64,000 bases of DNA from an uncultured Candidatus Saccharibacteria bacterium. GTDB taxonomy: Bacteria; Patescibacteriota; Doudnabacteria; UBA920. The stretch is taken from assembly GCA_964600695.1 (NCBI GenBank), contig CAZRKK010000002.1, positions 115,900 through 179,899 of the forward strand, written 5' to 3'. Shown piece by piece: positions 1 to 64,000 of the stretch; position 1 is the stretch's first letter, and each line of letters starts with the position of its first letter. A program made the position numbers and the translations under genes. The notes below the pieces were generated by a model. The model searched no databases, was not told the origin of the DNA, and saw only the letters and a list, made by a program, of their open reading frames with translations.

Positions 1-68
1 CCTCTCCTGTGACAGAGATGGTTGCGTTGGATCTTTCGGGTTTACTAACGTTATATATTTCGATCATT
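1..68 (-). CDS. N-terminal 22 codons of a gene continuing past the window start (product unknown)
   Basis: The minus-strand ORF begins at 68 (MIEIYNVSKPERSNATISVTGE...) and AAGGAGG lies upstream on the minus strand at about 82-88. Confidence 0.3.
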
Positions 69-152
69 TTAAATGAACAGCCTCCTTTTGTTTTTCCTGC
101 TTGGTTTCAACTTATATTACAAGCCTCACCAACTTGGTATTATACCTATTTC

Positions 153-188
153 TACGATTTTGTCAATGGAACGTAACAATGCTATAAT
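153..188 (+). promoter_or_regulatory. sigma70 promoter (TTGTCA-17-TATAAT) with the ATG 6 nt downstream, so a probably leaderless trmB-like mRNA
   Basis: TTGTCA at 153-158 and TATAAT at 183-188 are followed by ctacgt and then ATG at 195. Confidence 0.5.
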
Positions 189-194
189 CTACGT

Positions 195-935
195 ATGTAT
201 GAAAAAGAACTTCAAAATTTAGGGCTTTCCGAAAAAGAAGCCAAGGTTTACACCACCGCTTTAGAGCTTGGTGCAGACACAGTTCAGAATATTGCCAAGC
301 AATCCGGCATAAACCGTGCAACTACTTATGTACAAATCGACTCATTAACCGAGAAGGGTTTAATGAGTGAATTCGATAAGGGCAAAAAAACCTATTATGT
401 TGCCGAGTCACCAAACCGTTTAAAGAATTTACTATCTTCAATCGAAAAGGAGTTGGAAATAAAGAAAACAGAAGCAGGTACAATTATTCCTGGTCTTTTA
501 TCTTTATTTGAAGGAATGGGTGATCGTCCAAAAGTTAGATTTTTTGAAGGCATGGATGGGGCCACAGCTATGCGCGACGAATTCTTAAAGGGTAAGCATA
601 AGTTTATTTATGGCTTTATCAACTATGATAAATTATTTGAATTTTATCCAGATCAACAAACAGGTTATACAGATCTTCGTGCAAAGAAGGGGATTAAGAC
701 TAAAGTTTTCTATTCCAGTAAAGTGCCAGTAAAAGATGCGAATAGTAAGCAATTTTTAAGAGAAGCTAAATATATTTCTCCAAAAAAGATTGATATTTCA
801 GCTTCGGTCACTCTTTCTGGAAATAAAATTGCTATCTCAACTTACTCAAAGAATCCGACTAGCGTAGTAATCGAAAGTGAAATTATGGCTAAAACCTTTG
901 TTTCTATCTTCGAATATTTTTGGTCAATTAGTTAA
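195..935 (+). CDS. TrmB-family sugar-responsive HTH transcriptional regulator
   Basis: The N-terminal wHTH (GLSEKEAKVYTTALELGADTVQNIAKQSGINRATTYVQIDSLTEKGL) is followed by a TrmB C-terminal-like domain. Confidence 0.6.
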   Translation: MYEKELQNLGLSEKEAKVYTTALELGADTVQNIAKQSGINRATTYVQIDSLTEKGLMSEFDKGKKTYYVAESPNRLKNLLSSIEKELEIKKTEAGTIIPGLLSLFEGMGDRPKVRFFEGMDGATAMRDEFLKGKHKFIYGFINYDKLFEFYPDQQTGYTDLRAKKGIKTKVFYSSKVPVKDANSKQFLREAKYISPKKIDISASVTLSGNKIAISTYSKNPTSVVIESEIMAKTFVSIFEYFWSIS

Positions 936-968
936 AAATACACTGAATTTACTAGGTTATTTAAAAAA

Positions 969-996
969 AACTGTCATACACTATTGACAGTTTTTA
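969..996 (+). terminator. rho-independent terminator after the trmB-like gene
   Basis: Hairpin ctgtca-tacactat-tgacag is followed by TTTTT. Confidence 0.6.
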
Positions 997-1012
997 GTTT
1001 TTATGATAATAT
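984..1012 (+). promoter_or_regulatory. sigma70 promoter (TTGACA, then an extended -10 TGaTAATAT)
   Basis: ttgacagtttttagtttttatgataatat precedes the micro-ORF transcription unit. Confidence 0.45.
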
Positions 1013-1066
1013 TACTCCGATTTAAACATCCGTTACGAGGAATCTAACTAGAGGAGGTTCATCAGT

Positions 1067-1087
1067 ATGACAGGTGGGAACTGGTAA
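1067..1087 (+). CDS. micro-ORF MTGGNW (6 aa) with a perfect SD
   Basis: GAGGAGG lies 7 nt upstream of ATG. The stop is immediately followed by the GC hairpin GGGGCC-ACGG-GGCCCC (1089-1104). Confidence 0.3.
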   Translation: MTGGNW

Positions 1088-1205
1088 GGGGGCCACGGGG
1101 CCCCAAACCCAACTACTATCTGGAGTAATAGACCCGAATCAAAACTAGATACTGGTAATGTGTGTAAGTCGAAAAACAGAAATAAACCAAAACGGAGGTA
1201 AGGAA

Positions 1206-1247
1206 ATGAAGAACTATATCAATTTCGGCGGCGACGTCGCGTGGTAA
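1206..1247 (+). CDS. micro-ORF MKNYINFGGDVAW (13 aa) with a strong SD
   Basis: GGAGGTAAGG lies 5 nt upstream of ATG. Like micro-ORF1 it ends in ...W-stop. Confidence 0.3.
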   Translation: MKNYINFGGDVAW

Positions 1248-1314
1248 GCTAAACCCGTAAAAACGGTTCAGCAGATAATTCTGCTCTGCAAAATCAACAA
1301 TATGTTGGTTACGA

Positions 1315-1377
1315 GCGTCAATCAAATGAGATCATGAAGCTATGCTTTGGAATCAAATGATTGACGCTTTTTATTTT
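1315..1377 (+). terminator. rho-independent terminator closing the ~360-nt micro-ORF transcript
   Basis: A 10-bp stem (gcgtcaatca / tgattgacgc) with a ~33-nt loop is followed by tttttatttt. Confidence 0.55.
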
Positions 1378-1495
1378 ACCTAAAAATTTTACCCATGTTT
1401 ATATAATAGTCATGCTATGGTATCATAAAATCCACGTGGTTTATCCTTTATTTAAGCCAATATTTAACTACTAGGAATATTTTTGTCATTAGGTC

Positions 1496-1523
1496 TTGAC
1501 AAAATAAATATTTCATGTATACT
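1496..1523 (+). promoter_or_regulatory. sigma70 promoter (TTGACA-16-TATACT) driving the GC-rich ORF-free segment
   Basis: TTGACA at 1496-1501 and TATACT at 1518-1523. Confidence 0.5.
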
Positions 1524-1529
1524 GAGTTG

Positions 1530-2990
1530 TAAGCTGAAATTACCAAAAACAAATAACACTTTTTTAACTCTCGTATTCACTCGTTACTGTAGCGGGAAGA
1601 ATAATTCTGGCAGGCGACTAGACTCTACGGGGTCAATAATCATATCAATGTTCGCCGCACAGAATACTGAGAATTATAAAGGGTGTTATAAGTGGCTGGT
1701 GTTTCGGCTTTTAAAATACTCAAAGCCTGTCTGCAGTGGAGACCATGCATACAAATAAAATTGATGTAATGGTTATCAGCTTACTCCATTTGTAGACAGC
1801 CTGGCGGAAATTGAATTATTTCATTTTTTGCCGGACTGTCTACAACAGACAAAAATATAAAAAGGTTAGCTAGTGTGTGTCTAGCAGTTTACCAAGCGTT
1901 GACCAACTATCCTAGGATATGTCCGCAAAAACTAAACCCACTACACACAAAATTTTTAAGGAGGGGTATTTATCAGCACAATACTCCTAAGCAATCGATT
2001 GGCAAGAGGCCAACGACCCTGGAAATTTACCTGGCAGGGTAAGTTTCCAAAGCTTCGCTACTATGCGGTAGCAGCGGTTTACTGAATTGCCTGTGGAGCA
2101 ATTTTGTTAAATCGTAAACAGTAAGCGTGATGGATGGCCTGACCACAAAGGCTGCCATGTGCTGTTCCCGCCCGAACTTCTAGTTTGGGCTTCTATCCGA
2201 GAACATTACAAGTTAGTGTTCTCAGAGTGAATAAACTAATTCCTGTTCGCAACTCCTTGGCAGAAATTTATATCTAAATATTTGGATCTAAATTTCCGCC
2301 TTGGAGAGCGCGATAGCAGAGTAATCTGTGATAGGTGATACGTCTTAAACACAACGTATTGCCCGGGATTCGCCCGAAATCTCCACAAACTTGGATCCGC
2401 TGAAGAAGCCTAAGCAACTTCTACGCTCAGCCTTACAAGTTTGCCCAGAGAGTTTGGCGACTCTCGAAGGGAATTAGATGATGATTTGGCTCTAGGGCAT
2501 AAGCACCCCGACGAGTATTTGTTTTCCTTGGAAAGCATTTGGCCGCCAAGCCCAAAGAATCGGAAAGTTGGTCCTCACCTGGTCGCTTGCCGCAAGCAAG
2601 TCCAGCCTGAGGAAGTCTCATTACCAACAATGTGTCGCTAAACCATAGGAAAACAATGGTTGAAGGGCAAATATGAGAATAGGTCATGAAGCGTTGAGCC
2701 ATGCCGTAAACCTTTCTTCGGAAGGGAGAAAAACGGACTCGGGAATGCCTCCTGAGTACAGCGAAAGCCCTGATCCGGCCAGTAACTGTAATAAGCTTCA
2801 TAAAATCCTTCGGGATGACTGAAACGGTTGTTAGTGACTGCTTCGCAAGAAGTGTGGAAACTAACGGGTTAAAAGGAGCAGCGGTTACCATGCCGAGATG
2901 AAAATGTCTCGGTTAGCGCCGAGAAAAATCTGTTCCAAGAAAAAGATATTTGTCTTAGTCTTTTTCAAAAATCTCTTTAGGAGGAGAATT
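1530..2990 (+). ncRNA. candidate large structured non-coding RNA or intron-like element (unclassified)
   Basis: About 1.45 kb with GC near 50% in a ~36% GC genome. No ORF longer than 152 aa in any frame, and none with an SD. Many GC-rich nested hairpins (e.g. GAGAAC...GUUCUC at 2199-2223, GGCAGAAAUUU...AAAUUUCCGCC at 2258-2298). It has its own promoter. Confidence 0.35.
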
Positions 2991-2994
2991 TATT

Positions 2995-3261
2995 ATGAAA
3001 GTTATTTCGTTGTCCGCACTGAGTGCGGAGAAGCGAGTTGCCATCGCGGCGGCTCGGGTGACTGGAACGAATCCAGTCGTAGTCGGTAACTTTTGCACGC
3101 GGTGCAAATGTTGCGGACGCAACCAGCCGATCAAGGGGTTTGCCCCGGATCCGGCTCGGAAGCTCCGTGGGGTGGTGTGTGCACACTGTGCACAGCTGCG
3201 GACTCCGCGCTTGAGCCGTAACTCAGGCAAACAGAGAGATGTAACTCTGCAAAAAATTTAG
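2995..3261 (+). CDS. small Cys-rich (zinc-ribbon-like) protein, 88 aa
   Basis: Perfect SD AGGAGG lies 8 nt before ATG. Motifs CTRCKCC and CAHC are present. The gene is GC-rich. Confidence 0.5.
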   Translation: MKVISLSALSAEKRVAIAAARVTGTNPVVVGNFCTRCKCCGRNQPIKGFAPDPARKLRGVVCAHCAQLRTPRLSRNSGKQRDVTLQKI

Positions 3262-3597
3262 GTTTAAGTATTGTACCTTGAAACATAAACAATACATTCT
3301 TTTTTGAAAAGAGAAGTTCACTTGTCTTTTCAAAATTGAAAGTTTAGATACAAATCTTGTGGGGGTCTATGATAAAAATAATATTTCTCGGCGCTAGCGC
3401 TGGCGGAGCTATTGGTTAGCTCAGATCTAAATTAAAATATGTTTTTATATGGCAGTTTATTTATCTGCGTCCGGGAAGGATTCAAATAATTAAACTGTGT
3501 ATATCTGCATTCATGTGTTGTCGACATTTTTGCATACTATTAGGCCTATAGTATGAGTCGATGGAGTACAACATATAAAAACATATTGTCGCTTTAA

Positions 3598-3624
3598 GCT
3601 CGATTAATTTCGAGCATCTTTTTT
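3598..3624 (+). terminator. rho-independent terminator
   Basis: gctcga-ttaatt-tcgagc is followed by atcTTTTTT. Confidence 0.55.
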
Positions 3625-3654
3625 AGAACAGAATCCTGATTGTGTTTTGAAAAA

Positions 3655-3804
3655 GGGGATGACAGGCTTTCGACAGAAGACTAGCTTGGTTATGAAAGTA
3701 GGGTAAAACGTCTTTGATTTGAACCTGCGTGCAGTCGCAAGACTGTTGGATCTAATTGAGATTTTTCGTTCTGGATCCGGGTTCGAATCCCGGCATCTCC
3801 ACCA
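3655..3804 (+). ncRNA. tmRNA-like (ssrA-like) tRNA-like element, 150 nt, with no recognisable tag ORF
   Basis: The 5' end GGGGAUGACAGGCUUUCGACAG carries the tmRNA GGNUUCGAC motif. The 3' end GGAUCCGGGUUCGAAUCCCGGCAUCUCCACCA gives a T-arm and CCA. The 7-bp acceptor stem GGGGAUG / CAUCUCC pairs fully with one G-U. Confidence 0.5.
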
Positions 3805-3821
3805 CTTCTTTAGGAGGAAAT

Positions 3822-4103
3822 ATGAAAATATTTAGTTACTTGTTTTGGGCAGTATTTGTACCGTTTTGGTTTGTTGCAGTGGTTGTGCCGTTTTTTTCTG
3901 TGATGTTTGGGTTTGATTCAGTGATGAAGCACAACACTGATCGCACATGGACCTTGTACGGTTTATGGGTCATGGACTCAGTCATTGCAGACCGGTACTA
4001 CATCTTTATGGTGGCTACTGCATTTGTGATGGCGATTCTGTTTAGGATGGAATGGGTATTTAGTTCCAAGCTAAATAAAAAGGAGCGATTGAATCGTCAA
4101 TGA
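3822..4103 (+). CDS. small polytopic membrane protein (93 aa)
   Basis: SD AGGAGG precedes ATG at 3822 and the protein has 3 hydrophobic helices. The ORF-track start at 3756 lies inside the tmRNA-like element and is rejected. Confidence 0.55.
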   Translation: MKIFSYLFWAVFVPFWFVAVVVPFFSVMFGFDSVMKHNTDRTWTLYGLWVMDSVIADRYYIFMVATAFVMAILFRMEWVFSSKLNKKERLNRQ

Positions 4104-4192
4104 TCGCGTGGGCTCAACAGCGCCTGGAAACAGAAGCTGTTTTTTTATACCCTTCAAAATGATATAATTCAGGAGTAATTAATCTTGTATAT

Positions 4193-5464
4193 ATGGAACT
4201 AGGACCCCGACAATCTGAATATTTAGGTAAGCAATTTAAAACATTTAATGAGTTGGGCCATAAAAAATTTATGGAAGGCCGGGATTTTGATATTGCTGTC
4301 ATCAAGGAATTTTCTATAGAGTACCTTCGAAAAAATCATAAAAAGAACGAAGGTAATAATGGTGTGATTTTTAAACTAGAACTTCAGGATCCTAACAATG
4401 AGAATGAAACTGTTGAGTATGCTGGTAAGTTGCTAAAGGTGGGGAGTTACGAAGATTTAAAAGCGGAATATGATAATCAAATTGCTGCTTATGAAATTTT
4501 AGAAGAAGAAATAGCAAATGGTGCAGACCCTTTGAATTATAGTAAAATCCCTAGACCGTGTTTTTGTTTTCATCTTGAGTTAGATGATGAATTGAAAAAG
4601 CATCTTCAAGAAGAGGGGATTAAAAGCTCTGGCGATACACAAGGACTTCTTTTAATGGATTGGATTGATGGAGAGGATGTCGCCACTCATCTCTTTAAGG
4701 AAGCATTAAAACGTAAAGAAAGTAGATTCTTAGACACTATCAAGCCAGGAGATTTTAATCAGTTACATCAGGCTGTCGGATTAGAGTTTGAGTTTGCTAA
4801 GCCTGGTGGCAAAGCTACTCGAGCAGGTGATAAAATATTCGAAGAACGAAAAGTTGCAGCTGATAATGAATCTAAAATTTATAAGTTTTTAAAGAAGAGT
4901 GGTTATATTTTTCCTAAAAATACTCTTGAACAAATTCGAAATACTCTAGACTTGTTTAGCAGTAAAGGCTTAGAGATGTGGGATAGTCACGCTCGCAATG
5001 TAATGTTGGATCCAGAAGGTGATCGACCATACTTAATCGACTTTGCTCCTCAAAAGAAGCAACTTGGCGGCGAAGCAGCAACCTTAGACCCTTATGTTTT
5101 GATAAGACAGTTAGAAAGTCTTACTACAACTCCACAAGAAGATCATCAGGCTGAAATAGAATCTAAGTTTACTGAATGGGACGCTAATTACCAAAAGAAA
5201 ACCCAAGACCCACGTTGGGTAGCTGCTTTTATAAATAAAGCACCAACTGGTGAGAAATTCCTAAAACATGCCCAGTACGAAATTGCTAGTGGTGTGGATG
5301 AAGATCGTGTGCAGGGAAATATTTACGCCTTATTTTATAAAGCTAATCAAAATGAGATTAGTCCAGAAGCAGTCTTAGGTTTGTTAACAGAGTTATCTAG
5401 CAAAGAAAATCTTCCTTGGAAAAAAGCTAAAATAGATTTAGCAATAAAAAAAGCGGGTAAATAA
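4193..5464 (+). CDS. atypical protein-kinase-like (PKL/APH-fold) protein
   Basis: A beta3 Lys region (AGKLLKV), a hinge (LLLMDWIDGEDV), a catalytic loop (WDSHARNVML) and a DFG-like IDFA are all present. Confidence 0.45.
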   Translation: MELGPRQSEYLGKQFKTFNELGHKKFMEGRDFDIAVIKEFSIEYLRKNHKKNEGNNGVIFKLELQDPNNENETVEYAGKLLKVGSYEDLKAEYDNQIAAYEILEEEIANGADPLNYSKIPRPCFCFHLELDDELKKHLQEEGIKSSGDTQGLLLMDWIDGEDVATHLFKEALKRKESRFLDTIKPGDFNQLHQAVGLEFEFAKPGGKATRAGDKIFEERKVAADNESKIYKFLKKSGYIFPKNTLEQIRNTLDLFSSKGLEMWDSHARNVMLDPEGDRPYLIDFAPQKKQLGGEAATLDPYVLIRQLESLTTTPQEDHQAEIESKFTEWDANYQKKTQDPRWVAAFINKAPTGEKFLKHAQYEIASGVDEDRVQGNIYALFYKANQNEISPEAVLGLLTELSSKENLPWKKAKIDLAIKKAGK

Positions 5465-5497
5465 TTACCCGCTAACTGCTTTTTGGTTGTTCATTCT
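5465..5497. terminator. bidirectional terminator between convergent genes
   Basis: gcgggtaa-ataa-ttacccgc is flanked by an A-run and a T-run. Confidence 0.5.
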
Positions 5498-5682
5498 AGA
5501 ATGGAAATTCTCATAGTTTTTCCGGTTGATTTTTCTTTGGTGGTGATGGAAGTCTCGGTAAGCTTAACTTCAAAAGCGTCTTTTTCGCCAGATGCTGCTT
5601 CAGCTTTTTCGAGGATTTCCCGTTCCTTCTTTCTCAATTCATTTTTATTATATACTTTTACTTCCTTTTTATTATTGCTCAT
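5491..5682 (-). CDS. small charged hypothetical protein (63 aa)
   Basis: SD AGGGGG lies 4 nt upstream and the protein is Lys/Glu-rich. Confidence 0.4.
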   Translation of the reverse strand: MSNNKKEVKVYNKNELRKKEREILEKAEAASGEKDAFEVKLTETSITTKEKSTGKTMRISILE

Positions 5683-5740
5683 GAGACCCCCTGACTATTT
5701 GTAATACTGCTTTTATAAAGCGCTCTACATTATATAGTAA

Positions 5741-5770
5741 TTGACAACTTTAGTCAACCCCTGCTATAAT
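5741..5770 (+). promoter_or_regulatory. sigma70 promoter (TTGACA-18-TATAAT) of the rplJL operon
   Basis: The -35 and -10 hexamers match consensus exactly. Confidence 0.6.
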
Positions 5771-5777
5771 CCTATTA

Positions 5778-6033
5778 ACTAAATATCCCAAGACAGTTGG
5801 TGGCCAAAAGCCTTAAAATAGCCTAAAAACTAAACCCACCGAGGAACAAAACCAAGTCGCACCAATTATAGATTGGTAGACGAGGTAATTTGTGGCTCGG
5901 AAACTTATATAAGTCCGAGTTTTATTGTTCTAAAAACAGTTTATGCCGCGGGGCATGGCAGGATTATTTAGCAGAAAGGTCGAATTACCAGCCGTGGAAT
6001 TAACCACGTGATTGGATCCTAAAAGGAAAAATT
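5778..6033 (+). promoter_or_regulatory. ribosomal-protein L10 (rplJ) leader, the likely L10(L12)4 autoregulatory structure
   Basis: A ~255-nt untranslated leader lies between a consensus promoter and rplJ. This position is conserved across bacteria, but the structure itself was not verified. Confidence 0.45.
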
Positions 6034-6549
6034 ATGGCAAAAACAAGACAACAGAAAGAGCAAGATTTAACAGAGTTAACTGAACGCCTTAAAGGCGCCA
6101 AGAGTATTGTACTTGCGGATTACCGTGGTACAACTGTAAAAGATATTGATACCTTTCGTCGCTCACTTGGTAGTGAAGGCGTAGTCAGTAAAGTTTACAA
6201 AATCTCTTTAGTGAAGAAAGCTTTCGAAGCTAATAACATCGATGCCACTTCACTCGATTATAAGACTCCTGTAATTCTAGCTGTTTCTCAAGATGATGAA
6301 GTTGCTCCGGCACGAATCATTAAAAATGTATCTAAAGATGTTAAGACAATCAGCATCTTAAGCGGTGTTATGGATGGTACTTTTGCCACTCGCGAACAAG
6401 TTATTGCTTTGGCAGAATTGCCAAGCAAAGACCAACTTCGTGGTATGTTGGTTGGAACCATCAACGCTCCTGTGTCTGGCTTTGTAAATGTCTTAGCTGG
6501 AAATATCCGCGCTTTAATCAATGTATTAAACGCAACCGCTGCTAAATAA
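6034..6549 (+). CDS. rplJ: 50S ribosomal protein L10
   Basis: 171 aa with L10-family sequence and position. Confidence 0.9.
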   Translation: MAKTRQQKEQDLTELTERLKGAKSIVLADYRGTTVKDIDTFRRSLGSEGVVSKVYKISLVKKAFEANNIDATSLDYKTPVILAVSQDDEVAPARIIKNVSKDVKTISILSGVMDGTFATREQVIALAELPSKDQLRGMLVGTINAPVSGFVNVLAGNIRALINVLNATAAK

Positions 6550-6585
6550 TTTTAGTAGCCTAATCAATTAATTTAAGGAAATATT

Positions 6586-6990
6586 ATGTCAGAAGAAAAC
6601 AAGACAGTAGAAGTTCCTGCTAAGTTCGTAGAACTAGTTGGACAAATCGAAAAGCTTTCCGTATTGGAACTTTCCGAATTAGTAAAAGTTTTAGAAGAAA
6701 AGTTTGGTGTTAGTGCAGCTGCTCCTATGATGATGGGTGCTATGCCTGCTGCTGGTGGCGCTGCCGCTGCAGAAGAAAAAGATGAATTCAGTGTAGAATT
6801 AACAGCTGCTGGCGAAAGCAAGATCAATGTGATCAAAGTTGTTCGCGAAGTTACTGGTCTTGGCTTAAAAGAAGCTAAGGATATGGTAGACGGCGCTCCT
6901 CAAGTTATCAAAGAAAACGCTCCAAAAGCAGAAGCTGAAGAGTTGAAGAAGAAACTTGAAGAAGCTGGTGGTACTGTTACTCTTAAGTAA
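6586..6990 (+). CDS. rplL: 50S ribosomal protein L7/L12
   Basis: It shows an N-terminal dimerisation domain, an Ala/Gly/Pro hinge and the C-terminal [15 protein letters not shown]...TVTLK. Confidence 0.95.
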
Positions 6991-7022
6991 TCAACCCTAA
7001 CTTATACAGTTATACTAAAAAT

Positions 7023-7046
7023 GACCTCCATACGGAGGTCTTTTTT
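7023..7046 (+). terminator. rho-independent terminator after rplL
   Basis: gacctcc-atac-ggaggtc is followed by TTTTTT. Confidence 0.7.
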
Positions 7047-7145
7047 GTTATCCAAGACTATAAATGTTACCCACAGGTTGTATTTGCGTATAGATAAGAA
7101 ACCATGCACAATTAATGTAAGACAGGAATTAATAAGTAGGTCTCG

Positions 7146-8267
7146 ATGAAAAAAAACTTATCAGTTTGTATATTAATCGCCATGGTTCTTGGTCTGCTCT
7201 TTATTGTTTTTAAGTCTGAAAAAACTCGGCCTAGAATTTCTGGAGCAGTGATTCCACACCATAATATAGTGGCCAATCAAAGGCAGCAATTTTTTACACA
7301 GTTGGCCGAGCAGGTTGGAGTTGGGAATTACCCAGAGACAATAATATTGGTATCGCCTAATCATTACAATGCTGGTTTCGGTAAAATTCAAACTTCCAAC
7401 CAAAACTGGGAATTGAGCGTAGGTTCAATTAACCATGATGCAGATGTTGTGAGTGATCTGTTAAGTGATGGTGAAGATAATGAAGAGAGCGTCGCGACAA
7501 ACGAGCCGGGAAGTTTTACAGACGAACATGGTATATACAACATACTCGGTGATATCCATAATACTTTTCCTGACGCAAAGATAGTGCCTATTATATTAAA
7601 GGATCCATCTCAGGAAGAGCTAGTTGAATTGCAGAAATCATTAGCCAAGTCTTGTCATAATTGTTTAATGTTGGCTTCGGTAGACTTTTCGCACTATCAA
7701 CCTGCTCGGATTGCCGAATTACATGATCAAAAAACTATTCGTGATTTACAAAATTTAGATACGGATGATGTTTTAAAGAATGCCGAAGTTGATTCTGGAG
7801 CATCATTGGCGCTTTTGATGATGTGGGCTAAAGCTAATCAGACAATGCGATTTAATTTAGTTAACAATACTAATTCTAGCTTGCTCTTAAATGACCCAAG
7901 TTTAGAGGGCACGAGTCATGTGTTTGGATGGTATCAAACTGGGCGGAAAGTTCGGCCAGAACAGTTTACTAGTTTTGTAATAACTAAAAACCTGAATGTT
8001 GGAGTAGAAAATAGAGCAATTTGGGGTACGGATCTGGTTGTGAATCAACCTCTAATTAATTCCAGTGACCCTAATCTATCATTAGATAAGGTTGTAATAT
8101 TCGGCAAGCTCACAAAGAACGGTATGGATTTATTTGGATTTCCTCTCGACCCCAAAGATCCTACAAAGCTGATGACAAAGTCAGAATTGTCTTTCGATAA
8201 TTTGTCATCGTCAATAATAAAGAGTAAAATTAAATTATTAATTAATCAAAACAATGAACGAAAATAA
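7146..8267 (+). CDS. membrane-anchored MEMO1-family (class III extradiol dioxygenase subunit B-like) protein
   Basis: An N-terminal TM segment, GAVIPHHNIV, VSPNHY and the family motif DFSHYQ are present. Confidence 0.45.
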   Translation: MKKNLSVCILIAMVLGLLFIVFKSEKTRPRISGAVIPHHNIVANQRQQFFTQLAEQVGVGNYPETIILVSPNHYNAGFGKIQTSNQNWELSVGSINHDADVVSDLLSDGEDNEESVATNEPGSFTDEHGIYNILGDIHNTFPDAKIVPIILKDPSQEELVELQKSLAKSCHNCLMLASVDFSHYQPARIAELHDQKTIRDLQNLDTDDVLKNAEVDSGASLALLMMWAKANQTMRFNLVNNTNSSLLLNDPSLEGTSHVFGWYQTGRKVRPEQFTSFVITKNLNVGVENRAIWGTDLVVNQPLINSSDPNLSLDKVVIFGKLTKNGMDLFGFPLDPKDPTKLMTKSELSFDNLSSSIIKSKIKLLINQNNERK

Positions 8268-10059
8268 AACAAATTCTGGGGCACTAGCTGGGTTGTCACA
8301 AAAGTTGGGTGACTATCAGTACCTTGCTCCGTTGCTAGGAGTACTAATTGTATTATTAGTTGGCATAGGTGTTTGGTATTGGCAAAAATATAATGCTTCT
8401 ACTTTGACCCCAGGTGGTTATGGTTACTACTTTGATGGTCAACAGCCTCCGCTTCCAGAAACACCAGTTTTACCCGAGGGAAGTTATTATGTACCGACTA
8501 CAGTAGAAAATCCAGACTCCTCTGGAGCTCCTAAAGCAAATACTACTGTGCAGTGGAAGTCTGCCGCAAAGCTAGAAGATATGGGTCTAATTAAAGGTTT
8601 ACAAGAAGGTTATGATGAAGTTGAATATTACTATCTAGGAAACCGTGGTGCCAACAAGATTATTTTAGCTCAGGTCCCAGCAATGGATCCTGGTGGGCCA
8701 AGTATTTTCTTATTTGAGCAAACAAGTAAGGGTTATACTTTCATGTCCTTAATGTCCAGCCAGTATTTTTACAGAGGACCAAATGACCCAATGGGTAGTG
8801 GTTATTACGCCATTAGTCCATTAGTCACAAGTTCTGATACTAAGAGCTATTACTACGGTATTGTGGGTCCTTCGAAATTTACTTATAACGGCTCCACTTT
8901 AGAACAATCATATTTAAGACCATTAAGTATGTTCGAATTGTACCGAGAGTCTGCAGTGAAAGATTTGGATACAACAGTAACTAAAGTCGCTACACTTAAG
9001 GATGGTGAGTTGTATATTTTTCAAAGTAACACTTTCGTGGACGAAACTACACCAAATCAAGAAAGATTCATTGCTCGCCGATATATACTAAAATTACCAA
9101 GTGGTTTATACACTAATTATAATGTGACTTATGGTTTCTTTTCGGATGACAGAGTTCCAAATATCACTTGGACAGACGGGACAAAGAATACGGATATTTA
9201 TAGCCAAGCTGCATCTTTAAGCGGTTGTGGTTCACCAGGGGCATACATTGTTCCGGCCAGAGATATCTCTGGAGATGTAAAAATTGCTGGAACGACTAGC
9301 ACTAATAATGTTATTTACGAATTTAATGATGTTAAAGATAAAACTTTAGAGTATTTCTATAAGTTACAAGGTGGGCAGCGTTATAATAGAGAGACAAATC
9401 AATTTGAACCCATGTCTATTTCTGAATGGTACAAGCATCATCCAGTAATAGCAATCAAAAATAGTGCAGGGGATTATGTGCTCATGACTAATGAAGCTTA
9501 TGGTCTTGCAGCAGAATGTGGTAAGCCTGTTATCTATTTATACCCAACTCAGCCAACCGCAGTTTCTGTTAAAGTAGGCGCAGACGTAACTGTTTCCGAA
9601 CCAGCTTATAATCAGGGTTGGAAAGTTATTGCTAAGCCTAATGGCTCGTTAATTAATAGTGATGGTTTAAGTTATGATTCATTGTTCTGGGAAGGCTTAG
9701 GCGATGGTCAGTATCCTTCTATTAGAGCCGGGTTTGTTGTAGCTCAAAAAGACCTTGATAAAACTATTACAGAGCATTTAAAAGCTCAGGGTTTGAATGC
9801 CAAGGAATCTCAAGACTTTAAAGATTTTTGGATGTCCAGATTACCAAAAACTCCTTATGTTCGTCTAACTTGGTTTACAACTGCTCAGATGGACAGCTTA
9901 GCTCCTTTGTACGTGACTCCTAAGCCAGATACTGTAATTCGTGTGTTCCTAGATTTTGCAGGTATGAATGAGTTTGCATCTATTCCTCAGCAAAAGTTAA
10001 CTGCTGTTCCTCGACAAGGTTTCACTCTTGTAGAGTGGGGTGGACTATTAAAAAAGTAA
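8254..10059 (+). CDS. hypothetical membrane-anchored extracytoplasmic protein (601 aa)
   Basis: One N-terminal TM is followed by a large Tyr/Gly/Asn-rich ectodomain. Confidence 0.5.
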   Translation: MNENKTNSGALAGLSQKLGDYQYLAPLLGVLIVLLVGIGVWYWQKYNASTLTPGGYGYYFDGQQPPLPETPVLPEGSYYVPTTVENPDSSGAPKANTTVQWKSAAKLEDMGLIKGLQEGYDEVEYYYLGNRGANKIILAQVPAMDPGGPSIFLFEQTSKGYTFMSLMSSQYFYRGPNDPMGSGYYAISPLVTSSDTKSYYYGIVGPSKFTYNGSTLEQSYLRPLSMFELYRESAVKDLDTTVTKVATLKDGELYIFQSNTFVDETTPNQERFIARRYILKLPSGLYTNYNVTYGFFSDDRVPNITWTDGTKNTDIYSQAASLSGCGSPGAYIVPARDISGDVKIAGTTSTNNVIYEFNDVKDKTLEYFYKLQGGQRYNRETNQFEPMSISEWYKHHPVIAIKNSAGDYVLMTNEAYGLAAECGKPVIYLYPTQPTAVSVKVGADVTVSEPAYNQGWKVIAKPNGSLINSDGLSYDSLFWEGLGDGQYPSIRAGFVVAQKDLDKTITEHLKAQGLNAKESQDFKDFWMSRLPKTPYVRLTWFTTAQMDSLAPLYVTPKPDTVIRVFLDFAGMNEFASIPQQKLTAVPRQGFTLVEWGGLLKK

Positions 10060-10076
10060 TATAAGATCTTAAAAAA

Positions 10077-10101
10077 ACCTTGGATAATCCAAGGTTTTTT
10101 T
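10077..10101 (+). terminator. rho-independent terminator
   Basis: accttgg-ataat-ccaaggt is followed by TTTTTT. Confidence 0.65.
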
Positions 10102-10156
10102 AAATAGCCAACTGTAGTTATTTGGGTTATACTAAGAAAAAATTTAAGGAGATCAT

Positions 10157-10759
10157 ATGAAAAGACTTACTATCCGTACTGGAAGAGTAGAGGCCGTTTT
10201 GGTTGGTATGTGGCAGACTGAATCAAAGACAATTGAGGTTGATTCGATAAAATGTTTTATCAACGAAGGTATTAAGGGTGATAAACATAGTATGGGTAGA
10301 GTAGGAGATGCTAGGGAAGATGCTATTAAGCACTTTGGATTACCAAAAGATATTCAAGTTGCTAACATGAGAGAATTCTCCGCTATCTCTGTGGAGGAAC
10401 TGGAAGAGATTAGCAAGAATATGTCTTTATCTGAGAGAATTCCTTTTGGATGCTTGGGGGAAAATATTGTGATAAGTGGTATTGGTGATTTTAGCAAATT
10501 ACCTCCTAATACTCAGTTATTTTTTGAAACCCCGAGTCATCAGAAGAGAGCATGCTCTTTGTTGGTGTGTGATCAAAACAATCCATGTCTTGAACCTGGT
10601 AAAAATATTGCTGAATACTTTGCAGACGAAAAACTAGCTGCTATGTTCCCAAAAGCGGCAATGGACAGGCGAGGGTTAGTAGGTATAGTTTATACTTCTG
10701 GAAAGATAAAAGTAGGCGACAAAGTTTTCGCGTATAGTTTTACAAAAACCCCTGATTGA
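10157..10759 (+). CDS. MOSC-domain protein (YiiM-like)
   Basis: A beta-barrel MOSC signature is present, including GENIVISG and conserved Cys. Confidence 0.55.
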   Translation: MKRLTIRTGRVEAVLVGMWQTESKTIEVDSIKCFINEGIKGDKHSMGRVGDAREDAIKHFGLPKDIQVANMREFSAISVEELEEISKNMSLSERIPFGCLGENIVISGIGDFSKLPPNTQLFFETPSHQKRACSLLVCDQNNPCLEPGKNIAEYFADEKLAAMFPKAAMDRRGLVGIVYTSGKIKVGDKVFAYSFTKTPD

Positions 10760-10776
10760 CAGGGGTTTTATTTTTT
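10750..10776. terminator. bidirectional terminator (MOSC gene / convergent phosphatase gene)
   Basis: cccctg-attga-cagggg is followed by ttttatttttt. Confidence 0.6.
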
Positions 10777-12832
10777 AGAATTTAACTGAAAGTAATTCAG
10801 AACCATTCAAGATATATATGATCTTAGCTTTTTCATCAACAGTAAAATCTTTTAGTTCAGTAAACTGGTCACTGGTTAGGGTTTTAACCAAAGCACCGGT
10901 CTTGTTTAGAATTACTACGCGCTTGTTGCCACTATCTAAAATGTATAAGTTTGTAAAATCATTTTGAGTGAATAACTTTGTGGTACTTGATAGACCAGAG
11001 ATACCAGGTGAGTAGTCCTGTTTTTTACCAGAGTTATATTTTAAAATAGTACCGCTAGTGGCAACATAAATATTGCCATCAATAGCTAAGTCGGAACCAG
11101 ACTTAAATTGATCATCTTGAGCCGAAACTGTTCCAGAGGTAAAGGTTCTATTAGCTGTTGTAAAATTACGAATTTCACCCTTAGATTTGTCTAATACATA
11201 AACTTTATTATTAGTAGCGTAAGTTTTCATGCCACCAAAATTGTCTCCGCTTGGCACATTATCACTATATCTTCCTGTCACAATGTCACTGTTATAATCC
11301 CAGACAAATAATTCCGAACCATTATATATAGCGGCCATGTTATTTGCTAAGCTAGTGCTGTCTAAAATTGGTTCACTAGATTTAAGTTTGTTATCCACAA
11401 TTGATTTGGATGATTTTTGGTAGGCAACTATAGAGCGATTAACTTCCACAGCAAAATAGTCTGGCAAATTAATTAAATTACTACCATTCCCGAGTGTGCC
11501 TAAATTAGTTGCAGAAACCTTTTCTACTTTATTAAGTTTTAGGTTAAGCTCGTCTGCTTGCTTCTTTAAATCTGCATACTTACTAGCTTGATCACTTTTT
11601 TCTATATCACTTGGCAGTTGAGAGAATAAACTAGCCACTTCCGAATAGAGCTTGGAAGCTTGCTCTTGATCGCCATATAATAGGGCAGCGTTAGCATCAT
11701 TTAAAGATTTTTCGATATTAGTAAGTGCTGAAGTGGACTGAGTTACAGTTTCTACTTTTTTGTTGTTAACCTGAGCGATAATTAGGTTGGTAACTAAAGC
11801 GATTAATAGAATAGCTGCAGAAATTAAGAAAAACTTTTTTTGTCGGCTATAACCAGAGACTTGTCCACTAATTTGATTTGGTTGGAATTTAGAAGCAGTC
11901 TTTTTTAAAGTACCTTGAACTAAACCAATTCCTTTTCCAGACTTCGAAGCAATGCCTTGCCAATAACTCTTCTTGATATATTTTGTTTTAAAATCACCAA
12001 GGAAATTTTTGGAAATTAATAATCCAGTACTAGCGGCTTGTTTTACTTTATGAGGGATCCAACTTTTACCTTTGTTGCTAATCTGACCTGGGTTAGTAAT
12101 CACTTCGGACTTCGCAACTGGTCCAGTTAAGTATTGGCTCAAATCTACTTCTTCATCAGAAGTCGTGCCTGCTTTAACTTGCAAAGCAAAGATAGTCCCA
12201 CAGGCTACGTCTGGACCCATATCATCATTAAGATATTCAATGATGCTTTGCGCGGCGATAGGAAGATCGTTTTTATCAATCAAATTTTTAATGCGATCAA
12301 TAGAAATATGATTCAAAAGTTCTGGAGTCGAAAGCATAAATAAATCTCCTAGGCGCATTTTGCCTTCGGAGAATTGTTCAAAAGTTTTTAGAGGTTGATT
12401 GCTTCCAATGGAATTATCGGTGATAGATGAAAACTTACCTTCGCGGTAAATTAGCGCAGAGATTTTTCCAACACTTGAAACACTTAATACGCCATCGTGT
12501 TTGACTGCAACTGCAGCGTTAAGTTTGCCTAACCAATGAGTTTTGCCCAGAGTGACAAGCTTGCTTAACTCTTCGTTGATACTAGCTAAGGCAGATTCGA
12601 AAATTCCTTGCTGTGAGGTGCGGCGGTAGGTTCTTTTTAAAGAAGCAGTGATAGCCTCGGCGATTCTCTGGCATTCGTCTTTAGCAGCAGGATTGAACAT
12701 GGGCAATTCACAGATCACATAGATCTCTGTGCCAATAGAATCGATAGTTTCGGCTAGGGTATAGACGAAAGTTGAAGACTGACGATTGTCTCCCAGCTGA
12801 ATCTTTACTACTTGTGTTTCTAATTCTGTCAT
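10775..12832 (-). CDS. membrane protein with an N-terminal PP2C-like phosphatase domain, one TM and a C-terminal NHL/beta-propeller-like repeat domain
   Basis: PP2C-like blocks (AAVAVKHDGVLSVSSVGKISALIYREG; GDLFMLSTPELL), then a TM helix (FFLISAAILLIALVTNLIIAQV), then repeated YVLD/IYVAT/LYILD beta-strand motifs. Confidence 0.45.
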   Translation of the reverse strand: MTELETQVVKIQLGDNRQSSTFVYTLAETIDSIGTEIYVICELPMFNPAAKDECQRIAEAITASLKRTYRRTSQQGIFESALASINEELSKLVTLGKTHWLGKLNAAVAVKHDGVLSVSSVGKISALIYREGKFSSITDNSIGSNQPLKTFEQFSEGKMRLGDLFMLSTPELLNHISIDRIKNLIDKNDLPIAAQSIIEYLNDDMGPDVACGTIFALQVKAGTTSDEEVDLSQYLTGPVAKSEVITNPGQISNKGKSWIPHKVKQAASTGLLISKNFLGDFKTKYIKKSYWQGIASKSGKGIGLVQGTLKKTASKFQPNQISGQVSGYSRQKKFFLISAAILLIALVTNLIIAQVNNKKVETVTQSTSALTNIEKSLNDANAALLYGDQEQASKLYSEVASLFSQLPSDIEKSDQASKYADLKKQADELNLKLNKVEKVSATNLGTLGNGSNLINLPDYFAVEVNRSIVAYQKSSKSIVDNKLKSSEPILDSTSLANNMAAIYNGSELFVWDYNSDIVTGRYSDNVPSGDNFGGMKTYATNNKVYVLDKSKGEIRNFTTANRTFTSGTVSAQDDQFKSGSDLAIDGNIYVATSGTILKYNSGKKQDYSPGISGLSSTTKLFTQNDFTNLYILDSGNKRVVILNKTGALVKTLTSDQFTELKDFTVDEKAKIIYILNGSELLSVKF

Positions 12833-12911
12833 TTCCCTAATTATATCACAAAATCATCCTTAAAATTCAATGATATAAAAGAGGAAAAAAGGGTATGGTA
12901 TAATTTTAGAT

Positions 12912-13841
12912 ATGATTACAAGATTATCCGACATTATAGACACAGGCTCGCAGGCCGAGCTATTGGCTTTTTTTATTACAGCCACACCAAGAAGCTTTTC
13001 CGTTCTAGAATTATCTAGACGTTTAAAAATAAACCCCAGTGAGGTGAAGATTTCGGCAACGGATTTAGAGAAGCAAAATTTACTAAAGACTTTCTCTAAA
13101 AATAGAACTACTTTTTACTTGTTGAATCAGCGCCATGCTATGATTCCACAACTCAGGGATTCTTTTAGAAAAGAACACAAACAATGGCCAGATGAACTGG
13201 CAAGTAGTATCAAAAAACTAGGGACGCTTTCGGGGATTTTTTTATCAGGAATTTTTGTAGGGCGTCCAGAGTTGGTGGTAGATTTGTTATTAGTTGGAAA
13301 CGTAAGTGATACCCAGTTAGCTAAATTTTTGAAAACTACCAGCAAGCAATTTGGGGGAGAGTTGAATTATAGTATTATGTCGCCAGAAGAATTTGTAATG
13401 CGCCGTGATACCTTTGACCGTTTTATTAAAGATATTTTTGATTATCCTCACATTGTTTTGTTAGATAGATCAAATGCTCCTTTAAGCCATTCCACTTCAG
13501 TTCTGAAGGCTCAATCGAAGCCTGTAGTTGCAAAATCAGCTCCGGCAAAGCCAGTAGCGAAGAAAACTATTGCAAAGAAGCCAGTAGCAAAGAAACCAGT
13601 AGTTAAGAAACCAGCTGTTAAGAAACCTGCTCCTGCGAAACCAATAGCTAAGAAACTACCAGTACAAAAAGCTAAGCTATCAAAACCGCCAGTTAAAAAA
13701 GCCAAGCCGGTAAAAAAGTCCAAATCAACTAAATCAGCCAAGCAAGTTAAAGCAAAACATTCTCCTAAGAAGACTCCTATCAAAAAAGCTTCTAATAAAA
13801 AGCGTGCAACAAAAAAACGTTCTATTAAAAAACGTATCTAA
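12912..13841 (+). CDS. DNA-binding protein with an N-terminal winged-helix and a C-terminal histone H1-like Lys/Ala/Pro-rich tail
   Basis: The C-terminal 100 aa are KKPVAKKP-type repeats (tandem DNA repeat 13540-13650). Confidence 0.5.
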   Translation: MITRLSDIIDTGSQAELLAFFITATPRSFSVLELSRRLKINPSEVKISATDLEKQNLLKTFSKNRTTFYLLNQRHAMIPQLRDSFRKEHKQWPDELASSIKKLGTLSGIFLSGIFVGRPELVVDLLLVGNVSDTQLAKFLKTTSKQFGGELNYSIMSPEEFVMRRDTFDRFIKDIFDYPHIVLLDRSNAPLSHSTSVLKAQSKPVVAKSAPAKPVAKKTIAKKPVAKKPVVKKPAVKKPAPAKPIAKKLPVQKAKLSKPPVKKAKPVKKSKSTKSAKQVKAKHSPKKTPIKKASNKKRATKKRSIKKRI

Positions 13842-14074
13842 TGCAATTTTTAATTGATTCTTACAATCAAATTCTGGGTTATTTCCCAAACTTCCTGCAT
13901 CCATTTATTTCTATTGGTTTGGCAGTCTTTTTAATCTACTCCATCTTCCAAGTACTTAAGAGAAACTTTATTTGGTTGATTGTCCTTGTAATTTTATTAC
14001 CCGCATCCATCCCAATATTAAAAGGAGTATGGAATGCATTACTCACAGTTATAAAATTCTTACTCGGGAAGTAA
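13841..14074 (+). CDS. small membrane protein (77 aa)
   Basis: The start overlaps the upstream stop (TAATG) and there are two TM helices. Confidence 0.45.
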   Translation: MQFLIDSYNQILGYFPNFLHPFISIGLAVFLIYSIFQVLKRNFIWLIVLVILLPASIPILKGVWNALLTVIKFLLGK

Positions 14075-14190
14075 AACAACTAGTTTTAATTTTAAAATAC
14101 CTCGATGCCTTTGCAATGGGGTATTTTTTTACTATTGACATAGGAGCGTAAATCTGTTATTTTACTGGGTCGTTAAGACAGGAGGAGGAT

Positions 14191-14430
14191 ATGACATTAC
14201 TCACAGACGAAGATCAAGCCGGTGATCCCCAGGAAGAGGTTACCCAAAATGAAGAAAGAATTTGTACGATTACTTATGAACCATTTCCATTGATCTCATC
14301 ACCTTGTGGTGGGGTGATAGAGAAAAGGGAAGTATTCATCCGAAGTGAAGTTTCTTTGGGCGGCCCGCCTCCAGTACCTTTTGATACTTTCGGCGTCTGC
14401 AACAAATGCAAAGTGCGATTTGACTGGTAG
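14191..14430 (+). CDS. small Cys-containing hypothetical protein (79 aa)
   Basis: SD GGAGGAGG precedes ATG. The protein has Cys at C..C..CNKC and an acidic N-terminus. Confidence 0.5.
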   Translation: MTLLTDEDQAGDPQEEVTQNEERICTITYEPFPLISSPCGGVIEKREVFIRSEVSLGGPPPVPFDTFGVCNKCKVRFDW

Positions 14431-14558
14431 TTATCTAAAATGTGGATAACTTTCATGGTGAACGAACATACAGCCTATTTTGGGCTGTTTTTTATTTATT
14501 GACATGGGGTGTACGCTCGTATACTATTTATATACAAGAGCACTAATTAAAAAAATCT

Positions 14559-15170
14559 ATGAGTATCACAAAGAGGCAAAAAGAATTACTAGAATTTATA
14601 GTCCATCAAGTTCGGGAGTACAGCATGCCTCCATCATTATCCGAGATGGCAGACCATCTAGGTGTTAAATCTAAGAACGCGGTAGCCAAATTACTTACCG
14701 CACTAGAAGATGGTGGTTACATAGAGACTAACGGTAAAGCTCGGGGGATATCAGTATTAGAAAGTTTGTCTGATAGTCTCCAAAAAGGTTTGGTGCGAGT
14801 ACCGGTGTTGGGTTCTATTCAGGCGGGTAGCCCTCATTTAGCAGAAGAATTTGTAGAAGAGTGGATAAACTTACCTCAATCGTTTATCAAGGGTCGCCGC
14901 GATGTATTTCTTCTCCGAGTTAGGGGAGATAGTATGATCAACGCTGGTATTCATGAAGGTGATCTAGTAATTGTTCGTCCGACTCGCGAAGCAAAGCATA
15001 ACGATATCGTAGTAGCACTCCTTCATGATGAAGCCACTGTAAAGAGATTCGTTCAAATTAAAAATCGTGCCTACTTAAAAGCAGAGAATCCAGACTATCA
15101 AAACATATATCCAAAAGAAGAGTGGATGGTGCAAGGTAAAGTAGTCGGTGTAATTCGAAATTTAGAATAA
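14559..15170 (+). CDS. lexA: LexA repressor (S24 peptidase)
   Basis: An N-terminal wHTH is followed by the Ala-Gly cleavage region and the Ser (GDSM) / Lys catalytic dyad. Confidence 0.9.
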   Translation: MSITKRQKELLEFIVHQVREYSMPPSLSEMADHLGVKSKNAVAKLLTALEDGGYIETNGKARGISVLESLSDSLQKGLVRVPVLGSIQAGSPHLAEEFVEEWINLPQSFIKGRRDVFLLRVRGDSMINAGIHEGDLVIVRPTREAKHNDIVVALLHDEATVKRFVQIKNRAYLKAENPDYQNIYPKEEWMVQGKVVGVIRNLE

Positions 15171-15216
15171 CTTAGTAAACAAAACATTTATCATTAACCA
15201 TAGAAAGGATAACTCT

Positions 15217-15399
15217 ATGTCTGATTTAGAATTGACCAAAAATGAGATCATCACTAAGCTACGCAAGCTTTGTGCTCATTGTGCCTCTGGTCGAAAGCAT
15301 TTTTGCTCAGTGCAAAGAATTTCGATGCAGGTAAAAGCTTTCCATGGAATCCCTTTGATAGTAAACAATGAATTTAAAGGGGTTATCTACAGCAATTAA
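15217..15399 (+). CDS. small Cys-containing protein (60 aa) downstream of lexA
   Basis: SD AAAGGA precedes ATG and the motif CAHC...C is present. Confidence 0.4.
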   Translation: MSDLELTKNEIITKLRKLCAHCASGRKHFCSVQRISMQVKAFHGIPLIVNNEFKGVIYSN

Positions 15400-15400
15400 A

Positions 15401-15430
15401 AGAGTGGTTAATCCACTCCTTTTAATTAGG
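15401..15430 (+). terminator. rho-independent terminator
   Basis: gagtgg-ttaa-tccactc is followed by TTTT. Confidence 0.55.
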
Positions 15431-15562
15431 CTTTGCCCTATATTTAGGGCTTGTTAAGCCCTTGAAATAGAGCTATGATTAAGTTGAATATAATGCTTAT
15501 TTAAGAGCATTTTTTATTTTATCCTTTATTTACGAGGGTTTTCTTTTCCTTATCCCTTGACA

Positions 15563-15591
15563 AAACACCCAAAATAAAGTATACTAATCAG
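15563..15591 (+). promoter_or_regulatory. sigma70 promoter (TTGACA-17-TATACT)
   Basis: Both hexamers match consensus. Confidence 0.55.
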
Positions 15592-15695
15592 ATTTATTAC
15601 TAGCTAGTCGGCTCGCAGTAAATCGAGAATTTATTAAATAATTGATGATTTAAGTTGGTTCTATCCGCTTAAATTTATCAGGAGAGCAAAGAACA

Positions 15696-18098
15696 ATGCG
15701 CAACATTTTCTTTAACCGTCAGTCAAGCAAACTTGGCCTGTTAGGTAGTTTGGTTGCGGTCGTTGCCGTGGCTTTAGTCTTAGCTTTAGTTCCTCAAAAA
15801 ACTAATATTAAGACACTCGCAGAAAACTGTGTAAATCCACCAACAACACCGACTCTCAACTACTGGCCGATTACGTATGACGACGTCAACACTCCGTTAT
15901 GTCACGACTTCCCAGCTATCGATGCTGCAGTCTACAACCCTAACGGTTCTCCAGTCTATTCACAAAGTGAAGCAGATTGGAACAATGGTTTGAATTTAAA
16001 TGCTGGTCAAGAAGGTGTAGCTTTGATGTATATCCACAACGGAGCTGCAAACAACTTACCAGGTAACCAAACCATGGCTCGTAATGTTAAAATTACAACC
16101 AACACTGATACTAGTGTAGGTAGTACTCATAACATTGCAGTTCGCTTCGCTGGTGATAACACCAACGTTGTAAACAAATCTTTTGCTGTTCATACTCCTG
16201 CTAATGCTCATTTGGAAATTGTTCCAAACAGTGGCTTTATGTACGACTATGAAGGTAACTTGGTTTTAGATCAACAAAACTTAAACTTAGGTAACTCTAC
16301 CTATACCTTAGGTGATCTTGATGCTTGTTTCGAATACAGTGTATTCTTAACATTCCGCTTCAAGGTTGTTGGTCCACCTGCACCAACAAATACTACTTTG
16401 AGCATCACTAAGCAAGTTCGCAGTTTAGACCGCAATACTAGCTTTGCTCCATCTGTAAATGTTGAACGTAACGAACGTGTACAGTACAAAGCTATTGTAA
16501 AAAACACTGGTACTACTACTGCTACTAACGTAGTCTTTACAGATAACGGTGTAGCTGGCATTCAAATCGAGTCTGGTTCTGTCACACTTGATGGCGGTCC
16601 TGCTCAACGTTCATTACCAGGTATCCTTCCTTTAGGGGATATGACTCCTGGAAGTGAAAGAACAATCATCTATAACGCACGAGCTACTAACACTGATGGT
16701 ACCTTTGTTAACACTGCAACTGCTGTAGCTAATAACGCTCCAAGTGTTTCTGCTACTGCTACTGTAATAGTAACTCATGTTAATCCTCCTGCTGGCGTTA
16801 TCGCTATTACTAAGTTAGTTAAGAATAACAATGCTGGTACTAGCTATGCCGATTCTGTCGGTGCTAAAACTGGTGAATGGACTAACTTTAAAGTAACTGT
16901 GACTAACACTGGTAATTCTGCTGTAAACAATGTCAAAATTACTGACCCGATTCCATCTGGTCTACAATATGACAGTGCTTCAGTAGTTACTACAGGATCT
17001 GTTAGCTTCGCTAACAATACTTTAACTGTAAACTTTGGTACTTTGGCCCCTGGTCAAAGCCGTACTGTAGAATTTGCTACTCAGGTAACTCGTTCTACAG
17101 CAGGTCAGATTTGTAACATTGCTACCGCTAGCGGTGATAATGTTCCTTCTGTAACTGCCGATGCTTGTGTTAATGTAACAAATCCTCCAGTAGAAACTCG
17201 TGTTCTTGCTGTTAAGAAATTCGTTAAGAACCTTAGCACAGGCACAGCGTATAGTGATGATTCAGTACAAGCTCGTACTGGCGAACGTGTAAACTTTAAA
17301 ATCTCTGTTACCAATAATGGTAATGCAGTTATAAATAACGTTCGTGTAACAGACGCTATCCCAAGTGGTCTTCAATTTGATGACTCCTTTACAGGTGATG
17401 GTGCTCCTAGTTTCACTGTACCTACTTTGAGCGTCGACTTTGGTAGCTTAGCTGCTGGTCAAACCAAGACAGTAGAATTTGCTGCTAAGGTATTAGCTGT
17501 AGCTCCTGCTAGCATTTGTAACGTTGCGAAAGCAACTGGTACAGGTGTTGCAGAAGTTACTGACAATGCTTGTGTAACAGTTTACACTACACCTAAACCA
17601 GGTGAACCAAACATTGTTCAAGTTAAGTCTGCTTTCAACAACACTAAAAATGTTGATGCTACAACTGTGAATGCTGCTCGTGGTGACACTATCACTTTCA
17701 CTTTAAAGACTACCAATAATGGTACTGCTGATGCAGTTAACTATGTAATCACAGATGATCTTTCTGGCGTATTGCCATTAGCTGATCTTATCGATAATGG
17801 TGGTGCTACTTTAAATGGTAACATCTTAAGTTATCCTGCGATCACTATCAAGCCAGGTGAAACTGTAACTAAAACTTTCGTAGTTAAAGTTAAGTCTAGC
17901 CTTGCCCCAACCTTGTCTTATCAAATTCGTAACACTTACGGAAATACCGTAGTAATCAATGTTCCTGGTAATATTATTTACCAAGCTCCTACTACTGGTG
18001 CTGCTGCGACTTCTGCTGCTGTATTCGCTGGTTTAATCACCATCGCTGCTGTAGCTGTCCGCCGTGGTAAAGACATCATGAGCTTTATCTTCGCATAA
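15696..18098 (+). CDS. large surface protein with tandem DUF11-type repeat domains and a sortase-like C-terminal sorting signal
   Basis: An N-terminal signal/TM, ~140-aa tandem repeats (e.g. ITDPIPSGLQYD / VTDAIPSGLQFD), and a C-terminal APTTG motif followed by a hydrophobic stretch and RRGKD. Confidence 0.6.
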   Translation: MRNIFFNRQSSKLGLLGSLVAVVAVALVLALVPQKTNIKTLAENCVNPPTTPTLNYWPITYDDVNTPLCHDFPAIDAAVYNPNGSPVYSQSEADWNNGLNLNAGQEGVALMYIHNGAANNLPGNQTMARNVKITTNTDTSVGSTHNIAVRFAGDNTNVVNKSFAVHTPANAHLEIVPNSGFMYDYEGNLVLDQQNLNLGNSTYTLGDLDACFEYSVFLTFRFKVVGPPAPTNTTLSITKQVRSLDRNTSFAPSVNVERNERVQYKAIVKNTGTTTATNVVFTDNGVAGIQIESGSVTLDGGPAQRSLPGILPLGDMTPGSERTIIYNARATNTDGTFVNTATAVANNAPSVSATATVIVTHVNPPAGVIAITKLVKNNNAGTSYADSVGAKTGEWTNFKVTVTNTGNSAVNNVKITDPIPSGLQYDSASVVTTGSVSFANNTLTVNFGTLAPGQSRTVEFATQVTRSTAGQICNIATASGDNVPSVTADACVNVTNPPVETRVLAVKKFVKNLSTGTAYSDDSVQARTGERVNFKISVTNNGNAVINNVRVTDAIPSGLQFDDSFTGDGAPSFTVPTLSVDFGSLAAGQTKTVEFAAKVLAVAPASICNVAKATGTGVAEVTDNACVTVYTTPKPGEPNIVQVKSAFNNTKNVDATTVNAARGDTITFTLKTTNNGTADAVNYVITDDLSGVLPLADLIDNGGATLNGNILSYPAITIKPGETVTKTFVVKVKSSLAPTLSYQIRNTYGNTVVINVPGNIIYQAPTTGAAATSAAVFAGLITIAAVAVRRGKDIMSFIFA

Positions 18099-18227
18099 AG
18101 CTTTGTCCCCAACTCTAAACATGCTGGGTGGCAAGATGTCGCCCTGTCCCATGTTATGAGTCATAATAATGAACAGGCCTAAAAAATCCCCGTCAGCCGA
18201 AAGGCAGGCGGGGATTTTGATTTGTAA

Positions 18228-19670
18228 TTAATAATTATCTTTAGTGCGATGATTGAAGATAAGAGCGAATAGGGTTCTGGCTAGAATGCTCATATCAAGC
18301 CGCCAACTCCAGTTTTCTATATAATAAGTGTCGAGCTTGATTTCTTCCTCAAAGGGCAGGTTTGGCCACGAGAGCTGTGCTAATTGAGTAAGGCCAAAGA
18401 TACCAGGTTTGATGCTAAAGATGCGTTCATTGCCCCTTTTATACAGTTCTACTTGGTCTGGGAAGTGAGGTCTAGGGCCAACCATACTCATATCACCAAG
18501 CAACACATTCCAGAATTGAGGGAGTTCATCTAGCTTAGTTTTACGGATGAAGCGACCAACTGGCGTGACGCGGGGGTCGTTTTTAATTTTATAAAGTGGT
18601 CCTGAGCGGTCTTCTTCTGTGACTACTTCTAAAAGTTTTTGGAGAGCTTCGGCGGCGGTTTGACTGCCGTATTTTTCGCCAACACTTAAGTGAGTGTACA
18701 TGCTTCTAAACTTGAAGAAGGTAAAGTTTTTTCCGCGACCGACGCGTGTAACGTTGTAGAAAACCGGCCCTGGACTGTTAAATTTAATAGCAATCACAAT
18801 GAGAACAAAGACGGGTGCCGTGATAATAATACAAACTGTACCAATGAGGATATCTAGCAATCTTTTTACAACTCGACCCCAACCTTCTAACGGAGTATTT
18901 TTTAAGCTGATCACAGGCACGCCACGGAAGCTTTGTAATTCGATCACGTTGCGTTGAACTTCGAACAGGCTTGGAATAAAACTAAAGCTTAACCCTTTAC
19001 TGCGAGCCAAACTGGCTAGACGCATGTTTTGTTCTTGGCTAATTGAAGTGTTGGTTTGAATGATTTCATCAACTAGATTTTCGTCGATAAACTTTTCGAG
19101 ATCAATATGTAGTTCTTTATGGTGATCAAACTTAGCTACTACTTGGTAACCATACTTCTGGCTTTGAAAGAGACTTTCGATCGCTTTAGTTTCTGTACCT
19201 TGACCATTGATGATAATCAATCGGTGCAAGCCATAATTTTTCGCAAACATAAAACGACGAAGAATTTTTAGAAGCAAGCGACCAATTATTACAAACACAA
19301 TACTTAGCACCCACGCAGCTAGAATAATAAATCGGGAAGGGAAAATAGATTGGTTAAAGAAGAACAAAACAATGGTGAACAACGCTCCTAGGGAAACTCC
19401 TAAAAAGATTTTAGCGGCTTGTTGGCGAAACGGTTGCGTACTTTTGATGTTATATAATCCCATCAAAGCAAAAATAACTAGCAGTGCGGGAATAACTCTA
19501 ATTAAAATATTGATAAAACCAGCAAGGCTCAAATCAAAAATGACCGGTCCAACAAGATCGAATCGTTCTAGGTGATACCGGATATAGTATGATACCAGCC
19601 CTGCTGTAGCTAGGGCTGCTGTGTCGGTCGGTACAGAGATTAAGTTATAGATGAATTCGGCTCGCTTCAT
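18228..19670 (-). CDS. polyprenyl-phosphate hexose-1-phosphate transferase (WbaP/bacterial sugar transferase family)
   Basis: N-terminal TMs, a C-terminal sugar-transferase domain, and the motifs KFRSM, PRVT and GPRP. Confidence 0.85.
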   Translation of the reverse strand: MKRAEFIYNLISVPTDTAALATAGLVSYYIRYHLERFDLVGPVIFDLSLAGFINILIRVIPALLVIFALMGLYNIKSTQPFRQQAAKIFLGVSLGALFTIVLFFFNQSIFPSRFIILAAWVLSIVFVIIGRLLLKILRRFMFAKNYGLHRLIIINGQGTETKAIESLFQSQKYGYQVVAKFDHHKELHIDLEKFIDENLVDEIIQTNTSISQEQNMRLASLARSKGLSFSFIPSLFEVQRNVIELQSFRGVPVISLKNTPLEGWGRVVKRLLDILIGTVCIIITAPVFVLIVIAIKFNSPGPVFYNVTRVGRGKNFTFFKFRSMYTHLSVGEKYGSQTAAEALQKLLEVVTEEDRSGPLYKIKNDPRVTPVGRFIRKTKLDELPQFWNVLLGDMSMVGPRPHFPDQVELYKRGNERIFSIKPGIFGLTQLAQLSWPNLPFEEEIKLDTYYIENWSWRLDMSILARTLFALIFNHRTKDNY

Positions 19671-19792
19671 ATCAAAAAATTAGCAAAAATTAAGTATTTC
19701 CTACTTATTTTAGCACCTTTTAGTGCTCTCCGCTAGGTGTTTTTGTGTTATAATTAGATGGTATTTTTAGTTCAGAAGTAACGATTTTAGAT

Positions 19793-20827
19793 ATGAATCA
19801 TTATAAGAATGTGGTGATCTTTGGTGGAAGCGGCTTTATTGGCGCGCATTTTTCTATTTATTTTTTAGATAATAATTTAGCAGAGAAAATTGTTTTAGCA
19901 GATGTCGAACCGCCAAAGTATCAAAATTTACCGAAGCGATTAAAGCAATTAGTAGACGAGGGTAAAATTAATTTTATTCAAGCTGATGTTCGTAATGCAT
20001 TAACAGATAATACAAGCTTGCCAAAGCAAGTTGATTTAATTGTAAACTTAGCTGCGGTTCATCGCGAACCTGGCCACGAAAAATTTGAATATTACGATAC
20101 CAATATTCCTGGAGCAGAAAATGTTTGTAATTGGGCGCGACAAATTAATTGTCAGCAAATAGTTTTTACTAGTTCAATCGCAGTTTACGGTACAGAAAAA
20201 ATTGGTCCAAAAACCGAAGCTACCAAGCCAGAGCCAAATAGTCCTTATGGTGTGTCTAAGCTAGCGGCCGAAAAAATTAATGAAGACTGGGTTAAAGAGT
20301 CTACCGAACGAAGCTTGTTAATTGTTCGTCCGGGTGTAATTTTTGGAACAGGTGAAGCTGGTAACATCACACGTATGATCCGCGGGATTCGTGGGCGCTA
20401 CTTTGTATTTTTGGGCAACCAGAATATTATTAAGTCCGGTGGTTATGTTAAAGAGTTATGCCGTTCTTTAGCTTGGATGTTGGACTGGCAAAAGCAACAA
20501 AATCAGCAAGAGTTAATTTATAACTTTACTTTCCACCCAGCTGCTACAGTGGCTGAATATGCCAACAGTATTATTCAGGCTATGGGCCGTAAGCAAAAGG
20601 TGTGGAATATTCCTTACAACTTGTTATTACCAGTCGCCACAGTAATTGGCGCAGTATCGAACTTTGTTGGCATCGAACAACCAGTTAATGCAGCTCGAGT
20701 AAAAAAGTTATTGCGCGAGAATAATATTATCGCTCAAAAGTTGATCGATACCGGTTATCAATACAAATATACTTTGAATCAAGCTTTGGCCGATTGGTCG
20801 CAAGAACATCCAGAGGATTGGAGATAA
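19793..20827 (+). CDS. NAD-dependent epimerase/dehydratase (extended SDR)
   Basis: GGSGFIGAH Rossmann motif and YxxxK. Confidence 0.8.
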   Translation: MNHYKNVVIFGGSGFIGAHFSIYFLDNNLAEKIVLADVEPPKYQNLPKRLKQLVDEGKINFIQADVRNALTDNTSLPKQVDLIVNLAAVHREPGHEKFEYYDTNIPGAENVCNWARQINCQQIVFTSSIAVYGTEKIGPKTEATKPEPNSPYGVSKLAAEKINEDWVKESTERSLLIVRPGVIFGTGEAGNITRMIRGIRGRYFVFLGNQNIIKSGGYVKELCRSLAWMLDWQKQQNQQELIYNFTFHPAATVAEYANSIIQAMGRKQKVWNIPYNLLLPVATVIGAVSNFVGIEQPVNAARVKKLLRENNIIAQKLIDTGYQYKYTLNQALADWSQEHPEDWR

Positions 20828-20830
20828 TCC

Positions 20831-21871
20831 ATGATTACTACAGTTGCTCCTCAAGTTAATACATTACAAGCTTCTAAGCCAGGCGTGCGCGCTGCTGGTG
20901 AGGTAATTGTTGTGACTGGTGGAGCAGGGTATATAGGAGCACATACAGTGGACCAGCTACTTAAAGCTGGTTTTTCTGTTGTTGTAATTGATGACCTCTC
21001 TGCCGGTAAGTTAGAAAATCTATCTAACTTTTCGATAACTTTTAAGGAGGGTGATTTTGCAGACGCAGAACTTTGGAGTCAAATTGTAGCTGAGCATAAA
21101 GTTGCAGGGTTGGTTCACTTGGCAGGAAAAATTGATGCAGCTGAATCGATTCTAGAACCAGAATTGTACCTCGAAACTAATTACCAAAAAACCCAACAAT
21201 TACTTCAGATTTTAAAAGATTTAGCGGTTAATAATTTAGTGTTTGCTTCCACGGCCGCAGTTTACGGCAACAATTCTGATTATCCGATTAGTGATTTAGC
21301 TCCATTAGCTCCAATCAATCCTTATGGTAAAAGTAAGATGCTGGCTGAGCGCACCATTCTAGACAGTAATTTGAAGTCAGTAGCGCTTAGATTTTTTAAT
21401 GTCGCTGGAACTGATCCGGAATTAAATATATTGCCTCAAAACCCTCATGGGTTGTTGCGGAAGATTAAGGCTGTGATTGATGGCCAAGACCCTGTATTCT
21501 CGATTTATGGTGATGACTACGAAACTATTGACGGTACTTGCATCCGAGATTTTATAAACGTAGTTGATATCGCTCGAGCAATAGTTTGTGCTGTTAGTGC
21601 GTTGGTTTTTTCTACTCCTCAATTAAATAACTATTCCGTTTTTAATGTTGGCTCTGGGCAAGGATATTCAATTAATCAAATTTTAGAAGTTGCACACAAA
21701 ATTGCTAAAGAAAAAGGTAAAAGTATTGCGGTTCAGACTTTACCTCGACGTGAGAGTGAAATTCCTATCTCTGTGGCCGACAACGCGCGGATTAAAACAA
21801 TCTTAAATTTTGATTTGCAATATTCGGATTTGGAGACTATACTTCGAACTAGTCTTGGAACAACAAACTAG
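20831..21871 (+). CDS. galE: UDP-glucose 4-epimerase-like protein
   Basis: VTGGAGYIGAH, YGKSK and a GalE-like length. Confidence 0.7.
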   Translation: MITTVAPQVNTLQASKPGVRAAGEVIVVTGGAGYIGAHTVDQLLKAGFSVVVIDDLSAGKLENLSNFSITFKEGDFADAELWSQIVAEHKVAGLVHLAGKIDAAESILEPELYLETNYQKTQQLLQILKDLAVNNLVFASTAAVYGNNSDYPISDLAPLAPINPYGKSKMLAERTILDSNLKSVALRFFNVAGTDPELNILPQNPHGLLRKIKAVIDGQDPVFSIYGDDYETIDGTCIRDFINVVDIARAIVCAVSALVFSTPQLNNYSVFNVGSGQGYSINQILEVAHKIAKEKGKSIAVQTLPRRESEIPISVADNARIKTILNFDLQYSDLETILRTSLGTTN

Positions 21872-21902
21872 TTTCGAATAGCAAAAACCTTGAGGAGGGG
21901 AT

Positions 21903-22574
21903 ATGAAAAAGAAAGCCGTGAAGGCAAAGACGACAAAAAGTAAGTCTGATGTTGAACCAACTGGAGCTTTAAAAGTTGTTAAGGTTGCAAAAGAAAAAAC
22001 TAAGTTTGACAACGAAGGTTTAGAGTTAGCAGTTTATGCTGCGAATAATTTTCCAGCACTCACAGAAAATGTAGTTGATATTAAAGCCAAAACTACATGG
22101 ATGAAGAAAATCCAAGAGTTCTTGGATACCCACTCAGCGCGAGTGCGTGACAATAAACTTCGAGGAATTATCTGTGTAGTCGATTCATTTAGGAACGCCA
22201 CCGGTGGTCGCGTGGATATTATCGCTGGGCTCGAAGGATCAATTGTCGAAGCTTTCGAGATATTCACCGAAGGTCAACCAAAGTACAAAGCTAAAAGTGA
22301 TTTGTTCAAGCGAATGTTAAAACATGCATCATGTGTTAAAGCCCCTTATGCGGGCAACATTCACTTTCATTTATTTCATTGTAAGTATGAGAAGGTCACA
22401 CCTAGAATGATATTGGATTTTCTCCATACCGAACATGGTCCAGACAATGATTTGCATTACAAGGCAGATTTTAAATTCGCAGTCCTAGTGAATTTGCCAT
22501 CCAAGCCTTATTGGAGAAAGAATGGAAATGCAGAAATGCTTCAAGCTCTCTTTGGAAAAGAGAGGGAGTTATAA
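21903..22574 (+). CDS. hypothetical protein with a Lys-rich N-terminus (223 aa)
   Basis: SD GAGGAGGGG. I recognise no family. Confidence 0.45.
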   Translation: MKKKAVKAKTTKSKSDVEPTGALKVVKVAKEKTKFDNEGLELAVYAANNFPALTENVVDIKAKTTWMKKIQEFLDTHSARVRDNKLRGIICVVDSFRNATGGRVDIIAGLEGSIVEAFEIFTEGQPKYKAKSDLFKRMLKHASCVKAPYAGNIHFHLFHCKYEKVTPRMILDFLHTEHGPDNDLHYKADFKFAVLVNLPSKPYWRKNGNAEMLQALFGKEREL

Positions 22575-22666
22575 GTATATTGTTAAGCAGGAATGTACCG
22601 CCGCAACGAGTTTGTTGGCGGTTTTTTATATTGCCAAAAAGCCTAATAAAAGCTATAATAGAAGCC

Positions 22667-23566
22667 ATGGAAAACTATGAGATCATCATTTTTTATAAAT
22701 ACGTTCACATTGATAACCCTCTTCAGTTGATGCAGTCTCAAAAGGAAGCTCAGTTGCGACTTGGTTTAAAGGGACGCACTATTATTGCGGACGAAGGCAT
22801 TAATGCTACCATGGAAGGAACGCACGATAACATCGAAAAATATATCGCCGATCTATATTTAGACCCGCGCTTTAAAGATGTCTATATCAAACGTACTGCT
22901 GGCACAGGAAATGCTTTTCCAAAAACTTCTGTAAAAGTTCGCAGTGAACTTGTGGCGCTTGGTTTAGATAAATCTTGTGACATCGATCCAAATCAAATTA
23001 CAGGCGTGCATTTAAAACCAGAAGAACTCCACCAATGGATTGCTGATGGCAAAGAGTTTTATATAATCGACATGCGGAATGCTTACGAACATCAGGTTGG
23101 TCATTTTAAAGGTTCTATTTTACCGCCGATGGATAACTTCCGTGATCTACCGAAATTTATAAAATCTATTGAGCACTTAAAACATAAGTCAGTACTTACT
23201 GTTTGTACTTACGGTGTGCGTTGCGAAAAAGCATCCGGTTATTTATTGAGCCAAGGATTTACCGATGTCTATCAGTTGGATGGTGGAATTGGAATGTACA
23301 TGGCCAAATATCCGAACGAAGACTTTTTAGGAAAATTATATGTATTTGATAGTCGCTTAACTTTAGGATTCTTTACTGACGATCCAAAGCACCAAGTAAT
23401 AGGGAAGTGTATTTTTTGTGGCAAGGCCAGCGAACGATATACTAACTGTGTAGTTAACGATTGTAATCGAAAGTTTATTGCTTGCGAAGAATGCGAAACA
23501 AAGATGGGTGATAACTTTGTGTGTCCGCCAGAGATGGGGCATAAAGAGAAGACGAGAGTAAGTTAA
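22667..23566 (+). CDS. trhO: rhodanese-domain tRNA uridine(34) hydroxylase (TrhO/YceA)
   Basis: A UPF0176 N-terminal domain, a rhodanese domain (CTYGVRC) and a C-terminal Cys cluster. Start taken at the M of MENYEII. Confidence 0.7.
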   Translation: MENYEIIIFYKYVHIDNPLQLMQSQKEAQLRLGLKGRTIIADEGINATMEGTHDNIEKYIADLYLDPRFKDVYIKRTAGTGNAFPKTSVKVRSELVALGLDKSCDIDPNQITGVHLKPEELHQWIADGKEFYIIDMRNAYEHQVGHFKGSILPPMDNFRDLPKFIKSIEHLKHKSVLTVCTYGVRCEKASGYLLSQGFTDVYQLDGGIGMYMAKYPNEDFLGKLYVFDSRLTLGFFTDDPKHQVIGKCIFCGKASERYTNCVVNDCNRKFIACEECETKMGDNFVCPPEMGHKEKTRVS

Positions 23567-23582
23567 TAAATTTCAATACGAA

Positions 23583-23612
23583 AAACCCGCTCTATGCAGA
23601 GGCGGGTTTTTA
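23583..23612. terminator. bidirectional terminator
   Basis: aaaaacccgcctctgcatagagcgggttttt. Confidence 0.7.
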
Positions 23613-23639
23613 AGTTGCGGTTTTACCGTAAGGTAAAGA

Positions 23640-23771
23640 CTATGCAGCAGCTTCTTCGGAAGTAGCTTCGTCTTCTTTCTTAGCTTCTTCTGCAGCAACT
23701 TCTGGAGTTACTACTTCAGCGCCGGCTTCTTCTGTTGCAACTTCTGGAGTTGTTGTTGTATCGTCAGACAT
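23640..23771 (-). CDS. very acidic 43-aa peptide (MSDDTTTTPEVATEEAGAEVVTPEVAAEEAKKEDEATSEEAAA)
   Basis: Weak SD AAAGGA. Ends at the bidirectional terminator. Absent from the >=60-aa ORF track. Confidence 0.3.
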   Translation of the reverse strand: MSDDTTTTPEVATEEAGAEVVTPEVAAEEAKKEDEATSEEAAA

Positions 23772-24028
23772 AATTGTCCTTTCGGCTGGGTACCTTAATT
23801 CAATCGGTAATCAGACATTATAAGTTAGTGACCGCGTTGGCTTCCCAAAGTGAATATAGGTCAATAGTTAAGTATTGCACTGCATACTTAAAATGTCAAG
23901 CGTTCGGAAGCCATAAAAAGTAGAGTATTTCTTTTAAATTTCTTCAAAATAGAAGTTATTAAACCTTGACAATACACCAGACGAGTGACATAATAAACTC
24001 GTTTGAAAAATGCAGTAGGAGTGAATAA

Positions 24029-24829
24029 ATGGGCGATATTTTTGATGATTTGTTCGAGGTTTTTACTACTGGTGAATTAAAACTCCCAGAAATCTTCGGT
24101 GGGAAAGCATCCACTTCCAATGCTTCTAAGATTCCTTTAGAGCAGAGAGCTATGAATAAAGCAGCGCTCACAGCCTTTTTGGAATCACCCAGCAGAGTTA
24201 GTCATTTAACAGATGACCATGCTCGGGTTCATCTAGAAAAAGGGGTAGTAGAATTATTCCATCCAAGTCTCGGTCATATCATGAGCGGTTTGCTAATTAC
24301 CCAAAATGGTTTTTTAGTAACCAATTATGATGTGATTGATCATCTGAAGGAATATCCACTGTCGGTTAAGACCGAAGACGGAAAGGTCCATAAAAATGTA
24401 CGAGTCTGTGCTCCGAGTGTCCAAAACAATATCGCTTTGCTCAAAGTTGATATGGATGGCCCGACGAAACCGATGAAGTACAAATTTACCGATCGCAGAA
24501 GTCCGTTTGGTACGTTTGCGGTTTCGTATTTAGTCCGAAAAGGTCAAAAGCTTAAGAAGCTTGGCGGACTGATAAACTCCGCTCGACCAGAGTCTTTTCC
24601 AATCAAAGATAGCTCTAAGGTTCTGATGAATCAAGTTCTCATAGAACGGGTAGAGCGAGCAGATGTGGAGTCTGGGGCAGTTATCGTAACTGCCAACGGA
24701 GAGCTATTTGGAATAGCTTCCGGGACGATTACAAAGAGTGCCAAAACCACTTGCACTTCTTTGGATGCTGTTTTGGCTCTTATCAAATCTTTGCTAGAGG
24801 CTAAAGTCGCCAAGACGGCGAAGAAATAA
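24029..24829 (+). CDS. trypsin-like (S1/chymotrypsin-fold) serine peptidase
   Basis: A His block (GHIMSGLLITQNGFLVTNYDV), an Asp block (NNIALLKVD) and a Ser block (ESGAVIV) are present. Confidence 0.5.
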   Translation: MGDIFDDLFEVFTTGELKLPEIFGGKASTSNASKIPLEQRAMNKAALTAFLESPSRVSHLTDDHARVHLEKGVVELFHPSLGHIMSGLLITQNGFLVTNYDVIDHLKEYPLSVKTEDGKVHKNVRVCAPSVQNNIALLKVDMDGPTKPMKYKFTDRRSPFGTFAVSYLVRKGQKLKKLGGLINSARPESFPIKDSSKVLMNQVLIERVERADVESGAVIVTANGELFGIASGTITKSAKTTCTSLDAVLALIKSLLEAKVAKTAKK

Positions 24830-24985
24830 GCCAACCGAATTATACAAGATTCGACAACTGATACCGGAATTGAAAAATCCAGCAACAGGTTCAGTTTGTT
24901 GAATAATAAGCGCAACACATTGGTGAAGCGCTTTTTTATTTTGCCAGTTTAAAATATATGATATATTGCTGTAAGGGGGTGAGAT

Positions 24986-25576
24986 ATGTCACATCTTACA
25001 GTAATTGCTGGTTCGATGTATGCAGGTAAAAGCGAAGAATTGGTGATGCAATTGCGCCGTTACCGTTATCGAAAGAAGCGAATTTTAGTAGTAAAACCAA
25101 AGATCGATACACGAACTAAGGAGGAAATTGTTTCTCGGCTTTCTCATACCGGGAAAAAGCAAGACTTTACTCCGGTTTCCAGCTGGGAAGCCATCTCGAT
25201 TGAATCGGCAAAAGAATTTTCTAAGCTCATTAAGGATTATAATCCTGAGGTAGTAGGAATTGATGAAGCTCAGTTCTTCAAACCGTGGATGTTTAGTTTC
25301 ATTAATAAACTTTTAGCCGAGAAAAGTTCTGAGGATCTCAAGATTTTGATAGCCGGTCTCGATATGGACGCATGGCGTCGACCGTTTGGCATTATGCCTA
25401 ACCTTATGGCGATAGCTGATGAGGTCATAAAAAAGAGTGCGGTGTGCATGAGTTGTGACGCCGATGCTGTTCTTTCTCAGAAGATTGTAAAGTCTGGTCA
25501 ACAAGTAGAAGTAGGCAACACGGAGACTTATGAAGCTCGTTGTCGAAAATGCCATGTTTTACCAGAGGAATTGTAG
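24986..25576 (+). CDS. tdk: thymidine kinase
   Basis: P-loop GSMYAGKSEEL and a C-terminal Zn ribbon (CMSC...CRKC). Confidence 0.9.
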   Translation: MSHLTVIAGSMYAGKSEELVMQLRRYRYRKKRILVVKPKIDTRTKEEIVSRLSHTGKKQDFTPVSSWEAISIESAKEFSKLIKDYNPEVVGIDEAQFFKPWMFSFINKLLAEKSSEDLKILIAGLDMDAWRRPFGIMPNLMAIADEVIKKSAVCMSCDADAVLSQKIVKSGQQVEVGNTETYEARCRKCHVLPEEL

Positions 25577-25605
25577 GTGGAAGAATTGTAGGAAGTTTGT
25601 TGTTT

Positions 25606-25632
25606 GCGCGGAAGTTATTTCCGCGCTTTTTT
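25606..25632 (+). terminator. rho-independent terminator after tdk
   Basis: gcgcggaa-gttat-ttccgcgc is followed by TTTTTT. Confidence 0.7.
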
Positions 25633-25705
25633 ATTTTGTTAATTTTTATTCCAGCTCGAGAAAATCTAAAAGCAGTATTTATCACTGTTTTGCTAGCCTT
25701 ATAAT

Positions 25706-26095
25706 ATGCACAAAGATTTTGACAGCTGGAATGAGAAGAAGAAAAATTTAGATTCATCAAACAAAAAGTTTCTTTTTAAAGAAAGAGAGATTTGGTGGTG
25801 TTCGGTGGGTATAAATGTAGGGAATGAATCATGCGGCAAAGGCAGAGATTTTCGCAGACCTGTTTTAATATTAAAAAAATTATCAAAGTATTGCGTGATA
25901 GGTCTGCCAATTTCTTCTCAATTAAAGAATGGCGATTGGTTTTGTGAAGTTGAGACATTAATGGGAAAGAGGAATGTGATGTTATCTCAAATAAAAATGT
26001 TTAATTCCAATAGATTTCAGCACAAACTCCATATTTTAGATGAAAAAACTTTTAAAATTATAAAACAAAAACTCAAGAATCTTCTTGAGCTTTGA
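25706..26095 (+). CDS. PemK/MazF-family endoribonuclease toxin-like protein (no cognate antitoxin evident)
   Basis: EIWWCSVGINVGNE...GRDFRRPVLIL matches the MazF SH3-barrel core. Confidence 0.45.
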   Translation: MHKDFDSWNEKKKNLDSSNKKFLFKEREIWWCSVGINVGNESCGKGRDFRRPVLILKKLSKYCVIGLPISSQLKNGDWFCEVETLMGKRNVMLSQIKMFNSNRFQHKLHILDEKTFKIIKQKLKNLLEL

Positions 26096-26336
26096 ATTAT
26101 CACCAGAACAAATTGCTCTGGCTCAGTGACTAATCCAATTAAGGAGAGTCAAAAATGTATCATCACCAAGGGGAATAAACCCCTTGGATCGGTGGCAAAA
26201 GCCAAATACAGAATTATCGTCAGTTCAAGTTTCCTTTAACTAACAAATACTTCCGCCAGGGTAAACCCCTAGTAAATATATTTTAAGAAAATTTTGATTG
26301 ATTGTCAACGATTTTTTTTTGGCTTGAATAAAACAA

Positions 26337-26362
26337 AAACTCGAAGCATTGCTCGAGCTTTT
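26337..26362 (-). terminator. rho-independent terminator of the 26363..26722 gene
   Basis: Minus-strand ctcgagcaatgcttcgag is followed by TTTTT. Confidence 0.55.
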
Positions 26363-26722
26363 CTATGTACTCATTTCTTTTCTGGCTTGTTGTATTCCTA
26401 AAACCATAAAATCCGATACTTGAAACTTAATGTTGTAATCTGACAGTAATTTATTGATTGGTGGGTCATTAAATTCCTTTAGTTTTTTATTGATAATATA
26501 ATCTCTGATTTCTTCTCTTTCTGTGTACAAACCCTGTTTGTAAGCTAAATAAAGTCCCGCACAAACAAAATAACCAATCTCAAAAAGTTGTTGTTTTTGA
26601 TTTGAATTTATCTGGTCAGAATATTCACCGAGTATAATAACTTCTTTATCACAAATCTGCTTAGCAAGACTGAGTGAATCTTCATTAATTAAATCATAAA
26701 TATGTGACTGATCATTTAGCAT
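26363..26722 (-). CDS. hypothetical protein (119 aa)
   Basis: An ORF with a terminator. I recognise no family. Confidence 0.45.
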   Translation of the reverse strand: MLNDQSHIYDLINEDSLSLAKQICDKEVIILGEYSDQINSNQKQQLFEIGYFVCAGLYLAYKQGLYTEREEIRDYIINKKLKEFNDPPINKLLSDYNIKFQVSDFMVLGIQQARKEMST

Positions 26723-26788
26723 GGTTATATTATATACCTAATTAGGTTTAAAAAGGCGAAAAATGCCTAAAAGTGATAGAATAACTAT

Positions 26789-27847
26789 ATGAAAACCTTT
26801 GCCAAACTAGCAAAATTAAAACCCGGAGACACAGTCGGAATCGTGTCGCCGTCTTTTGCTGCGCCTGCAGTATGGCCTCATATGTACGAACTTGGGCTTA
26901 AGCGTGTGCGTGAGGTCTTTGGCTTAAACCCAATCGATTATCCTGCTACAGCTAAACTTGGTGCCAGCACCGAAGAACGCACCGCTGACCTCGTTTCCGC
27001 TTTTACCGACCCTAATGTTAAAGCAGTAATTGCTTCTTTGGGTGGCAACGATCAAGTTACATATATTAAAAACCTACCCACAGAACCGTTCACTCAAAAT
27101 CCTAAACCATATTTTGGATATAGCGACAACACTCACTTTATGAACTTCTTGTGGTTAAACGGCATTCCTTCTTACTATGGCGGTTCAATTTTCACTCAGT
27201 TCGCCATGCAGAACAAGATGGATGAGTTTACTTTGGAATATTTAAAGAAGGCGTTATTCGAAGAATCTGCCGAGGTAGAACTAGTCGCCAGCTCCGTATT
27301 TAATGATGTAGAGTTGCAATGGAATGATCCCGAGACTATGACTATGGCACGCGAATACGAACCCAATGATGGTTGGTATTGGGATGTAGCAGAGAGTGGT
27401 GCGCCAACAGAGGCGCGCGGAATCACTTGGGGTGGATGCTTAGAATCTATAGACGAAATCATGCGTCATGGTGTGGCCTTGCCAAGTTTAGAAGACTTTG
27501 AAAATATTATTTTGTTTTTAGAAACCTCCGAAGAAATGCCGGATAGCAGTTATGTCTCGCGCGTGTTGCGGGCGCTAGGTGAAAGAGGGATTTTAGAGCG
27601 TGTGCGTGGTGTATTAGTAGGGCGACCAAAAGGATGGCACTTTGGAAAAGAACGAACTCCAGAACAAAGAAAACAGCATCGAGCTGAACAACGCGAAGTG
27701 TTTACTAAAGTGGTGAGGCAGTATAATCCAAATGTGCCGATGGTGATGAATATGGATTTTGGTCACACCGACCCACAAATCTGTTTGCCTTATGGTGGGG
27801 AAGCACGAATAGATGCCCAAAACAAAAAAGTTTTTGTGAGGTTTTAA
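26789..27847 (+). CDS. ldcA: LD-carboxypeptidase (peptidase S66, murein tetrapeptide carboxypeptidase)
   Basis: GDTVGIVSPS and the S66 fold. GC is elevated (~48%). Confidence 0.75.
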   Translation: MKTFAKLAKLKPGDTVGIVSPSFAAPAVWPHMYELGLKRVREVFGLNPIDYPATAKLGASTEERTADLVSAFTDPNVKAVIASLGGNDQVTYIKNLPTEPFTQNPKPYFGYSDNTHFMNFLWLNGIPSYYGGSIFTQFAMQNKMDEFTLEYLKKALFEESAEVELVASSVFNDVELQWNDPETMTMAREYEPNDGWYWDVAESGAPTEARGITWGGCLESIDEIMRHGVALPSLEDFENIILFLETSEEMPDSSYVSRVLRALGERGILERVRGVLVGRPKGWHFGKERTPEQRKQHRAEQREVFTKVVRQYNPNVPMVMNMDFGHTDPQICLPYGGEARIDAQNKKVFVRF

Positions 27848-27849
27848 TT

Positions 27850-28110
27850 ATGGAAGAAATAGAACAAATTCAAAAAGATATTGCCGAACTCAAAGCTCGG
27901 AATAGTAGAGTAGAGCAAGATAAAGCTTGGGAGACCAGTTTATTCCGTAAAATATTAATTGCGGTTTTGACCTATGTGGTGGTAGTGATATTTTTTGTGA
28001 CTATGGACTTCCCAAGACCATTCCTCTCCGCGATAGTTCCGACAATTGGGTTTGTGCTATCTACTTTGACCGTGCGGGTGGTGAAACGGTGGTGGGTGGG
28101 GAGGAAATAG
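27850..28110 (+). CDS. small membrane protein (86 aa)
   Basis: Coiled N-terminus and 2 TM. Confidence 0.45.
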   Translation: MEEIEQIQKDIAELKARNSRVEQDKAWETSLFRKILIAVLTYVVVVIFFVTMDFPRPFLSAIVPTIGFVLSTLTVRVVKRWWVGRK

Positions 28111-28291
28111 AATAGATAGACAATTGGTAGAGCAACGGTGAATCGAAATTATTTAACTTATATAATTATTGTGATAGAAGTTTTCCAAATGGCTTTTGGC
28201 TGAGCAACATTAAATGGAAAACTTTTTTGCTTTATTTATAGCCCTTTTTTAAATTTTATGCTATATTTGAGTCAAATAATTAGTATATTGT

Positions 28292-28741
28292 ATGAATCCT
28301 GAACAGCCCTCTAGTATTAGAGAATGGTATAAAAAGAAGCGTTATATAATTCCAATTACTGCCTTTGCCCTTTTTACTGGTATTGGTCTGTTTGCCGATG
28401 ACCCTGCCCCGAGTTCGCAAGTTAAGGAAGCCAATGTTCAGCAAGCAACGCTATCTCAACCTGAGGCAGTAACTCCTATCACAGAGCCCAAAGTTGAGAG
28501 CGCGACCATTCCAGACACTGAATCCCAGCAAGTATCACAGCCTAAACAAGATACTACCGAGTTATCAAATAATAACTATTACAAGAATGTTGATGGGAAC
28601 CAAGTACATTCACCTGCTTACACTAATGATGATGCTATCCCTGCTGGTGCATCTGCACTCTGTGGAGATGGAACATATAGTTTCAGTCAAAACCGTCGCG
28701 GGACATGCTCACGTCATGGCGGTGTAGCACAATGGTATTAA
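28292..28741 (+). CDS. membrane-anchored DUF3761-domain protein
   Basis: C-terminal CGDGTYSFSQNRRGTCSRHGGVAQW. Confidence 0.6.
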   Translation: MNPEQPSSIREWYKKKRYIIPITAFALFTGIGLFADDPAPSSQVKEANVQQATLSQPEAVTPITEPKVESATIPDTESQQVSQPKQDTTELSNNNYYKNVDGNQVHSPAYTNDDAIPAGASALCGDGTYSFSQNRRGTCSRHGGVAQWY

Positions 28742-28751
28742 ATTTTATTAT

Positions 28752-29450
28752 ATGAAAAATTGGTTATCACAAAATTGGTTTAAGATTTCGACTCTGTTAG
28801 TGATTTTAATAATTGCTGGTGGATATTTTTTTCTTAAATCACAAGAACTATCCAACAACCAAGCAGTAGTAGATACAGTGCAACCTTCAGAACATATAGA
28901 ATTACCAGAGCAAGACGTCGAAATAATAAAAGAAGAAGTAGCACCAGCCCCTACCCCTACCCCTACCCCTACCCCTAAGGATAACGAACAAACAAGCCAA
29001 AATACCCAAACAAAAACCAAAGTAGATATAACTCCACATTCAGAAGGTTATATAAGTGCTAATAATGGTATTGTGGGCTGGGCATTTGATGATAATAAAC
29101 CCTACACTGTAAAGCTGGTATTTATGAACATTGATGACCCTTCAATCACTTTTACCACCTCTTCCAATAGTTCAAAAAACGGATTTAGTGGAAGTTGGGG
29201 CTGGGCAAGTAGAAGTGACGCTGCTTCGCAATTAATTGATAAAGGAATAAGTGTAACTAGCACTGTAAAAGGCTTTTCTTTTAGTGCCAACGGATATGCA
29301 GATACTGACCCCTCTGTGCCTAGAGGGAGATACGTATTGATTGGTGCTACTTATAATGGGAAGTCTTTTAGTGTCGCAAAAAATACATATACTACCATTC
29401 AATCTGTTTGCGGGGCTAATCATACAGGTTTTGATTGTTTGTCCTTATAA
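28752..29450 (+). CDS. membrane-anchored hypothetical protein with a (PT)n linker
   Basis: A TM, then APAPTPTPTPTPK (CCCTAC hexamer repeat 28942-28980), then a beta-rich domain. Confidence 0.5.
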   Translation: MKNWLSQNWFKISTLLVILIIAGGYFFLKSQELSNNQAVVDTVQPSEHIELPEQDVEIIKEEVAPAPTPTPTPTPKDNEQTSQNTQTKTKVDITPHSEGYISANNGIVGWAFDDNKPYTVKLVFMNIDDPSITFTTSSNSSKNGFSGSWGWASRSDAASQLIDKGISVTSTVKGFSFSANGYADTDPSVPRGRYVLIGATYNGKSFSVAKNTYTTIQSVCGANHTGFDCLSL

Positions 29451-29488
29451 CGATATATAGATATGGAAATTTCTAACTTAATTAATGT

Positions 29489-30220
29489 ATGAACAAGTTT
29501 AAGACAATATTGTTTTGGTATAAAAGGAATCATACGAATCTCGGTGGTAAATGGTGGCACAGACTTTTTATTGTTTGTTATTTTGTTGCTTCAATAATCT
29601 TGTTTATATATTTGGCGAGCTCAAGTAATTTTAAATTTTTTGACCACCCTCAATGGGAATTGTCTGACACTTTTAGTAACAGGATAAATTCTTCTCTCCA
29701 ATCTGTTAACGAGCTTGCAAAGACGGGAGAAAAAATTGACGAACTCGGTGCGTCTTCCTATTCGTTGAACTCCCCTGATGCTTTTTGGGATTTTGATATG
29801 ACTGCTAAAACGTTTTGCTCGTCTCAAATAGGAAGCTATATTGAACAAATCTCCGACCGTTGGTCTGTAAACTCATATTACATAAGCGGTAAAAATGTTC
29901 CTTTAAATCAATTTGAAGAACACCTGCGGACTGAGGATGTTAACTGTGTGATTATTGATTCTTACTCAAATTATAATTCTCAAAATGTACTTACCAGCAA
30001 ACTGGATTTCTTGCGAACAGATAAGGATTTGTTATTTGATAAATTAAGTACTGATTATGGATTTTACCAAGTGTCTGATACTAAAACTTTGTTATTTCAA
30101 ATAGCAAACCTACTAACCTGCCTTATAATTACCTTGATACTAATGTATATAGTCGCGATTGCATACTATAAGCTATTCTTATATATTGTATTGGGAAATA
30201 TGCGCAATAAACATGAGTAA
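29489..30220 (+). CDS. hypothetical membrane protein (N- and C-terminal TM)
   Basis: ORF with hydrophobicity pattern. Confidence 0.45.
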   Translation: MNKFKTILFWYKRNHTNLGGKWWHRLFIVCYFVASIILFIYLASSSNFKFFDHPQWELSDTFSNRINSSLQSVNELAKTGEKIDELGASSYSLNSPDAFWDFDMTAKTFCSSQIGSYIEQISDRWSVNSYYISGKNVPLNQFEEHLRTEDVNCVIIDSYSNYNSQNVLTSKLDFLRTDKDLLFDKLSTDYGFYQVSDTKTLLFQIANLLTCLIITLILMYIVAIAYYKLFLYIVLGNMRNKHE

Positions 30221-30228
30221 CAATTATT

Positions 30229-30861
30229 ATGAAAATATTAGATATTAAATATAATAAATTTCTTCTAATTACTGGACTAATTATTTTACTAACCATTAGC
30301 TATTTTATTTATAGTGAATTTATAAGTGAAAAAGTTGTTGTGAATTTTTTAGTGGCGGCTAGTAATGAAAATTGCCAAACAATACAACCGTTGTTACCGT
30401 ATTCTCTACCTAATCATGATGTTTTATGCCCAAGAGGAGATGTTGGTAACTTTATGGTTATAGACAAAGTTAATTATACGGCTAAAAATGTTATCGGAAG
30501 CAAGTTTAGCGGGACTAAACAAGTGTTGGTATCTGTATGTATTGAAGCAAGAGGTATGGCAGCTTGGAATCAAGGTAGTTATAATGACTGCACCACTGAC
30601 CCAAGAATAATTATATTTAAAAGAAGTGCGTTTAGCTGGAAAACGGACATTGATCAGTTTACTAATATTTCTAAAATGATCAAACAGTCTGGTTCTGAAC
30701 CTGCAAATTACAGAGAAAATCAAAACCGGTGCTTTAAAACATCATTAATGGATATAGTTAATGGTGGCAATGGATTGAATTGTAACGGAAATGTCGTTGA
30801 CTCAGATATCGAGTATGCCATCAAGACCCATAAATTTGTTGAGGCTGGAAAAGCTCATTAA
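30229..30861 (+). CDS. hypothetical membrane-anchored protein
   Basis: An N-terminal TM and a Cys-containing ectodomain. Confidence 0.45.
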   Translation: MKILDIKYNKFLLITGLIILLTISYFIYSEFISEKVVVNFLVAASNENCQTIQPLLPYSLPNHDVLCPRGDVGNFMVIDKVNYTAKNVIGSKFSGTKQVLVSVCIEARGMAAWNQGSYNDCTTDPRIIIFKRSAFSWKTDIDQFTNISKMIKQSGSEPANYRENQNRCFKTSLMDIVNGGNGLNCNGNVVDSDIEYAIKTHKFVEAGKAH

Positions 30862-30994
30862 ATACCAGGATTGTGATTTATTGAAAATTGATTGTAAACT
30901 TCCCTTACCAAAGCCAAATAAGTTTTCCACCTGTCTCGAGATGGTCTACCAATTCATGCAAAACACAGAATCTGTTATAATACACCCATCAACA

Positions 30995-31145
30995 ACTAAC
31001 AATATCAAGAGTGCGGTTAGGGAACCAGCCCTGCGATCCGCCAGCAACCTAAGTCGTCATAGACTCAAGGTGCTAAGTCTGGCCCTGCTTACAGGGAAAG
31101 ATATCAATTTAAAATATCCTTCTCTTACAGCAAGAAAGGATATTT
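30995..31145 (+). promoter_or_regulatory. SAM-I (S-box) riboswitch with a terminator-type expression platform upstream of metK
   Basis: AUCAAGAGUGCGGUUAGGGAACCAGCCCUGCGAUCCGCCAGCAACC...AAGGUGCUAAGUCUGGCC matches S-box conserved blocks. It is followed by aatatcctt...aaggatattTTTTT (sequestering an AAAGGA RBS). An extended -10 tgTTATAAT sits at 30974-30981. Confidence 0.8.
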
Positions 31146-31148
31146 TTT

Positions 31149-32174
31149 ATGGCCCAGTTACGTACAGCCGAATTTGTTTCTCCTAAGCATCCAGATAAAA
31201 TCTGCGACTATATTGCAGACTGTATTCTAGATAGCTATCTTGCCCAAGACCCTCACGCTCGAGTGGCTGTAGAAGTGATGGGTGGTCACGGCCTCATTAC
31301 TCTTAACGGCGAAGTCACTAGCTCTGCCAATATAGATTGCATTCAAATAGTGCAAAGCATTGTCGGCCCAGATTATAAAGTGATAACCAACATCGCCAAG
31401 CAAAGCCTAGAGATCGCTCTCGGTGTTGATGTTGGCGGAGCAGGGGATCAAGGCATTATGATCGGCTTTGCATCCAGTAGCACTCCTAATTTTGTTCCTC
31501 TTGAATATGAACTGGCACGAAGTTTATGCCAGCAGATTTACAAAGTCTATCCATACGACGGCAAAGTTCAGGTGACGGTGGATGTTGGTGGTGGTGGCGG
31601 TGCGGGCGGCGCCGCGCTGCACTTAGCCAGCACACCCCAAGTTAAATGCGTTGTCGCTAGCTTTCAAAATTCAAAATCCAGCGACCTAGAAGCCCTTGTC
31701 CTCAGCCTTATTACCGCTGACAAGTATCTTATAAACCCAGCTGGAGAATGGCAACAAGGCGGGTTTGATGCCGACTCTGGGTTATCTGGCAGAAAGCTTG
31801 TGGTAGACGCCTATGGGCCTCACGTGGCTATTGGAGGAGGCTCCTTTAGTGGAAAAGACGCCACAAAAGTAGATCGCTCCGGCGCCTATTATGCTCGCAA
31901 AGTCGCCGTGGATTTACTAAGCAAGCACCACGCCCAAGAGGTGATTGTTAAAATCGCTTATGCTATTGGCGTTGCCGAGCCTGTGATGGCTGTCGCGTAC
32001 CTAGACGGCGTCGAACACGACATCTCTGCTCAATACGATTTTTCTCCTACAACAATCTGCCAACTTCTCGAGCTCAACAAACCCCAATTCGCCGAGCTGT
32101 GCCAGTGGGGGCACTTCGGCAATGGAAACGTGTGGGACAAACCATTCAAATATGATAATATAAAAACCTATTAA
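31149..32174 (+). CDS. metK: S-adenosylmethionine synthetase (short form, 341 aa)
   Basis: HPDKICD, GAGDQGIM and GGGSFSGKDATKVDRSGAY are present. GC ~48%. Confidence 0.85.
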   Translation: MAQLRTAEFVSPKHPDKICDYIADCILDSYLAQDPHARVAVEVMGGHGLITLNGEVTSSANIDCIQIVQSIVGPDYKVITNIAKQSLEIALGVDVGGAGDQGIMIGFASSSTPNFVPLEYELARSLCQQIYKVYPYDGKVQVTVDVGGGGGAGGAALHLASTPQVKCVVASFQNSKSSDLEALVLSLITADKYLINPAGEWQQGGFDADSGLSGRKLVVDAYGPHVAIGGGSFSGKDATKVDRSGAYYARKVAVDLLSKHHAQEVIVKIAYAIGVAEPVMAVAYLDGVEHDISAQYDFSPTTICQLLELNKPQFAELCQWGHFGNGNVWDKPFKYDNIKTY

Positions 32175-32186
32175 TAATCTAAATAT

Positions 32187-32540
32187 ATGTCTGATATAAA
32201 AGAATTAACCAATGATATCTTAGCGTTCCGAGATGAACGCGACTGGAAGCAGTTTCATAATCCAAAAGACCTAGCTATGTCATTGCTATTAGAAGCTGCG
32301 GAGGTCTTAGAGCATTTTCAGTGGAAGTCACCAGAAGAAATAGAAACTTACATCAAAACCAATAAGGAAGATATAGCGGAAGAATTAGCCGATACGCTCT
32401 ACTGGGTTTTGTTGATGAGTGCTGATTTGGATATTGATATAAAAGAAGCTTTGCAAAAGAAACAGGCAAAGAACCATGCGAAATATCCAATCGATAAAGC
32501 AAAGGGAAATCACTTAAAATATAACAAGCTTGCAGAATAA
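32187..32540 (+). CDS. MazG-like nucleotide pyrophosphohydrolase (small all-alpha NTP-PPase)
   Basis: The EExxE/D metal-binding helices EAAEVLEHFQW and EELADTLYW. Confidence 0.6.
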   Translation: MSDIKELTNDILAFRDERDWKQFHNPKDLAMSLLLEAAEVLEHFQWKSPEEIETYIKTNKEDIAEELADTLYWVLLMSADLDIDIKEALQKKQAKNHAKYPIDKAKGNHLKYNKLAE

Positions 32541-32560
32541 GTTTTAACTTATAACAATGA

Positions 32561-32586
32561 ACCGGAGTTACTTCCGGTTTTTTTGG
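32561..32586 (+). terminator. rho-independent terminator
   Basis: accggag-ttac-ttccggt is followed by TTTTTTT. Confidence 0.7.
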
Positions 32587-32672
32587 TAATAAAACTCATT
32601 TTCTTTGCGCAGAACAAATTCAGTTTTTCTTTATATAAAACTTGGTAAATCTTTATCTGTTCTTGAATAGGG

Positions 32673-33347
32673 TTGTGTTATCGTAATTTTATGACCAAGA
32701 ATTTTACCCCTATAGATAATATAGAAGAGCTGGATTACAAAATATATTTTTTGCGTGGTCGTCGAGTTATGCTCGACCGAGATTTAGCCTTGCTTTATGG
32801 AGTCTCTACGAAAGTATTAAATCAATCTGTAAAACGAAATATTTCTCGTTTCCCAGAAGATTTTATGTTTCAACTTACAAAAGAAGAGGAAAAATATATA
32901 TCTTTGAGGTCACAATTTGTGACCTCAAACGACGAAAATGGCTTAGATAAAGCAAACTTGAAGTCACAAATTGTGACTTCAAGTAATGAAGAGATTTTGA
33001 GGTGCCAAAATGGTACCTCAGAACAGGTTGCGGTTTTGAGGTCGCAAATTGCGACTTCAAGATTAGGTTATGGTGGAAGAAGGAAACTACCTTACGCCTT
33101 CACCGAACAAGGCGTCGCCATGCTTTCTTCAGTCCTAAAAAGCGAGCGGGCGATTCAAGTTAATATTCAAATTATGAGAACTTTTACAAAAATTCGTGAA
33201 ATGTTGGTTAGTAGCAAAGAACTCCGAGAAAAAATCAACGAGTTAGAGGAAAAATACGATCAGCAGTTTGCGGAAGTGTTCACTGCCATAAATTTATTAC
33301 TAGAACCACCAGAACAACCAAAACCTAAAATTGGTTTTAAAACTTAA
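32673..33347 (+). CDS. ORF6N/KilA-N-like DNA-binding domain protein with an in-frame repeat insertion
   Basis: [46 protein letters not shown] matches the ORF6N domain. The central region is LRSQFVTS / LKSQIVTS / LRSQIATS. Confidence 0.6.
32904..33060. repeat. array of four ~25-bp palindromes (12-bp half-site TTGAGGTCACAA type) inside the ORF6N coding sequence
   Basis: ttgaggtcacaatttgtgacctcaa (32904-32928), ttgaagtcacaaattgtgacttcaa (32958-32982), ttgaggtgccaaaatggtacctca (32997-33020) and ttgaggtcgcaaattgcgacttcaa (33036-33060). Confidence 0.7.
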
Positions 33348-33847
33348 ATAATCTCAGTATCAGAAACTTTAGTTTTAGTAGCACGAGAATAAATTATTCC
33401 ACTAATAATTGCACTGAGTAAAAAGATAGTCGCACCTGTAAAACAAGGAGTTAAAAATGGGTTGGTGATTGGTGTGCCAGAACACCCAAGTGCTGGGCCA
33501 GAACGCACGCTGTAATAAGCGACGAATTCACGAGCCACATTGAACCATGCAAAAATAGTTCCTGCAGAAGTGAACCACCATAGGTAGTGTTGCCACTTAA
33601 TTTGTTTGGCTTGATCCTGTGATTTATATATCAACACAGACCAAACTAGGGCTACCAAAAAACCAATAGCTCCGTAAAAACAAGCTTCCGTGACAGGGTT
33701 AGGTATGACACAATCTTGAATCTTGAAGATAGTGCCTTCGTAGCCATAAAACTTGGCAAAGTTTTTTATGACGTTATACCACGCAAATACTGTCCCTGCG
33801 GCCAGTAACAACGTTTGAATTGTGAGGAACTTTTTTAAATTGATCAT
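33344..33847 (-). CDS. membrane protein made of two tandem ~80-aa 2-TM repeats, each with a conserved Cys pair
   Basis: The internal duplication is FAWYNV...C..C / FAWFNV...C..C. Confidence 0.45.
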
Positions 33848-33994
33848 ACCTTAATTATACTCCTATATTAAAAACGCCTAAACAGGCGTTTTAATTTTGT
33901 GCTAGTCTTATCTGGGTTAATTGACAAACACCAATGAACATAGTATTATTGAACATAAATCTCACAAGGTTTAATCAAATTCCAGGGAGGGAAT

Positions 33995-34561
33995 ATGACA
34001 GGAACTACAATTACACAATCCGTAAAGGACACCATTTTTCTTGGTATAAATGACCCAAGTAATTTTAACTCAGTTTTACTGCTCACTAAAAAATTTCCGG
34101 ACTCGGAGTTAATTCTTAATTCTTGGTACCGCGCGATAACCGATAATTTGGTGTTAGATAAAGAGCTGTGGATTAATCCAGAAGTTGAACCGCTCTTCTA
34201 TTTCAAAACTAGCATTGCAGGCTTAATCGAATGCCCTCTAGGAATGAGTTACAGTAATCGACACTTTCCAAGTTATGAACTTCATTTTCGTATTAATGGA
34301 GTTAAGCCAAACTTAGCAGCTGATAAAATCTTCAGCTTACATCTCTTAGGTGAGTCAACTAAGCCGGCTGGCCCAAATAGATTACGTAGTAGTTACAGGC
34401 CGTATAATACATCAGGGTCTAACTATAATGGTGAGTACATACAAATAAGGTGGCAGGCCGAGATGACTCAATTCGAAATGGATGTGATGGATAATAACGA
34501 TATCAAAGAATTGCTAAATTATCGTTACCCAGAAATATATTTGTGGTTGCACGAAAGTTAA
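33995..34561 (+). CDS. hypothetical protein (188 aa)
   Basis: Promoter TTGACA...TAGTAT at ~33920-33950 and a terminator at 34568-34592. Confidence 0.5.
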   Translation: MTGTTITQSVKDTIFLGINDPSNFNSVLLLTKKFPDSELILNSWYRAITDNLVLDKELWINPEVEPLFYFKTSIAGLIECPLGMSYSNRHFPSYELHFRINGVKPNLAADKIFSLHLLGESTKPAGPNRLRSSYRPYNTSGSNYNGEYIQIRWQAEMTQFEMDVMDNNDIKELLNYRYPEIYLWLHES

Positions 34562-34601
34562 ACACTTAGACGAGAAACTCTCGTCTTTTTATTTTGTAAA
34601 T

Positions 34602-35210
34602 CTACAGCATAACTCGAGTGACCATATTACCAAATTTTAAACGCTTCCTAAATACCACTGCGATTAAAATTAGATTAACTAAAATTAAATATACTTGGAA
34701 TGCTGAGTTTTCTATATTCCAATGAGTTATCGATGGAATTACTAACAGTACGCTAAATAGACTCATTATATAAGTGAATACAGTCTCCGTTTCTGGGAAT
34801 TTCCAGGCTTTGATAATAGTTGGTAATGCTGCAAAGCCATCACCGATGGCCGCTAATAAAATAGCATATATGGGGGAGTCAATAATCAACCAAATTCCTA
34901 AAGCAAGAATAGAACAAAGTCCACATAGTATATCAAATATAGTAATCTTCCAGTGGCTTTGTGGATTGATAAATGCACTTATCAGAACTAATAACGGCAA
35001 AAAGCCAGCTAGAAAAATTCTAACAACTACCCAAGGATCTGCGTGCGCAGAAATAGCCGCCGCCGCGCCAATTAAGGGTGCTAACGTCCACATGGACCAA
35101 GTTACAAGATTTGGTTTGGTCTTACCTTTTAAGGTATCTCGGATGTACACGGAGACGCCAGGGATAATAATTAACGCGCTTATGATAACTAAGATGTGTT
35201 CCCAGCTCAT
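34602..35210 (-). CDS. polytopic membrane protein (about 6 TM)
   Basis: Hydrophobicity pattern. Confidence 0.5.
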   Translation of the reverse strand: MSWEHILVIISALIIIPGVSVYIRDTLKGKTKPNLVTWSMWTLAPLIGAAAAISAHADPWVVVRIFLAGFLPLLVLISAFINPQSHWKITIFDILCGLCSILALGIWLIIDSPIYAILLAAIGDGFAALPTIIKAWKFPETETVFTYIMSLFSVLLVIPSITHWNIENSAFQVYLILVNLILIAVVFRKRLKFGNMVTRVML

Positions 35211-35287
35211 TGGTTATTTTTTAATTGCTAGAATAGTTGGTCCTTGATGTTTTATTAGTCTAATTATAACCTATTTTAAATTTTGTC

Positions 35288-35362
35288 TGGTAGCGATACG
35301 GGGAATCGAACCCCGATTACGTGGATGAGAACCACGCGTCCTAACCGTTAGACGATAGCGCC
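35288..35362 (-). tRNA. tRNA-Glu (anticodon CUC)
   Basis: Cloverleaf with acceptor GGCGCUA/UAUCGCU (one C-U mismatch), D-stem GUCU/GGAC, anticodon stem CGUGG/CCACG, loop UUCUCAU, T-arm CGGGG-UUCGAUU-CCCCG, and an encoded CCA. Confidence 0.85.
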
Positions 35363-35457
35363 ATGTTTTATGTATTTACATAGTATTTTAGCAATTTGAA
35401 GCTTGTTTGTACAGTCAGATATTTCGGACAAATAGATCGAGGTGGTATAATTTAGTT

Positions 35458-35580
35458 ATGAAATATCTTTTACTTATAGTTTGCTCTGTTGCTATCTTAG
35501 CAGTAGGTTGTAACAACACTAAAATTCAGGGAGAAATTCCTAGCTCACCTCAAGAATCATACCAACCACTTCCAAAATAA
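35458..35580 (+). CDS. 40-aa lipoprotein (lipobox LAVGC), probably leaderless
   Basis: MKYLLLIVCSVAILAVGC... An extended -10 TGGTATAAT ends 7 nt before ATG. Confidence 0.4.
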   Translation: MKYLLLIVCSVAILAVGCNNTKIQGEIPSSPQESYQPLPK

Positions 35581-35656
35581 CTACTCAATTAGTTTTTTTG
35601 GGATTTTTTTGTCTGTAGCCCTTGACAAGATTTAAAAACCTTGCTATGGTCTGGGT

Positions 35657-35836
35657 ACAACAAGAGGAACAATCGGTAGGGACTTAGAAAAATGTGCCTC
35701 AGAACTTCACACCTTACAGGGCTTCGTTGCAGTTTAACGAAGGCTTCAGTCACAATGAACTTTGTGCTGATCGAGAGATCGTGGAACTCCATTTTTCTAA
35801 AATAAAAAGGCCGCAATGCACTCCGCGGCCTTTTTT
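35657..35836 (+). ncRNA. candidate ~180-nt sRNA (unclassified; 6S-like size)
   Basis: TTGACA-16-TATGGT (35623-35650) upstream. No plausible ORF. Ends at the ggccgcaatgcactccgcggcc + TTTTTT terminator (35809-35836, which also serves convergent scpB). Confidence 0.25.
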
Positions 35837-35863
35837 ATTTTGCGCTATTAAGTTTTACTGTTA

Positions 35864-36535
35864 TTAAATTCGGTTCTCGTTCTGGTCGCTTAGTTCATCA
35901 TTGCTAGTTTCGTCTACTGGTTCTTCCATGATATCTACAATATCTTCTGGGGTTAGCTCGACTACTTCTATTGGGTCTGTTGTTGAATCAGAATCTGTTT
36001 CAGAAATAATAGGTGCATCTGGTAACTTGATGTTTTGGACTAAGTCTTCAAAGCTTGGTAAATCATTAATAGATGTTAAGCCAAGTTGTTGTAGAAATTC
36101 TGTTGTAATTTGATACAACGAACTTCGGCTATCAAGTGGGTTAGGAATTTTTTCGATCAAACCACGCATCAACAAGGCACGAATGCTGTACTGTGAATTA
36201 ACACCACGGATAGATTCTATCTCGGCTTTGCTAATCGGTTGGCGATAGGCGATAATGGCTAAAACTTCTGTGGTAGCATCCGTTAGAGATTCGCGCAGAT
36301 CACTATTCAAAAAATCTTTGACGATATTACTGTTCTCACTGTGGGTTGCTAATTGGTATTCCGAGCCAGTATCAAGTAGTACTACTCCTGAATTTGCTCT
36401 TAATTGAGCCAATTCTTGAAGAGCAGCAGAGACATCTTCCGCACTTGCCCCAGTAAATTTTACCAGTTGTTTAGCAGAAAGTGGCTTACTAGCTACAAAC
36501 AGCAAGCTTTCGATTTGTGAAGTTAATTGATTCAT
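35864..36535 (-). CDS. scpB: segregation and condensation protein B
   Basis: ScpB winged-helix tandem (LESLLFVASKPLS...). Confidence 0.85.
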   Translation of the reverse strand: MNQLTSQIESLLFVASKPLSAKQLVKFTGASAEDVSAALQELAQLRANSGVVLLDTGSEYQLATHSENSNIVKDFLNSDLRESLTDATTEVLAIIAYRQPISKAEIESIRGVNSQYSIRALLMRGLIEKIPNPLDSRSSLYQITTEFLQQLGLTSINDLPSFEDLVQNIKLPDAPIISETDSDSTTDPIEVVELTPEDIVDIMEEPVDETSNDELSDQNENRI

Positions 36536-36572
36536 ATCTTATATTTTATCAGATTATTTTATATATTCGCAG

Positions 36573-37370
36573 TTATTCTTCGTCTTCGTCATCGTCCTCA
36601 TCGTCATCGTCGTCGTCATCTTCGCTGTCATCAACAACAATAATTTCTTCTGCTTCTTGAATGCTAGGAGTATATTTAGTGATGGTAACATCTGTGAACA
36701 ATTCATCTTGGTTAACCATAAAGATGCGTTGTTTAATTAATTCCAGTAGTGCCAAGAAAGTGATAATCACTTCATCTTTATTCTTTGACTCTGCCAACAA
36801 TTGACTTAACTTGGTTTCGATATTCCCAGCTAAGCGATTTTGTAATTGACTAATCTTAGCTTGAATAGAAACTGCTTCACGGATCTTTGCCTTAGGTAAG
36901 TTATCAAGTTCTTTTAACTGTTGTAGAACTTGTAAAATAGAAGTGTGAAGTGAATCTGTGGTTACATTTGGGTCTGGCCAAAAGTTAATTCGTTGAGAAA
37001 ATACTAACGAGCGAGTAAAACTTTGTTGCTTGTTATTATCTAATTGTTTAAGATGACGAGCAACTTCTTTAAACTGCTTATATAAAATTAATTTGCTAGC
37101 CAAGTCTTCTTCTGGTTCAAGTTCATCATCTGTATCAACTTCCAATGATGGTAAAATCGCTTTAGATTTTATAACCAGCAAGCGTGCAGCAATATTTAAA
37201 TAATCAGCTAATGCTGTTGGGTCGACTTGCTCTAACTCTTTAACGTAACTTAAAAACTGCTCTGTCACTTCGGCCAGAGCAATTTGGGTAATGTCGAGTT
37301 TCTGTTCTTCTATTAAAGAAAGTAATAGATCGAGCGGCCCTTCAAATTGTTTAACTTTTATTTGAGTCAA
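36573..37370 (-). CDS. scpA: segregation and condensation protein A (kleisin) with a poly-Asp/Glu C-terminal tail
   Basis: ScpA N-terminus FEGPLDLLLSLI. GAC/GAA repeat at 36575-36640. Confidence 0.85.
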   Translation of the reverse strand: MTQIKVKQFEGPLDLLLSLIEEQKLDITQIALAEVTEQFLSYVKELEQVDPTALADYLNIAARLLVIKSKAILPSLEVDTDDELEPEEDLASKLILYKQFKEVARHLKQLDNNKQQSFTRSLVFSQRINFWPDPNVTTDSLHTSILQVLQQLKELDNLPKAKIREAVSIQAKISQLQNRLAGNIETKLSQLLAESKNKDEVIITFLALLELIKQRIFMVNQDELFTDVTITKYTPSIQEAEEIIVVDDSEDDDDDDDEDDDEDEE

Positions 37371-37373
37371 TTT

Positions 37374-39143
37374 TTATTTCTTTGGTAAATCAATTTTGAT
37401 ATGAAGATCTTTGAGTTGCTTCTCATCAACACCACTAGGAGCGTTCATTAACAAATCGATAGCAGAACCATTCTTTGGGAAAGCCATCACTTCGCGAATA
37501 TTAGGTTCGTTTTCTAATATCATGAATAGGCGATCAAGACCAAAGGCACAGCCACCGTGAGGAGGAGCTCCAAACTTAAAGGCATTGATCATAGCGCCAA
37601 ATTTACTGTTTACATCTTCTTGGCCAATACCAACAATACCAAACGCTTTGTACATCACTTCTGGGTTGAAGTTACGAATCGCACCACTACAAATTTCGTA
37701 GCCATTGGCGACCATGTCGTATTGATCGGCTTTAATATCTAATGGGTCGGTATTATCAAACGCAGTTAAGCCGCCCACAGGCATCGAAAAAGGGTTGTGG
37801 GAAAAATCAACTTTCTTTTCCTTGTCATCATATTCATACAACGGAAAATCAATGATCCAGACCAAAGCAACTTTATTCGGATCTTTAAGATTAAACCAAT
37901 CACCAAGAGTTGAACGAAGGTTACCGAGAACTTTATTTACTATTGCGCGGTCGTCTGCACCAAAGAAAATAATATCACCAGTTTTAGCACCGGTTTTTGC
38001 AATGATTTGAGTTTGTTCCTCGGAAGACAGGAATTTTAGAATAGGGGATTTTGGACCGTCTTCTGCCATCTGAATATAGGCTAAACCACCAGCACCATCG
38101 CGCTTGGCTTGCTCGGTAAGTTCATCGATCTGGCTACGGCTAATAGTTGCACCACCAGTGCCAACCAAAGCTTTAACAGCCCCTTTGTTCTTAATTGCAT
38201 TAGCAAAGACTGTGAATTCTGTGTTAGTTAATTCTAGAGTGAGGTCAGTCATTTCCATTCCAAAACGTAAGTCTGGTTTGTCGCTGCCATATTTTTCCAT
38301 AGCATCGGCATAACTTAAACGAGGAACTTCTGTGGTGACTAATTCTTTACCAGCAAAGTCGGCAATTAAAGATTTAATTAAAGGTTCTATTGTAGTACGT
38401 ACTTCCTCACCATTTTCTACAAATGACATTTCGACATCTAATTGATAGAACTCTCCAGGGTGACGATCTGCGCGTGGATCTTCATCTCTAAAACAAGGAG
38501 CGATTTGGAAGTAGCGGGAAAGACCACCAACCATCAACAACTGTTTAAATTGTTGAGGGGCTTGTGGTAACGCGTAAAATTGCCCTGGATGTAATCTAGA
38601 TGGCACTAAATAATCGCGCGCACCTTCTGGACTAGAAGAAGTTAAAATAGGTGTAGTAACTTCGGTGAATTCCTGATCGTGCATGAATTCACGAATTTTT
38701 ACATTGAATTGGTCGCGACGCTTAAGACGATCTTGCATCTTCGGTCGGCGTAAATCTAAAAAGCGATATTTTAAACGTAACTCTTCGTTAACTTCTTCGG
38801 TTCCGTGAGAGACAGGAAAAGGTAGAGCTTCTGACTTATTCAAAATTTCTAAGTTGGTAACTAAGATTTCGATAGTTCCAGTAGGAATATTTTTGTTGGC
38901 TAGTTCGGCAGAGCGTTCTAAAACTTTACCAGTCGCTCTAATTACAAATTCATCGCGGATAGATTGAGCCAGTTTAAAAGTTTGCTCTTGGTCTGGATGA
39001 ATTGTTAATTGAACGAGACCAGTGTGGTCGCGGAGGTCTATAAAAATAAGACCGCCATGATCGCGGCTGTTATTGACCCATCCAGCTAAGGTGATTTCTT
39101 GACCGATATTGTTGAGTGCTTCGAGAGCTAAAGTTCTTTGCAT
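37374..39143 (-). CDS. aspS: aspartyl-tRNA synthetase
   Basis: OB anticodon-binding N-terminus (GWV..RDHGGLIFIDLRD) and class II motifs. Promoter TTGGTA-17-TATAAT lies just upstream, probably leaderless. Confidence 0.95.
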   Translation of the reverse strand: MQRTLALEALNNIGQEITLAGWVNNSRDHGGLIFIDLRDHTGLVQLTIHPDQEQTFKLAQSIRDEFVIRATGKVLERSAELANKNIPTGTIEILVTNLEILNKSEALPFPVSHGTEEVNEELRLKYRFLDLRRPKMQDRLKRRDQFNVKIREFMHDQEFTEVTTPILTSSSPEGARDYLVPSRLHPGQFYALPQAPQQFKQLLMVGGLSRYFQIAPCFRDEDPRADRHPGEFYQLDVEMSFVENGEEVRTTIEPLIKSLIADFAGKELVTTEVPRLSYADAMEKYGSDKPDLRFGMEMTDLTLELTNTEFTVFANAIKNKGAVKALVGTGGATISRSQIDELTEQAKRDGAGGLAYIQMAEDGPKSPILKFLSSEEQTQIIAKTGAKTGDIIFFGADDRAIVNKVLGNLRSTLGDWFNLKDPNKVALVWIIDFPLYEYDDKEKKVDFSHNPFSMPVGGLTAFDNTDPLDIKADQYDMVANGYEICSGAIRNFNPEVMYKAFGIVGIGQEDVNSKFGAMINAFKFGAPPHGGCAFGLDRLFMILENEPNIREVMAFPKNGSAIDLLMNAPSGVDEKQLKDLHIKIDLPKK

Positions 39144-39221
39144 ATGGCTTAATTATAGCTAAAATTTGGGAATTTACCAACTAAAATTCATACCGCTATG
39201 TTTGTAGTAAATTAGGTGTTT

Positions 39222-39259
39222 AGGCAAAAGAAAAGAGCCCGTAACAATGTTACGAGCTC
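39222..39259 (-). terminator. strong rho-independent terminator (minus strand) just upstream of the aspS promoter
   Basis: Minus strand gagcucguaac-auu-guuacgggcuc (11 bp, one G-U) is followed by UUUUCUUUUG. Confidence 0.65.
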
Positions 39260-39339
39260 AGTATAATTTTGGGCCGAGGCGAAGTTTGCCGCCGCGAGGC
39301 CTTTGTCTGACTTTTCACTTTTTTAAATAATCTATGCCG

Positions 39340-39880
39340 GTCCGCTAGTTGGCTCTTGAGAGCCGAGTAGATCGCGGAATTGCTTATGGAGCCCGGTGCC
39401 CCGATTGTTATTGTCCCCAAGGGGACTACAGAAAGGGTTGGCTGTTAAGCCAGGCAGTGTTGGTCATTAGATGTTTTTCCTCCTGGGAAAATAAAGAAAG
39501 GTGGGAAGGGGTTTTCCAGCCGCTGCTGGTAGACCCCTTCCCGTTAACCGTCGTGGTTAGCATTTGGCTAAAAAAAGACCACGGCGGTTTATTCGAGCCC
39601 GATTTATGATCGGCGCCGGCTTGAAGCGGGCGAGCGGGCTCTGGTCAGGCTACATTCGCGACTAGACGTTGGATTCCGCGTAAAGAAGGACTGAAATCGC
39701 GGTATTCCTAATGTCGCGTAGCCATTGGTGGCCGGCATTCCGGTGCGGCCGCATTTCGCGCCGGCCTTCTATGCAACCCTCAATCCTCGATGTTCGAGCG
39801 ATCCGATGTAGGCAACCGATTCCGAACGAAAGAACGGAAAATCGTGATGCCGACTGGAAAATGAGGGTGCCGGACATTCC
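39340..39880 (+). ncRNA. GC-rich structured RNA, possibly RNase P RNA-like (P1-P2-P3-P4 pseudoknot arrangement)
   Basis: P3-like hairpin GUCCCCAAGGGGAC (39411-39424) is followed directly by CUACAGAAAGGGUUGGCUG (compare AGGAAAGUCCGGGCU). AGGGUUG can pair with CAACCCU at 39775-39781 (P4-like, ~340 nt apart). P2-like GAUUG (39402-39406) pairs CAAUC (39782-39786). The interior holds long GC hairpins (39505-39545, 39548-39589, 39594-39640). Putative promoter TTGTCT-17-AATAAT at 39303-39331. Confidence 0.3.
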
Positions 39881-40079
39881 TTGAGAAGCACTTGCCAATC
39901 TCTTAGCGAAGTGATTTTTATAAACTCCCTTTAGCTTTTTAAGCTTTAGAGAACTTCCTTTGGAATTCAAGCTTCGATATAATAACATATTAATCTAAAA
40001 AGGTCAAGAGGTAAGACTTAAAATAGGGTAAATCTCGCTTAAATAAGGGAAATAAAATCTGAAAATTATTCCAAAAATA

Positions 40080-40660
40080 TTCAAAAATTTTGAAATAAGG
40101 CAAAGAAAAAAGCCTCATCCGAAAGAATGAGACTTTTATATTGCGGTCGTGAGACCCTTTTGTCACCGAGGTGACTGATGATGTTGCCGAAGCAACTCCT
40201 CCTGATAGAATCAGGTTTGCGACCGGATTGGGGGTGTGTCTCTGACATGAGAGAATGTATCTTTCGATAAACTATCTTATGTCCGGAGGACACGACCACC
40301 CTCACGGTTCGCTGGTTGATCTAGTTTTGATCGCTCCCTGACCGAAGTCAGATCTATGCTTTCAGCTATTATCAACCGAATGCAGGTTGCCTGTGATGTC
40401 TCGATAAATCGAGTCAACTTTCGCAACGTGCGATTCAATGTTTTCTCTGGTTAGAGTTTTGGCCAAGTAAACTTGGTTATTGTCTCATATTAGATAAGAT
40501 GGTTCTTTTGCTACTTTCGCAGCTGCCATCGCATTGAATGGTCCAAGGTCTTGGGACAACTTTTGAAGGTTGTTGGAACTGAATTTCGCACTGACTTTCG
40601 TCTGGCGATTACATGTTTCCATCCAGAGACTTTTTGGAGGTAAGATTAGTCTACATTATC
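40080..40660 (-). pseudogene. frameshifted remnant of a protein-coding gene (transposase/recombinase-like?)
   Basis: Minus-strand translations jump between frames with stops (...AMAAAKVAKEPSYLI* / DNNQVYLAKTLTRENIESHVAKVDSIYRDITGNLHSVDNS* / ...REGGRVLRT* / MRVVVSSGHKIVYRK...). There is no SD. Confidence 0.3.
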
Positions 40661-40815
40661 GAAAAAGGTATGTCAAGTAAAAATTGTGGATAAGTGGAGT
40701 AAATATATTTTACCTTTTATTTAAGGGAAAAAATATTTTAGACTAAAAAGTTTGGTATAATTGATATATCAAAAAATTATCAAAATACAATCAAAAATTA
40801 ACCGAGATATTATAA

Positions 40816-41394
40816 ATGTTGAAAAAAATTGTCCTAGATTTAGAAACTCAAAAGTCCTTTGATGATGTTGGAGGCCGTGGCAAGAATCATTTGTTAAAGA
40901 TTTCCGTCTGTGGGATTTACGACTATGTTTCTGATCAGTACTTAATTTTTGAAGAACACGAATTACCGCGTATGGCTCCAATGCTTCAGGCTGCTGATCA
41001 GATCATTGGTTATAACATCAAGCAATTCGATTTTGAAGTTCTACAGCCATATTTAAATTTCAATATCTTCGAAATCCCTTACTATGATATTTTAGAAGAG
41101 ATCGACAAAGTCTTAGGTCATAAGATTAAATTGGACGCAGTGGCTCAAGCTACAATCGGAAGTGGAAAATCTGGGAATGGTTTAGAAGCGTTGCTCTATT
41201 ATAAGAACGGTAAAATGGATTTACTCAAGAAGTATTGCTTAGATGATGTGCGAGTCACAAAAGAAGTTTATGAACATGCTTTGAATAATCAAAAGCTATT
41301 ATATAGAGATTACTTTGCTATCAAAGAAATTCCTATTACTTGTTTGGAGCCTAAGAGTCGAGTTGGAGTTACTCGCCAAGAAGTCCTGTTTTAA
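40816..41394 (+). CDS. DEDDy-type 3'-5' exonuclease (RNase D/T-like) domain protein
   Basis: Exo I (IVLDLETQ), Exo II (GYNIKQFDFEVL) and Exo III (YCLDDVRVTKEVY) motifs. Confidence 0.6.
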   Translation: MLKKIVLDLETQKSFDDVGGRGKNHLLKISVCGIYDYVSDQYLIFEEHELPRMAPMLQAADQIIGYNIKQFDFEVLQPYLNFNIFEIPYYDILEEIDKVLGHKIKLDAVAQATIGSGKSGNGLEALLYYKNGKMDLLKKYCLDDVRVTKEVYEHALNNQKLLYRDYFAIKEIPITCLEPKSRVGVTRQEVLF

Positions 41395-41410
41395 TTACTA
41401 GCTCAAAACT

Positions 41411-42295
41411 ATGAAAACTATATTAACCAGAAAAACTATTCTTATTGGCTCGATAGTTTTAGTTATTTTACTTGGCTTGTTAAGAGTTTATATTTTTTCT
41501 GGTGATGTGATTCTACCTCAATTCTTTTCTATATTTGGATTGAAAATTTATTACTACGGGTTGTGCATGGCTTTGGGGGTTTTAGTTGCATACTATTTTG
41601 CTAAAAGTAGACTAGAGAGCTATGGAATAAAACAGTCTGACCTTGATAATATAGTTTTAATTCTGATCATCAACGGGTTTATCGGCGCTAGGCTATACCA
41701 TGTATTTAGTAGCTTTGGTTATTATCAGAATAACTGGACCGAAGTTTTCTCGGTTTGGAATGGGGGACTAAGTATTTTTGGAGCAATTATTGGAGGACTG
41801 CTCGGAGTTTACGCATATCAACGTTTTTACATGTCCGAGACTCGGGTGTCGTTGTTAAAGTTGTTAGACTTTTTAGCACCAAGTGTAATCATTGGTCAGA
41901 TCATTGGAAGATTTGGCAACTTGTTTAATTATGAAGCCTACGGCACGCCAACTAACTTAGTATGGAAGATGTTTGTGCCTCAAATTTTCCGAACCCCTCC
42001 GTACGAAGTGTTTGAATATTTTCATCCGCTGTTTTTATATGAAGCTTTAGCTGGTTTACTGATCCTCATTTTACTGATAAAATTGGTTGATATTGTTCGA
42101 ACAGGGCAAATTTTCTTTATTTGGTTAGGCTTATATAGTGTAGTTAGATTCGGCACCGAACTCTTACGCCTTGATAGTCCTTATCTATTTGGAGTAAAGC
42201 AAAATTTAATTAGTTCGGGGTTATTAATAGTAGTGAGTGTAGTGGTAATAATTTATTTATCTAAAAAATCAGTTAATGAATCCAACCAAACATAA
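41411..42295 (+). CDS. lgt: prolipoprotein diacylglyceryl transferase
   Basis: Lgt signature GARLYHV...GGLSIFGAIIGG. Confidence 0.85.
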   Translation: MKTILTRKTILIGSIVLVILLGLLRVYIFSGDVILPQFFSIFGLKIYYYGLCMALGVLVAYYFAKSRLESYGIKQSDLDNIVLILIINGFIGARLYHVFSSFGYYQNNWTEVFSVWNGGLSIFGAIIGGLLGVYAYQRFYMSETRVSLLKLLDFLAPSVIIGQIIGRFGNLFNYEAYGTPTNLVWKMFVPQIFRTPPYEVFEYFHPLFLYEALAGLLILILLIKLVDIVRTGQIFFIWLGLYSVVRFGTELLRLDSPYLFGVKQNLISSGLLIVVSVVVIIYLSKKSVNESNQT

Positions 42296-43022
42296 AATCA
42301 TTAGTGCAATCTTTGCGATTGCTTTTGTAGTCATCATCCAATGGTTTGCTAGTCCATTGCCGATTTTCCGATTCTTAGTTCCAGCTTTCCTGTTGTTTGT
42401 AATTGCTTTGATGATATATAACTGGCGATATTTGGTTCGCAAAAACGCTTTTACTTGGTGGCTGTTTATTAGACTGCCTTTATTCATTATCTTTTGGTTC
42501 AGTCTATTTTTTATAATTCCGCTGGGTATTGGACGAGCTGTATTTTTGTTAGTAAGCATGCCAATATTATTCTTCTTTGAAACCCTAGTAGAAAATACCG
42601 GCCAGCAGTTTGCTTGGAATATCTTTTTATTATCCTTAGCAAGCTTTTTAATTGGTTTGTTTGGATTTAACTTTTACTTCCCGCTATCCGGTTTAATCTA
42701 CTTGTTAATACTATTTGTAGGTACATTACTTTTGGTTCGGGTCTCGGTGGATTCTGTACCTCATCCGGCTAATGTAAAATGGTTAGCAGCTTTGGTGTTG
42801 GCTCTATTTTCTGCTCAACTGTTTTGGGTATTACAATTTTTACCTCTTCATTTTTCTGTTTTAGCAATTATCAACTTTAATATCCTGTACCTTTTGTGGG
42901 CAATATATTATCATTACTTATATCAGACACTAACTGCTAAGCAAATTCAATTTAGTATTTTACTTGCGTTGGCTTTAAGTATTGTTGTGTTAGTGTCATC
43001 CCCTTGGTCAATTCTAAATTAA
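42276..43022 (+). CDS. polytopic membrane protein (hypothetical)
   Basis: About 8 hydrophobic helices. Overlaps the lgt stop. Confidence 0.5.
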   Translation: MNPTKHKIISAIFAIAFVVIIQWFASPLPIFRFLVPAFLLFVIALMIYNWRYLVRKNAFTWWLFIRLPLFIIFWFSLFFIIPLGIGRAVFLLVSMPILFFFETLVENTGQQFAWNIFLLSLASFLIGLFGFNFYFPLSGLIYLLILFVGTLLLVRVSVDSVPHPANVKWLAALVLALFSAQLFWVLQFLPLHFSVLAIINFNILYLLWAIYYHYLYQTLTAKQIQFSILLALALSIVVLVSSPWSILN

Positions 43023-43029
43023 AATATTT

Positions 43030-44088
43030 ATGAACAAAAAACAACTCGTCTTAACTATTCTTGTCACTGCAGTAATTGTATGGACCGCTGATCTGTTAGC
43101 TGGTAATTATTTATCTGCTCGATTAGCGACTTCTTCTTTGGCTCAAAAATATAATTTGTTTAATCCTCAAGCTCCTATTGTTGTTACTAATAGAGAAACT
43201 GTTCGAGTGAATAATTCCAATGATGCAGTACAGACAGCAGAAAATTCTAAATCTAAAGTTTCTAGTTTAGTTTATTACGACAACAATAAATTGGTTAGTA
43301 CAGGCTCGGTGGTTAACTGGACTTCCGATGGATACTTTGTGACAACAAAGTCGGCACTAGCTCCGGCAGGAAAAGTTTTTGCGGTTGTTACTTTATCTGG
43401 TGATGTCTTTCCAGTAGAAGCTAGCTATGCAGACACAGCTTCTAATTTAGTTATACTAAAAACTTCTGCTCAAGGCATGGCAGTATTAGACCCAGCAGAT
43501 ACGGGTGATTTACGTGTGGGCCAGCAAGTAGTGAGTATTGTTAATTCGGTGGGTAATAAGCAAACACGGTTTATGACTGGTTTTGTGCAAAGAGTACCAG
43601 AAGATAATTTTGGGACAGTTTCGGAAAGTGATCTAGTCTCTAAGACTATTGGTGTTCAAAGTACTGGTAGTTTTAGTGCAGGTGCTGTGATGTTGAATCT
43701 GTCTGGGCGAATGCTTGGAATTTGGGACGGACAAACCGTTGTGCCTGTGAGTAGTATTCAACTGTTTGTTAATAATTTCTTAGCAGACCAAATGCAGATC
43801 ACTCGTCCAAGTTTTGGTTTCTCGTACCAAATGTTAACAGAGAGTGAAAGTAAGATTCTGCAAACCGCAACAGGGGCAAAGGTTATGGGTATTGCAAATA
43901 ATAAACCTGCAGCTACTGCAGGATTAAAAGTTGGTGACGTAATTATTGATTGGGATAGTAAAAATATTGTGGCTGATACTGATTTTGATTCATTGCTTCG
44001 TTCGGTTAAGCCTGGCCAGTCAATCCGCTTTACTGTAAATCGGGCCGGTGCAACTGTGCAATTAATATTAGTTGCCGGAAAACTTTAA
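43030..44088 (+). CDS. HtrA/DegP-like periplasmic serine protease with a PDZ domain
   Basis: A TM anchor, a trypsin-like domain and a C-terminal PDZ (GLKVGDVIIDWD). Confidence 0.65.
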   Translation: MNKKQLVLTILVTAVIVWTADLLAGNYLSARLATSSLAQKYNLFNPQAPIVVTNRETVRVNNSNDAVQTAENSKSKVSSLVYYDNNKLVSTGSVVNWTSDGYFVTTKSALAPAGKVFAVVTLSGDVFPVEASYADTASNLVILKTSAQGMAVLDPADTGDLRVGQQVVSIVNSVGNKQTRFMTGFVQRVPEDNFGTVSESDLVSKTIGVQSTGSFSAGAVMLNLSGRMLGIWDGQTVVPVSSIQLFVNNFLADQMQITRPSFGFSYQMLTESESKILQTATGAKVMGIANNKPAATAGLKVGDVIIDWDSKNIVADTDFDSLLRSVKPGQSIRFTVNRAGATVQLILVAGKL

Positions 44089-44098
44089 ATTTAAAATT

Positions 44099-44125
44099 AA
44101 AAAAAGCCCAGTTGGGCTTTTTAAA
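44099..44125. terminator. bidirectional terminator
   Basis: aaaaaaagcccagttgggcttttt. Confidence 0.65.
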
Positions 44126-44720
44126 ATTCTCGACGTCCTTCTAAAGCGCGGGAGAGTGTAACTTCGTCGGCATATTCGAGGTCTCCACCCATTGGTAGTC
44201 CGCGGGCTATGCGAGTAATTTTAACAGGGGAGTCTTTGAGGAGTTTAGCGATATGCATGGCGGTAGTTTCACCTTCTAGTGTTGGGTTGGTAGCGACAAT
44301 AATTTCTTGAACATTAAGTTTGGCTACACGGTCAATTAACGATGCGATTTGGAGCTGTTCTGCTCCGACTCCATCAATTGGGCTTAATACTCCGCCTAAC
44401 ACGTGGAAGACGCCCTTAAAAGAGCCCGTACGGTCTAGGGCGAGGGCATCTAGAGGTTCTTCGACTACGCAAATAAGCTGGTGGTTGCGAGTACTGTCGG
44501 CACAAACACTACAAGGGTTCTGTTCGGCCATGTTGTGGCATTCATCGCAAAAATTAATATCCTTACGAATATCTTTAACACTTTCGGATAATGTCATAAT
44601 CTCGACATTATCTTTTTTTAACAAATAAAAAGCTAGGCGTTGGGCGCTTTTGGGCCCAATGCCTGGCAGTTTAGACAGTTCATTTATAAGTCTACTAAGA
44701 GACGGCGGGAGTTTTAACAT
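44121..44720 (-). CDS. recR: recombination protein RecR
   Basis: HhH (LPGIGPKSAQR), a C4 zinc finger and a Toprim domain. Confidence 0.9.
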   Translation of the reverse strand: MLKLPPSLSRLINELSKLPGIGPKSAQRLAFYLLKKDNVEIMTLSESVKDIRKDINFCDECHNMAEQNPCSVCADSTRNHQLICVVEEPLDALALDRTGSFKGVFHVLGGVLSPIDGVGAEQLQIASLIDRVAKLNVQEIIVATNPTLEGETTAMHIAKLLKDSPVKITRIARGLPMGGDLEYADEVTLSRALEGRREF

Positions 44721-44722
44721 AT

Positions 44723-46126
44723 TTATACTTCTTCACCTAATCCACTCAGGGTTTGCATAACTGTCTCTGGGCTGGTGTCGAAACTCTTATCAAGGTTACG
44801 GAAAGATGCTCGTTCTGCATCGAAGAATAAGTCGACTTGTCCAGTTGGACCGTTACGATGTTTTTTAATATGAATTTCGGCAATGTTAGGGCGACCAGAA
44901 TCTTTACCTTTATACATATCTTCACGGTAAATAAACATAACTACGTCGGCATCTTGCTCAATAGATCCTGATTCACGAAGATCGGACAACTGCGGAACTT
45001 TATCTGGACGGTTTTCTAAACCACGAGATAACTGAGACAAAGCTAACACAGGAACATTTAGCTCGCGAGCTAGAATTTTTAACGAACGGGAAATTTCGGA
45101 AACTTCTTGAACACGGTTTTCGGTACTGCGACCAGCCATCAGCTGTAAGTAGTCAATAACAATAAGTCCAAGTTTGTGTTCGCTTTGTAGACGACGAGCT
45201 TTGGTACGGATTTCCATGATGTTTCCACCTGCAGCATCATCAATAAAAATTGGAGCTTCGCTAAGAGCTCCCATAGCATCACCAAGAGCTTCGAAGTCTG
45301 CTTCACCTAATTGTCCGGTACGGATTTTCCAAAGATCCACATTACTTTGCGATGAAAGCAAGCGGTCTACTAATTGATCTTTACTCATTTCCAGCGAGAA
45401 AACTCCCACAGGAGTTTTAGTGTGAATACCTACGTAGCGTAAAATATCTAAAGCCATAGAAGTTTTACCCATGGAAGGACGAGCCGCTAGGATGATAAGG
45501 TCAGACTTTTGCAGACCACTAAGTTTTTTGTCGAGTTCGATGAATCCAGTTGGTAGACCTCGAAGCTTACCACTCGAACGATGTAGTTCGTCGATGCGTT
45601 CAAAAGTTTCGTGAAGTACTGAGCTAATTGGTACAAAGTTTTGTTTTAAATTGCTTTGCGAAATATTAAAAAGTTTTTGTTCGGCAACATCTAAGATGTC
45701 TTCGATTTCACCTTCTTCGGTGAAAGCCATGCTGGTAATTTCTGCAGCAGAATTAATTAGCCTACGAAGGGTACCCTTCTTTTTTACGATGCTAGCGTAA
45801 TAGGCAGCATGAGCAGAAGACGGCACGGAATTTACCAAGGTCGCTAAGTAACTTGAACCACCAACGCGATCCATTTCGTTGCGTTCTTCAATTAAATTGG
45901 CAACAGTCAGTACGTCGATAGAAGTGCTTTTTTCGAACAAGGTTAAGACAGCTTCGTAGATTAAACGATGGCGAAGATCGTAAAAATCGTCACTAATTAT
46001 GCTATCAGCAACATTGATAATGGCATCTTTGTCTAGCATTAAACAACCCAAAAGGGCAGTTTCTGCTTCTAAGTTTTGCGGCGGAAGCCGATTGATATCT
46101 GTAGCCATAAGCGTTTGTCTTTCCAT
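44723..46126 (-). CDS. dnaB: replicative DNA helicase DnaB
   Basis: Walker A (ARPSMGKTSMAL), the DnaB N-domain and the RecA-like core. Confidence 0.9.
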   Translation of the reverse strand: MERQTLMATDINRLPPQNLEAETALLGCLMLDKDAIINVADSIISDDFYDLRHRLIYEAVLTLFEKSTSIDVLTVANLIEERNEMDRVGGSSYLATLVNSVPSSAHAAYYASIVKKKGTLRRLINSAAEITSMAFTEEGEIEDILDVAEQKLFNISQSNLKQNFVPISSVLHETFERIDELHRSSGKLRGLPTGFIELDKKLSGLQKSDLIILAARPSMGKTSMALDILRYVGIHTKTPVGVFSLEMSKDQLVDRLLSSQSNVDLWKIRTGQLGEADFEALGDAMGALSEAPIFIDDAAGGNIMEIRTKARRLQSEHKLGLIVIDYLQLMAGRSTENRVQEVSEISRSLKILARELNVPVLALSQLSRGLENRPDKVPQLSDLRESGSIEQDADVVMFIYREDMYKGKDSGRPNIAEIHIKKHRNGPTGQVDLFFDAERASFRNLDKSFDTSPETVMQTLSGLGEEV

Positions 46127-46238
46127 TGTAGCAGATTATTTTGAGTTATGTCTGGTGGATTAAAGGTTGAAAACTGGTTGACAATAGCTAATAATTATGG
46201 CATACTTTATCTTCAGAAAAACAACAAGGAGATACATA

Positions 46239-47230
46239 TGAAGAAATACGGTTGGTACATAGCTGGGGTTTTTGTCTTGGCCATGATAGTTTTGGGGATG
46301 TTTGTCGGTGATGGAAAGACATCAAAAGCTCCACTGCCTAAAAGCAATAACGCAAATACTGCCAAGACTCAGGCAAATCCACTTTCTGAGAAGTTTAATC
46401 AGACAATGATTGAATTTTTCAGCAATAAACCTGAGCAACAGTGGCTATTTTCGGGTAGTCAAATGGAAGCAACAGATCTTGCCAAGTTTACTAGTGTTTC
46501 TAAGTCGACCATTCAGAAAGCGGAGAATTCATTCAAAACATATTCGAATCTTCCAGAGGTAAAGCAATTCGCTGATCAATATTCTGGAAAGCTTTACGTG
46601 AGTTTGTTCTCTAGCGCTACAAATGCGCCAATGATGATGGGCCGAAGCACGGATGCTTTTAAGGGTTTTAATGATCCGAGTTATTTGGAAATTTGCTTGT
46701 TCGATTCTAAGGCCCGCGAAAATCCAAGAAATCAATTTACGCTACTCTCGTTTAATCCTAGATTTAACGCCATGATGCTTGCCTCAATTGATTTTAAGGA
46801 GCCTTGGTTCTCGGCTTTCTTTTTGCATGAGATGTATCATGTCAAAAAATTCCGAGAAGGGGCGCAGTCTTCCAAAAAGGATCAGTACGGAACTGATTTA
46901 TGGATTTCGGAAGAAGTAGAAGCTCATGAATTAGAAGCTAAGGTTTTGGATTCGGCTACAAAGGGTAAGTTTCTTGGCGCGGTCAATGCAATCGTCGAGA
47001 AGCGGAAGGATTACACTGATGTGAATCTGGTTCCATCGAGCTTAACCTTAGAGGAGCTTAATGGTTTGGATGGGTTGTTTCCACCTTGTAGTAAAGATGA
47101 GATATCTTTTCGTGTGTCGCAGTATATCTTCACCGTAGGATTCAGTTGGTTGGAAAAAAGATTTTCTGGCGCTGAGCTCCAAAAAAAGAAGACCGATTAC
47201 TATCGATTCATCACCAGCCAATTTGGTTAG
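46239..47230 (+). CDS. membrane-anchored protein with an HExxH (HEMYH) metallopeptidase-like motif
   Basis: SD AAGGAGA precedes the ATG at 46239. TM, then FLHEMYHV. Confidence 0.45.
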
Positions 47231-47332
47231 GTTGATCGAAACGTTGTTGATCGATGTATTGTTAACAGAGATGTGTTTTTCAAACACATCTCTTTTTGTA
47301 TACCTATTCAGTTTTATCTATTTATTTTGGAT

Positions 47333-48688
47333 TTATTTAGAAACTATTTGTCCGTCGCTGGTGTCTTTAACCTCAAAGCCATACTCTGCAATTTGATCTC
47401 GTAATTGGTCGGATTTTGCAAAGTCTTTGGAGTCTCTTGCAGATTGACGCTCGTCTAGTAACTTTTGAACTTCTGCCGGAATTTCTACAGACTCTTTTAC
47501 TTCTAAGCCTAGTCCTAAAATCTGATCATAGCTTAGTAGTTTATCTTTATTTTGATGAGCTAAAGCAAGAGCTTCCGCGGTATTAAGATTATTATTAATA
47601 GCAGTTAAGAACTGATCATCAATTTTCTGAATCTCCGAACTGTTACTTACTGAACCGGCCAGTTTTGTTCTTGCTGTTTTGGCTGCTTCGATGGCTTCCC
47701 AAGTAAAATTAGTTTGTTGTCGAAAACTGCTTTGGAACAAGAGGTAGCGCAAGTCTAATCCAGAAAAGCCTTTGGTTTCTATCTCTGCTAGAGTATAGTC
47801 ATTCTTTAAACTCTTAGACATTTTTGTGTTATCTACTAGAAGATGTTCGGAATGTACCCAGTTATTCACGAACGTTCCGGTAAGGTTTTGAGCACTTTTG
47901 TAGACAGGTTGGCTTTGAGCAATTTCGTTAGTATGATGGGGGAATATTAAATCAATTCCACCAGTGTGGATATCAGTAATGTCACCATTAAAAGCTAATT
48001 GATTAATCGCCGAACATTCAATATGCCAACCTGGTCGGCCGCTCCCTAATTGTGGGTGTTCCCAATAGATCTGTCCGTCATGTTCGTCCCAAGCTTTCCA
48101 TAAAGCAAAATCACTAAGGTTATCTTTTTCGTATTCATCATTCTTTATTCGGGCTCCAACTTTTTTGCCTTCAATAAACTTCGAGCCTACTAAAGCACCG
48201 TAATCACCAAAGTCGGCTTGGTATTTTTCGATACTAAAATAAGTGCTACCGTCTTCGGCGGTATAGGCGTAACCTTTGTCTATTAATTGAACAATAAAGT
48301 TTTGTACTTGCGGGATTACATCTGTGACGTTAATAAATTCAATTTGTTCTGTGTTTACTCCAACTGCACGCAAGTCTGCAATAAATTTTTCGGTATATTT
48401 TGTGGTGTAGGTTTTAAGTGTTTGAATACTAGCTTCTTGACCGTGTTCAGCTAAACAACCACGAATAGTTTTATCATCAATGTCGGTAATGTTCATGACC
48501 CACTTCACTTTCCGGCCATTGGCTTTTAATGTCCGGAACAGGGCATCAGCCATAATAAAACTGCGGAGATTGCCAATATGGGCATATCCATAAACTGTAG
48601 GACCACAACTATACATATTGATAGTTTTAGAGCTATCAAAGTCTAGAGCGACAACTTCTTTTTTTAGGGTATCAAATATCTTTAACAT
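47333..48688 (-). CDS. cysS: cysteinyl-tRNA synthetase
   Basis: HIGH (YGYAHIGN) and KMSKS motifs. Confidence 0.9.
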   Translation of the reverse strand: MLKIFDTLKKEVVALDFDSSKTINMYSCGPTVYGYAHIGNLRSFIMADALFRTLKANGRKVKWVMNITDIDDKTIRGCLAEHGQEASIQTLKTYTTKYTEKFIADLRAVGVNTEQIEFINVTDVIPQVQNFIVQLIDKGYAYTAEDGSTYFSIEKYQADFGDYGALVGSKFIEGKKVGARIKNDEYEKDNLSDFALWKAWDEHDGQIYWEHPQLGSGRPGWHIECSAINQLAFNGDITDIHTGGIDLIFPHHTNEIAQSQPVYKSAQNLTGTFVNNWVHSEHLLVDNTKMSKSLKNDYTLAEIETKGFSGLDLRYLLFQSSFRQQTNFTWEAIEAAKTARTKLAGSVSNSSEIQKIDDQFLTAINNNLNTAEALALAHQNKDKLLSYDQILGLGLEVKESVEIPAEVQKLLDERQSARDSKDFAKSDQLRDQIAEYGFEVKDTSDGQIVSK

Positions 48689-48726
48689 GGCGGACTGATT
48701 AACAATATGTCTTGATTGTAGCAGAT

Positions 48727-50445
48727 TTAGTGGTGATCGTGCTTGGCTAAGCTTTTTAAATGTTTAAGTTTTAGTTTCTTCAGTGATGATGGGCTGTGGT
48801 GGGCTTCTATTACATCTGCTAAGTGCAAGCCTCCAATAAAGTGTTGAACTAGTACGTAATCCGCACCTTGCTGATAAAGCAGGCTAGCATCTGCTTCGTC
48901 TTGAGCGGTAACAATGCTTTGAATCTTCTTTTTGTTGCGTTTGATGAATTCAAATATTGCTAGATTGTCGGAGAGGTCGGGGACTGTAGAAATAATTAAC
49001 TTAGCTTTGCGGAGGTTAGTTATTTCTTGAACATATGGATCCGAGATGTCGCCACAGATCGCGGTATAGCCAAGACCTTCGTAATAGTGAGTGATGTCAG
49101 GATTAAAGTCTATGATGACAGTGTTTTTACGGTTTCCAACTTTGTTGTCTGTTATTGATTCCAAGATATGACTACCAAGTCTGTGAGCCCCAACTAAAAC
49201 AACGTGGTCTACTAATGGTGATTCGTCTAAGACTTTTTCGCGAGGTGATTTATGAAAATCGAAGATCCACAGAATCGGGTGTAATAGTTTGAAGATTTTT
49301 TCCGCATAGATTATTCCGTAAGAAGAAAAACCAATTGTGAAGATAGCAACAATGGTTATCATGGTGACATGTTCACTTGAAATATGCCCAGAAGAGAAAC
49401 CTAATGCAACCATGATTAAACTGAACTCCGAAATCTGAGCAACCGTAATACCGGTCATAAACGACACCCGTGGCTTGTAGCCCATGTAGCCAAGAATTAA
49501 CATGACTATTAAAGGTTTTCCAAGTAAAACAAAAATACTAATAATGATTGCCGGAACGATAACAGCTGATAAGTTGGAAATTGTTAGTCCAGCTCCGAGT
49601 ACGATAAAGAAGATAATAATAAAGAAATCGCGAATCGGTTTGATGCGACTACTCATTTGGTGCTGAACTCCAGAGTTAGCCAAAGCAAGTCCGGCTACAA
49701 AGCCACCGATCGCGGCGTTAAAACCGATAATCGGCAAGCTAAATAAACTAGCTAATCCTAAAGACCAAGCAAGGGCAAATAATAATATTAACTCATCAGA
49801 CTTTTCTATTGAGCGAATTAATTTTGGGAAAACATATTTACTTAACCAAATTACTACTACTCCAACAATAAAAGCTTTGGCAAGCGTCAGAATAATTTGC
49901 CCGCCAATTCCAAAGCCAGCAAATGGGCCAGCAATGTTGTTACTAGAAGAAAGAAAAATTAAAATGAAGATCGCAGTGATATCTTGAATCAAAAATATTC
50001 CAATTGCCAATTTTCCATACAAGCTTTGCAGGTCTCTTTTTTCCGAGAGTAATTTAACAACAATAATTGTCGAAGAAAAGGCAATGGCTGCCGCGATGTA
50101 CCATGAAGTCGTAGAATCTAATCCCAACATTTGCAAAACGACAAAACCAGCTAAACAGGTTAAAACAATTTGGCCAACCCCAACTAATACTGCAGCTTTC
50201 CCAATGCGTTTGAGTTGTGAAATATCTAAGTCTAATCCCACCATGAACAACAGCAAAGTGATGCCAATGTCTGATAAACCACTAAAGATATCTCCGTGTT
50301 GGATTCTAAAAATCCCTAATGGGCCGATGATCAACCCTGTAACTATATAGGCGATAATGCTTGGTTGCTTCAAAAATCGCATTAAGAATGCAATAAGTCC
50401 AGCACCAGCTAAAACCGCAGCTAATTCTATAAACAAATTATCCAC
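48727..50445 (-). CDS. CPA2 cation/proton antiporter with a C-terminal RCK/TrkA-N domain (Kef-type)
   Basis: 12-13 TM plus the GxGxxG RCK fold (VLVGAHRLGS). Confidence 0.8.
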   Translation of the reverse strand: MDNLFIELAAVLAGAGLIAFLMRFLKQPSIIAYIVTGLIIGPLGIFRIQHGDIFSGLSDIGITLLLFMVGLDLDISQLKRIGKAAVLVGVGQIVLTCLAGFVVLQMLGLDSTTSWYIAAAIAFSSTIIVVKLLSEKRDLQSLYGKLAIGIFLIQDITAIFILIFLSSSNNIAGPFAGFGIGGQIILTLAKAFIVGVVVIWLSKYVFPKLIRSIEKSDELILLFALAWSLGLASLFSLPIIGFNAAIGGFVAGLALANSGVQHQMSSRIKPIRDFFIIIFFIVLGAGLTISNLSAVIVPAIIISIFVLLGKPLIVMLILGYMGYKPRVSFMTGITVAQISEFSLIMVALGFSSGHISSEHVTMITIVAIFTIGFSSYGIIYAEKIFKLLHPILWIFDFHKSPREKVLDESPLVDHVVLVGAHRLGSHILESITDNKVGNRKNTVIIDFNPDITHYYEGLGYTAICGDISDPYVQEITNLRKAKLIISTVPDLSDNLAIFEFIKRNKKKIQSIVTAQDEADASLLYQQGADYVLVQHFIGGLHLADVIEAHHSPSSLKKLKLKHLKSLAKHDHH

Positions 50446-50546
50446 TAATTTTTATATTTATTTCAAATTCTTTTTTCTAGATAAATTATACCATAAATTA
50501 GCCAAAATATTGCCATAATGTCGGTTAATCGGTAGAATATAAGTAC

Positions 50547-51146
50547 ATGGAATATTCAAAATACGACGCCATATTTATGATCGGTCCCCAAGGTAGTGGT
50601 AAAGGTACTCAGGGTAAGGTTTTGGCGAATAAAATCAATTTTTTCTACTGGGAAATGGGTGCCATTTTACGTGAAGAAGCTAAAAAGCAAACCCCTTTCG
50701 GGATTAAAGTTAAAAGTTTAATTGATGCTGGTCATCTACTTGAAGACGAAGAGTTATTCCGTGTTTTACAAACTGAACTTCCAGAAGTAATTAAGCACAA
50801 GCGATTGTTGTTTGATGGTGTACCTCGAACAGTACCCCAAGGTATCCATTTGGTTCATTACTTACAACAAAATGGTTTTACTCAGTTTGGAGCGATTGTG
50901 ATTGAAGTACCAAAGGCAGAATCTGTAAAGCGGCTTTTAGAACGAGCACATCATGAGTTTCGTACAGATGATACTCCCGAAAAAATTGAGTTCCGTTTGG
51001 ACTTGTACGAAACACAGACTTTACCAGTTATAAAATTCATGGAAGGACTAGGGGATTTACATAGAATAGATGGAGTTGGATCAATTGAAGAAATTACTCA
51101 AAGAATCGATACAGCTTTAGGAATAACAAATTCTAATGAAGACTAA
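50547..51146 (+). CDS. adk: adenylate kinase (short type, no LID zinc)
   Basis: P-loop GPQGSGKGTQ and NMP-binding motifs. Confidence 0.85.
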   Translation: MEYSKYDAIFMIGPQGSGKGTQGKVLANKINFFYWEMGAILREEAKKQTPFGIKVKSLIDAGHLLEDEELFRVLQTELPEVIKHKRLLFDGVPRTVPQGIHLVHYLQQNGFTQFGAIVIEVPKAESVKRLLERAHHEFRTDDTPEKIEFRLDLYETQTLPVIKFMEGLGDLHRIDGVGSIEEITQRIDTALGITNSNED

Positions 51147-51795
51147 GTCTGCTCAAAAAAAATCTCCTCAACTAAACTTAATTTTATTAGGTGATGTTGC
51201 AGCGGGAAAAGCAACTCAATCGGCTTACTTCTCTAAAAAATATAAACTGTTTGACTTTGACATGGGTCGCGAGCTAACTTTACTGCGAGAAAAACAGAAG
51301 TCAGTCAATCATACTCTTAAAAAAAATTACGACAAAGGTATTTTGGCACCGACTCAGTTGTGTCGAAAAATTTTAGTCGATAAAATTTCTAAACTTCCTA
51401 AGTCAAAAGGTATTTTGTTTGACGGCCATCCTAAGATGGTTCAGGAGGCTCGTTTAGCAGATAAGTTGTTACGCCAGACTGGTCGTAGTAAGCCATTGGT
51501 TTTATATATAACTATTCCAGTTAAGGAAACCCAGAAGCGAATTGCCACTAGAAAAGGTTATTTAGGCACGCACACTTCTCATCGCTCCGACGACACAGTA
51601 AAAGGGTTGCAAAATCGAGCGAAGTATTACAGAAAAAATATTAAAGCAGTCACTGAATATTTTGCAACAGTTTATACTTTTGCAAGAATCGACGGAATGG
51701 GAACGCCGGCTCAAGTTCGTAATAGAATTCAGAAAGCTATTACTTTTTATTTAAAAAATTATGAAGCAATATACAAAAACACCCAAAGAAATTGA
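51136..51795 (+). CDS. second adenylate/NMP kinase-like paralogue
   Basis: P-loop GDVAAGKATQ and the same fold. Overlaps adk by 11 nt. Confidence 0.6.
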   Translation: MKTKSAQKKSPQLNLILLGDVAAGKATQSAYFSKKYKLFDFDMGRELTLLREKQKSVNHTLKKNYDKGILAPTQLCRKILVDKISKLPKSKGILFDGHPKMVQEARLADKLLRQTGRSKPLVLYITIPVKETQKRIATRKGYLGTHTSHRSDDTVKGLQNRAKYYRKNIKAVTEYFATVYTFARIDGMGTPAQVRNRIQKAITFYLKNYEAIYKNTQRN

Positions 51796-52519
51796 TTTGA
51801 TCCATGAAGGTGGTAAACTCCTTGGTGATATTTTGCGTCGCACTGCTAAGCTAGCTAAAGCTGGTGTTTCGACTTTGGAATTGAATCAATTTGCGGAAAC
51901 GGAAATTAAAAAAGTTGGTGGACGACCAAGCTTTGTTGGTTATGGTGATAAGAGTAATCCATTCATGTATGGCTTATGCACTTCGATCAATGATGCTGTG
52001 GTTCATGGTGTGCCTTCAAAAAATGATGTTTTACAGGATGGAGATATTGTTGGATTAGATATTGGGATGGAGTATAAAGGTTTGTACACGGACACTGCCA
52101 TTACTGTGCCCGTTGGTAAAGTATCTTTTGTTGCACAGCAAATAATGGATGTCACTCGAATTTCTTTAGAAGAAGCAATTAACACAGTTAAGCCAGGGAA
52201 CACTATTGGTGATATTGGGTTTGCAATTCAGTCGATTGTAGAGAAAGCTGGTTTTAGCGTAGTTCGAGATTTAGTAGGTCATGGTGTTGGCTATGCAGTT
52301 CACGAAGATCCCGCAGTCCCTTGTTATGGAAAGCCTGGTAAGGGGATTAAGCTGGTAGAGAATATGGTTTTAGCAATTGAACCTATGGTTTGCCAATATA
52401 AACCTCATGTTATTTTTGATCCTGATGGTTGGACTATTCGTTCTAGTGATGGTGGCCTCTCTGCCCATTTTGAGCACACGATTGCTGTGACAAAAACAGG
52501 GGTGAGAATTTTAACTTAG
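51761..52519 (+). CDS. map: methionine aminopeptidase type I
   Basis: Pita-bread fold metal ligands (D..D..H..E..E) and MetAP motifs. Confidence 0.9.
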   Translation: MKQYTKTPKEIDLIHEGGKLLGDILRRTAKLAKAGVSTLELNQFAETEIKKVGGRPSFVGYGDKSNPFMYGLCTSINDAVVHGVPSKNDVLQDGDIVGLDIGMEYKGLYTDTAITVPVGKVSFVAQQIMDVTRISLEEAINTVKPGNTIGDIGFAIQSIVEKAGFSVVRDLVGHGVGYAVHEDPAVPCYGKPGKGIKLVENMVLAIEPMVCQYKPHVIFDPDGWTIRSSDGGLSAHFEHTIAVTKTGVRILT

Positions 52520-52561
52520 TTTGGTATAATTTAAATAGTTAATTAATAATTAAATAGTTAT

Positions 52562-53023
52562 ATGGACTATACATATCCTGCAACATCTGCAGCGTCAGCT
52601 GGTTCTCCTGCTCTTGGGCTTGGAGTAATCTTAGTGATTTTCTTAATTAGTTTAGCGGTATATATTTATGCAGCTTACTGTTTGTACACAATTGGTAAAA
52701 AGACTAATACCCCAAATGAATGGATGGCTTGGGTTCCAATTGTTAATGTTTTCTATATGTTACAAATTGCTCGATTACCATTATGGTGGTTTTTGGGTAT
52801 CTTAATTCCATTTCTAAACTTAATAGTAATTATTTATATTTGGATTAAGATCGCTGAGATGCGAAACCGTGGCGTGCTCTGGGGCGTGTTGATGATTATC
52901 AGCCCAGTGAACTTGGTGTTATTATGGTTCTTAGCATTTGCAGAAGCACCTGCTGTGTCTAGTCCTTCCATGCCTTCTGCACCAACACCTCCTTCTGCAC
53001 CTTTAACTCCGCCAACAGTATAA
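52562..53023 (+). CDS. membrane protein with a Pro-rich C-terminus
   Basis: 4 TM plus a PSAPTPPSAPLTPP tail. Confidence 0.45.
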   Translation: MDYTYPATSAASAGSPALGLGVILVIFLISLAVYIYAAYCLYTIGKKTNTPNEWMAWVPIVNVFYMLQIARLPLWWFLGILIPFLNLIVIIYIWIKIAEMRNRGVLWGVLMIISPVNLVLLWFLAFAEAPAVSSPSMPSAPTPPSAPLTPPTV

Positions 53024-53059
53024 GTATCAATTAAAAAACCTACTCAATGAGGAGCAGGT

Positions 53060-53316
53060 TTATGGAACAGTAATTAGTCGAAAGTTTGTAGCACAATCTT
53101 TAGCAATTCCAATTAAAATTCCATGAGTGGTCGAAATTAATATTTGACCACTTTTTAATTTAGCAAAAAGTTCTAAGTGTAAATCATATGCAGGTAAAAT
53201 AGTTTTTGCATTCTGACTGTTTAGAAACATTTCTGTGATCTGATGATGCCAATGTATTGACTCGATAATTTGACCATGAGAGACAGATTCAAATGGTTTT
53301 TGTGACTTAGATCTCA
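53060..53316 (-). CDS. small hypothetical protein (85 aa)
   Basis: Perfect SD AGGAGG lies 5 nt upstream. The longer ORF-track version (to 53575) overlaps thrS and is rejected. Confidence 0.4.
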
Positions 53317-53375
53317 TTTTTCCTCCTATAATCATTATATCAAAAAAAGCCTGTGATACACAGGCTTTTAAATAT

Positions 53376-55151
53376 TTATTGCTTTGTAGTAATTTCATCA
53401 GAAAGTTTAGATTTAAACTCTTCCACAGAAATTGTTCCGAGATCAACTTCACCTCGACCACGGACTGCAACTCCACCGGCTTCGATTTCTTTATCTCCGA
53501 CAACAAGAATATATGGGACGTGTTGAGTAACGTGTTCGCGGATGCGTTTGCCCATGGATTCACTACGGTCGTCAATCTCTATTCGCAAGTCTGGGATTAT
53601 TTCGGTTAATTCTTGTAAAACTTTTTGAGCATAGTCATTTTGCTTTTCGGAAATCGGTACAATAACAGCCTGAACTGGCGCTAACCAAGTAGGGAAGTTT
53701 CCACCAGTATGTTCGATTAAGACAGACAAGAATCGTTCGATCGAACCCATGATCGCAGCGTGAATCATTACAATTCTTTCCTGCTCGCCATTTTCGTTAA
53801 TACAGAATAGATCGAACCGTTCTGGCATATTAAAGTCGAATTGAATGGTAGCAACTTGCCATTCACGCCCCAAGGAGTCCTTAGACATGAAGTCTAGCTT
53901 CGGACCGTAAAATGCAGCTTCTCCAATTCCTTCGTATGTTTCAATATTTTTTTCTTTAGCGATTTCTCTAAGAAGATCTTGGGCTTTTTCCCATTGTTCT
54001 GGTTCGCCTAAATAACTATCTGGGTTGGCTGGGTCTCTTAATGATAAGCGAACTTTTAAATCGAAGTTAAAGGTCTTATAGAAGGTCTCTACAACTTCCC
54101 AAACTTTTAGGAATTCTTCCTTGGCGCCATCAAGACGAGTGAATACATGGGCATCATCTTGGGCAAAAGCTCGGACTCGAGATAATCCAGCTAGTTCTCC
54201 GGATTGTTCGTCGCGATAGCATACAGTTGTATTACAGTAGCGTTGAGGTAAATCACGGTAGCTCCAACGCTTACGGTTAAAGATTTGAGTATGATGAGGG
54301 CAATTCATTGGTTTCATCGCAAACTCATGACCTTCGCGGGTGGTGATGCGAAATAGTTCATCTTTGAATTTATCCCAGTGACCACTCTTTTCGTACAAAT
54401 CTTTTTTGGAAATGTGGGGAATTTCTACTTTTTGGTACCCCTTAACTTTACGTAGTGACCAAACATAATCATCTAACATGTTGCGAACTAGTGTTCCTTT
54501 TGGTGTCCAAAGTGGTAAACCAGCTCCGACTAAATCGGAGAACACAAATAAATCTAACTCTGGACCAAGTTTTTTATGATCACGCTTGAGCGCTTCTTCG
54601 CGCATATTTAAATATTCATCTAATTCTGCTTTGGTATCGAATGCTAAACCATAGATGCGAGTCATCATTGGATTTTTTTCGTCACCACGCCAGTAAGCAC
54701 CAGCAAGTTTATCAAGTTTGAAAGAGTCAGCATCGATTTCGGAAGTATTTTCTACATGACCACCACGACAAAGATCTGTAAATTCTCCGGTTTGGTAAAG
54801 AGTGATTTGCTCGCCGGCTTTGTCGAGTTCGTCGATTAACTCTAATTTGAATGGTTGCGCTGCTTTGCCGTCTATATCAGCTGAGCCATAAAAATCTTTA
54901 GCTTCTTGTGTAGTTTTTTCTTGACGCTCAAAACTAAGGCTAGACTTTGCAAGTTCTTTCATCCGTTTTTCTAGCCTTGGTAAATCTTCTGGAGATAATG
55001 GTTTAGAAAAAACAAAATCATAATAGAAGCCATTGTCTATTACAGGGCCGATACCAAGTTTGGTATCAGGAAATTGTTCTAAGACTGCACTGGCCAAAAG
55101 GTGGGCTAGTGAGTGGCGTTTGTTGGAGAGTTGTTCGTTATTCGTTGACAT
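53376..55151 (-). CDS. thrS: threonyl-tRNA synthetase (lacking the N-terminal TGS domain)
   Basis: N2 editing domain (HSLAHLL), class II core and anticodon-binding domain. The terminator at 53345-53372 is downstream. Confidence 0.9.
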   Translation of the reverse strand: MSTNNEQLSNKRHSLAHLLASAVLEQFPDTKLGIGPVIDNGFYYDFVFSKPLSPEDLPRLEKRMKELAKSSLSFERQEKTTQEAKDFYGSADIDGKAAQPFKLELIDELDKAGEQITLYQTGEFTDLCRGGHVENTSEIDADSFKLDKLAGAYWRGDEKNPMMTRIYGLAFDTKAELDEYLNMREEALKRDHKKLGPELDLFVFSDLVGAGLPLWTPKGTLVRNMLDDYVWSLRKVKGYQKVEIPHISKKDLYEKSGHWDKFKDELFRITTREGHEFAMKPMNCPHHTQIFNRKRWSYRDLPQRYCNTTVCYRDEQSGELAGLSRVRAFAQDDAHVFTRLDGAKEEFLKVWEVVETFYKTFNFDLKVRLSLRDPANPDSYLGEPEQWEKAQDLLREIAKEKNIETYEGIGEAAFYGPKLDFMSKDSLGREWQVATIQFDFNMPERFDLFCINENGEQERIVMIHAAIMGSIERFLSVLIEHTGGNFPTWLAPVQAVIVPISEKQNDYAQKVLQELTEIIPDLRIEIDDRSESMGKRIREHVTQHVPYILVVGDKEIEAGGVAVRGRGEVDLGTISVEEFKSKLSDEITTKQ

Positions 55152-55206
55152 ATTGTCTGATATATGTTAATATTTAATTTCGAAAAATAATAAGAGGAAT
55201 ATTTTT

Positions 55207-55422
55207 ATGCAGAATGGAGTTGCAGCAGGAGCTGCTCGTATGGCGGTTAACTCAGATGATGTTATTCTTCATAGTGACACAAATATACACAATCTTTCCT
55301 TGCTTCTTCACTTGTTTATAGCTTGCAATTGGTGTGAAGGTTTGGGATCAGAATGTTCAAGGTGCGCTGGTGATGGAATAATTGTACCAAAATCAAATGA
55401 TGGTAGACCGTCGATATTATAA
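55207..55422 (+). CDS. 71-aa protein with two DnaJ-type CxxCxGxG zinc-finger motifs
   Basis: SD AAGAGGA. Motifs CNWCEGLG and CSRCAGDG. A long hairpin terminator lies at 55428-55478. Confidence 0.45.
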   Translation: MQNGVAAGAARMAVNSDDVILHSDTNIHNLSLLLHLFIACNWCEGLGSECSRCAGDGIIVPKSNDGRPSIL

Positions 55423-55667
55423 ATAGAACCCCAGAAATTAATAATCAATAATCTTGATTAAAAATTTCTGGGGTCTTTTATTTGGCAAATAAAGCTAAAT
55501 ATTGACGATTCCGTCCCAGTTCTCCGTTTAACTGATGCTTGGCAAGTAGCTAGCAAATATTAATCGGACTTTTAAATATTTAATTGGCTTTTAGCTCCTC
55601 GGTTGGTAGCCGAATCAAAACTTTAAGCAATTTGATTATAAACTATTTTTTGGATAAAAAAAAGCCC

Positions 55668-55870
55668 TGTGTTCCAATCCAGGGCAAAGCGTGTTTTAGA
55701 CGCCAGTGTTCCGACGGGTTGCCGGGAAGAGTAATATCGTCCTCGTAATTATTAAATAAAGTGAGGTAATAAGACGCCTCTGATTCTTTCGAATAGTTCG
55801 TCCGATTGAAGGTAGAGGCGGTCTACGTGATGTGATGCACGTAGACGGAGGACCGTGCTTACTCAAGGCA
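55668..55870 (-). ncRNA. candidate ~200-nt structured sRNA (unclassified; ends paired, 6S-like architecture)
   Basis: Minus strand: TTGACA-17-TTTAAT at ~55876-55908 and terminator GCCCUGGAUUGGAACACAGGGC + U7 (55667-55700). 5'/3' complementarity (GUUGCC/GGCAAC, GAGUAA/UUACUC, GUCCUC/GAGGAC). GC-rich internal hairpin GUCUACGUG...CACGUAGAC. Confidence 0.3.
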
Positions 55871-55947
55871 ACGGCACCTATATTAAACTCCAAATTATTC
55901 ACAGTGTCAAGCTAAAATCATGACACCCAAGATTTAATGTTGAGTTG

Positions 55948-58900
55948 TTAAAAATCTAATCGATCGTAAATCATACTGACTTCTGGCAAACTACGCAGTT
56001 GTTGAACCAGTTCTCGGGTAATGCGAACATTGGTTTTAGTCTTGATTGTGTTAGCATCTTTGCCAGATCCAACATTTAAGAATACCGGAGCGTCGCCAGG
56101 ATTAGCTTCAAGTAAGGCCTTAATTTGATGAAGTATAGATTGGTTTTTAATATCAGGCAAATGAATGGTTAGCTGTTGTTGTTTTTCCATTTCGGAAATC
56201 GCCATTGTATAAAGATCATCATTTGGTAAATCTTTAAGTTCATTGGCTAAAATTTTTGGTTCACCATCTTTGTAAGACACTTTTCCGGTAACTCTGATTA
56301 CTGTATCCGAATCTAAGAAAGGCACTGCAATAGGCATGACTTTAGGAAAAACTAAAACTTCGACCGAGCCGGTTTTGTCTTCTAGTGTGAAGAAAGCCAT
56401 AGGGTCATTCTTTTTTGTGATTGTTCTCTTGGACTTTGTGATAATTCCTGCGAGTTGCACCGTTCTGTTGTCCATCTGTTGATTGATAGTTTTGATTGGG
56501 ACATAATCTTTGATTACCTCTGTAAATTCATCTAGGGGATGGCCGGACACAAATAATCCTAAATGTTCTTTCTCGTATTTAAGCTTATCCACATCTGTCA
56601 TTGGTGTTGCAGTTTGTAATTGAAGTCTGCCAATCTGAAAAGTCTGGCCAAATAACGAAGTTTGGCCTTGAGTTTGAGTTCGAAAATGTTCACGAAGAAA
56701 ATCTAAGACATTATCTGTGCTGGCTAAGAGTTGTGCTCGTTCACCAAATTTATCTAGCGCTCCAGCTTTAACTAAAGCTTCCCATGAGCGTTTGTTTAAG
56801 TTTTTGGTGTAACACTTAATTAGAAAATCTTCGAGGTTGTCGAATTTAATTCCTGCTTTGTGAGCATCAATAATTTTACGAATTACATCTGACCCTAGAT
56901 TTTTGATGGCGCGCAAACCAAAGCGAATGGTTTTTTCGTCGATCACTGTAAAACCACCAAAGCTTTCGGTTACATCTGGAGGTAAGATTTTAATACCCAT
57001 CTCTTTACATTCATCAAAGGCTTCGTGGATCTTGTCTTCATCACCACTTTCGGCGCTCATTAAGGCGGCCATAAACTCGACAGTGTAATGAGCTTTCATG
57101 TAGGCAGTTTGGTAACTAACTTGGCTGTAAGAAGCAGCATGAGCTTTATTAAAACCGTAAGCAGCGAATGGTTCGATTAAAGTAAACAATTCTGTTGCCC
57201 TAGCTTCGCTCATCCCATTAGCCATACAACCTTTGGTAAACTTTTCTTTTTGCTTGGCCATTTCTGCAGGAATCTTTTTACCCATCGCTTTTCTAAATTT
57301 GTCAGCCTCTTCCCAGGTATAGCCAGCAATGTTGATAGCGGTCAGTAAAACATCATCCTGATAAACCAACAAGCCTAAAGAGCGTTCCAAATAATCTTTC
57401 ATCTGAGGCACAAAGAAATCTACCAACTTCGGGTTATGTTTACGCGCAATATATTGTGGAATAATACCCATCGGACCTGGGCGGTATAAAGCAATCAAAG
57501 CAGAGATATCAAAGATAGAACTTGGTCGAAGCTCTTTTAAGTAACGGGTCATCCCCGAACTACCTAACTGAAAAACTCCAAAGGTGTGGCCTTCGGCTAA
57601 AAATTTAAAAGTTTTGTCATCATCCAAAGGAAGCTTGGTAGCGATGATTTCTACATTGTGACGAATCTTTACCAGTTTAATAGCCGCCTCTAAAATACTC
57701 AGGTTGCGGATTCCTAATAAATCCATTTTGACTACACCAATGGCGTGACTATCTGCACCTACGTCTAGCGCGTACATATCATATTGAGTGATTAGACGGT
57801 CTCCATCTGGTTCTGTTTGAAGTGGTGTGTAGTCGGTGAGTGGAGTTGGGGTAATCGCAAGAGCAGCAGCATGAATGGAGGCATGGCGAACACACCCTTC
57901 CAATTTATATGCGATGTCGATAATTTTTTTAGTTTCTTCATCAGTATCGTAAATGCTCTTAAGTTCTGCATTCAGACCCATAGCTTTATCCAAAGTCATC
58001 TGAAAACCTTGTTTACCCAGTGGAATCATTTTCGCAATACGATCACATTTTCCATAAGGCACTGCGAGGGCGCGACCAACATCGCGCACTACAGCTCGTG
58101 CTTTCATGGTTCCGAAAGTTATAATCTGCGCAACTTTATCATGTCCATAACGTTCTGCGATCCAACCAATAACTTCATCACGTCTATCATCGGCAATGTC
58201 TAAGTCGATATCAGGAGGGGTGGGGCGATGTACAGTTAAGAAACGTTCAAAAGGTAACTGGTATTCTAATGGATCAATCGCACTAATATTTAGTAAGTAC
58301 CCAACAATACTTCCCGCTGCGGAACCACGAGTATTAGTTAAGGCTCCTAGTTCGTGTGCCCCCCGAACAATATCTGCCACCATCAAAAAGTAGGCAGCAA
58401 AACCCATTTTAAAGATAATGTCTAATTCATAATTAATGCGTTCGGTAACATCCGGACGTAAGTTTGATTGCTTTTCTTCTAAATCTTTCCCACCTGGTTG
58501 ATAGATGTCGACAGCTTTTTCGAACACAATCTTCTTTAGATGATCTTCTGGGGTTGTGTTGGGAGGTAGTTCGACATTAGCGAAGTATCTTTGGTTAATA
58601 GGGATTTCAATATTGATTTGCTTAGCAATTACTTGAGTGTTGCTGATGGCTTCTGGAATATCTTTAAACTTAGCCATCATTTCATCTCCACTACTAAAGG
58701 AAAGGTCATGACTACGCATGTCGAGCCTGTTTGGTTCGGCAACGGTTCTGCCAGTTCCAATACAAACCATAACGTCCTGAGCTTCGCTATCCGTCTTGTC
58801 TATATAATGGCAATCTTGAGTGGCAACAACAGGTACGTTGAACTTTTGACCAAGAGCGATTAACTCATCATTAGGCATTAATTCTGGTTCATTTGGATTA

Positions 58901-59436
58901 AGATTGTTGCGTTGTAGTTCTAGATAGAAATTTTCTACACCAAAGATGGATAAATATTGTTGCAAAGCTTCTGCTCCAGCATCTTCCGAAATTTTTAAGG
59001 CTCTTGCGATTTGCCCTCTTGGGCAGCCTGATAAGGCGATTAGACCTTCAGAAAATTGCTCCATAACAGCCAAATCTATACGAGGTTTGTAATAAAATCC
59101 TTGAGTGTGGCCGATGGTAGCTAATTGCATCAGATTTTGGTAACCCTTATAGTTTTTAGCTAATAGAGTGAGGTGATGGTAGTCGGCGTCTAATTTACCC
59201 TCTTTCATTATCATTCCGCGCGGAGCGATGTAAGCTTCTAGACCAATGATCGGGTTAATATCTTCGGCTCGGCAGGCATTGTAAAATTCTATAGCGCCAT
59301 ACATTGAACCATGGTCAGTTATCGCCATGCTGGTCATTTGGTGCTTTTTGGCAGCCTTAACAAGGTCTGTAATTTTGGACAGACCATCTAGGAGCGAAAA
59401 ATGCGAATGGCAATGGAGATGGGTAAACTCAACCAT
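55948..59436 (-). CDS. dnaE: DNA polymerase III alpha subunit
   Basis: PHP domain (HLHCHSHFSLLDG), polymerase core and OB domain; 1162 aa. Confidence 0.95.
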   Translation of the reverse strand: MVEFTHLHCHSHFSLLDGLSKITDLVKAAKKHQMTSMAITDHGSMYGAIEFYNACRAEDINPIIGLEAYIAPRGMIMKEGKLDADYHHLTLLAKNYKGYQNLMQLATIGHTQGFYYKPRIDLAVMEQFSEGLIALSGCPRGQIARALKISEDAGAEALQQYLSIFGVENFYLELQRNNLNPNEPELMPNDELIALGQKFNVPVVATQDCHYIDKTDSEAQDVMVCIGTGRTVAEPNRLDMRSHDLSFSSGDEMMAKFKDIPEAISNTQVIAKQINIEIPINQRYFANVELPPNTTPEDHLKKIVFEKAVDIYQPGGKDLEEKQSNLRPDVTERINYELDIIFKMGFAAYFLMVADIVRGAHELGALTNTRGSAAGSIVGYLLNISAIDPLEYQLPFERFLTVHRPTPPDIDLDIADDRRDEVIGWIAERYGHDKVAQIITFGTMKARAVVRDVGRALAVPYGKCDRIAKMIPLGKQGFQMTLDKAMGLNAELKSIYDTDEETKKIIDIAYKLEGCVRHASIHAAALAITPTPLTDYTPLQTEPDGDRLITQYDMYALDVGADSHAIGVVKMDLLGIRNLSILEAAIKLVKIRHNVEIIATKLPLDDDKTFKFLAEGHTFGVFQLGSSGMTRYLKELRPSSIFDISALIALYRPGPMGIIPQYIARKHNPKLVDFFVPQMKDYLERSLGLLVYQDDVLLTAINIAGYTWEEADKFRKAMGKKIPAEMAKQKEKFTKGCMANGMSEARATELFTLIEPFAAYGFNKAHAASYSQVSYQTAYMKAHYTVEFMAALMSAESGDEDKIHEAFDECKEMGIKILPPDVTESFGGFTVIDEKTIRFGLRAIKNLGSDVIRKIIDAHKAGIKFDNLEDFLIKCYTKNLNKRSWEALVKAGALDKFGERAQLLASTDNVLDFLREHFRTQTQGQTSLFGQTFQIGRLQLQTATPMTDVDKLKYEKEHLGLFVSGHPLDEFTEVIKDYVPIKTINQQMDNRTVQLAGIITKSKRTITKKNDPMAFFTLEDKTGSVEVLVFPKVMPIAVPFLDSDTVIRVTGKVSYKDGEPKILANELKDLPNDDLYTMAISEMEKQQQLTIHLPDIKNQSILHQIKALLEANPGDAPVFLNVGSGKDANTIKTKTNVRITRELVQQLRSLPEVSMIYDRLDF

Positions 59437-59515
59437 GAATAATAGAGATAAATAGAGTCTAATTTATAAAAATTTGCTATACTGAATTTATCATAACATA
59501 TAGTAACGTGCTCAT

Positions 59516-60370
59516 ATGTCTCAACTTCAAGAAAATTTGAAAGTACAATATAGTGGTTTTATTTTAGCCATTCAAGATGGAATTTTTAAATTCAGACAGT
59601 GGTTCGTAGGTTTACCAAAATGGGAGCGCACTGCTTTTATCACACTTCTGTTTTTGTTGATTCCAGGATTAATCGCGGTACGTTATGGTGGCGAATTGTT
59701 TTTTACAAAGTCATATAATCGTGCAGCGATTGCTGCTCATCCAGCTTTTAATATTTCTGAATCACTTAAGGTTGGTAGTGCCAAGGTTGTTAGAAATTCA
59801 AACAATAGTATTACGGCTTATGCGGAAGTCACTAATCCGAATCTTGACCTTGCTCTTGAATCACTAGACTATACTTTTCATTTTCTAAATTCTAAAAAGG
59901 AAGAAGTAACCACAACTACTGGCAAAACTTTCTTGTTGCCAAACCAAAAAAAGTGGATCGTAGTTTCCAAAGTTCAGTCTTCAGAAGAAATCACTCAAGC
60001 TACCATAGAAATTCCAAAAGAATTGGATTGGAAAAAACGTCTTGATTTACCAGATGTAGAACTAAAAATGTCTGAGCCTTACGTGTACGAAGAAGTGAAT
60101 CCATTAGCTACAGTGGCAGAAGGTGCCGTTGTGAATAGTAGTCCATTTGATTTAAATCAGGTCTCGTTATTATTAGTGCTATACGGAAAAAACAATCGCG
60201 TCTTGGCTGTGACGACCAGAGAAGAATATAATGTTAAAGCTTTTGAACGCAGAGCATATAAATTGCAATGGCCGGGGATTTACAATAGCGATATTGTAAA
60301 AGTTGATTTACAAGCATACACTAATACTCTAGAACCAGAAAATATTAGCGCTAGCTCTAAAGGGAGATAG
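59516..60370 (+). CDS. hypothetical membrane-anchored protein (284 aa)
   Basis: A TM followed by a beta-rich domain. Confidence 0.45.
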   Translation: MSQLQENLKVQYSGFILAIQDGIFKFRQWFVGLPKWERTAFITLLFLLIPGLIAVRYGGELFFTKSYNRAAIAAHPAFNISESLKVGSAKVVRNSNNSITAYAEVTNPNLDLALESLDYTFHFLNSKKEEVTTTTGKTFLLPNQKKWIVVSKVQSSEEITQATIEIPKELDWKKRLDLPDVELKMSEPYVYEEVNPLATVAEGAVVNSSPFDLNQVSLLLVLYGKNNRVLAVTTREEYNVKAFERRAYKLQWPGIYNSDIVKVDLQAYTNTLEPENISASSKGR

Positions 60371-60390
60371 CGAGAAGGCATTGTCCTAGT

Positions 60391-61491
60391 ATGAATTGGC
60401 TGATTCAAAAATTAAAATTTTATGACATACCGCTGCTTGCTGTCAGCGGTTTGTTGCTTGTGGTGGGATTATCCATCCAATACGCTATTTCCTTAGGGGA
60501 AGGGGATTTAACGATATTCTATAGACAACTAGTTTTTTCGATAGGTGGCTTGGTCGTTTTTGTACTTTTGGCCAATTACAATTACCAATTACTAGCTAAA
60601 AATAATAGAGTGATATATCCAATCTTGATTTTCTTATTGATCTATCTCCTCTTATTTGGTGATCCTATCCGTGGGAGTGCCCGTTGGATCGATTTGGGTT
60701 TTTTCCAGTTACAGCCGGCCGAATTAGCCAAAGTAATTATTGGCTTAGGCTTAGCTAGATGGTTGTATATTCGTCGCGGAGAAATTAATTCTTGGAAAAA
60801 TATATTCATAACTTTTGCTTATGCTGCGATACCTGCTGTTCTGATTGCTTTAGAACCCGACCTTGGATCGTCTTTAATTGTGATGGCTGTGTGGTTTGGA
60901 ATAATTTTGTTAAGCCCGATAAGACGAACTTACATTATCATTTTTTTAATTGCTGGTCTGTTGTTCGCAGGATTGTCTTGGCAATTCTTTTTAAGAGATT
61001 ATCAAAAGCAACGTGTGGAAGTTTTTCTTAATCCCGACAAAGATCCTCAAGGTAAAGGTTACAACGTAAGACAAGCAACGATTGCTGTTGGGAGTGGTCA
61101 GTGGTTTGGTAGAGGTTTAGGACAAGGTGTGCAAAGCGGTTTAAAGTTCTTACCAGAAAAACATACCGACTTTGTGTTCGCTGCTGCTAGTGAAGAAATC
61201 GGATGGATTGGTTCATCGGCCATATTGTTTTTATTTTACTTATTAATGCGTCGAATTATTGTAGTCATGCAAAAGGCTCGTGATGATTTAGCAATGTACA
61301 TTGCTGGTGGGATTTTATTTTTATTTGCCTCACAAATAATTATTAATATTGGAATGAACATTGGGTTGCTTCCTGTAACTGGAATTCCTCTTCCGATGAT
61401 AACTTATGGTGGAAGTTCTATGTTAGTGACAGCGATTGGGTTGGGAATTGTGCAAAACATTTCTAAGCAATCAAAAGTGTTACGTTTTTAA
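60391..61491 (+). CDS. SEDS-family peptidoglycan polymerase (FtsW/RodA)
   Basis: 10 TM, FtsW/RodA/SpoVE motifs. Confidence 0.85.
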   Translation: MNWLIQKLKFYDIPLLAVSGLLLVVGLSIQYAISLGEGDLTIFYRQLVFSIGGLVVFVLLANYNYQLLAKNNRVIYPILIFLLIYLLLFGDPIRGSARWIDLGFFQLQPAELAKVIIGLGLARWLYIRRGEINSWKNIFITFAYAAIPAVLIALEPDLGSSLIVMAVWFGIILLSPIRRTYIIIFLIAGLLFAGLSWQFFLRDYQKQRVEVFLNPDKDPQGKGYNVRQATIAVGSGQWFGRGLGQGVQSGLKFLPEKHTDFVFAAASEEIGWIGSSAILFLFYLLMRRIIVVMQKARDDLAMYIAGGILFLFASQIIINIGMNIGLLPVTGIPLPMITYGGSSMLVTAIGLGIVQNISKQSKVLRF

Positions 61492-61549
61492 AGAATTATT
61501 TAGCTTGCGCACATTTAGCAAACTGATATAATTGATTAGAAAGGAACTT

Positions 61550-61912
61550 ATGCGTAAAAACGATCTTAAAAGAGTACTGGGTTGGTTGGGGTTCATGTTG
61601 CAATGCCCAGTGTGTAGTACTAAATATCAAATTTCTAATATCAAGGTTTTGGACAGTCAGCAAGAAGAAGAATTTCCAGAAGCACACTTGTTGATTCATT
61701 CTGACTGCAGTAAATGCAAAAGTTCGGTGATGTTTAATATCGACATCAATGGTCCAGATATCTTCACTGTAATCGCTAAGACTGACCTAACAAAAAAGGA
61801 TACATCCAGATTCAATGATATGCCCGCACTGGTAGCTAATGACCTCATTGCCATTCACCAGACTATTCAGGGCTTTGACGGAGATTTCAAAAAAGCCTTT
61901 AAAATAAAGTAA
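61550..61912 (+). CDS. zinc-ribbon protein (CPVC...CSKC)
   Basis: SD AAAGGA precedes ATG at 61550. Confidence 0.45.
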   Translation: MRKNDLKRVLGWLGFMLQCPVCSTKYQISNIKVLDSQQEEEFPEAHLLIHSDCSKCKSSVMFNIDINGPDIFTVIAKTDLTKKDTSRFNDMPALVANDLIAIHQTIQGFDGDFKKAFKIK

Positions 61913-62041
61913 AAAGGACCTGTAATTCACACTTAATTGTAGTAGAATTGCAGGTTTTTTGTTTTTATTCATTTTTACCTATAAGGCCTTGCCAAAATTA
62001 AAGAAACCCTATATAATTGTTAGGTATTTATCTAAATTATT

Positions 62042-62734
62042 TTGGCTTTTATGGAAAAATTTCAATTAAAAACTGTTGCTCGAGAAAAGACTCACCGTGA
62101 TTCTAAGACAGAATACCGCGCTGGTTTAATTCCTGCAGAGATGTATGGTAATAAAGTGCCTAATGTTCACTTAGCTGTAGACGCTATTGAGTTCGAAAAA
62201 GTCTTACGTAAAGCTGGTGAAAGTACTGTTATCGAGTTAATCATGCCAGATGGCACAACTACAAATGTTTTAATTCATGATGTTCAACATCATTACTTAA
62301 ATTCTCAACCAATTCACATTGATTTCTTTGCTGTTAACATGAAGCAGAAGTTACAAGCTACTGTTCAAATTGAATTCATTGGTGAATCCGAAGCTGTTAA
62401 AGTTTTGGGTGGTACTCTTGTGAAAATGCTAAACGAAGTAGATGTTGAATGTTTACCACAAGATTTACCTTCACATTTCGAAATCGACATTGCTTTGTTA
62501 AAGACTTTTGATGACATGATTACTGTTAAGGATATTCCTGTAAGTAGTAATGTAGAAATTTTGGCAGATGCCGAAGAAGCTATTGCAAAAGTTCAAGCTC
62601 CTCGTAATGTAGAAGAAGAATTAGCTCCTATCGAAGACGTTGCTTCCGCAGAAGCCGCAGCTGTTGCTGCTGCTGTTGGTCCAGAACCAGAAACAGCTGG
62701 CGATGACAAGTCTGATTCAGACAAAAAAGAATAA
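62042..62734 (+). CDS. rplY: 50S ribosomal protein L25 / general stress protein Ctc form
   Basis: L25 N-domain, Ctc-type beta-domain and an acidic tail. Confidence 0.85.
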   Translation: MAFMEKFQLKTVAREKTHRDSKTEYRAGLIPAEMYGNKVPNVHLAVDAIEFEKVLRKAGESTVIELIMPDGTTTNVLIHDVQHHYLNSQPIHIDFFAVNMKQKLQATVQIEFIGESEAVKVLGGTLVKMLNEVDVECLPQDLPSHFEIDIALLKTFDDMITVKDIPVSSNVEILADAEEAIAKVQAPRNVEEELAPIEDVASAEAAAVAAAVGPEPETAGDDKSDSDKKE

Positions 62735-62739
62735 TTCAA

Positions 62740-62770
62740 TTTTCAAATTAAAAACCATCCTTAACTGGAT
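62740..62770. terminator. bidirectional terminator
   Basis: aaaaaccatcc-ttaac-tggatggttttttg. Confidence 0.7.
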
Positions 62771-63153
62771 GGTTTTTTGATTAAATTCTTAATCAAATAA
62801 AAGAGTAAAGAAAATGCGCTAATCATTTCGAGGGCTTTTCTGCCAACTTCCAAATCAGGATTGGCCCACTGACCACTTCGATTATAAGTGTTGATACCGA
62901 TCATAATCTGGATAACACTAAACAAAGTAACTCCAAGTAAAATGGCTTTGACCAACATCCATAGAGACTGTCTGTTGTGTCTAAATATATAGAACATACT
63001 AAAGAGGATGGCAGCTAATATAGAAACCATACTCTGGTTAGAAGTGAAAGCCATCACAGCTAGCATTCCTGCCAAACAAAATTCAAACAGTGGTAAGTGC
63101 CAGCTTTGGGATTGCTCATACGACACAACTTCTATCATTGTTTTGTCTCTCAT
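62761..63153 (-). CDS. small membrane protein (130 aa, 4 TM)
   Basis: Hydrophobicity pattern. Confidence 0.45.
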   Translation of the reverse strand: MRDKTMIEVVSYEQSQSWHLPLFEFCLAGMLAVMAFTSNQSMVSILAAILFSMFYIFRHNRQSLWMLVKAILLGVTLFSVIQIMIGINTYNRSGQWANPDLEVGRKALEMISAFSLLFYLIKNLIKKPSS

Positions 63154-63185
63154 TTGTTCCTCCTAAAAAAGTGACCAAAATTTAG

Positions 63186-64000
63186 CTAGCTTTGTAAAAT
63201 AGCATAGCGCCATAATCCCTGCAAGTCTTTGTGAAAGGTGATCGATGCTTTGGGTAAATAGCTTTTTAGCAAATCTTCTAGAGCTGGTTTGGTTTTTGGG
63301 TCAAGCTCAAAAATAACCATGGAAGGCAGGTGCTGTCGGCTCTTTAATTGCTCTAACAGTTTTTCGTACAGAATAAAATTATCCGTACCATCAGTTAATG
63401 CCGAGATTGGTTCGTGTTTAAGATTGGCGTGGAATTTATTATATTCGGTTACAGGTACATAAGGTAGGTTTGCAATAATTAGGTCATAATTATCAGGGAG
63501 CTTTTCTAATAAATCACTGTATACAAAATTAACATGCACTTTATGAGTTCTGGCATTAGTTTTGGCTATTTCTAATGCTTTTCTAGATATATCTGAAGCA
63601 GTGATTTTTACTATCGTTGGATTGGTGTGCTTTGCAATGCTAATAGCCAAGCAACCCGAGCCTGTGCCAATATCTAGAACGCTTAATTTTTGTTCTGGGG
63701 TTTTATTGATAAACTCCAAAGCTTTTTCTACTAACCATTCACTTTCTGGGCGGGGGATGAGAGTACTGGAATCTACTTTAAATTTTAGATTGTAAAAGTA
63801 TTTGTAGCCTAAAATATACGCTGCTGGTTTGCCTTTGTTGAGTTGTTTAATCATGGCTTCCAATAACGAAATTTGACCTTGGTTAACAAGCCGATTAGGG
63901 TTTGAAAACAAATCTTCTTTTGAGCATTTTAAAAGATGAGACAAGAATAATTCTGTCTCATCCGTAGATTGGTATTTTTTTAAAACTTCTTTGGTGGTCA
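63186..64000 (-). CDS. prmC: release-factor glutamine N5-methyltransferase PrmC/HemK (N-terminus may extend past the window end, or start at TTG 63944)
   Basis: SAM motif VLDIGTGSGCLAI and NLPYVP (NPPY variant). The reading frame stays open upstream to the window edge. Confidence 0.8.
   Translation of the reverse strand, partial: TTKEVLKKYQSTDETELFLSHLLKCSKEDLFSNPNRLVNQGQISLLEAMIKQLNKGKPAAYILGYKYFYNLKFKVDSSTLIPRPESEWLVEKALEFINKTPEQKLSVLDIGTGSGCLAISIAKHTNPTIVKITASDISRKALEIAKTNARTHKVHVNFVYSDLLEKLPDNYDLIIANLPYVPVTEYNKFHANLKHEPISALTDGTDNFILYEKLLEQLKSRQHLPSMVIFELDPKTKPALEDLLKSYLPKASITFHKDLQGLWRYAILQS

Follow-up and report, generated by a model that had tools for sequence, protein, structure and literature searches.

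Four palindromes within one gene

The window, i.e., the complete 64-kb stretch of DNA under analysis, yields one match to an HMM derived from ORF6N homologues, the gene at 32691-33347. Its product matches the Pfam family ORF6N (PF10543) with an E value of 1.2e-34 and 118.9 bits (gathering cut-off 27.8), in two stretches interrupted by an array of palindromes. According to AlphaFold2 and Pfam, the protein is composed of an N-terminal domain of the DNA-binding type, a palindrome-encoded loop, and a C-terminal long-helix/coiled-coil region. The array is neighbored by metK, a MazG-like gene, and a gene for a membrane protein. An Rfam scan of 31000-35000 places a SAM riboswitch upstream of metK. 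The features of the locus are:

32691..33347, plus strand: ORF6N-domain gene, 218 aa plus stop (ORF list, Pfam PF10543, AlphaFold2 model)
32904-32928, no strand: palindrome copy 1, TTGAGGTCACAATTTGTGACCTCAA, perfect, encodes LRSQFVTS
32903..32929, no strand: copy 1 extended, TTTGAGGTCACAA-T-TTGTGACCTCAAA, perfect 13-nt arms
32958-32982, no strand: palindrome copy 2, TTGAAGTCACAAATTGTGACTTCAA, perfect, encodes LKSQIVTS
32956..32984, no strand: copy 2 extended, ACTTGAAGTCACAA-A-TTGTGACTTCAAGT, perfect 14-nt arms
32996..33020, no strand: palindrome copy 3, TTGAGGTGCCAAAATGGTACCTCA(G), 9 Watson-Crick and 2 G.T of 11 pairs, encodes LRCQNGTS
33036..33060, no strand: palindrome copy 4, TTGAGGTCGCAAATTGCGACTTCAA, 10 of 11 pairs Watson-Crick and 1 G.T, encodes LRSQIATS
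32922..33062, plus strand: codons 78-124, copies 2-4 with their spacers, loop inside the ORF6N domain with pLDDT < 50 (AlphaFold2)
32875..33060, minus strand: 61-aa antisense ORF mirroring the peptide motif (ORF list)

The array (32904-33060) comprises four 25-nt palindromes with arms of 12-14 nt around a 1-nt center, all in the ORF6N reading frame. The original prediction of four tandem, in-frame 25-bp palindromes at a spacing of 39-54 is confirmed in coordinates and sequences, the start-to-start distances being 54, 39, and 39 nt, each a multiple of 3. Copy 1 is located near the N-side place of the ancestral copy of the family, and copy 4 adjoins the C-side family motif. Relative to copy 1, copy 2 carries a compensated G-C to A-T pair, and the CGC/GCG substitution in copy 4 is likewise a compensated change. 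Copy 3, with TGCC/GGTA in place of the TCAC/GTGA core, is the weakest of the four. Within the array, the copies are unlike at arm positions 5, 8, and 9 and at their partners.

A chance origin of the array is excluded: 100 dinucleotide-preserving shuffles of the window contain no match to the 25-mer, and the half-site occurs 6 times in the window against 1.39 expected. The 176-nt array stretch folds into four hairpins (z = -10.8 as DNA, -11.0 as RNA). Both arms of these near-perfect inverted repeats lie in an intact ORF that is conserved in syntenic orthologues, which places the array in the class of coding palindromes. All other strong 25-nt palindromes of the window lie outside the array, the clearest being terminator-like hairpins flanked by A and T. 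A stretch of 20% GC (32860-32899) directly precedes the array, and equally AT-rich stretches occur elsewhere in the window. Two familiar assignments were rejected. A CRISPR array, which has identical repeats and unique spacers of about 26 nt or more in non-coding DNA, does not fit non-identical repeats with spacers of 14-29 nt that lie in frame within a gene, and an intrinsic terminator does not fit four copies none of which is followed by a T run.

In the AlphaFold2 model, the encoded peptide (N)L-R-S-Q-I-V-T-S(-S-W) forms a helix end and a low-confidence loop, and the loop of codons 78-124 is presumably disordered. Amplification to four in-frame copies adds about 45 residues to the protein; in a structure model of a relative with one copy, the low-confidence loop at the same place is short. 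A PDB fold search with the AlphaFold2 model returned nothing at E ≤ 0.001, and its weak top matches are winged-helix DNA binders (Ski/Dachshund, RacA).

The mirrored antisense ORF of the original prediction exists, yet it results from the palindromes and does not represent a gene. Among 33 arrays, the antisense frame is open in only 18, and stops occupy 4.5% of its spacer codons compared to 6.2% in controls. An antisense gene or an in-frame inversion ("shufflon") was rejected, as the frame is not maintained open in other arrays.

A DNA palindrome of the ORF6N family

To compare the site across the family, we retrieved 127 distinct ORF6N genes from genomes and viral contigs by peptide patterns that do not touch the palindrome. 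Homologues sharing the peptide without palindromy would have spoken for a protein repeat, and the outcome is the reverse. In 127/127 genes the homologous site is palindromic, the best palindrome between the anchors having 8-11 of 11 pairs, while control stretches of the same genes mostly reach 6-7 of 11 (9 or more in only 4/254). At a fixed offset from a protein anchor, at least 9/12 pairs are formed in 64/77 genes from more than 15 phyla (GC 29-68%), and 27 of the palindromes are perfect. Nearly every ORF6N gene thus carries a palindrome of 25-31 bp about 200-240 nt into its coding sequence, at the same site in many bacterial phyla, phages, and plasmids. Titles and abstracts of the literature on ORF6N, and on KilA-N with palindromes, do not describe the element.

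Only about 13 bp around the dyad are constant. The core T..CAA.TTG..A is nearly invariant, and the remaining arm positions vary, both arms together, with about 0.6-0.8 mismatches per palindrome. Distant clades keep palindromy rather than sequence, with the core TCGAAAATTTCGA in Treponema and GTGGTCGAAAATTTCGACCAC in S. copri. ORF6N genes hold from one to at least four palindromes, most having a single site. One copy, at a fixed site in the domain, is ancestral to the family as a whole, and only the extra copies represent lineage-specific amplification. A MITE-like insertion tolerated in the coding sequence, as considered in the original prediction, is contradicted by the basal copy that all 127 genes share at a fixed site; only the number of extra copies varies.

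The extra copies of the window gene are also found in its syntenic orthologues, in which all four copies differ by compensated changes and the flanks are nearly identical. Copies within one array are partly homogenized. Array spacings cluster at 39-42 and 51-54 nt, and a strict helical period was not found. A recombination hotspot, also proposed originally, finds some weak support in the variable copy number and in one mosaic gene (n = 1, P0069), but the breakpoints of this mosaic, which may be an assembly chimera, are not clearly at the palindrome. Recombination breakpoints at the palindrome were accordingly rejected.

The arms covary. In the alignment, 90.1% of cells are paired compared to 72.1% in shuffles (0/500 shuffles as high), and sliding the partner leaves at most 45% paired. 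Changes on both sides occur in 11/14 pairs, and double-change cells number 190 against 60 expected. Synonymous codons at the site are dictated by the palindrome, which forces rare ones. With background usage in parentheses, Leu is TTG in 45/55 cases (16%), Arg is AGR in 41/42 (19%), Gln is CAA in 53/56 (40%), and Ser is TCA in 46/52 (13%); at loci with a GC content of at least 55%, Ser is TCA in 22/22 against a background of 10%. Residue pairs change together in line with base pairing (S..V, S..A, F..G, C..G, Y..G, K..I, and L....S / S....L / W....S). Moreover, some subfamilies keep the palindrome but read it in frame +1, as ELVTNCD, VVANCDH, VVENFDH, or EVIKKFDNL.

Since the arms covary, rare codons are forced, and the DNA is conserved in another frame, the palindrome is a nucleic-acid element and not a protein repeat, as the original prediction had held. 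The palindrome is the reason that homologues share the peptide, which is largely a passenger of the DNA. The family signature "LRSQIVTS" is set by DNA symmetry rather than by protein need. The whole ORF6N gene family shares this palindrome as a cis-acting DNA element.

Copies outside the coding site and candidate functions

Additional copies cluster around the genes, 46 of them 18-90 nt before the N-terminus and 18 of them 17-300 nt after the stop. Perfect palindromes reach 0.77/kb in leaders and 0.32/kb in trailers compared to 0.04/kb in controls, and 30/32 of these leader or trailer palindromes, although in non-coding DNA, have the same core. Such copies accompany only about 10-20% of ORF6N genes. 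In Butyrivibrio pCY186, a copy 29 nt upstream shares the unusual arms of the internal copy, and on a Legionella pneumophila plasmid a matching copy follows 18 nt behind the stop. Striking as these single cases are, a locus-specific "code" for flank copies was rejected, since a flank copy does not resemble the internal palindrome of the same locus significantly more than internal palindromes elsewhere (2.65 vs 2.88 differences per half-site, p = 0.11).

A search for dyads beyond the gene argues against MITE-like dispersal. The 64-kb window has no copy outside the ORF6N gene, and in 80 loci with 5-kb flanks most copies away from the site lie in or beside ORF6N genes or their paralogues, a few being 1-5 kb off. 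Orphan palindromes are rare and intergenic, between housekeeping genes; some precede promoter-like sequences that belong to other genes. ORF6N genes often sit beside integrases, transposases, or restriction-modification (R-M) genes, and two S. copri plasmids encode only Rep and ORF6N. All-against-all BLAST of 146 neighbors revealed no recurrent partner gene, only small clusters of Mg-chelatase/ComM-like genes (4 loci), tandem ORF6N paralogues (4), and R-M genes. BLAST of a 31-nt palindrome against 50,697 phage records gave only 4 matches, which are unannotated. In a viral pattern scan, about 10/25 matches come from AT-rich contigs and are hairpins between genes with A and T runs on either side, probably unrelated chance terminators.

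Taken together, the explanation we favor, though tentatively and at somewhat less than an even chance, is that the family-wide palindrome acts in cis as a putative site for a dimeric protein, likely ORF6N itself. Each palindrome would bind one dimer, and ORF6N, with its DNA-binding-type N-terminal domain and its long, coiled-coil-like helical C-terminal region, is the likeliest binder, so that the gene would carry its own recognition site. Together with the optional 5' leader and 3' trailer sites, the internal site might serve autoregulation or nucleate a multi-protein complex, and a four-copy array could act as a multivalent platform, as the iterons in the lambda O gene do for O protein. An operator-like or autoregulatory binding platform, as suggested in the original prediction, is our best guess from the sequences and gains indirect support because extra copies occur in ORF6N leaders and trailers. 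Copies in one gene differ at several positions, so a single sequence-specific dimer cannot read all of them, and symmetry at the unread positions needs a second cause. Template switching within the palindrome or gene conversion may keep the arms symmetric there, and selection for an extrudable or symmetric site could contribute. Against this explanation stand the core of about 13 bp, which leaves little room for a pair of helix-turn-helix contacts in neighboring major grooves, the fold search, which gave no significant match confirming a dimeric DNA binder, the low share of genes with leader or trailer copies, the lack of a significant likeness between flank and internal copies of one locus, and the surroundings of the array in the window, in which neither a replicon context nor a distinct AT-rich unwinding region is apparent.

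As a variant that we regard as rather unlikely, ORF6N may recognize a hairpin or cruciform rather than a sequence, which would make the gene, with its own ligand inside, a self-marking module of mobile DNA of a kind not described before. An extrudable structure with a short constant core would then be selected within coding sequence across phyla, phages, and plasmids, and DNA structure would override codon usage, amino-acid identity, and reading frame. About as unlikely is a coding palindrome that perpetuates itself without a function of its own, having originated or inserted once in a permissive loop, with template switching and gene conversion keeping its symmetry and slippage adding copies. 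Compensated changes that outpace flank divergence in close orthologues, the partial homogenization of arrays, strand-symmetric mismatch types, and a mismatch level that fits a balance of mutation and correction are all consistent with this scenario. Template switching is known to keep inverted repeats perfect (PMC5941160, PMC8794818), and perfect coding palindromes are compatible with functional proteins (PMC6649704). However, the palindrome is retained in all 127 independent genes, extra copies favor ORF6N leaders and trailers over random positions, and a generic mechanism should recur in many gene families, of which the literature searched holds no description. Symmetry-keeping mutation alone is also insufficient for a core that stays constant in non-coding copies while other positions drift. 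Less probable again is a cruciform or single-strand hairpin that serves host or mobile machinery independently of ORF6N binding, in replication priming, in recombination or resolution, or as a mark for insertion and excision of an ORF6N cassette. A 1-nt center and an AT-rich middle make the perfect dyads ideal for extrusion, palindromy outlives sequence in Treponema and S. copri, and the proximity of integrases, transposases, and R-M genes, the variable copy number, the one mosaic gene, and intergenic orphans, which could be scars, all point in this direction. Yet no partner gene is conserved, target-site duplications or element ends were not recognized, and the fixed intragenic position is hard to square with an element end.

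An RNA hairpin in the ORF6N mRNA that controls stability, processing, or translation, with ORF6N perhaps as an RNA binder, is similarly improbable. The ORF6N transcript would include leader, internal, and trailer copies alike, the stems have very high stability when folded as RNA, and a constant loop with closing pairs above a covarying stem resembles protein-bound RNA hairpins. The two imperfect copies of the window even have G.U on the sense strand, but the family does not follow them. Coding copies have 30 G.T/T.G against 66 A.C/C.A mismatches and non-coding copies 42 against 30 (p = 0.19), and a sense-strand excess of G.T over A.C is absent in three data sets. Because this excess is missing, a sense-strand RNA hairpin is not supported; the mismatch pattern fits a strand-symmetric constraint at the DNA level, and the palindrome signal looks like DNA. 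Further, the Rfam scan of 31000-35000 at E values up to 10 found no family for the hairpins, its sole overlap with the array being a chance miRNA match (20.9 bits against a gathering score of 230). The stems, having no U-tract, are not terminators, and the orphan copies upstream of promoter-like sequences of other genes also speak against a transcript element. A pure protein repeat, with LRSQxVTS as a structural or functional motif and incidental DNA symmetry, has a negligible chance of being correct. Although the Pfam ORF6N profile includes the motif and nearly all family members have it, the 127-gene survey, synonymous codons fixed against genomic usage, paired residue changes exactly as base pairing predicts, and DNA kept in another frame or when non-coding already contradict it, and structure prediction assigns the peptide to a loop or disordered region.

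Phages, plasmids, defense islands, and candidate-phyla genomes abound in ORF6N (KilA-N-like) proteins, and a single homology search returned at least 8000 relatives. The palindrome that travels with the gene is a first concrete and testable candidate ligand. If ORF6N indeed binds DNA structure, such a structure would define the family no less than its protein fold does. For protein families in general, a "conserved motif" in Pfam and residue covariation can be imposed by DNA symmetry. The palindrome also offers molecular evolution a case in which palindrome selection or template switching meets coding constraints over very deep time.

Comparison with known systems

Palindromic protein-binding sites within ORFs are known elsewhere, e.g., lac O2 in lacZ, gal OI in galE, and parS inside spo0J/parB. 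Some lie within the gene of their own binding protein, and they can cooperate with a promoter-proximal site. Unlike the ORF6N palindrome, they show sequence conservation over a narrow group and dictate no family-wide peptide signature; we know of no description of arm covariation across phyla or frame-independent conservation for them. Rickettsia palindromic elements and REP/MITE-type sequences are hairpin-forming DNA tolerated in frame in proteins, usually in surface loops. They occur as tens to hundreds of dispersed copies and vary in presence among orthologues, whereas the ORF6N palindrome is non-dispersed and ancestral to its family.

Template switching homogenizes the arms of inverted repeats, so that both arms change at once (PMC5941160, PMC8794818, PMC8604942), as they do in ORF6N genes. 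As a mutational mechanism rather than a function, it accounts for symmetric arms but leaves the constant core, the retention in every gene, and the location near ORF6N genes unexplained.

A similar layout is found in the origin iterons within the O gene of lambdoid phages, four in lambda and six in Stx phages, the latter adding 13 residues (PMC7466680). As in the ORF6N array, several in-frame dyad-symmetric sites lie in the middle of a gene for a DNA-binding-type protein and encode a linker not needed for DNA contact, which in ORF6N corresponds to residues 78-124 (pLDDT < 50); in both, the number of sites varies among relatives and changes protein length. In contrast, the iterons of one phage are nearly identical and proven to bind O, while ORF6N copies differ with compensation and are putative sites; neither the window array nor other ORF6N arrays have the shared recognition sequence of iteron arrays. 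Moreover, most ORF6N genes have one site, no replication module or clear AT-rich region is apparent beside the array in the window, and by our reading of the Pfam result ORF6N is unrelated to lambda O.

Mitochondrial genes of Nematomorpha contain perfect inverted repeats of up to 284 bp in functional coding genes (PMC6649704). There, as in ORF6N, both arms are coding, and protein sequence has to be reconciled with the structure of DNA or RNA. While Nematomorpha have many long repeats spread across mitochondrial genes in a single animal group, ORF6N has a single short palindrome at one fixed site in one bacterial and phage gene family, with a constant core and copies in the flanks.

Four palindromes within the ORF6N gene of the window

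The region at 32904-33060 contains four palindromes, each of 25 nt with a 1-nt centre, at start-to-start distances of 54, 39, and 39 nt. Sequence and coordinates bear out this array as it was originally described. All four copies lie in frame within an ORF6N gene of 218 aa, whose Pfam ORF6N match (E 1.2e-34) is divided in two by the array.

31002-31104 (+): SAM riboswitch RF00162 (50.4 bits against a gathering score of 44.4, E 8e-10)
31149-32174: S-adenosylmethionine synthetase gene, directly downstream of the riboswitch
32187-32540: MazG-like gene
32557-32585 (+): hairpin AACCGGAGTTACTTCCGGTT followed by a T run, which looks like an intrinsic terminator between the MazG-like and ORF6N genes
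32691-33347 (+): ORF6N gene
32904-33060: palindrome array

Table. Palindromes of the array
Copy 1: TTGAGGTCACAA-T-TTGTGACCTCAA; perfect, arms reach 13 nt
Copy 2: TTGAAGTCACAA-A-TTGTGACTTCAA; perfect, arms reach 14 nt
Copy 3: TTGAGGTGCCAA-A-ATGGTACCTCA; weakest of the four
Copy 4: TTGAGGTCGCAA-A-TTGCGACTTCAA; one G.T

The 25-mer was never matched in shuffled windows, and a chance origin of the array is excluded. All other strong 25-nt palindromes of the window lie outside the array, the clearest being A/T-flanked, terminator-like hairpins. The array folds into four hairpins (z about -11), and its copies differ by compensated changes (GGTCAC/GTGACC, AGTCAC/GTGACT, GGTCGC/GCGACT). In the AlphaFold2 prediction, residues 78-124 (copies 2-4 and spacers) form a loop with pLDDT below 50, flanked by well-predicted domain parts, while the motif of a single-copy relative is predicted as a helix end plus short loop (pLDDT about 54). 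Since the motif falls in such a low-pLDDT loop or helix end, the encoded peptide is largely a passenger. The antisense ORF noted to mirror the motif is present but is a by-product, the antisense frame being open in only 18 of 33 arrays, with stops at 4.5% of spacer codons versus 6.2% in controls.

Conservation and covariation across the ORF6N family

Homology search identified at least 8000 ORF6N relatives; the basic member contains one motif copy, and many contain two to four. The palindrome is a family-wide feature and not an insertion peculiar to the window gene. DNA of 80 ORF6N genes was fetched from one-genome-per-species contigs by the peptide patterns RFPxDFMF and AIxVNIQIM, which do not overlap the motif. 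This sample ranges from Omnitrophota, Nitrospirota, and Patescibacteria to Proteobacteria, Bacteroidota, Acidobacteriota, and Planctomycetota, with GC contents of 29 to 68%. In 64 of 77 genes, the site taken at a fixed offset from the anchor forms at least nine of 12 Watson-Crick pairs (27 perfect); pairing persists at position 13 (T-A 33, C-G 29) and partly at 14-15, and falls to background from 16. Where the first copy is decayed, the genes inspected have a perfect copy slightly downstream. The genome and viral sets together comprise 127 distinct genes, none of which has lost the palindrome: of 11 pairs between the anchors, the best one forms 8 in 5 genes, 9 in 17, 10 in 45, and 11 in 60. 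For control stretches of equal length from these genes, the distribution peaks at 6-7 pairs, and only 4 of 254 reach nine or more. The innermost pair is conserved less (64%) than the others; a 3-nt hairpin loop or a relaxed dyad centre could account for this.

The peptide variants are non-random and match exactly what base pairing between the arms predicts. S is partnered with V (TCA/GTG) or A (TCG/GCG), K with I (AAA/ATT), and G with F, C, or Y (TTC/GGA, TGC/GGC, TAC/GGT), while the outer residues alternate (L....S, S....L, W....S). In a fixed-offset alignment, 90.1% of cells are paired versus 72.1% in shuffles (0 of 500 reach this value) and at most 45% when partners are shifted by 1-3 columns; both sides change in 11 of 14 pairs, and double-change cells number 190 versus 60 expected. 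Further, synonymous codons at the palindrome are forced: relative to long ORFs of the same loci, Leu is TTG in 45/55 (versus 16%), Arg is AGR in 41/42 (19%), Gln is CAA in 53/56 (40%), and Ser is TCA in 46/52 (13%), the latter rising to 22/22 versus 10% in loci with at least 55% GC. Subfamilies in frame +1 keep the palindrome as well, as AACTGGTCACAAATTGTGACCAGTT (ELVTNCDQ) in gut-phage contigs and one Melainabacteria genome, AGGTAGTCGCAAATTGCGACCACCT (VVANCDH) in a Legionella fallonii plasmid, and GTGGTCGAAAATTTCGACCAC (VVENFDH) and GAGGTTATCAAAAAATTTGATAACCTC (EVIKKFDNL) in two tiny Segatella copri plasmids. In Treponema saccharophilum, the otherwise constant C-G pair beside the centre is altered on both sides (TCGAAAATTTCGA, LRSKISTS). 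Covariation, forced codons, and retention in frame +1 exclude a pure protein repeat, which the original prediction had named as its refuting case, and favour a DNA or RNA element. The description as a conserved DNA palindrome, as opposed to a repeat at the protein level, has very strong support.

Two syntenic orthologues (77-82% protein identity, with the same metK/MazG-like or downstream neighbours) carry the same four copies in the same places. The coding sequence downstream and the spacer that follows copy 1 (GACGAAAATGGCTTAGAT...) hardly differ between orthologues, whereas every palindrome differs by compensated changes. The arm of copy 1 reads TTGAGGTCACAA, TCAAGGTCGCAA, and TCAAGGTACCAA in the three genes, and the left arm of copy 2 ..GTCACAA, ..GTCGCAA, and ..GTTCCAA, each with matching right arm. 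The inner dinucleotide tends to be common within a genome (CG, CG, CA, CG in one orthologue versus AC, TC, CA, AC in the other). Consequently, the palindromes change faster than the flanking sequence does, and their changes are symmetric throughout and in part concerted, which is a hallmark of template switching and/or gene conversion. Among the homologues, P0069 is a mosaic gene when set against P0041 and P0025: residues 1-35 match almost throughout (about 4 differences), the C-terminus matches fully from PYAFTE onward, and the stretch between (residues about 36-92, with the palindrome) is that of another variant. It could have arisen by recombination between members of the family or as an assembly chimera.

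Palindrome copies beyond the coding site, and gene context

Of the palindromes in all fetched loci, ORF6N genes contain 198, which cluster sharply at 210-240 nt from the N-terminus. Upstream there are 46, most of them 18-90 nt ahead of the N-terminus, and 18 follow the stop at a distance of 17-300 nt. Perfect palindromes with 10-bp arms and unconstrained core occur at 0.77/kb upstream and 0.32/kb downstream versus 0.04/kb in control DNA; 30 of 32 perfect flanking palindromes have a CA(A/G)N(T/C)TG centre, and non-coding and coding copies share the same base profile. A copy 29 nt before the start in Butyrivibrio pCY186 shares the unusual arms of the internal copy, and one 18 nt past the stop in a Legionella pneumophila plasmid matches its internal copy; for flanking copies as a whole, any greater similarity to the internal copy at the same locus falls short of significance. 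In locus L024 (5639-5920), the interval from the ORF6N stop to a convergent topA holds six non-coding copies that recur every 51 nt. They are mutually different yet each palindromic by itself, and a parB-like gene lies upstream.

The original prediction also considered a MITE-like element. The palindrome is not a dispersed element: no further copies were found elsewhere in the 64-kb window, and within 5 kb of the 80 genes the extra copies are mostly located in ORF6N genes or paralogues or next to them, with a few at 1-5 kb (e.g. L002, L008, L025, L047). A pattern scan of metagenome contigs yielded 182 palindromes, 127 in ORF6N frames, 37 within 400 nt, and 4 farther away; 14 are orphans in loci lacking an ORF6N gene and, away from contig ends, are intergenic between unrelated genes. 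One orphan pair, in L222, heads the copies of a 98-nt direct repeat (6616-6713 and 10108-10205, 87% identity) that continues into a promoter-like TTGAAT-N17-TATAAA and an ATG. These copies bracket a 3.5-kb island of MarR-like, Abi_2, and NUDIX-like genes (the last by eye from sequence), with no ORF6N gene within 14 kb. The 21-nt core GAGGTCACAANTTGTGACCTC occurs exactly in AT-rich phage contigs lacking an ORF6N gene (L081, L083-L088, L092, L103), in intergenic, terminator-like hairpins with A/T runs at their sides, as chance look-alikes or relatives.

No conserved neighbour gene of ORF6N was found across loci. The sole non-ORF6N neighbour present in more than two of 77 loci is a ComM/YifB-like Mg-chelatase gene, which adjoins ORF6N in four (L005, L017, L023, L066). 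In T. saccharophilum pTS1 (L312), L026, and L032, ORF6N lies within or beside type I restriction-modification loci (methyltransferase, wHTH, ORF6N, S subunit); elsewhere it adjoins integrases, Tn3 transposase, IS3, and Fic- and YhcG/DUF1016-like genes (both by eye from motifs). The context is thus mobile or defence-island, without fixed partner. Two S. copri plasmids (NZ_CP152354.1, 2955 bp; NZ_CP152486.1, 4140 bp) have only two annotated genes each, for a replication initiator (Rep) and an ORF6N protein, the latter with a palindrome of different sequence at the homologous site in frame +1. Such Rep and ORF6N-only plasmids (2.9 and 4.1 kb) are at most suggestive of a replication link.

Candidate functions and known systems

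Three sets of facts call for a joint explanation: universal retention at a single site of a single gene family; a constant core with freely covarying arms that differ even among copies of one gene; and additional copies in the leader and trailer of that gene. As the first-ranked model, the palindrome would be the putative recognition site of a dimeric protein. Most economically, the binder may be ORF6N itself, predicted to consist of a DNA-binding-type domain followed by long helices, so that the gene would carry its own recognition site. The core would be read by the protein, whereas the other positions would be kept symmetric by template switching and selection for a symmetric or extrudable site. 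We infer binding by ORF6N tentatively, as somewhat short of probable.

A functionless, self-correcting palindrome is supported by published work on template switching (PMC5941160, PMC8794818) and on coding palindromes (PMC6649704), but is made less likely by the core, which is constant in non-coding copies too, and by the lack of a single loss among 127 genes. If the constraint were an mRNA hairpin on the sense strand, G.U should be accepted and A.C should not. The observed mismatches make this rival less likely, with 30 G.T/T.G versus 66 A.C/C.A in coding copies, where synonymous AGA/AAA codons account for the A.C excess, and 42 versus 30 (p = 0.19) in non-coding copies. The family-wide count reveals no sense-strand G.U preference, no Rfam model matches the palindrome, and the stems lack a following U-tract; the constraint therefore looks strand-symmetric. 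It would then be a property of duplex or cruciform DNA or of a strand-symmetric mutational process. A further rival is a structure-specific DNA site serving other machinery.

The closest precedent for palindromes inside the ORF6N gene is the lambdoid replication origin. In contrast to that origin, the palindromes within one ORF6N array are not alike, no replication context or clear AT-rich region is seen at the window array, and binding by ORF6N is putative. Titles and abstracts of the literature on ORF6N, or on KilA-N with palindromes, and the KilA-N mentions inspected gave no prior account of this one. Palindromic cis-sites within a DNA-binding protein's own gene and coding palindromes are known kinds; unusual in the ORF6N palindrome are its phylum-wide conservation, frame independence, variable copy number, and a covariation that shapes a Pfam signature.
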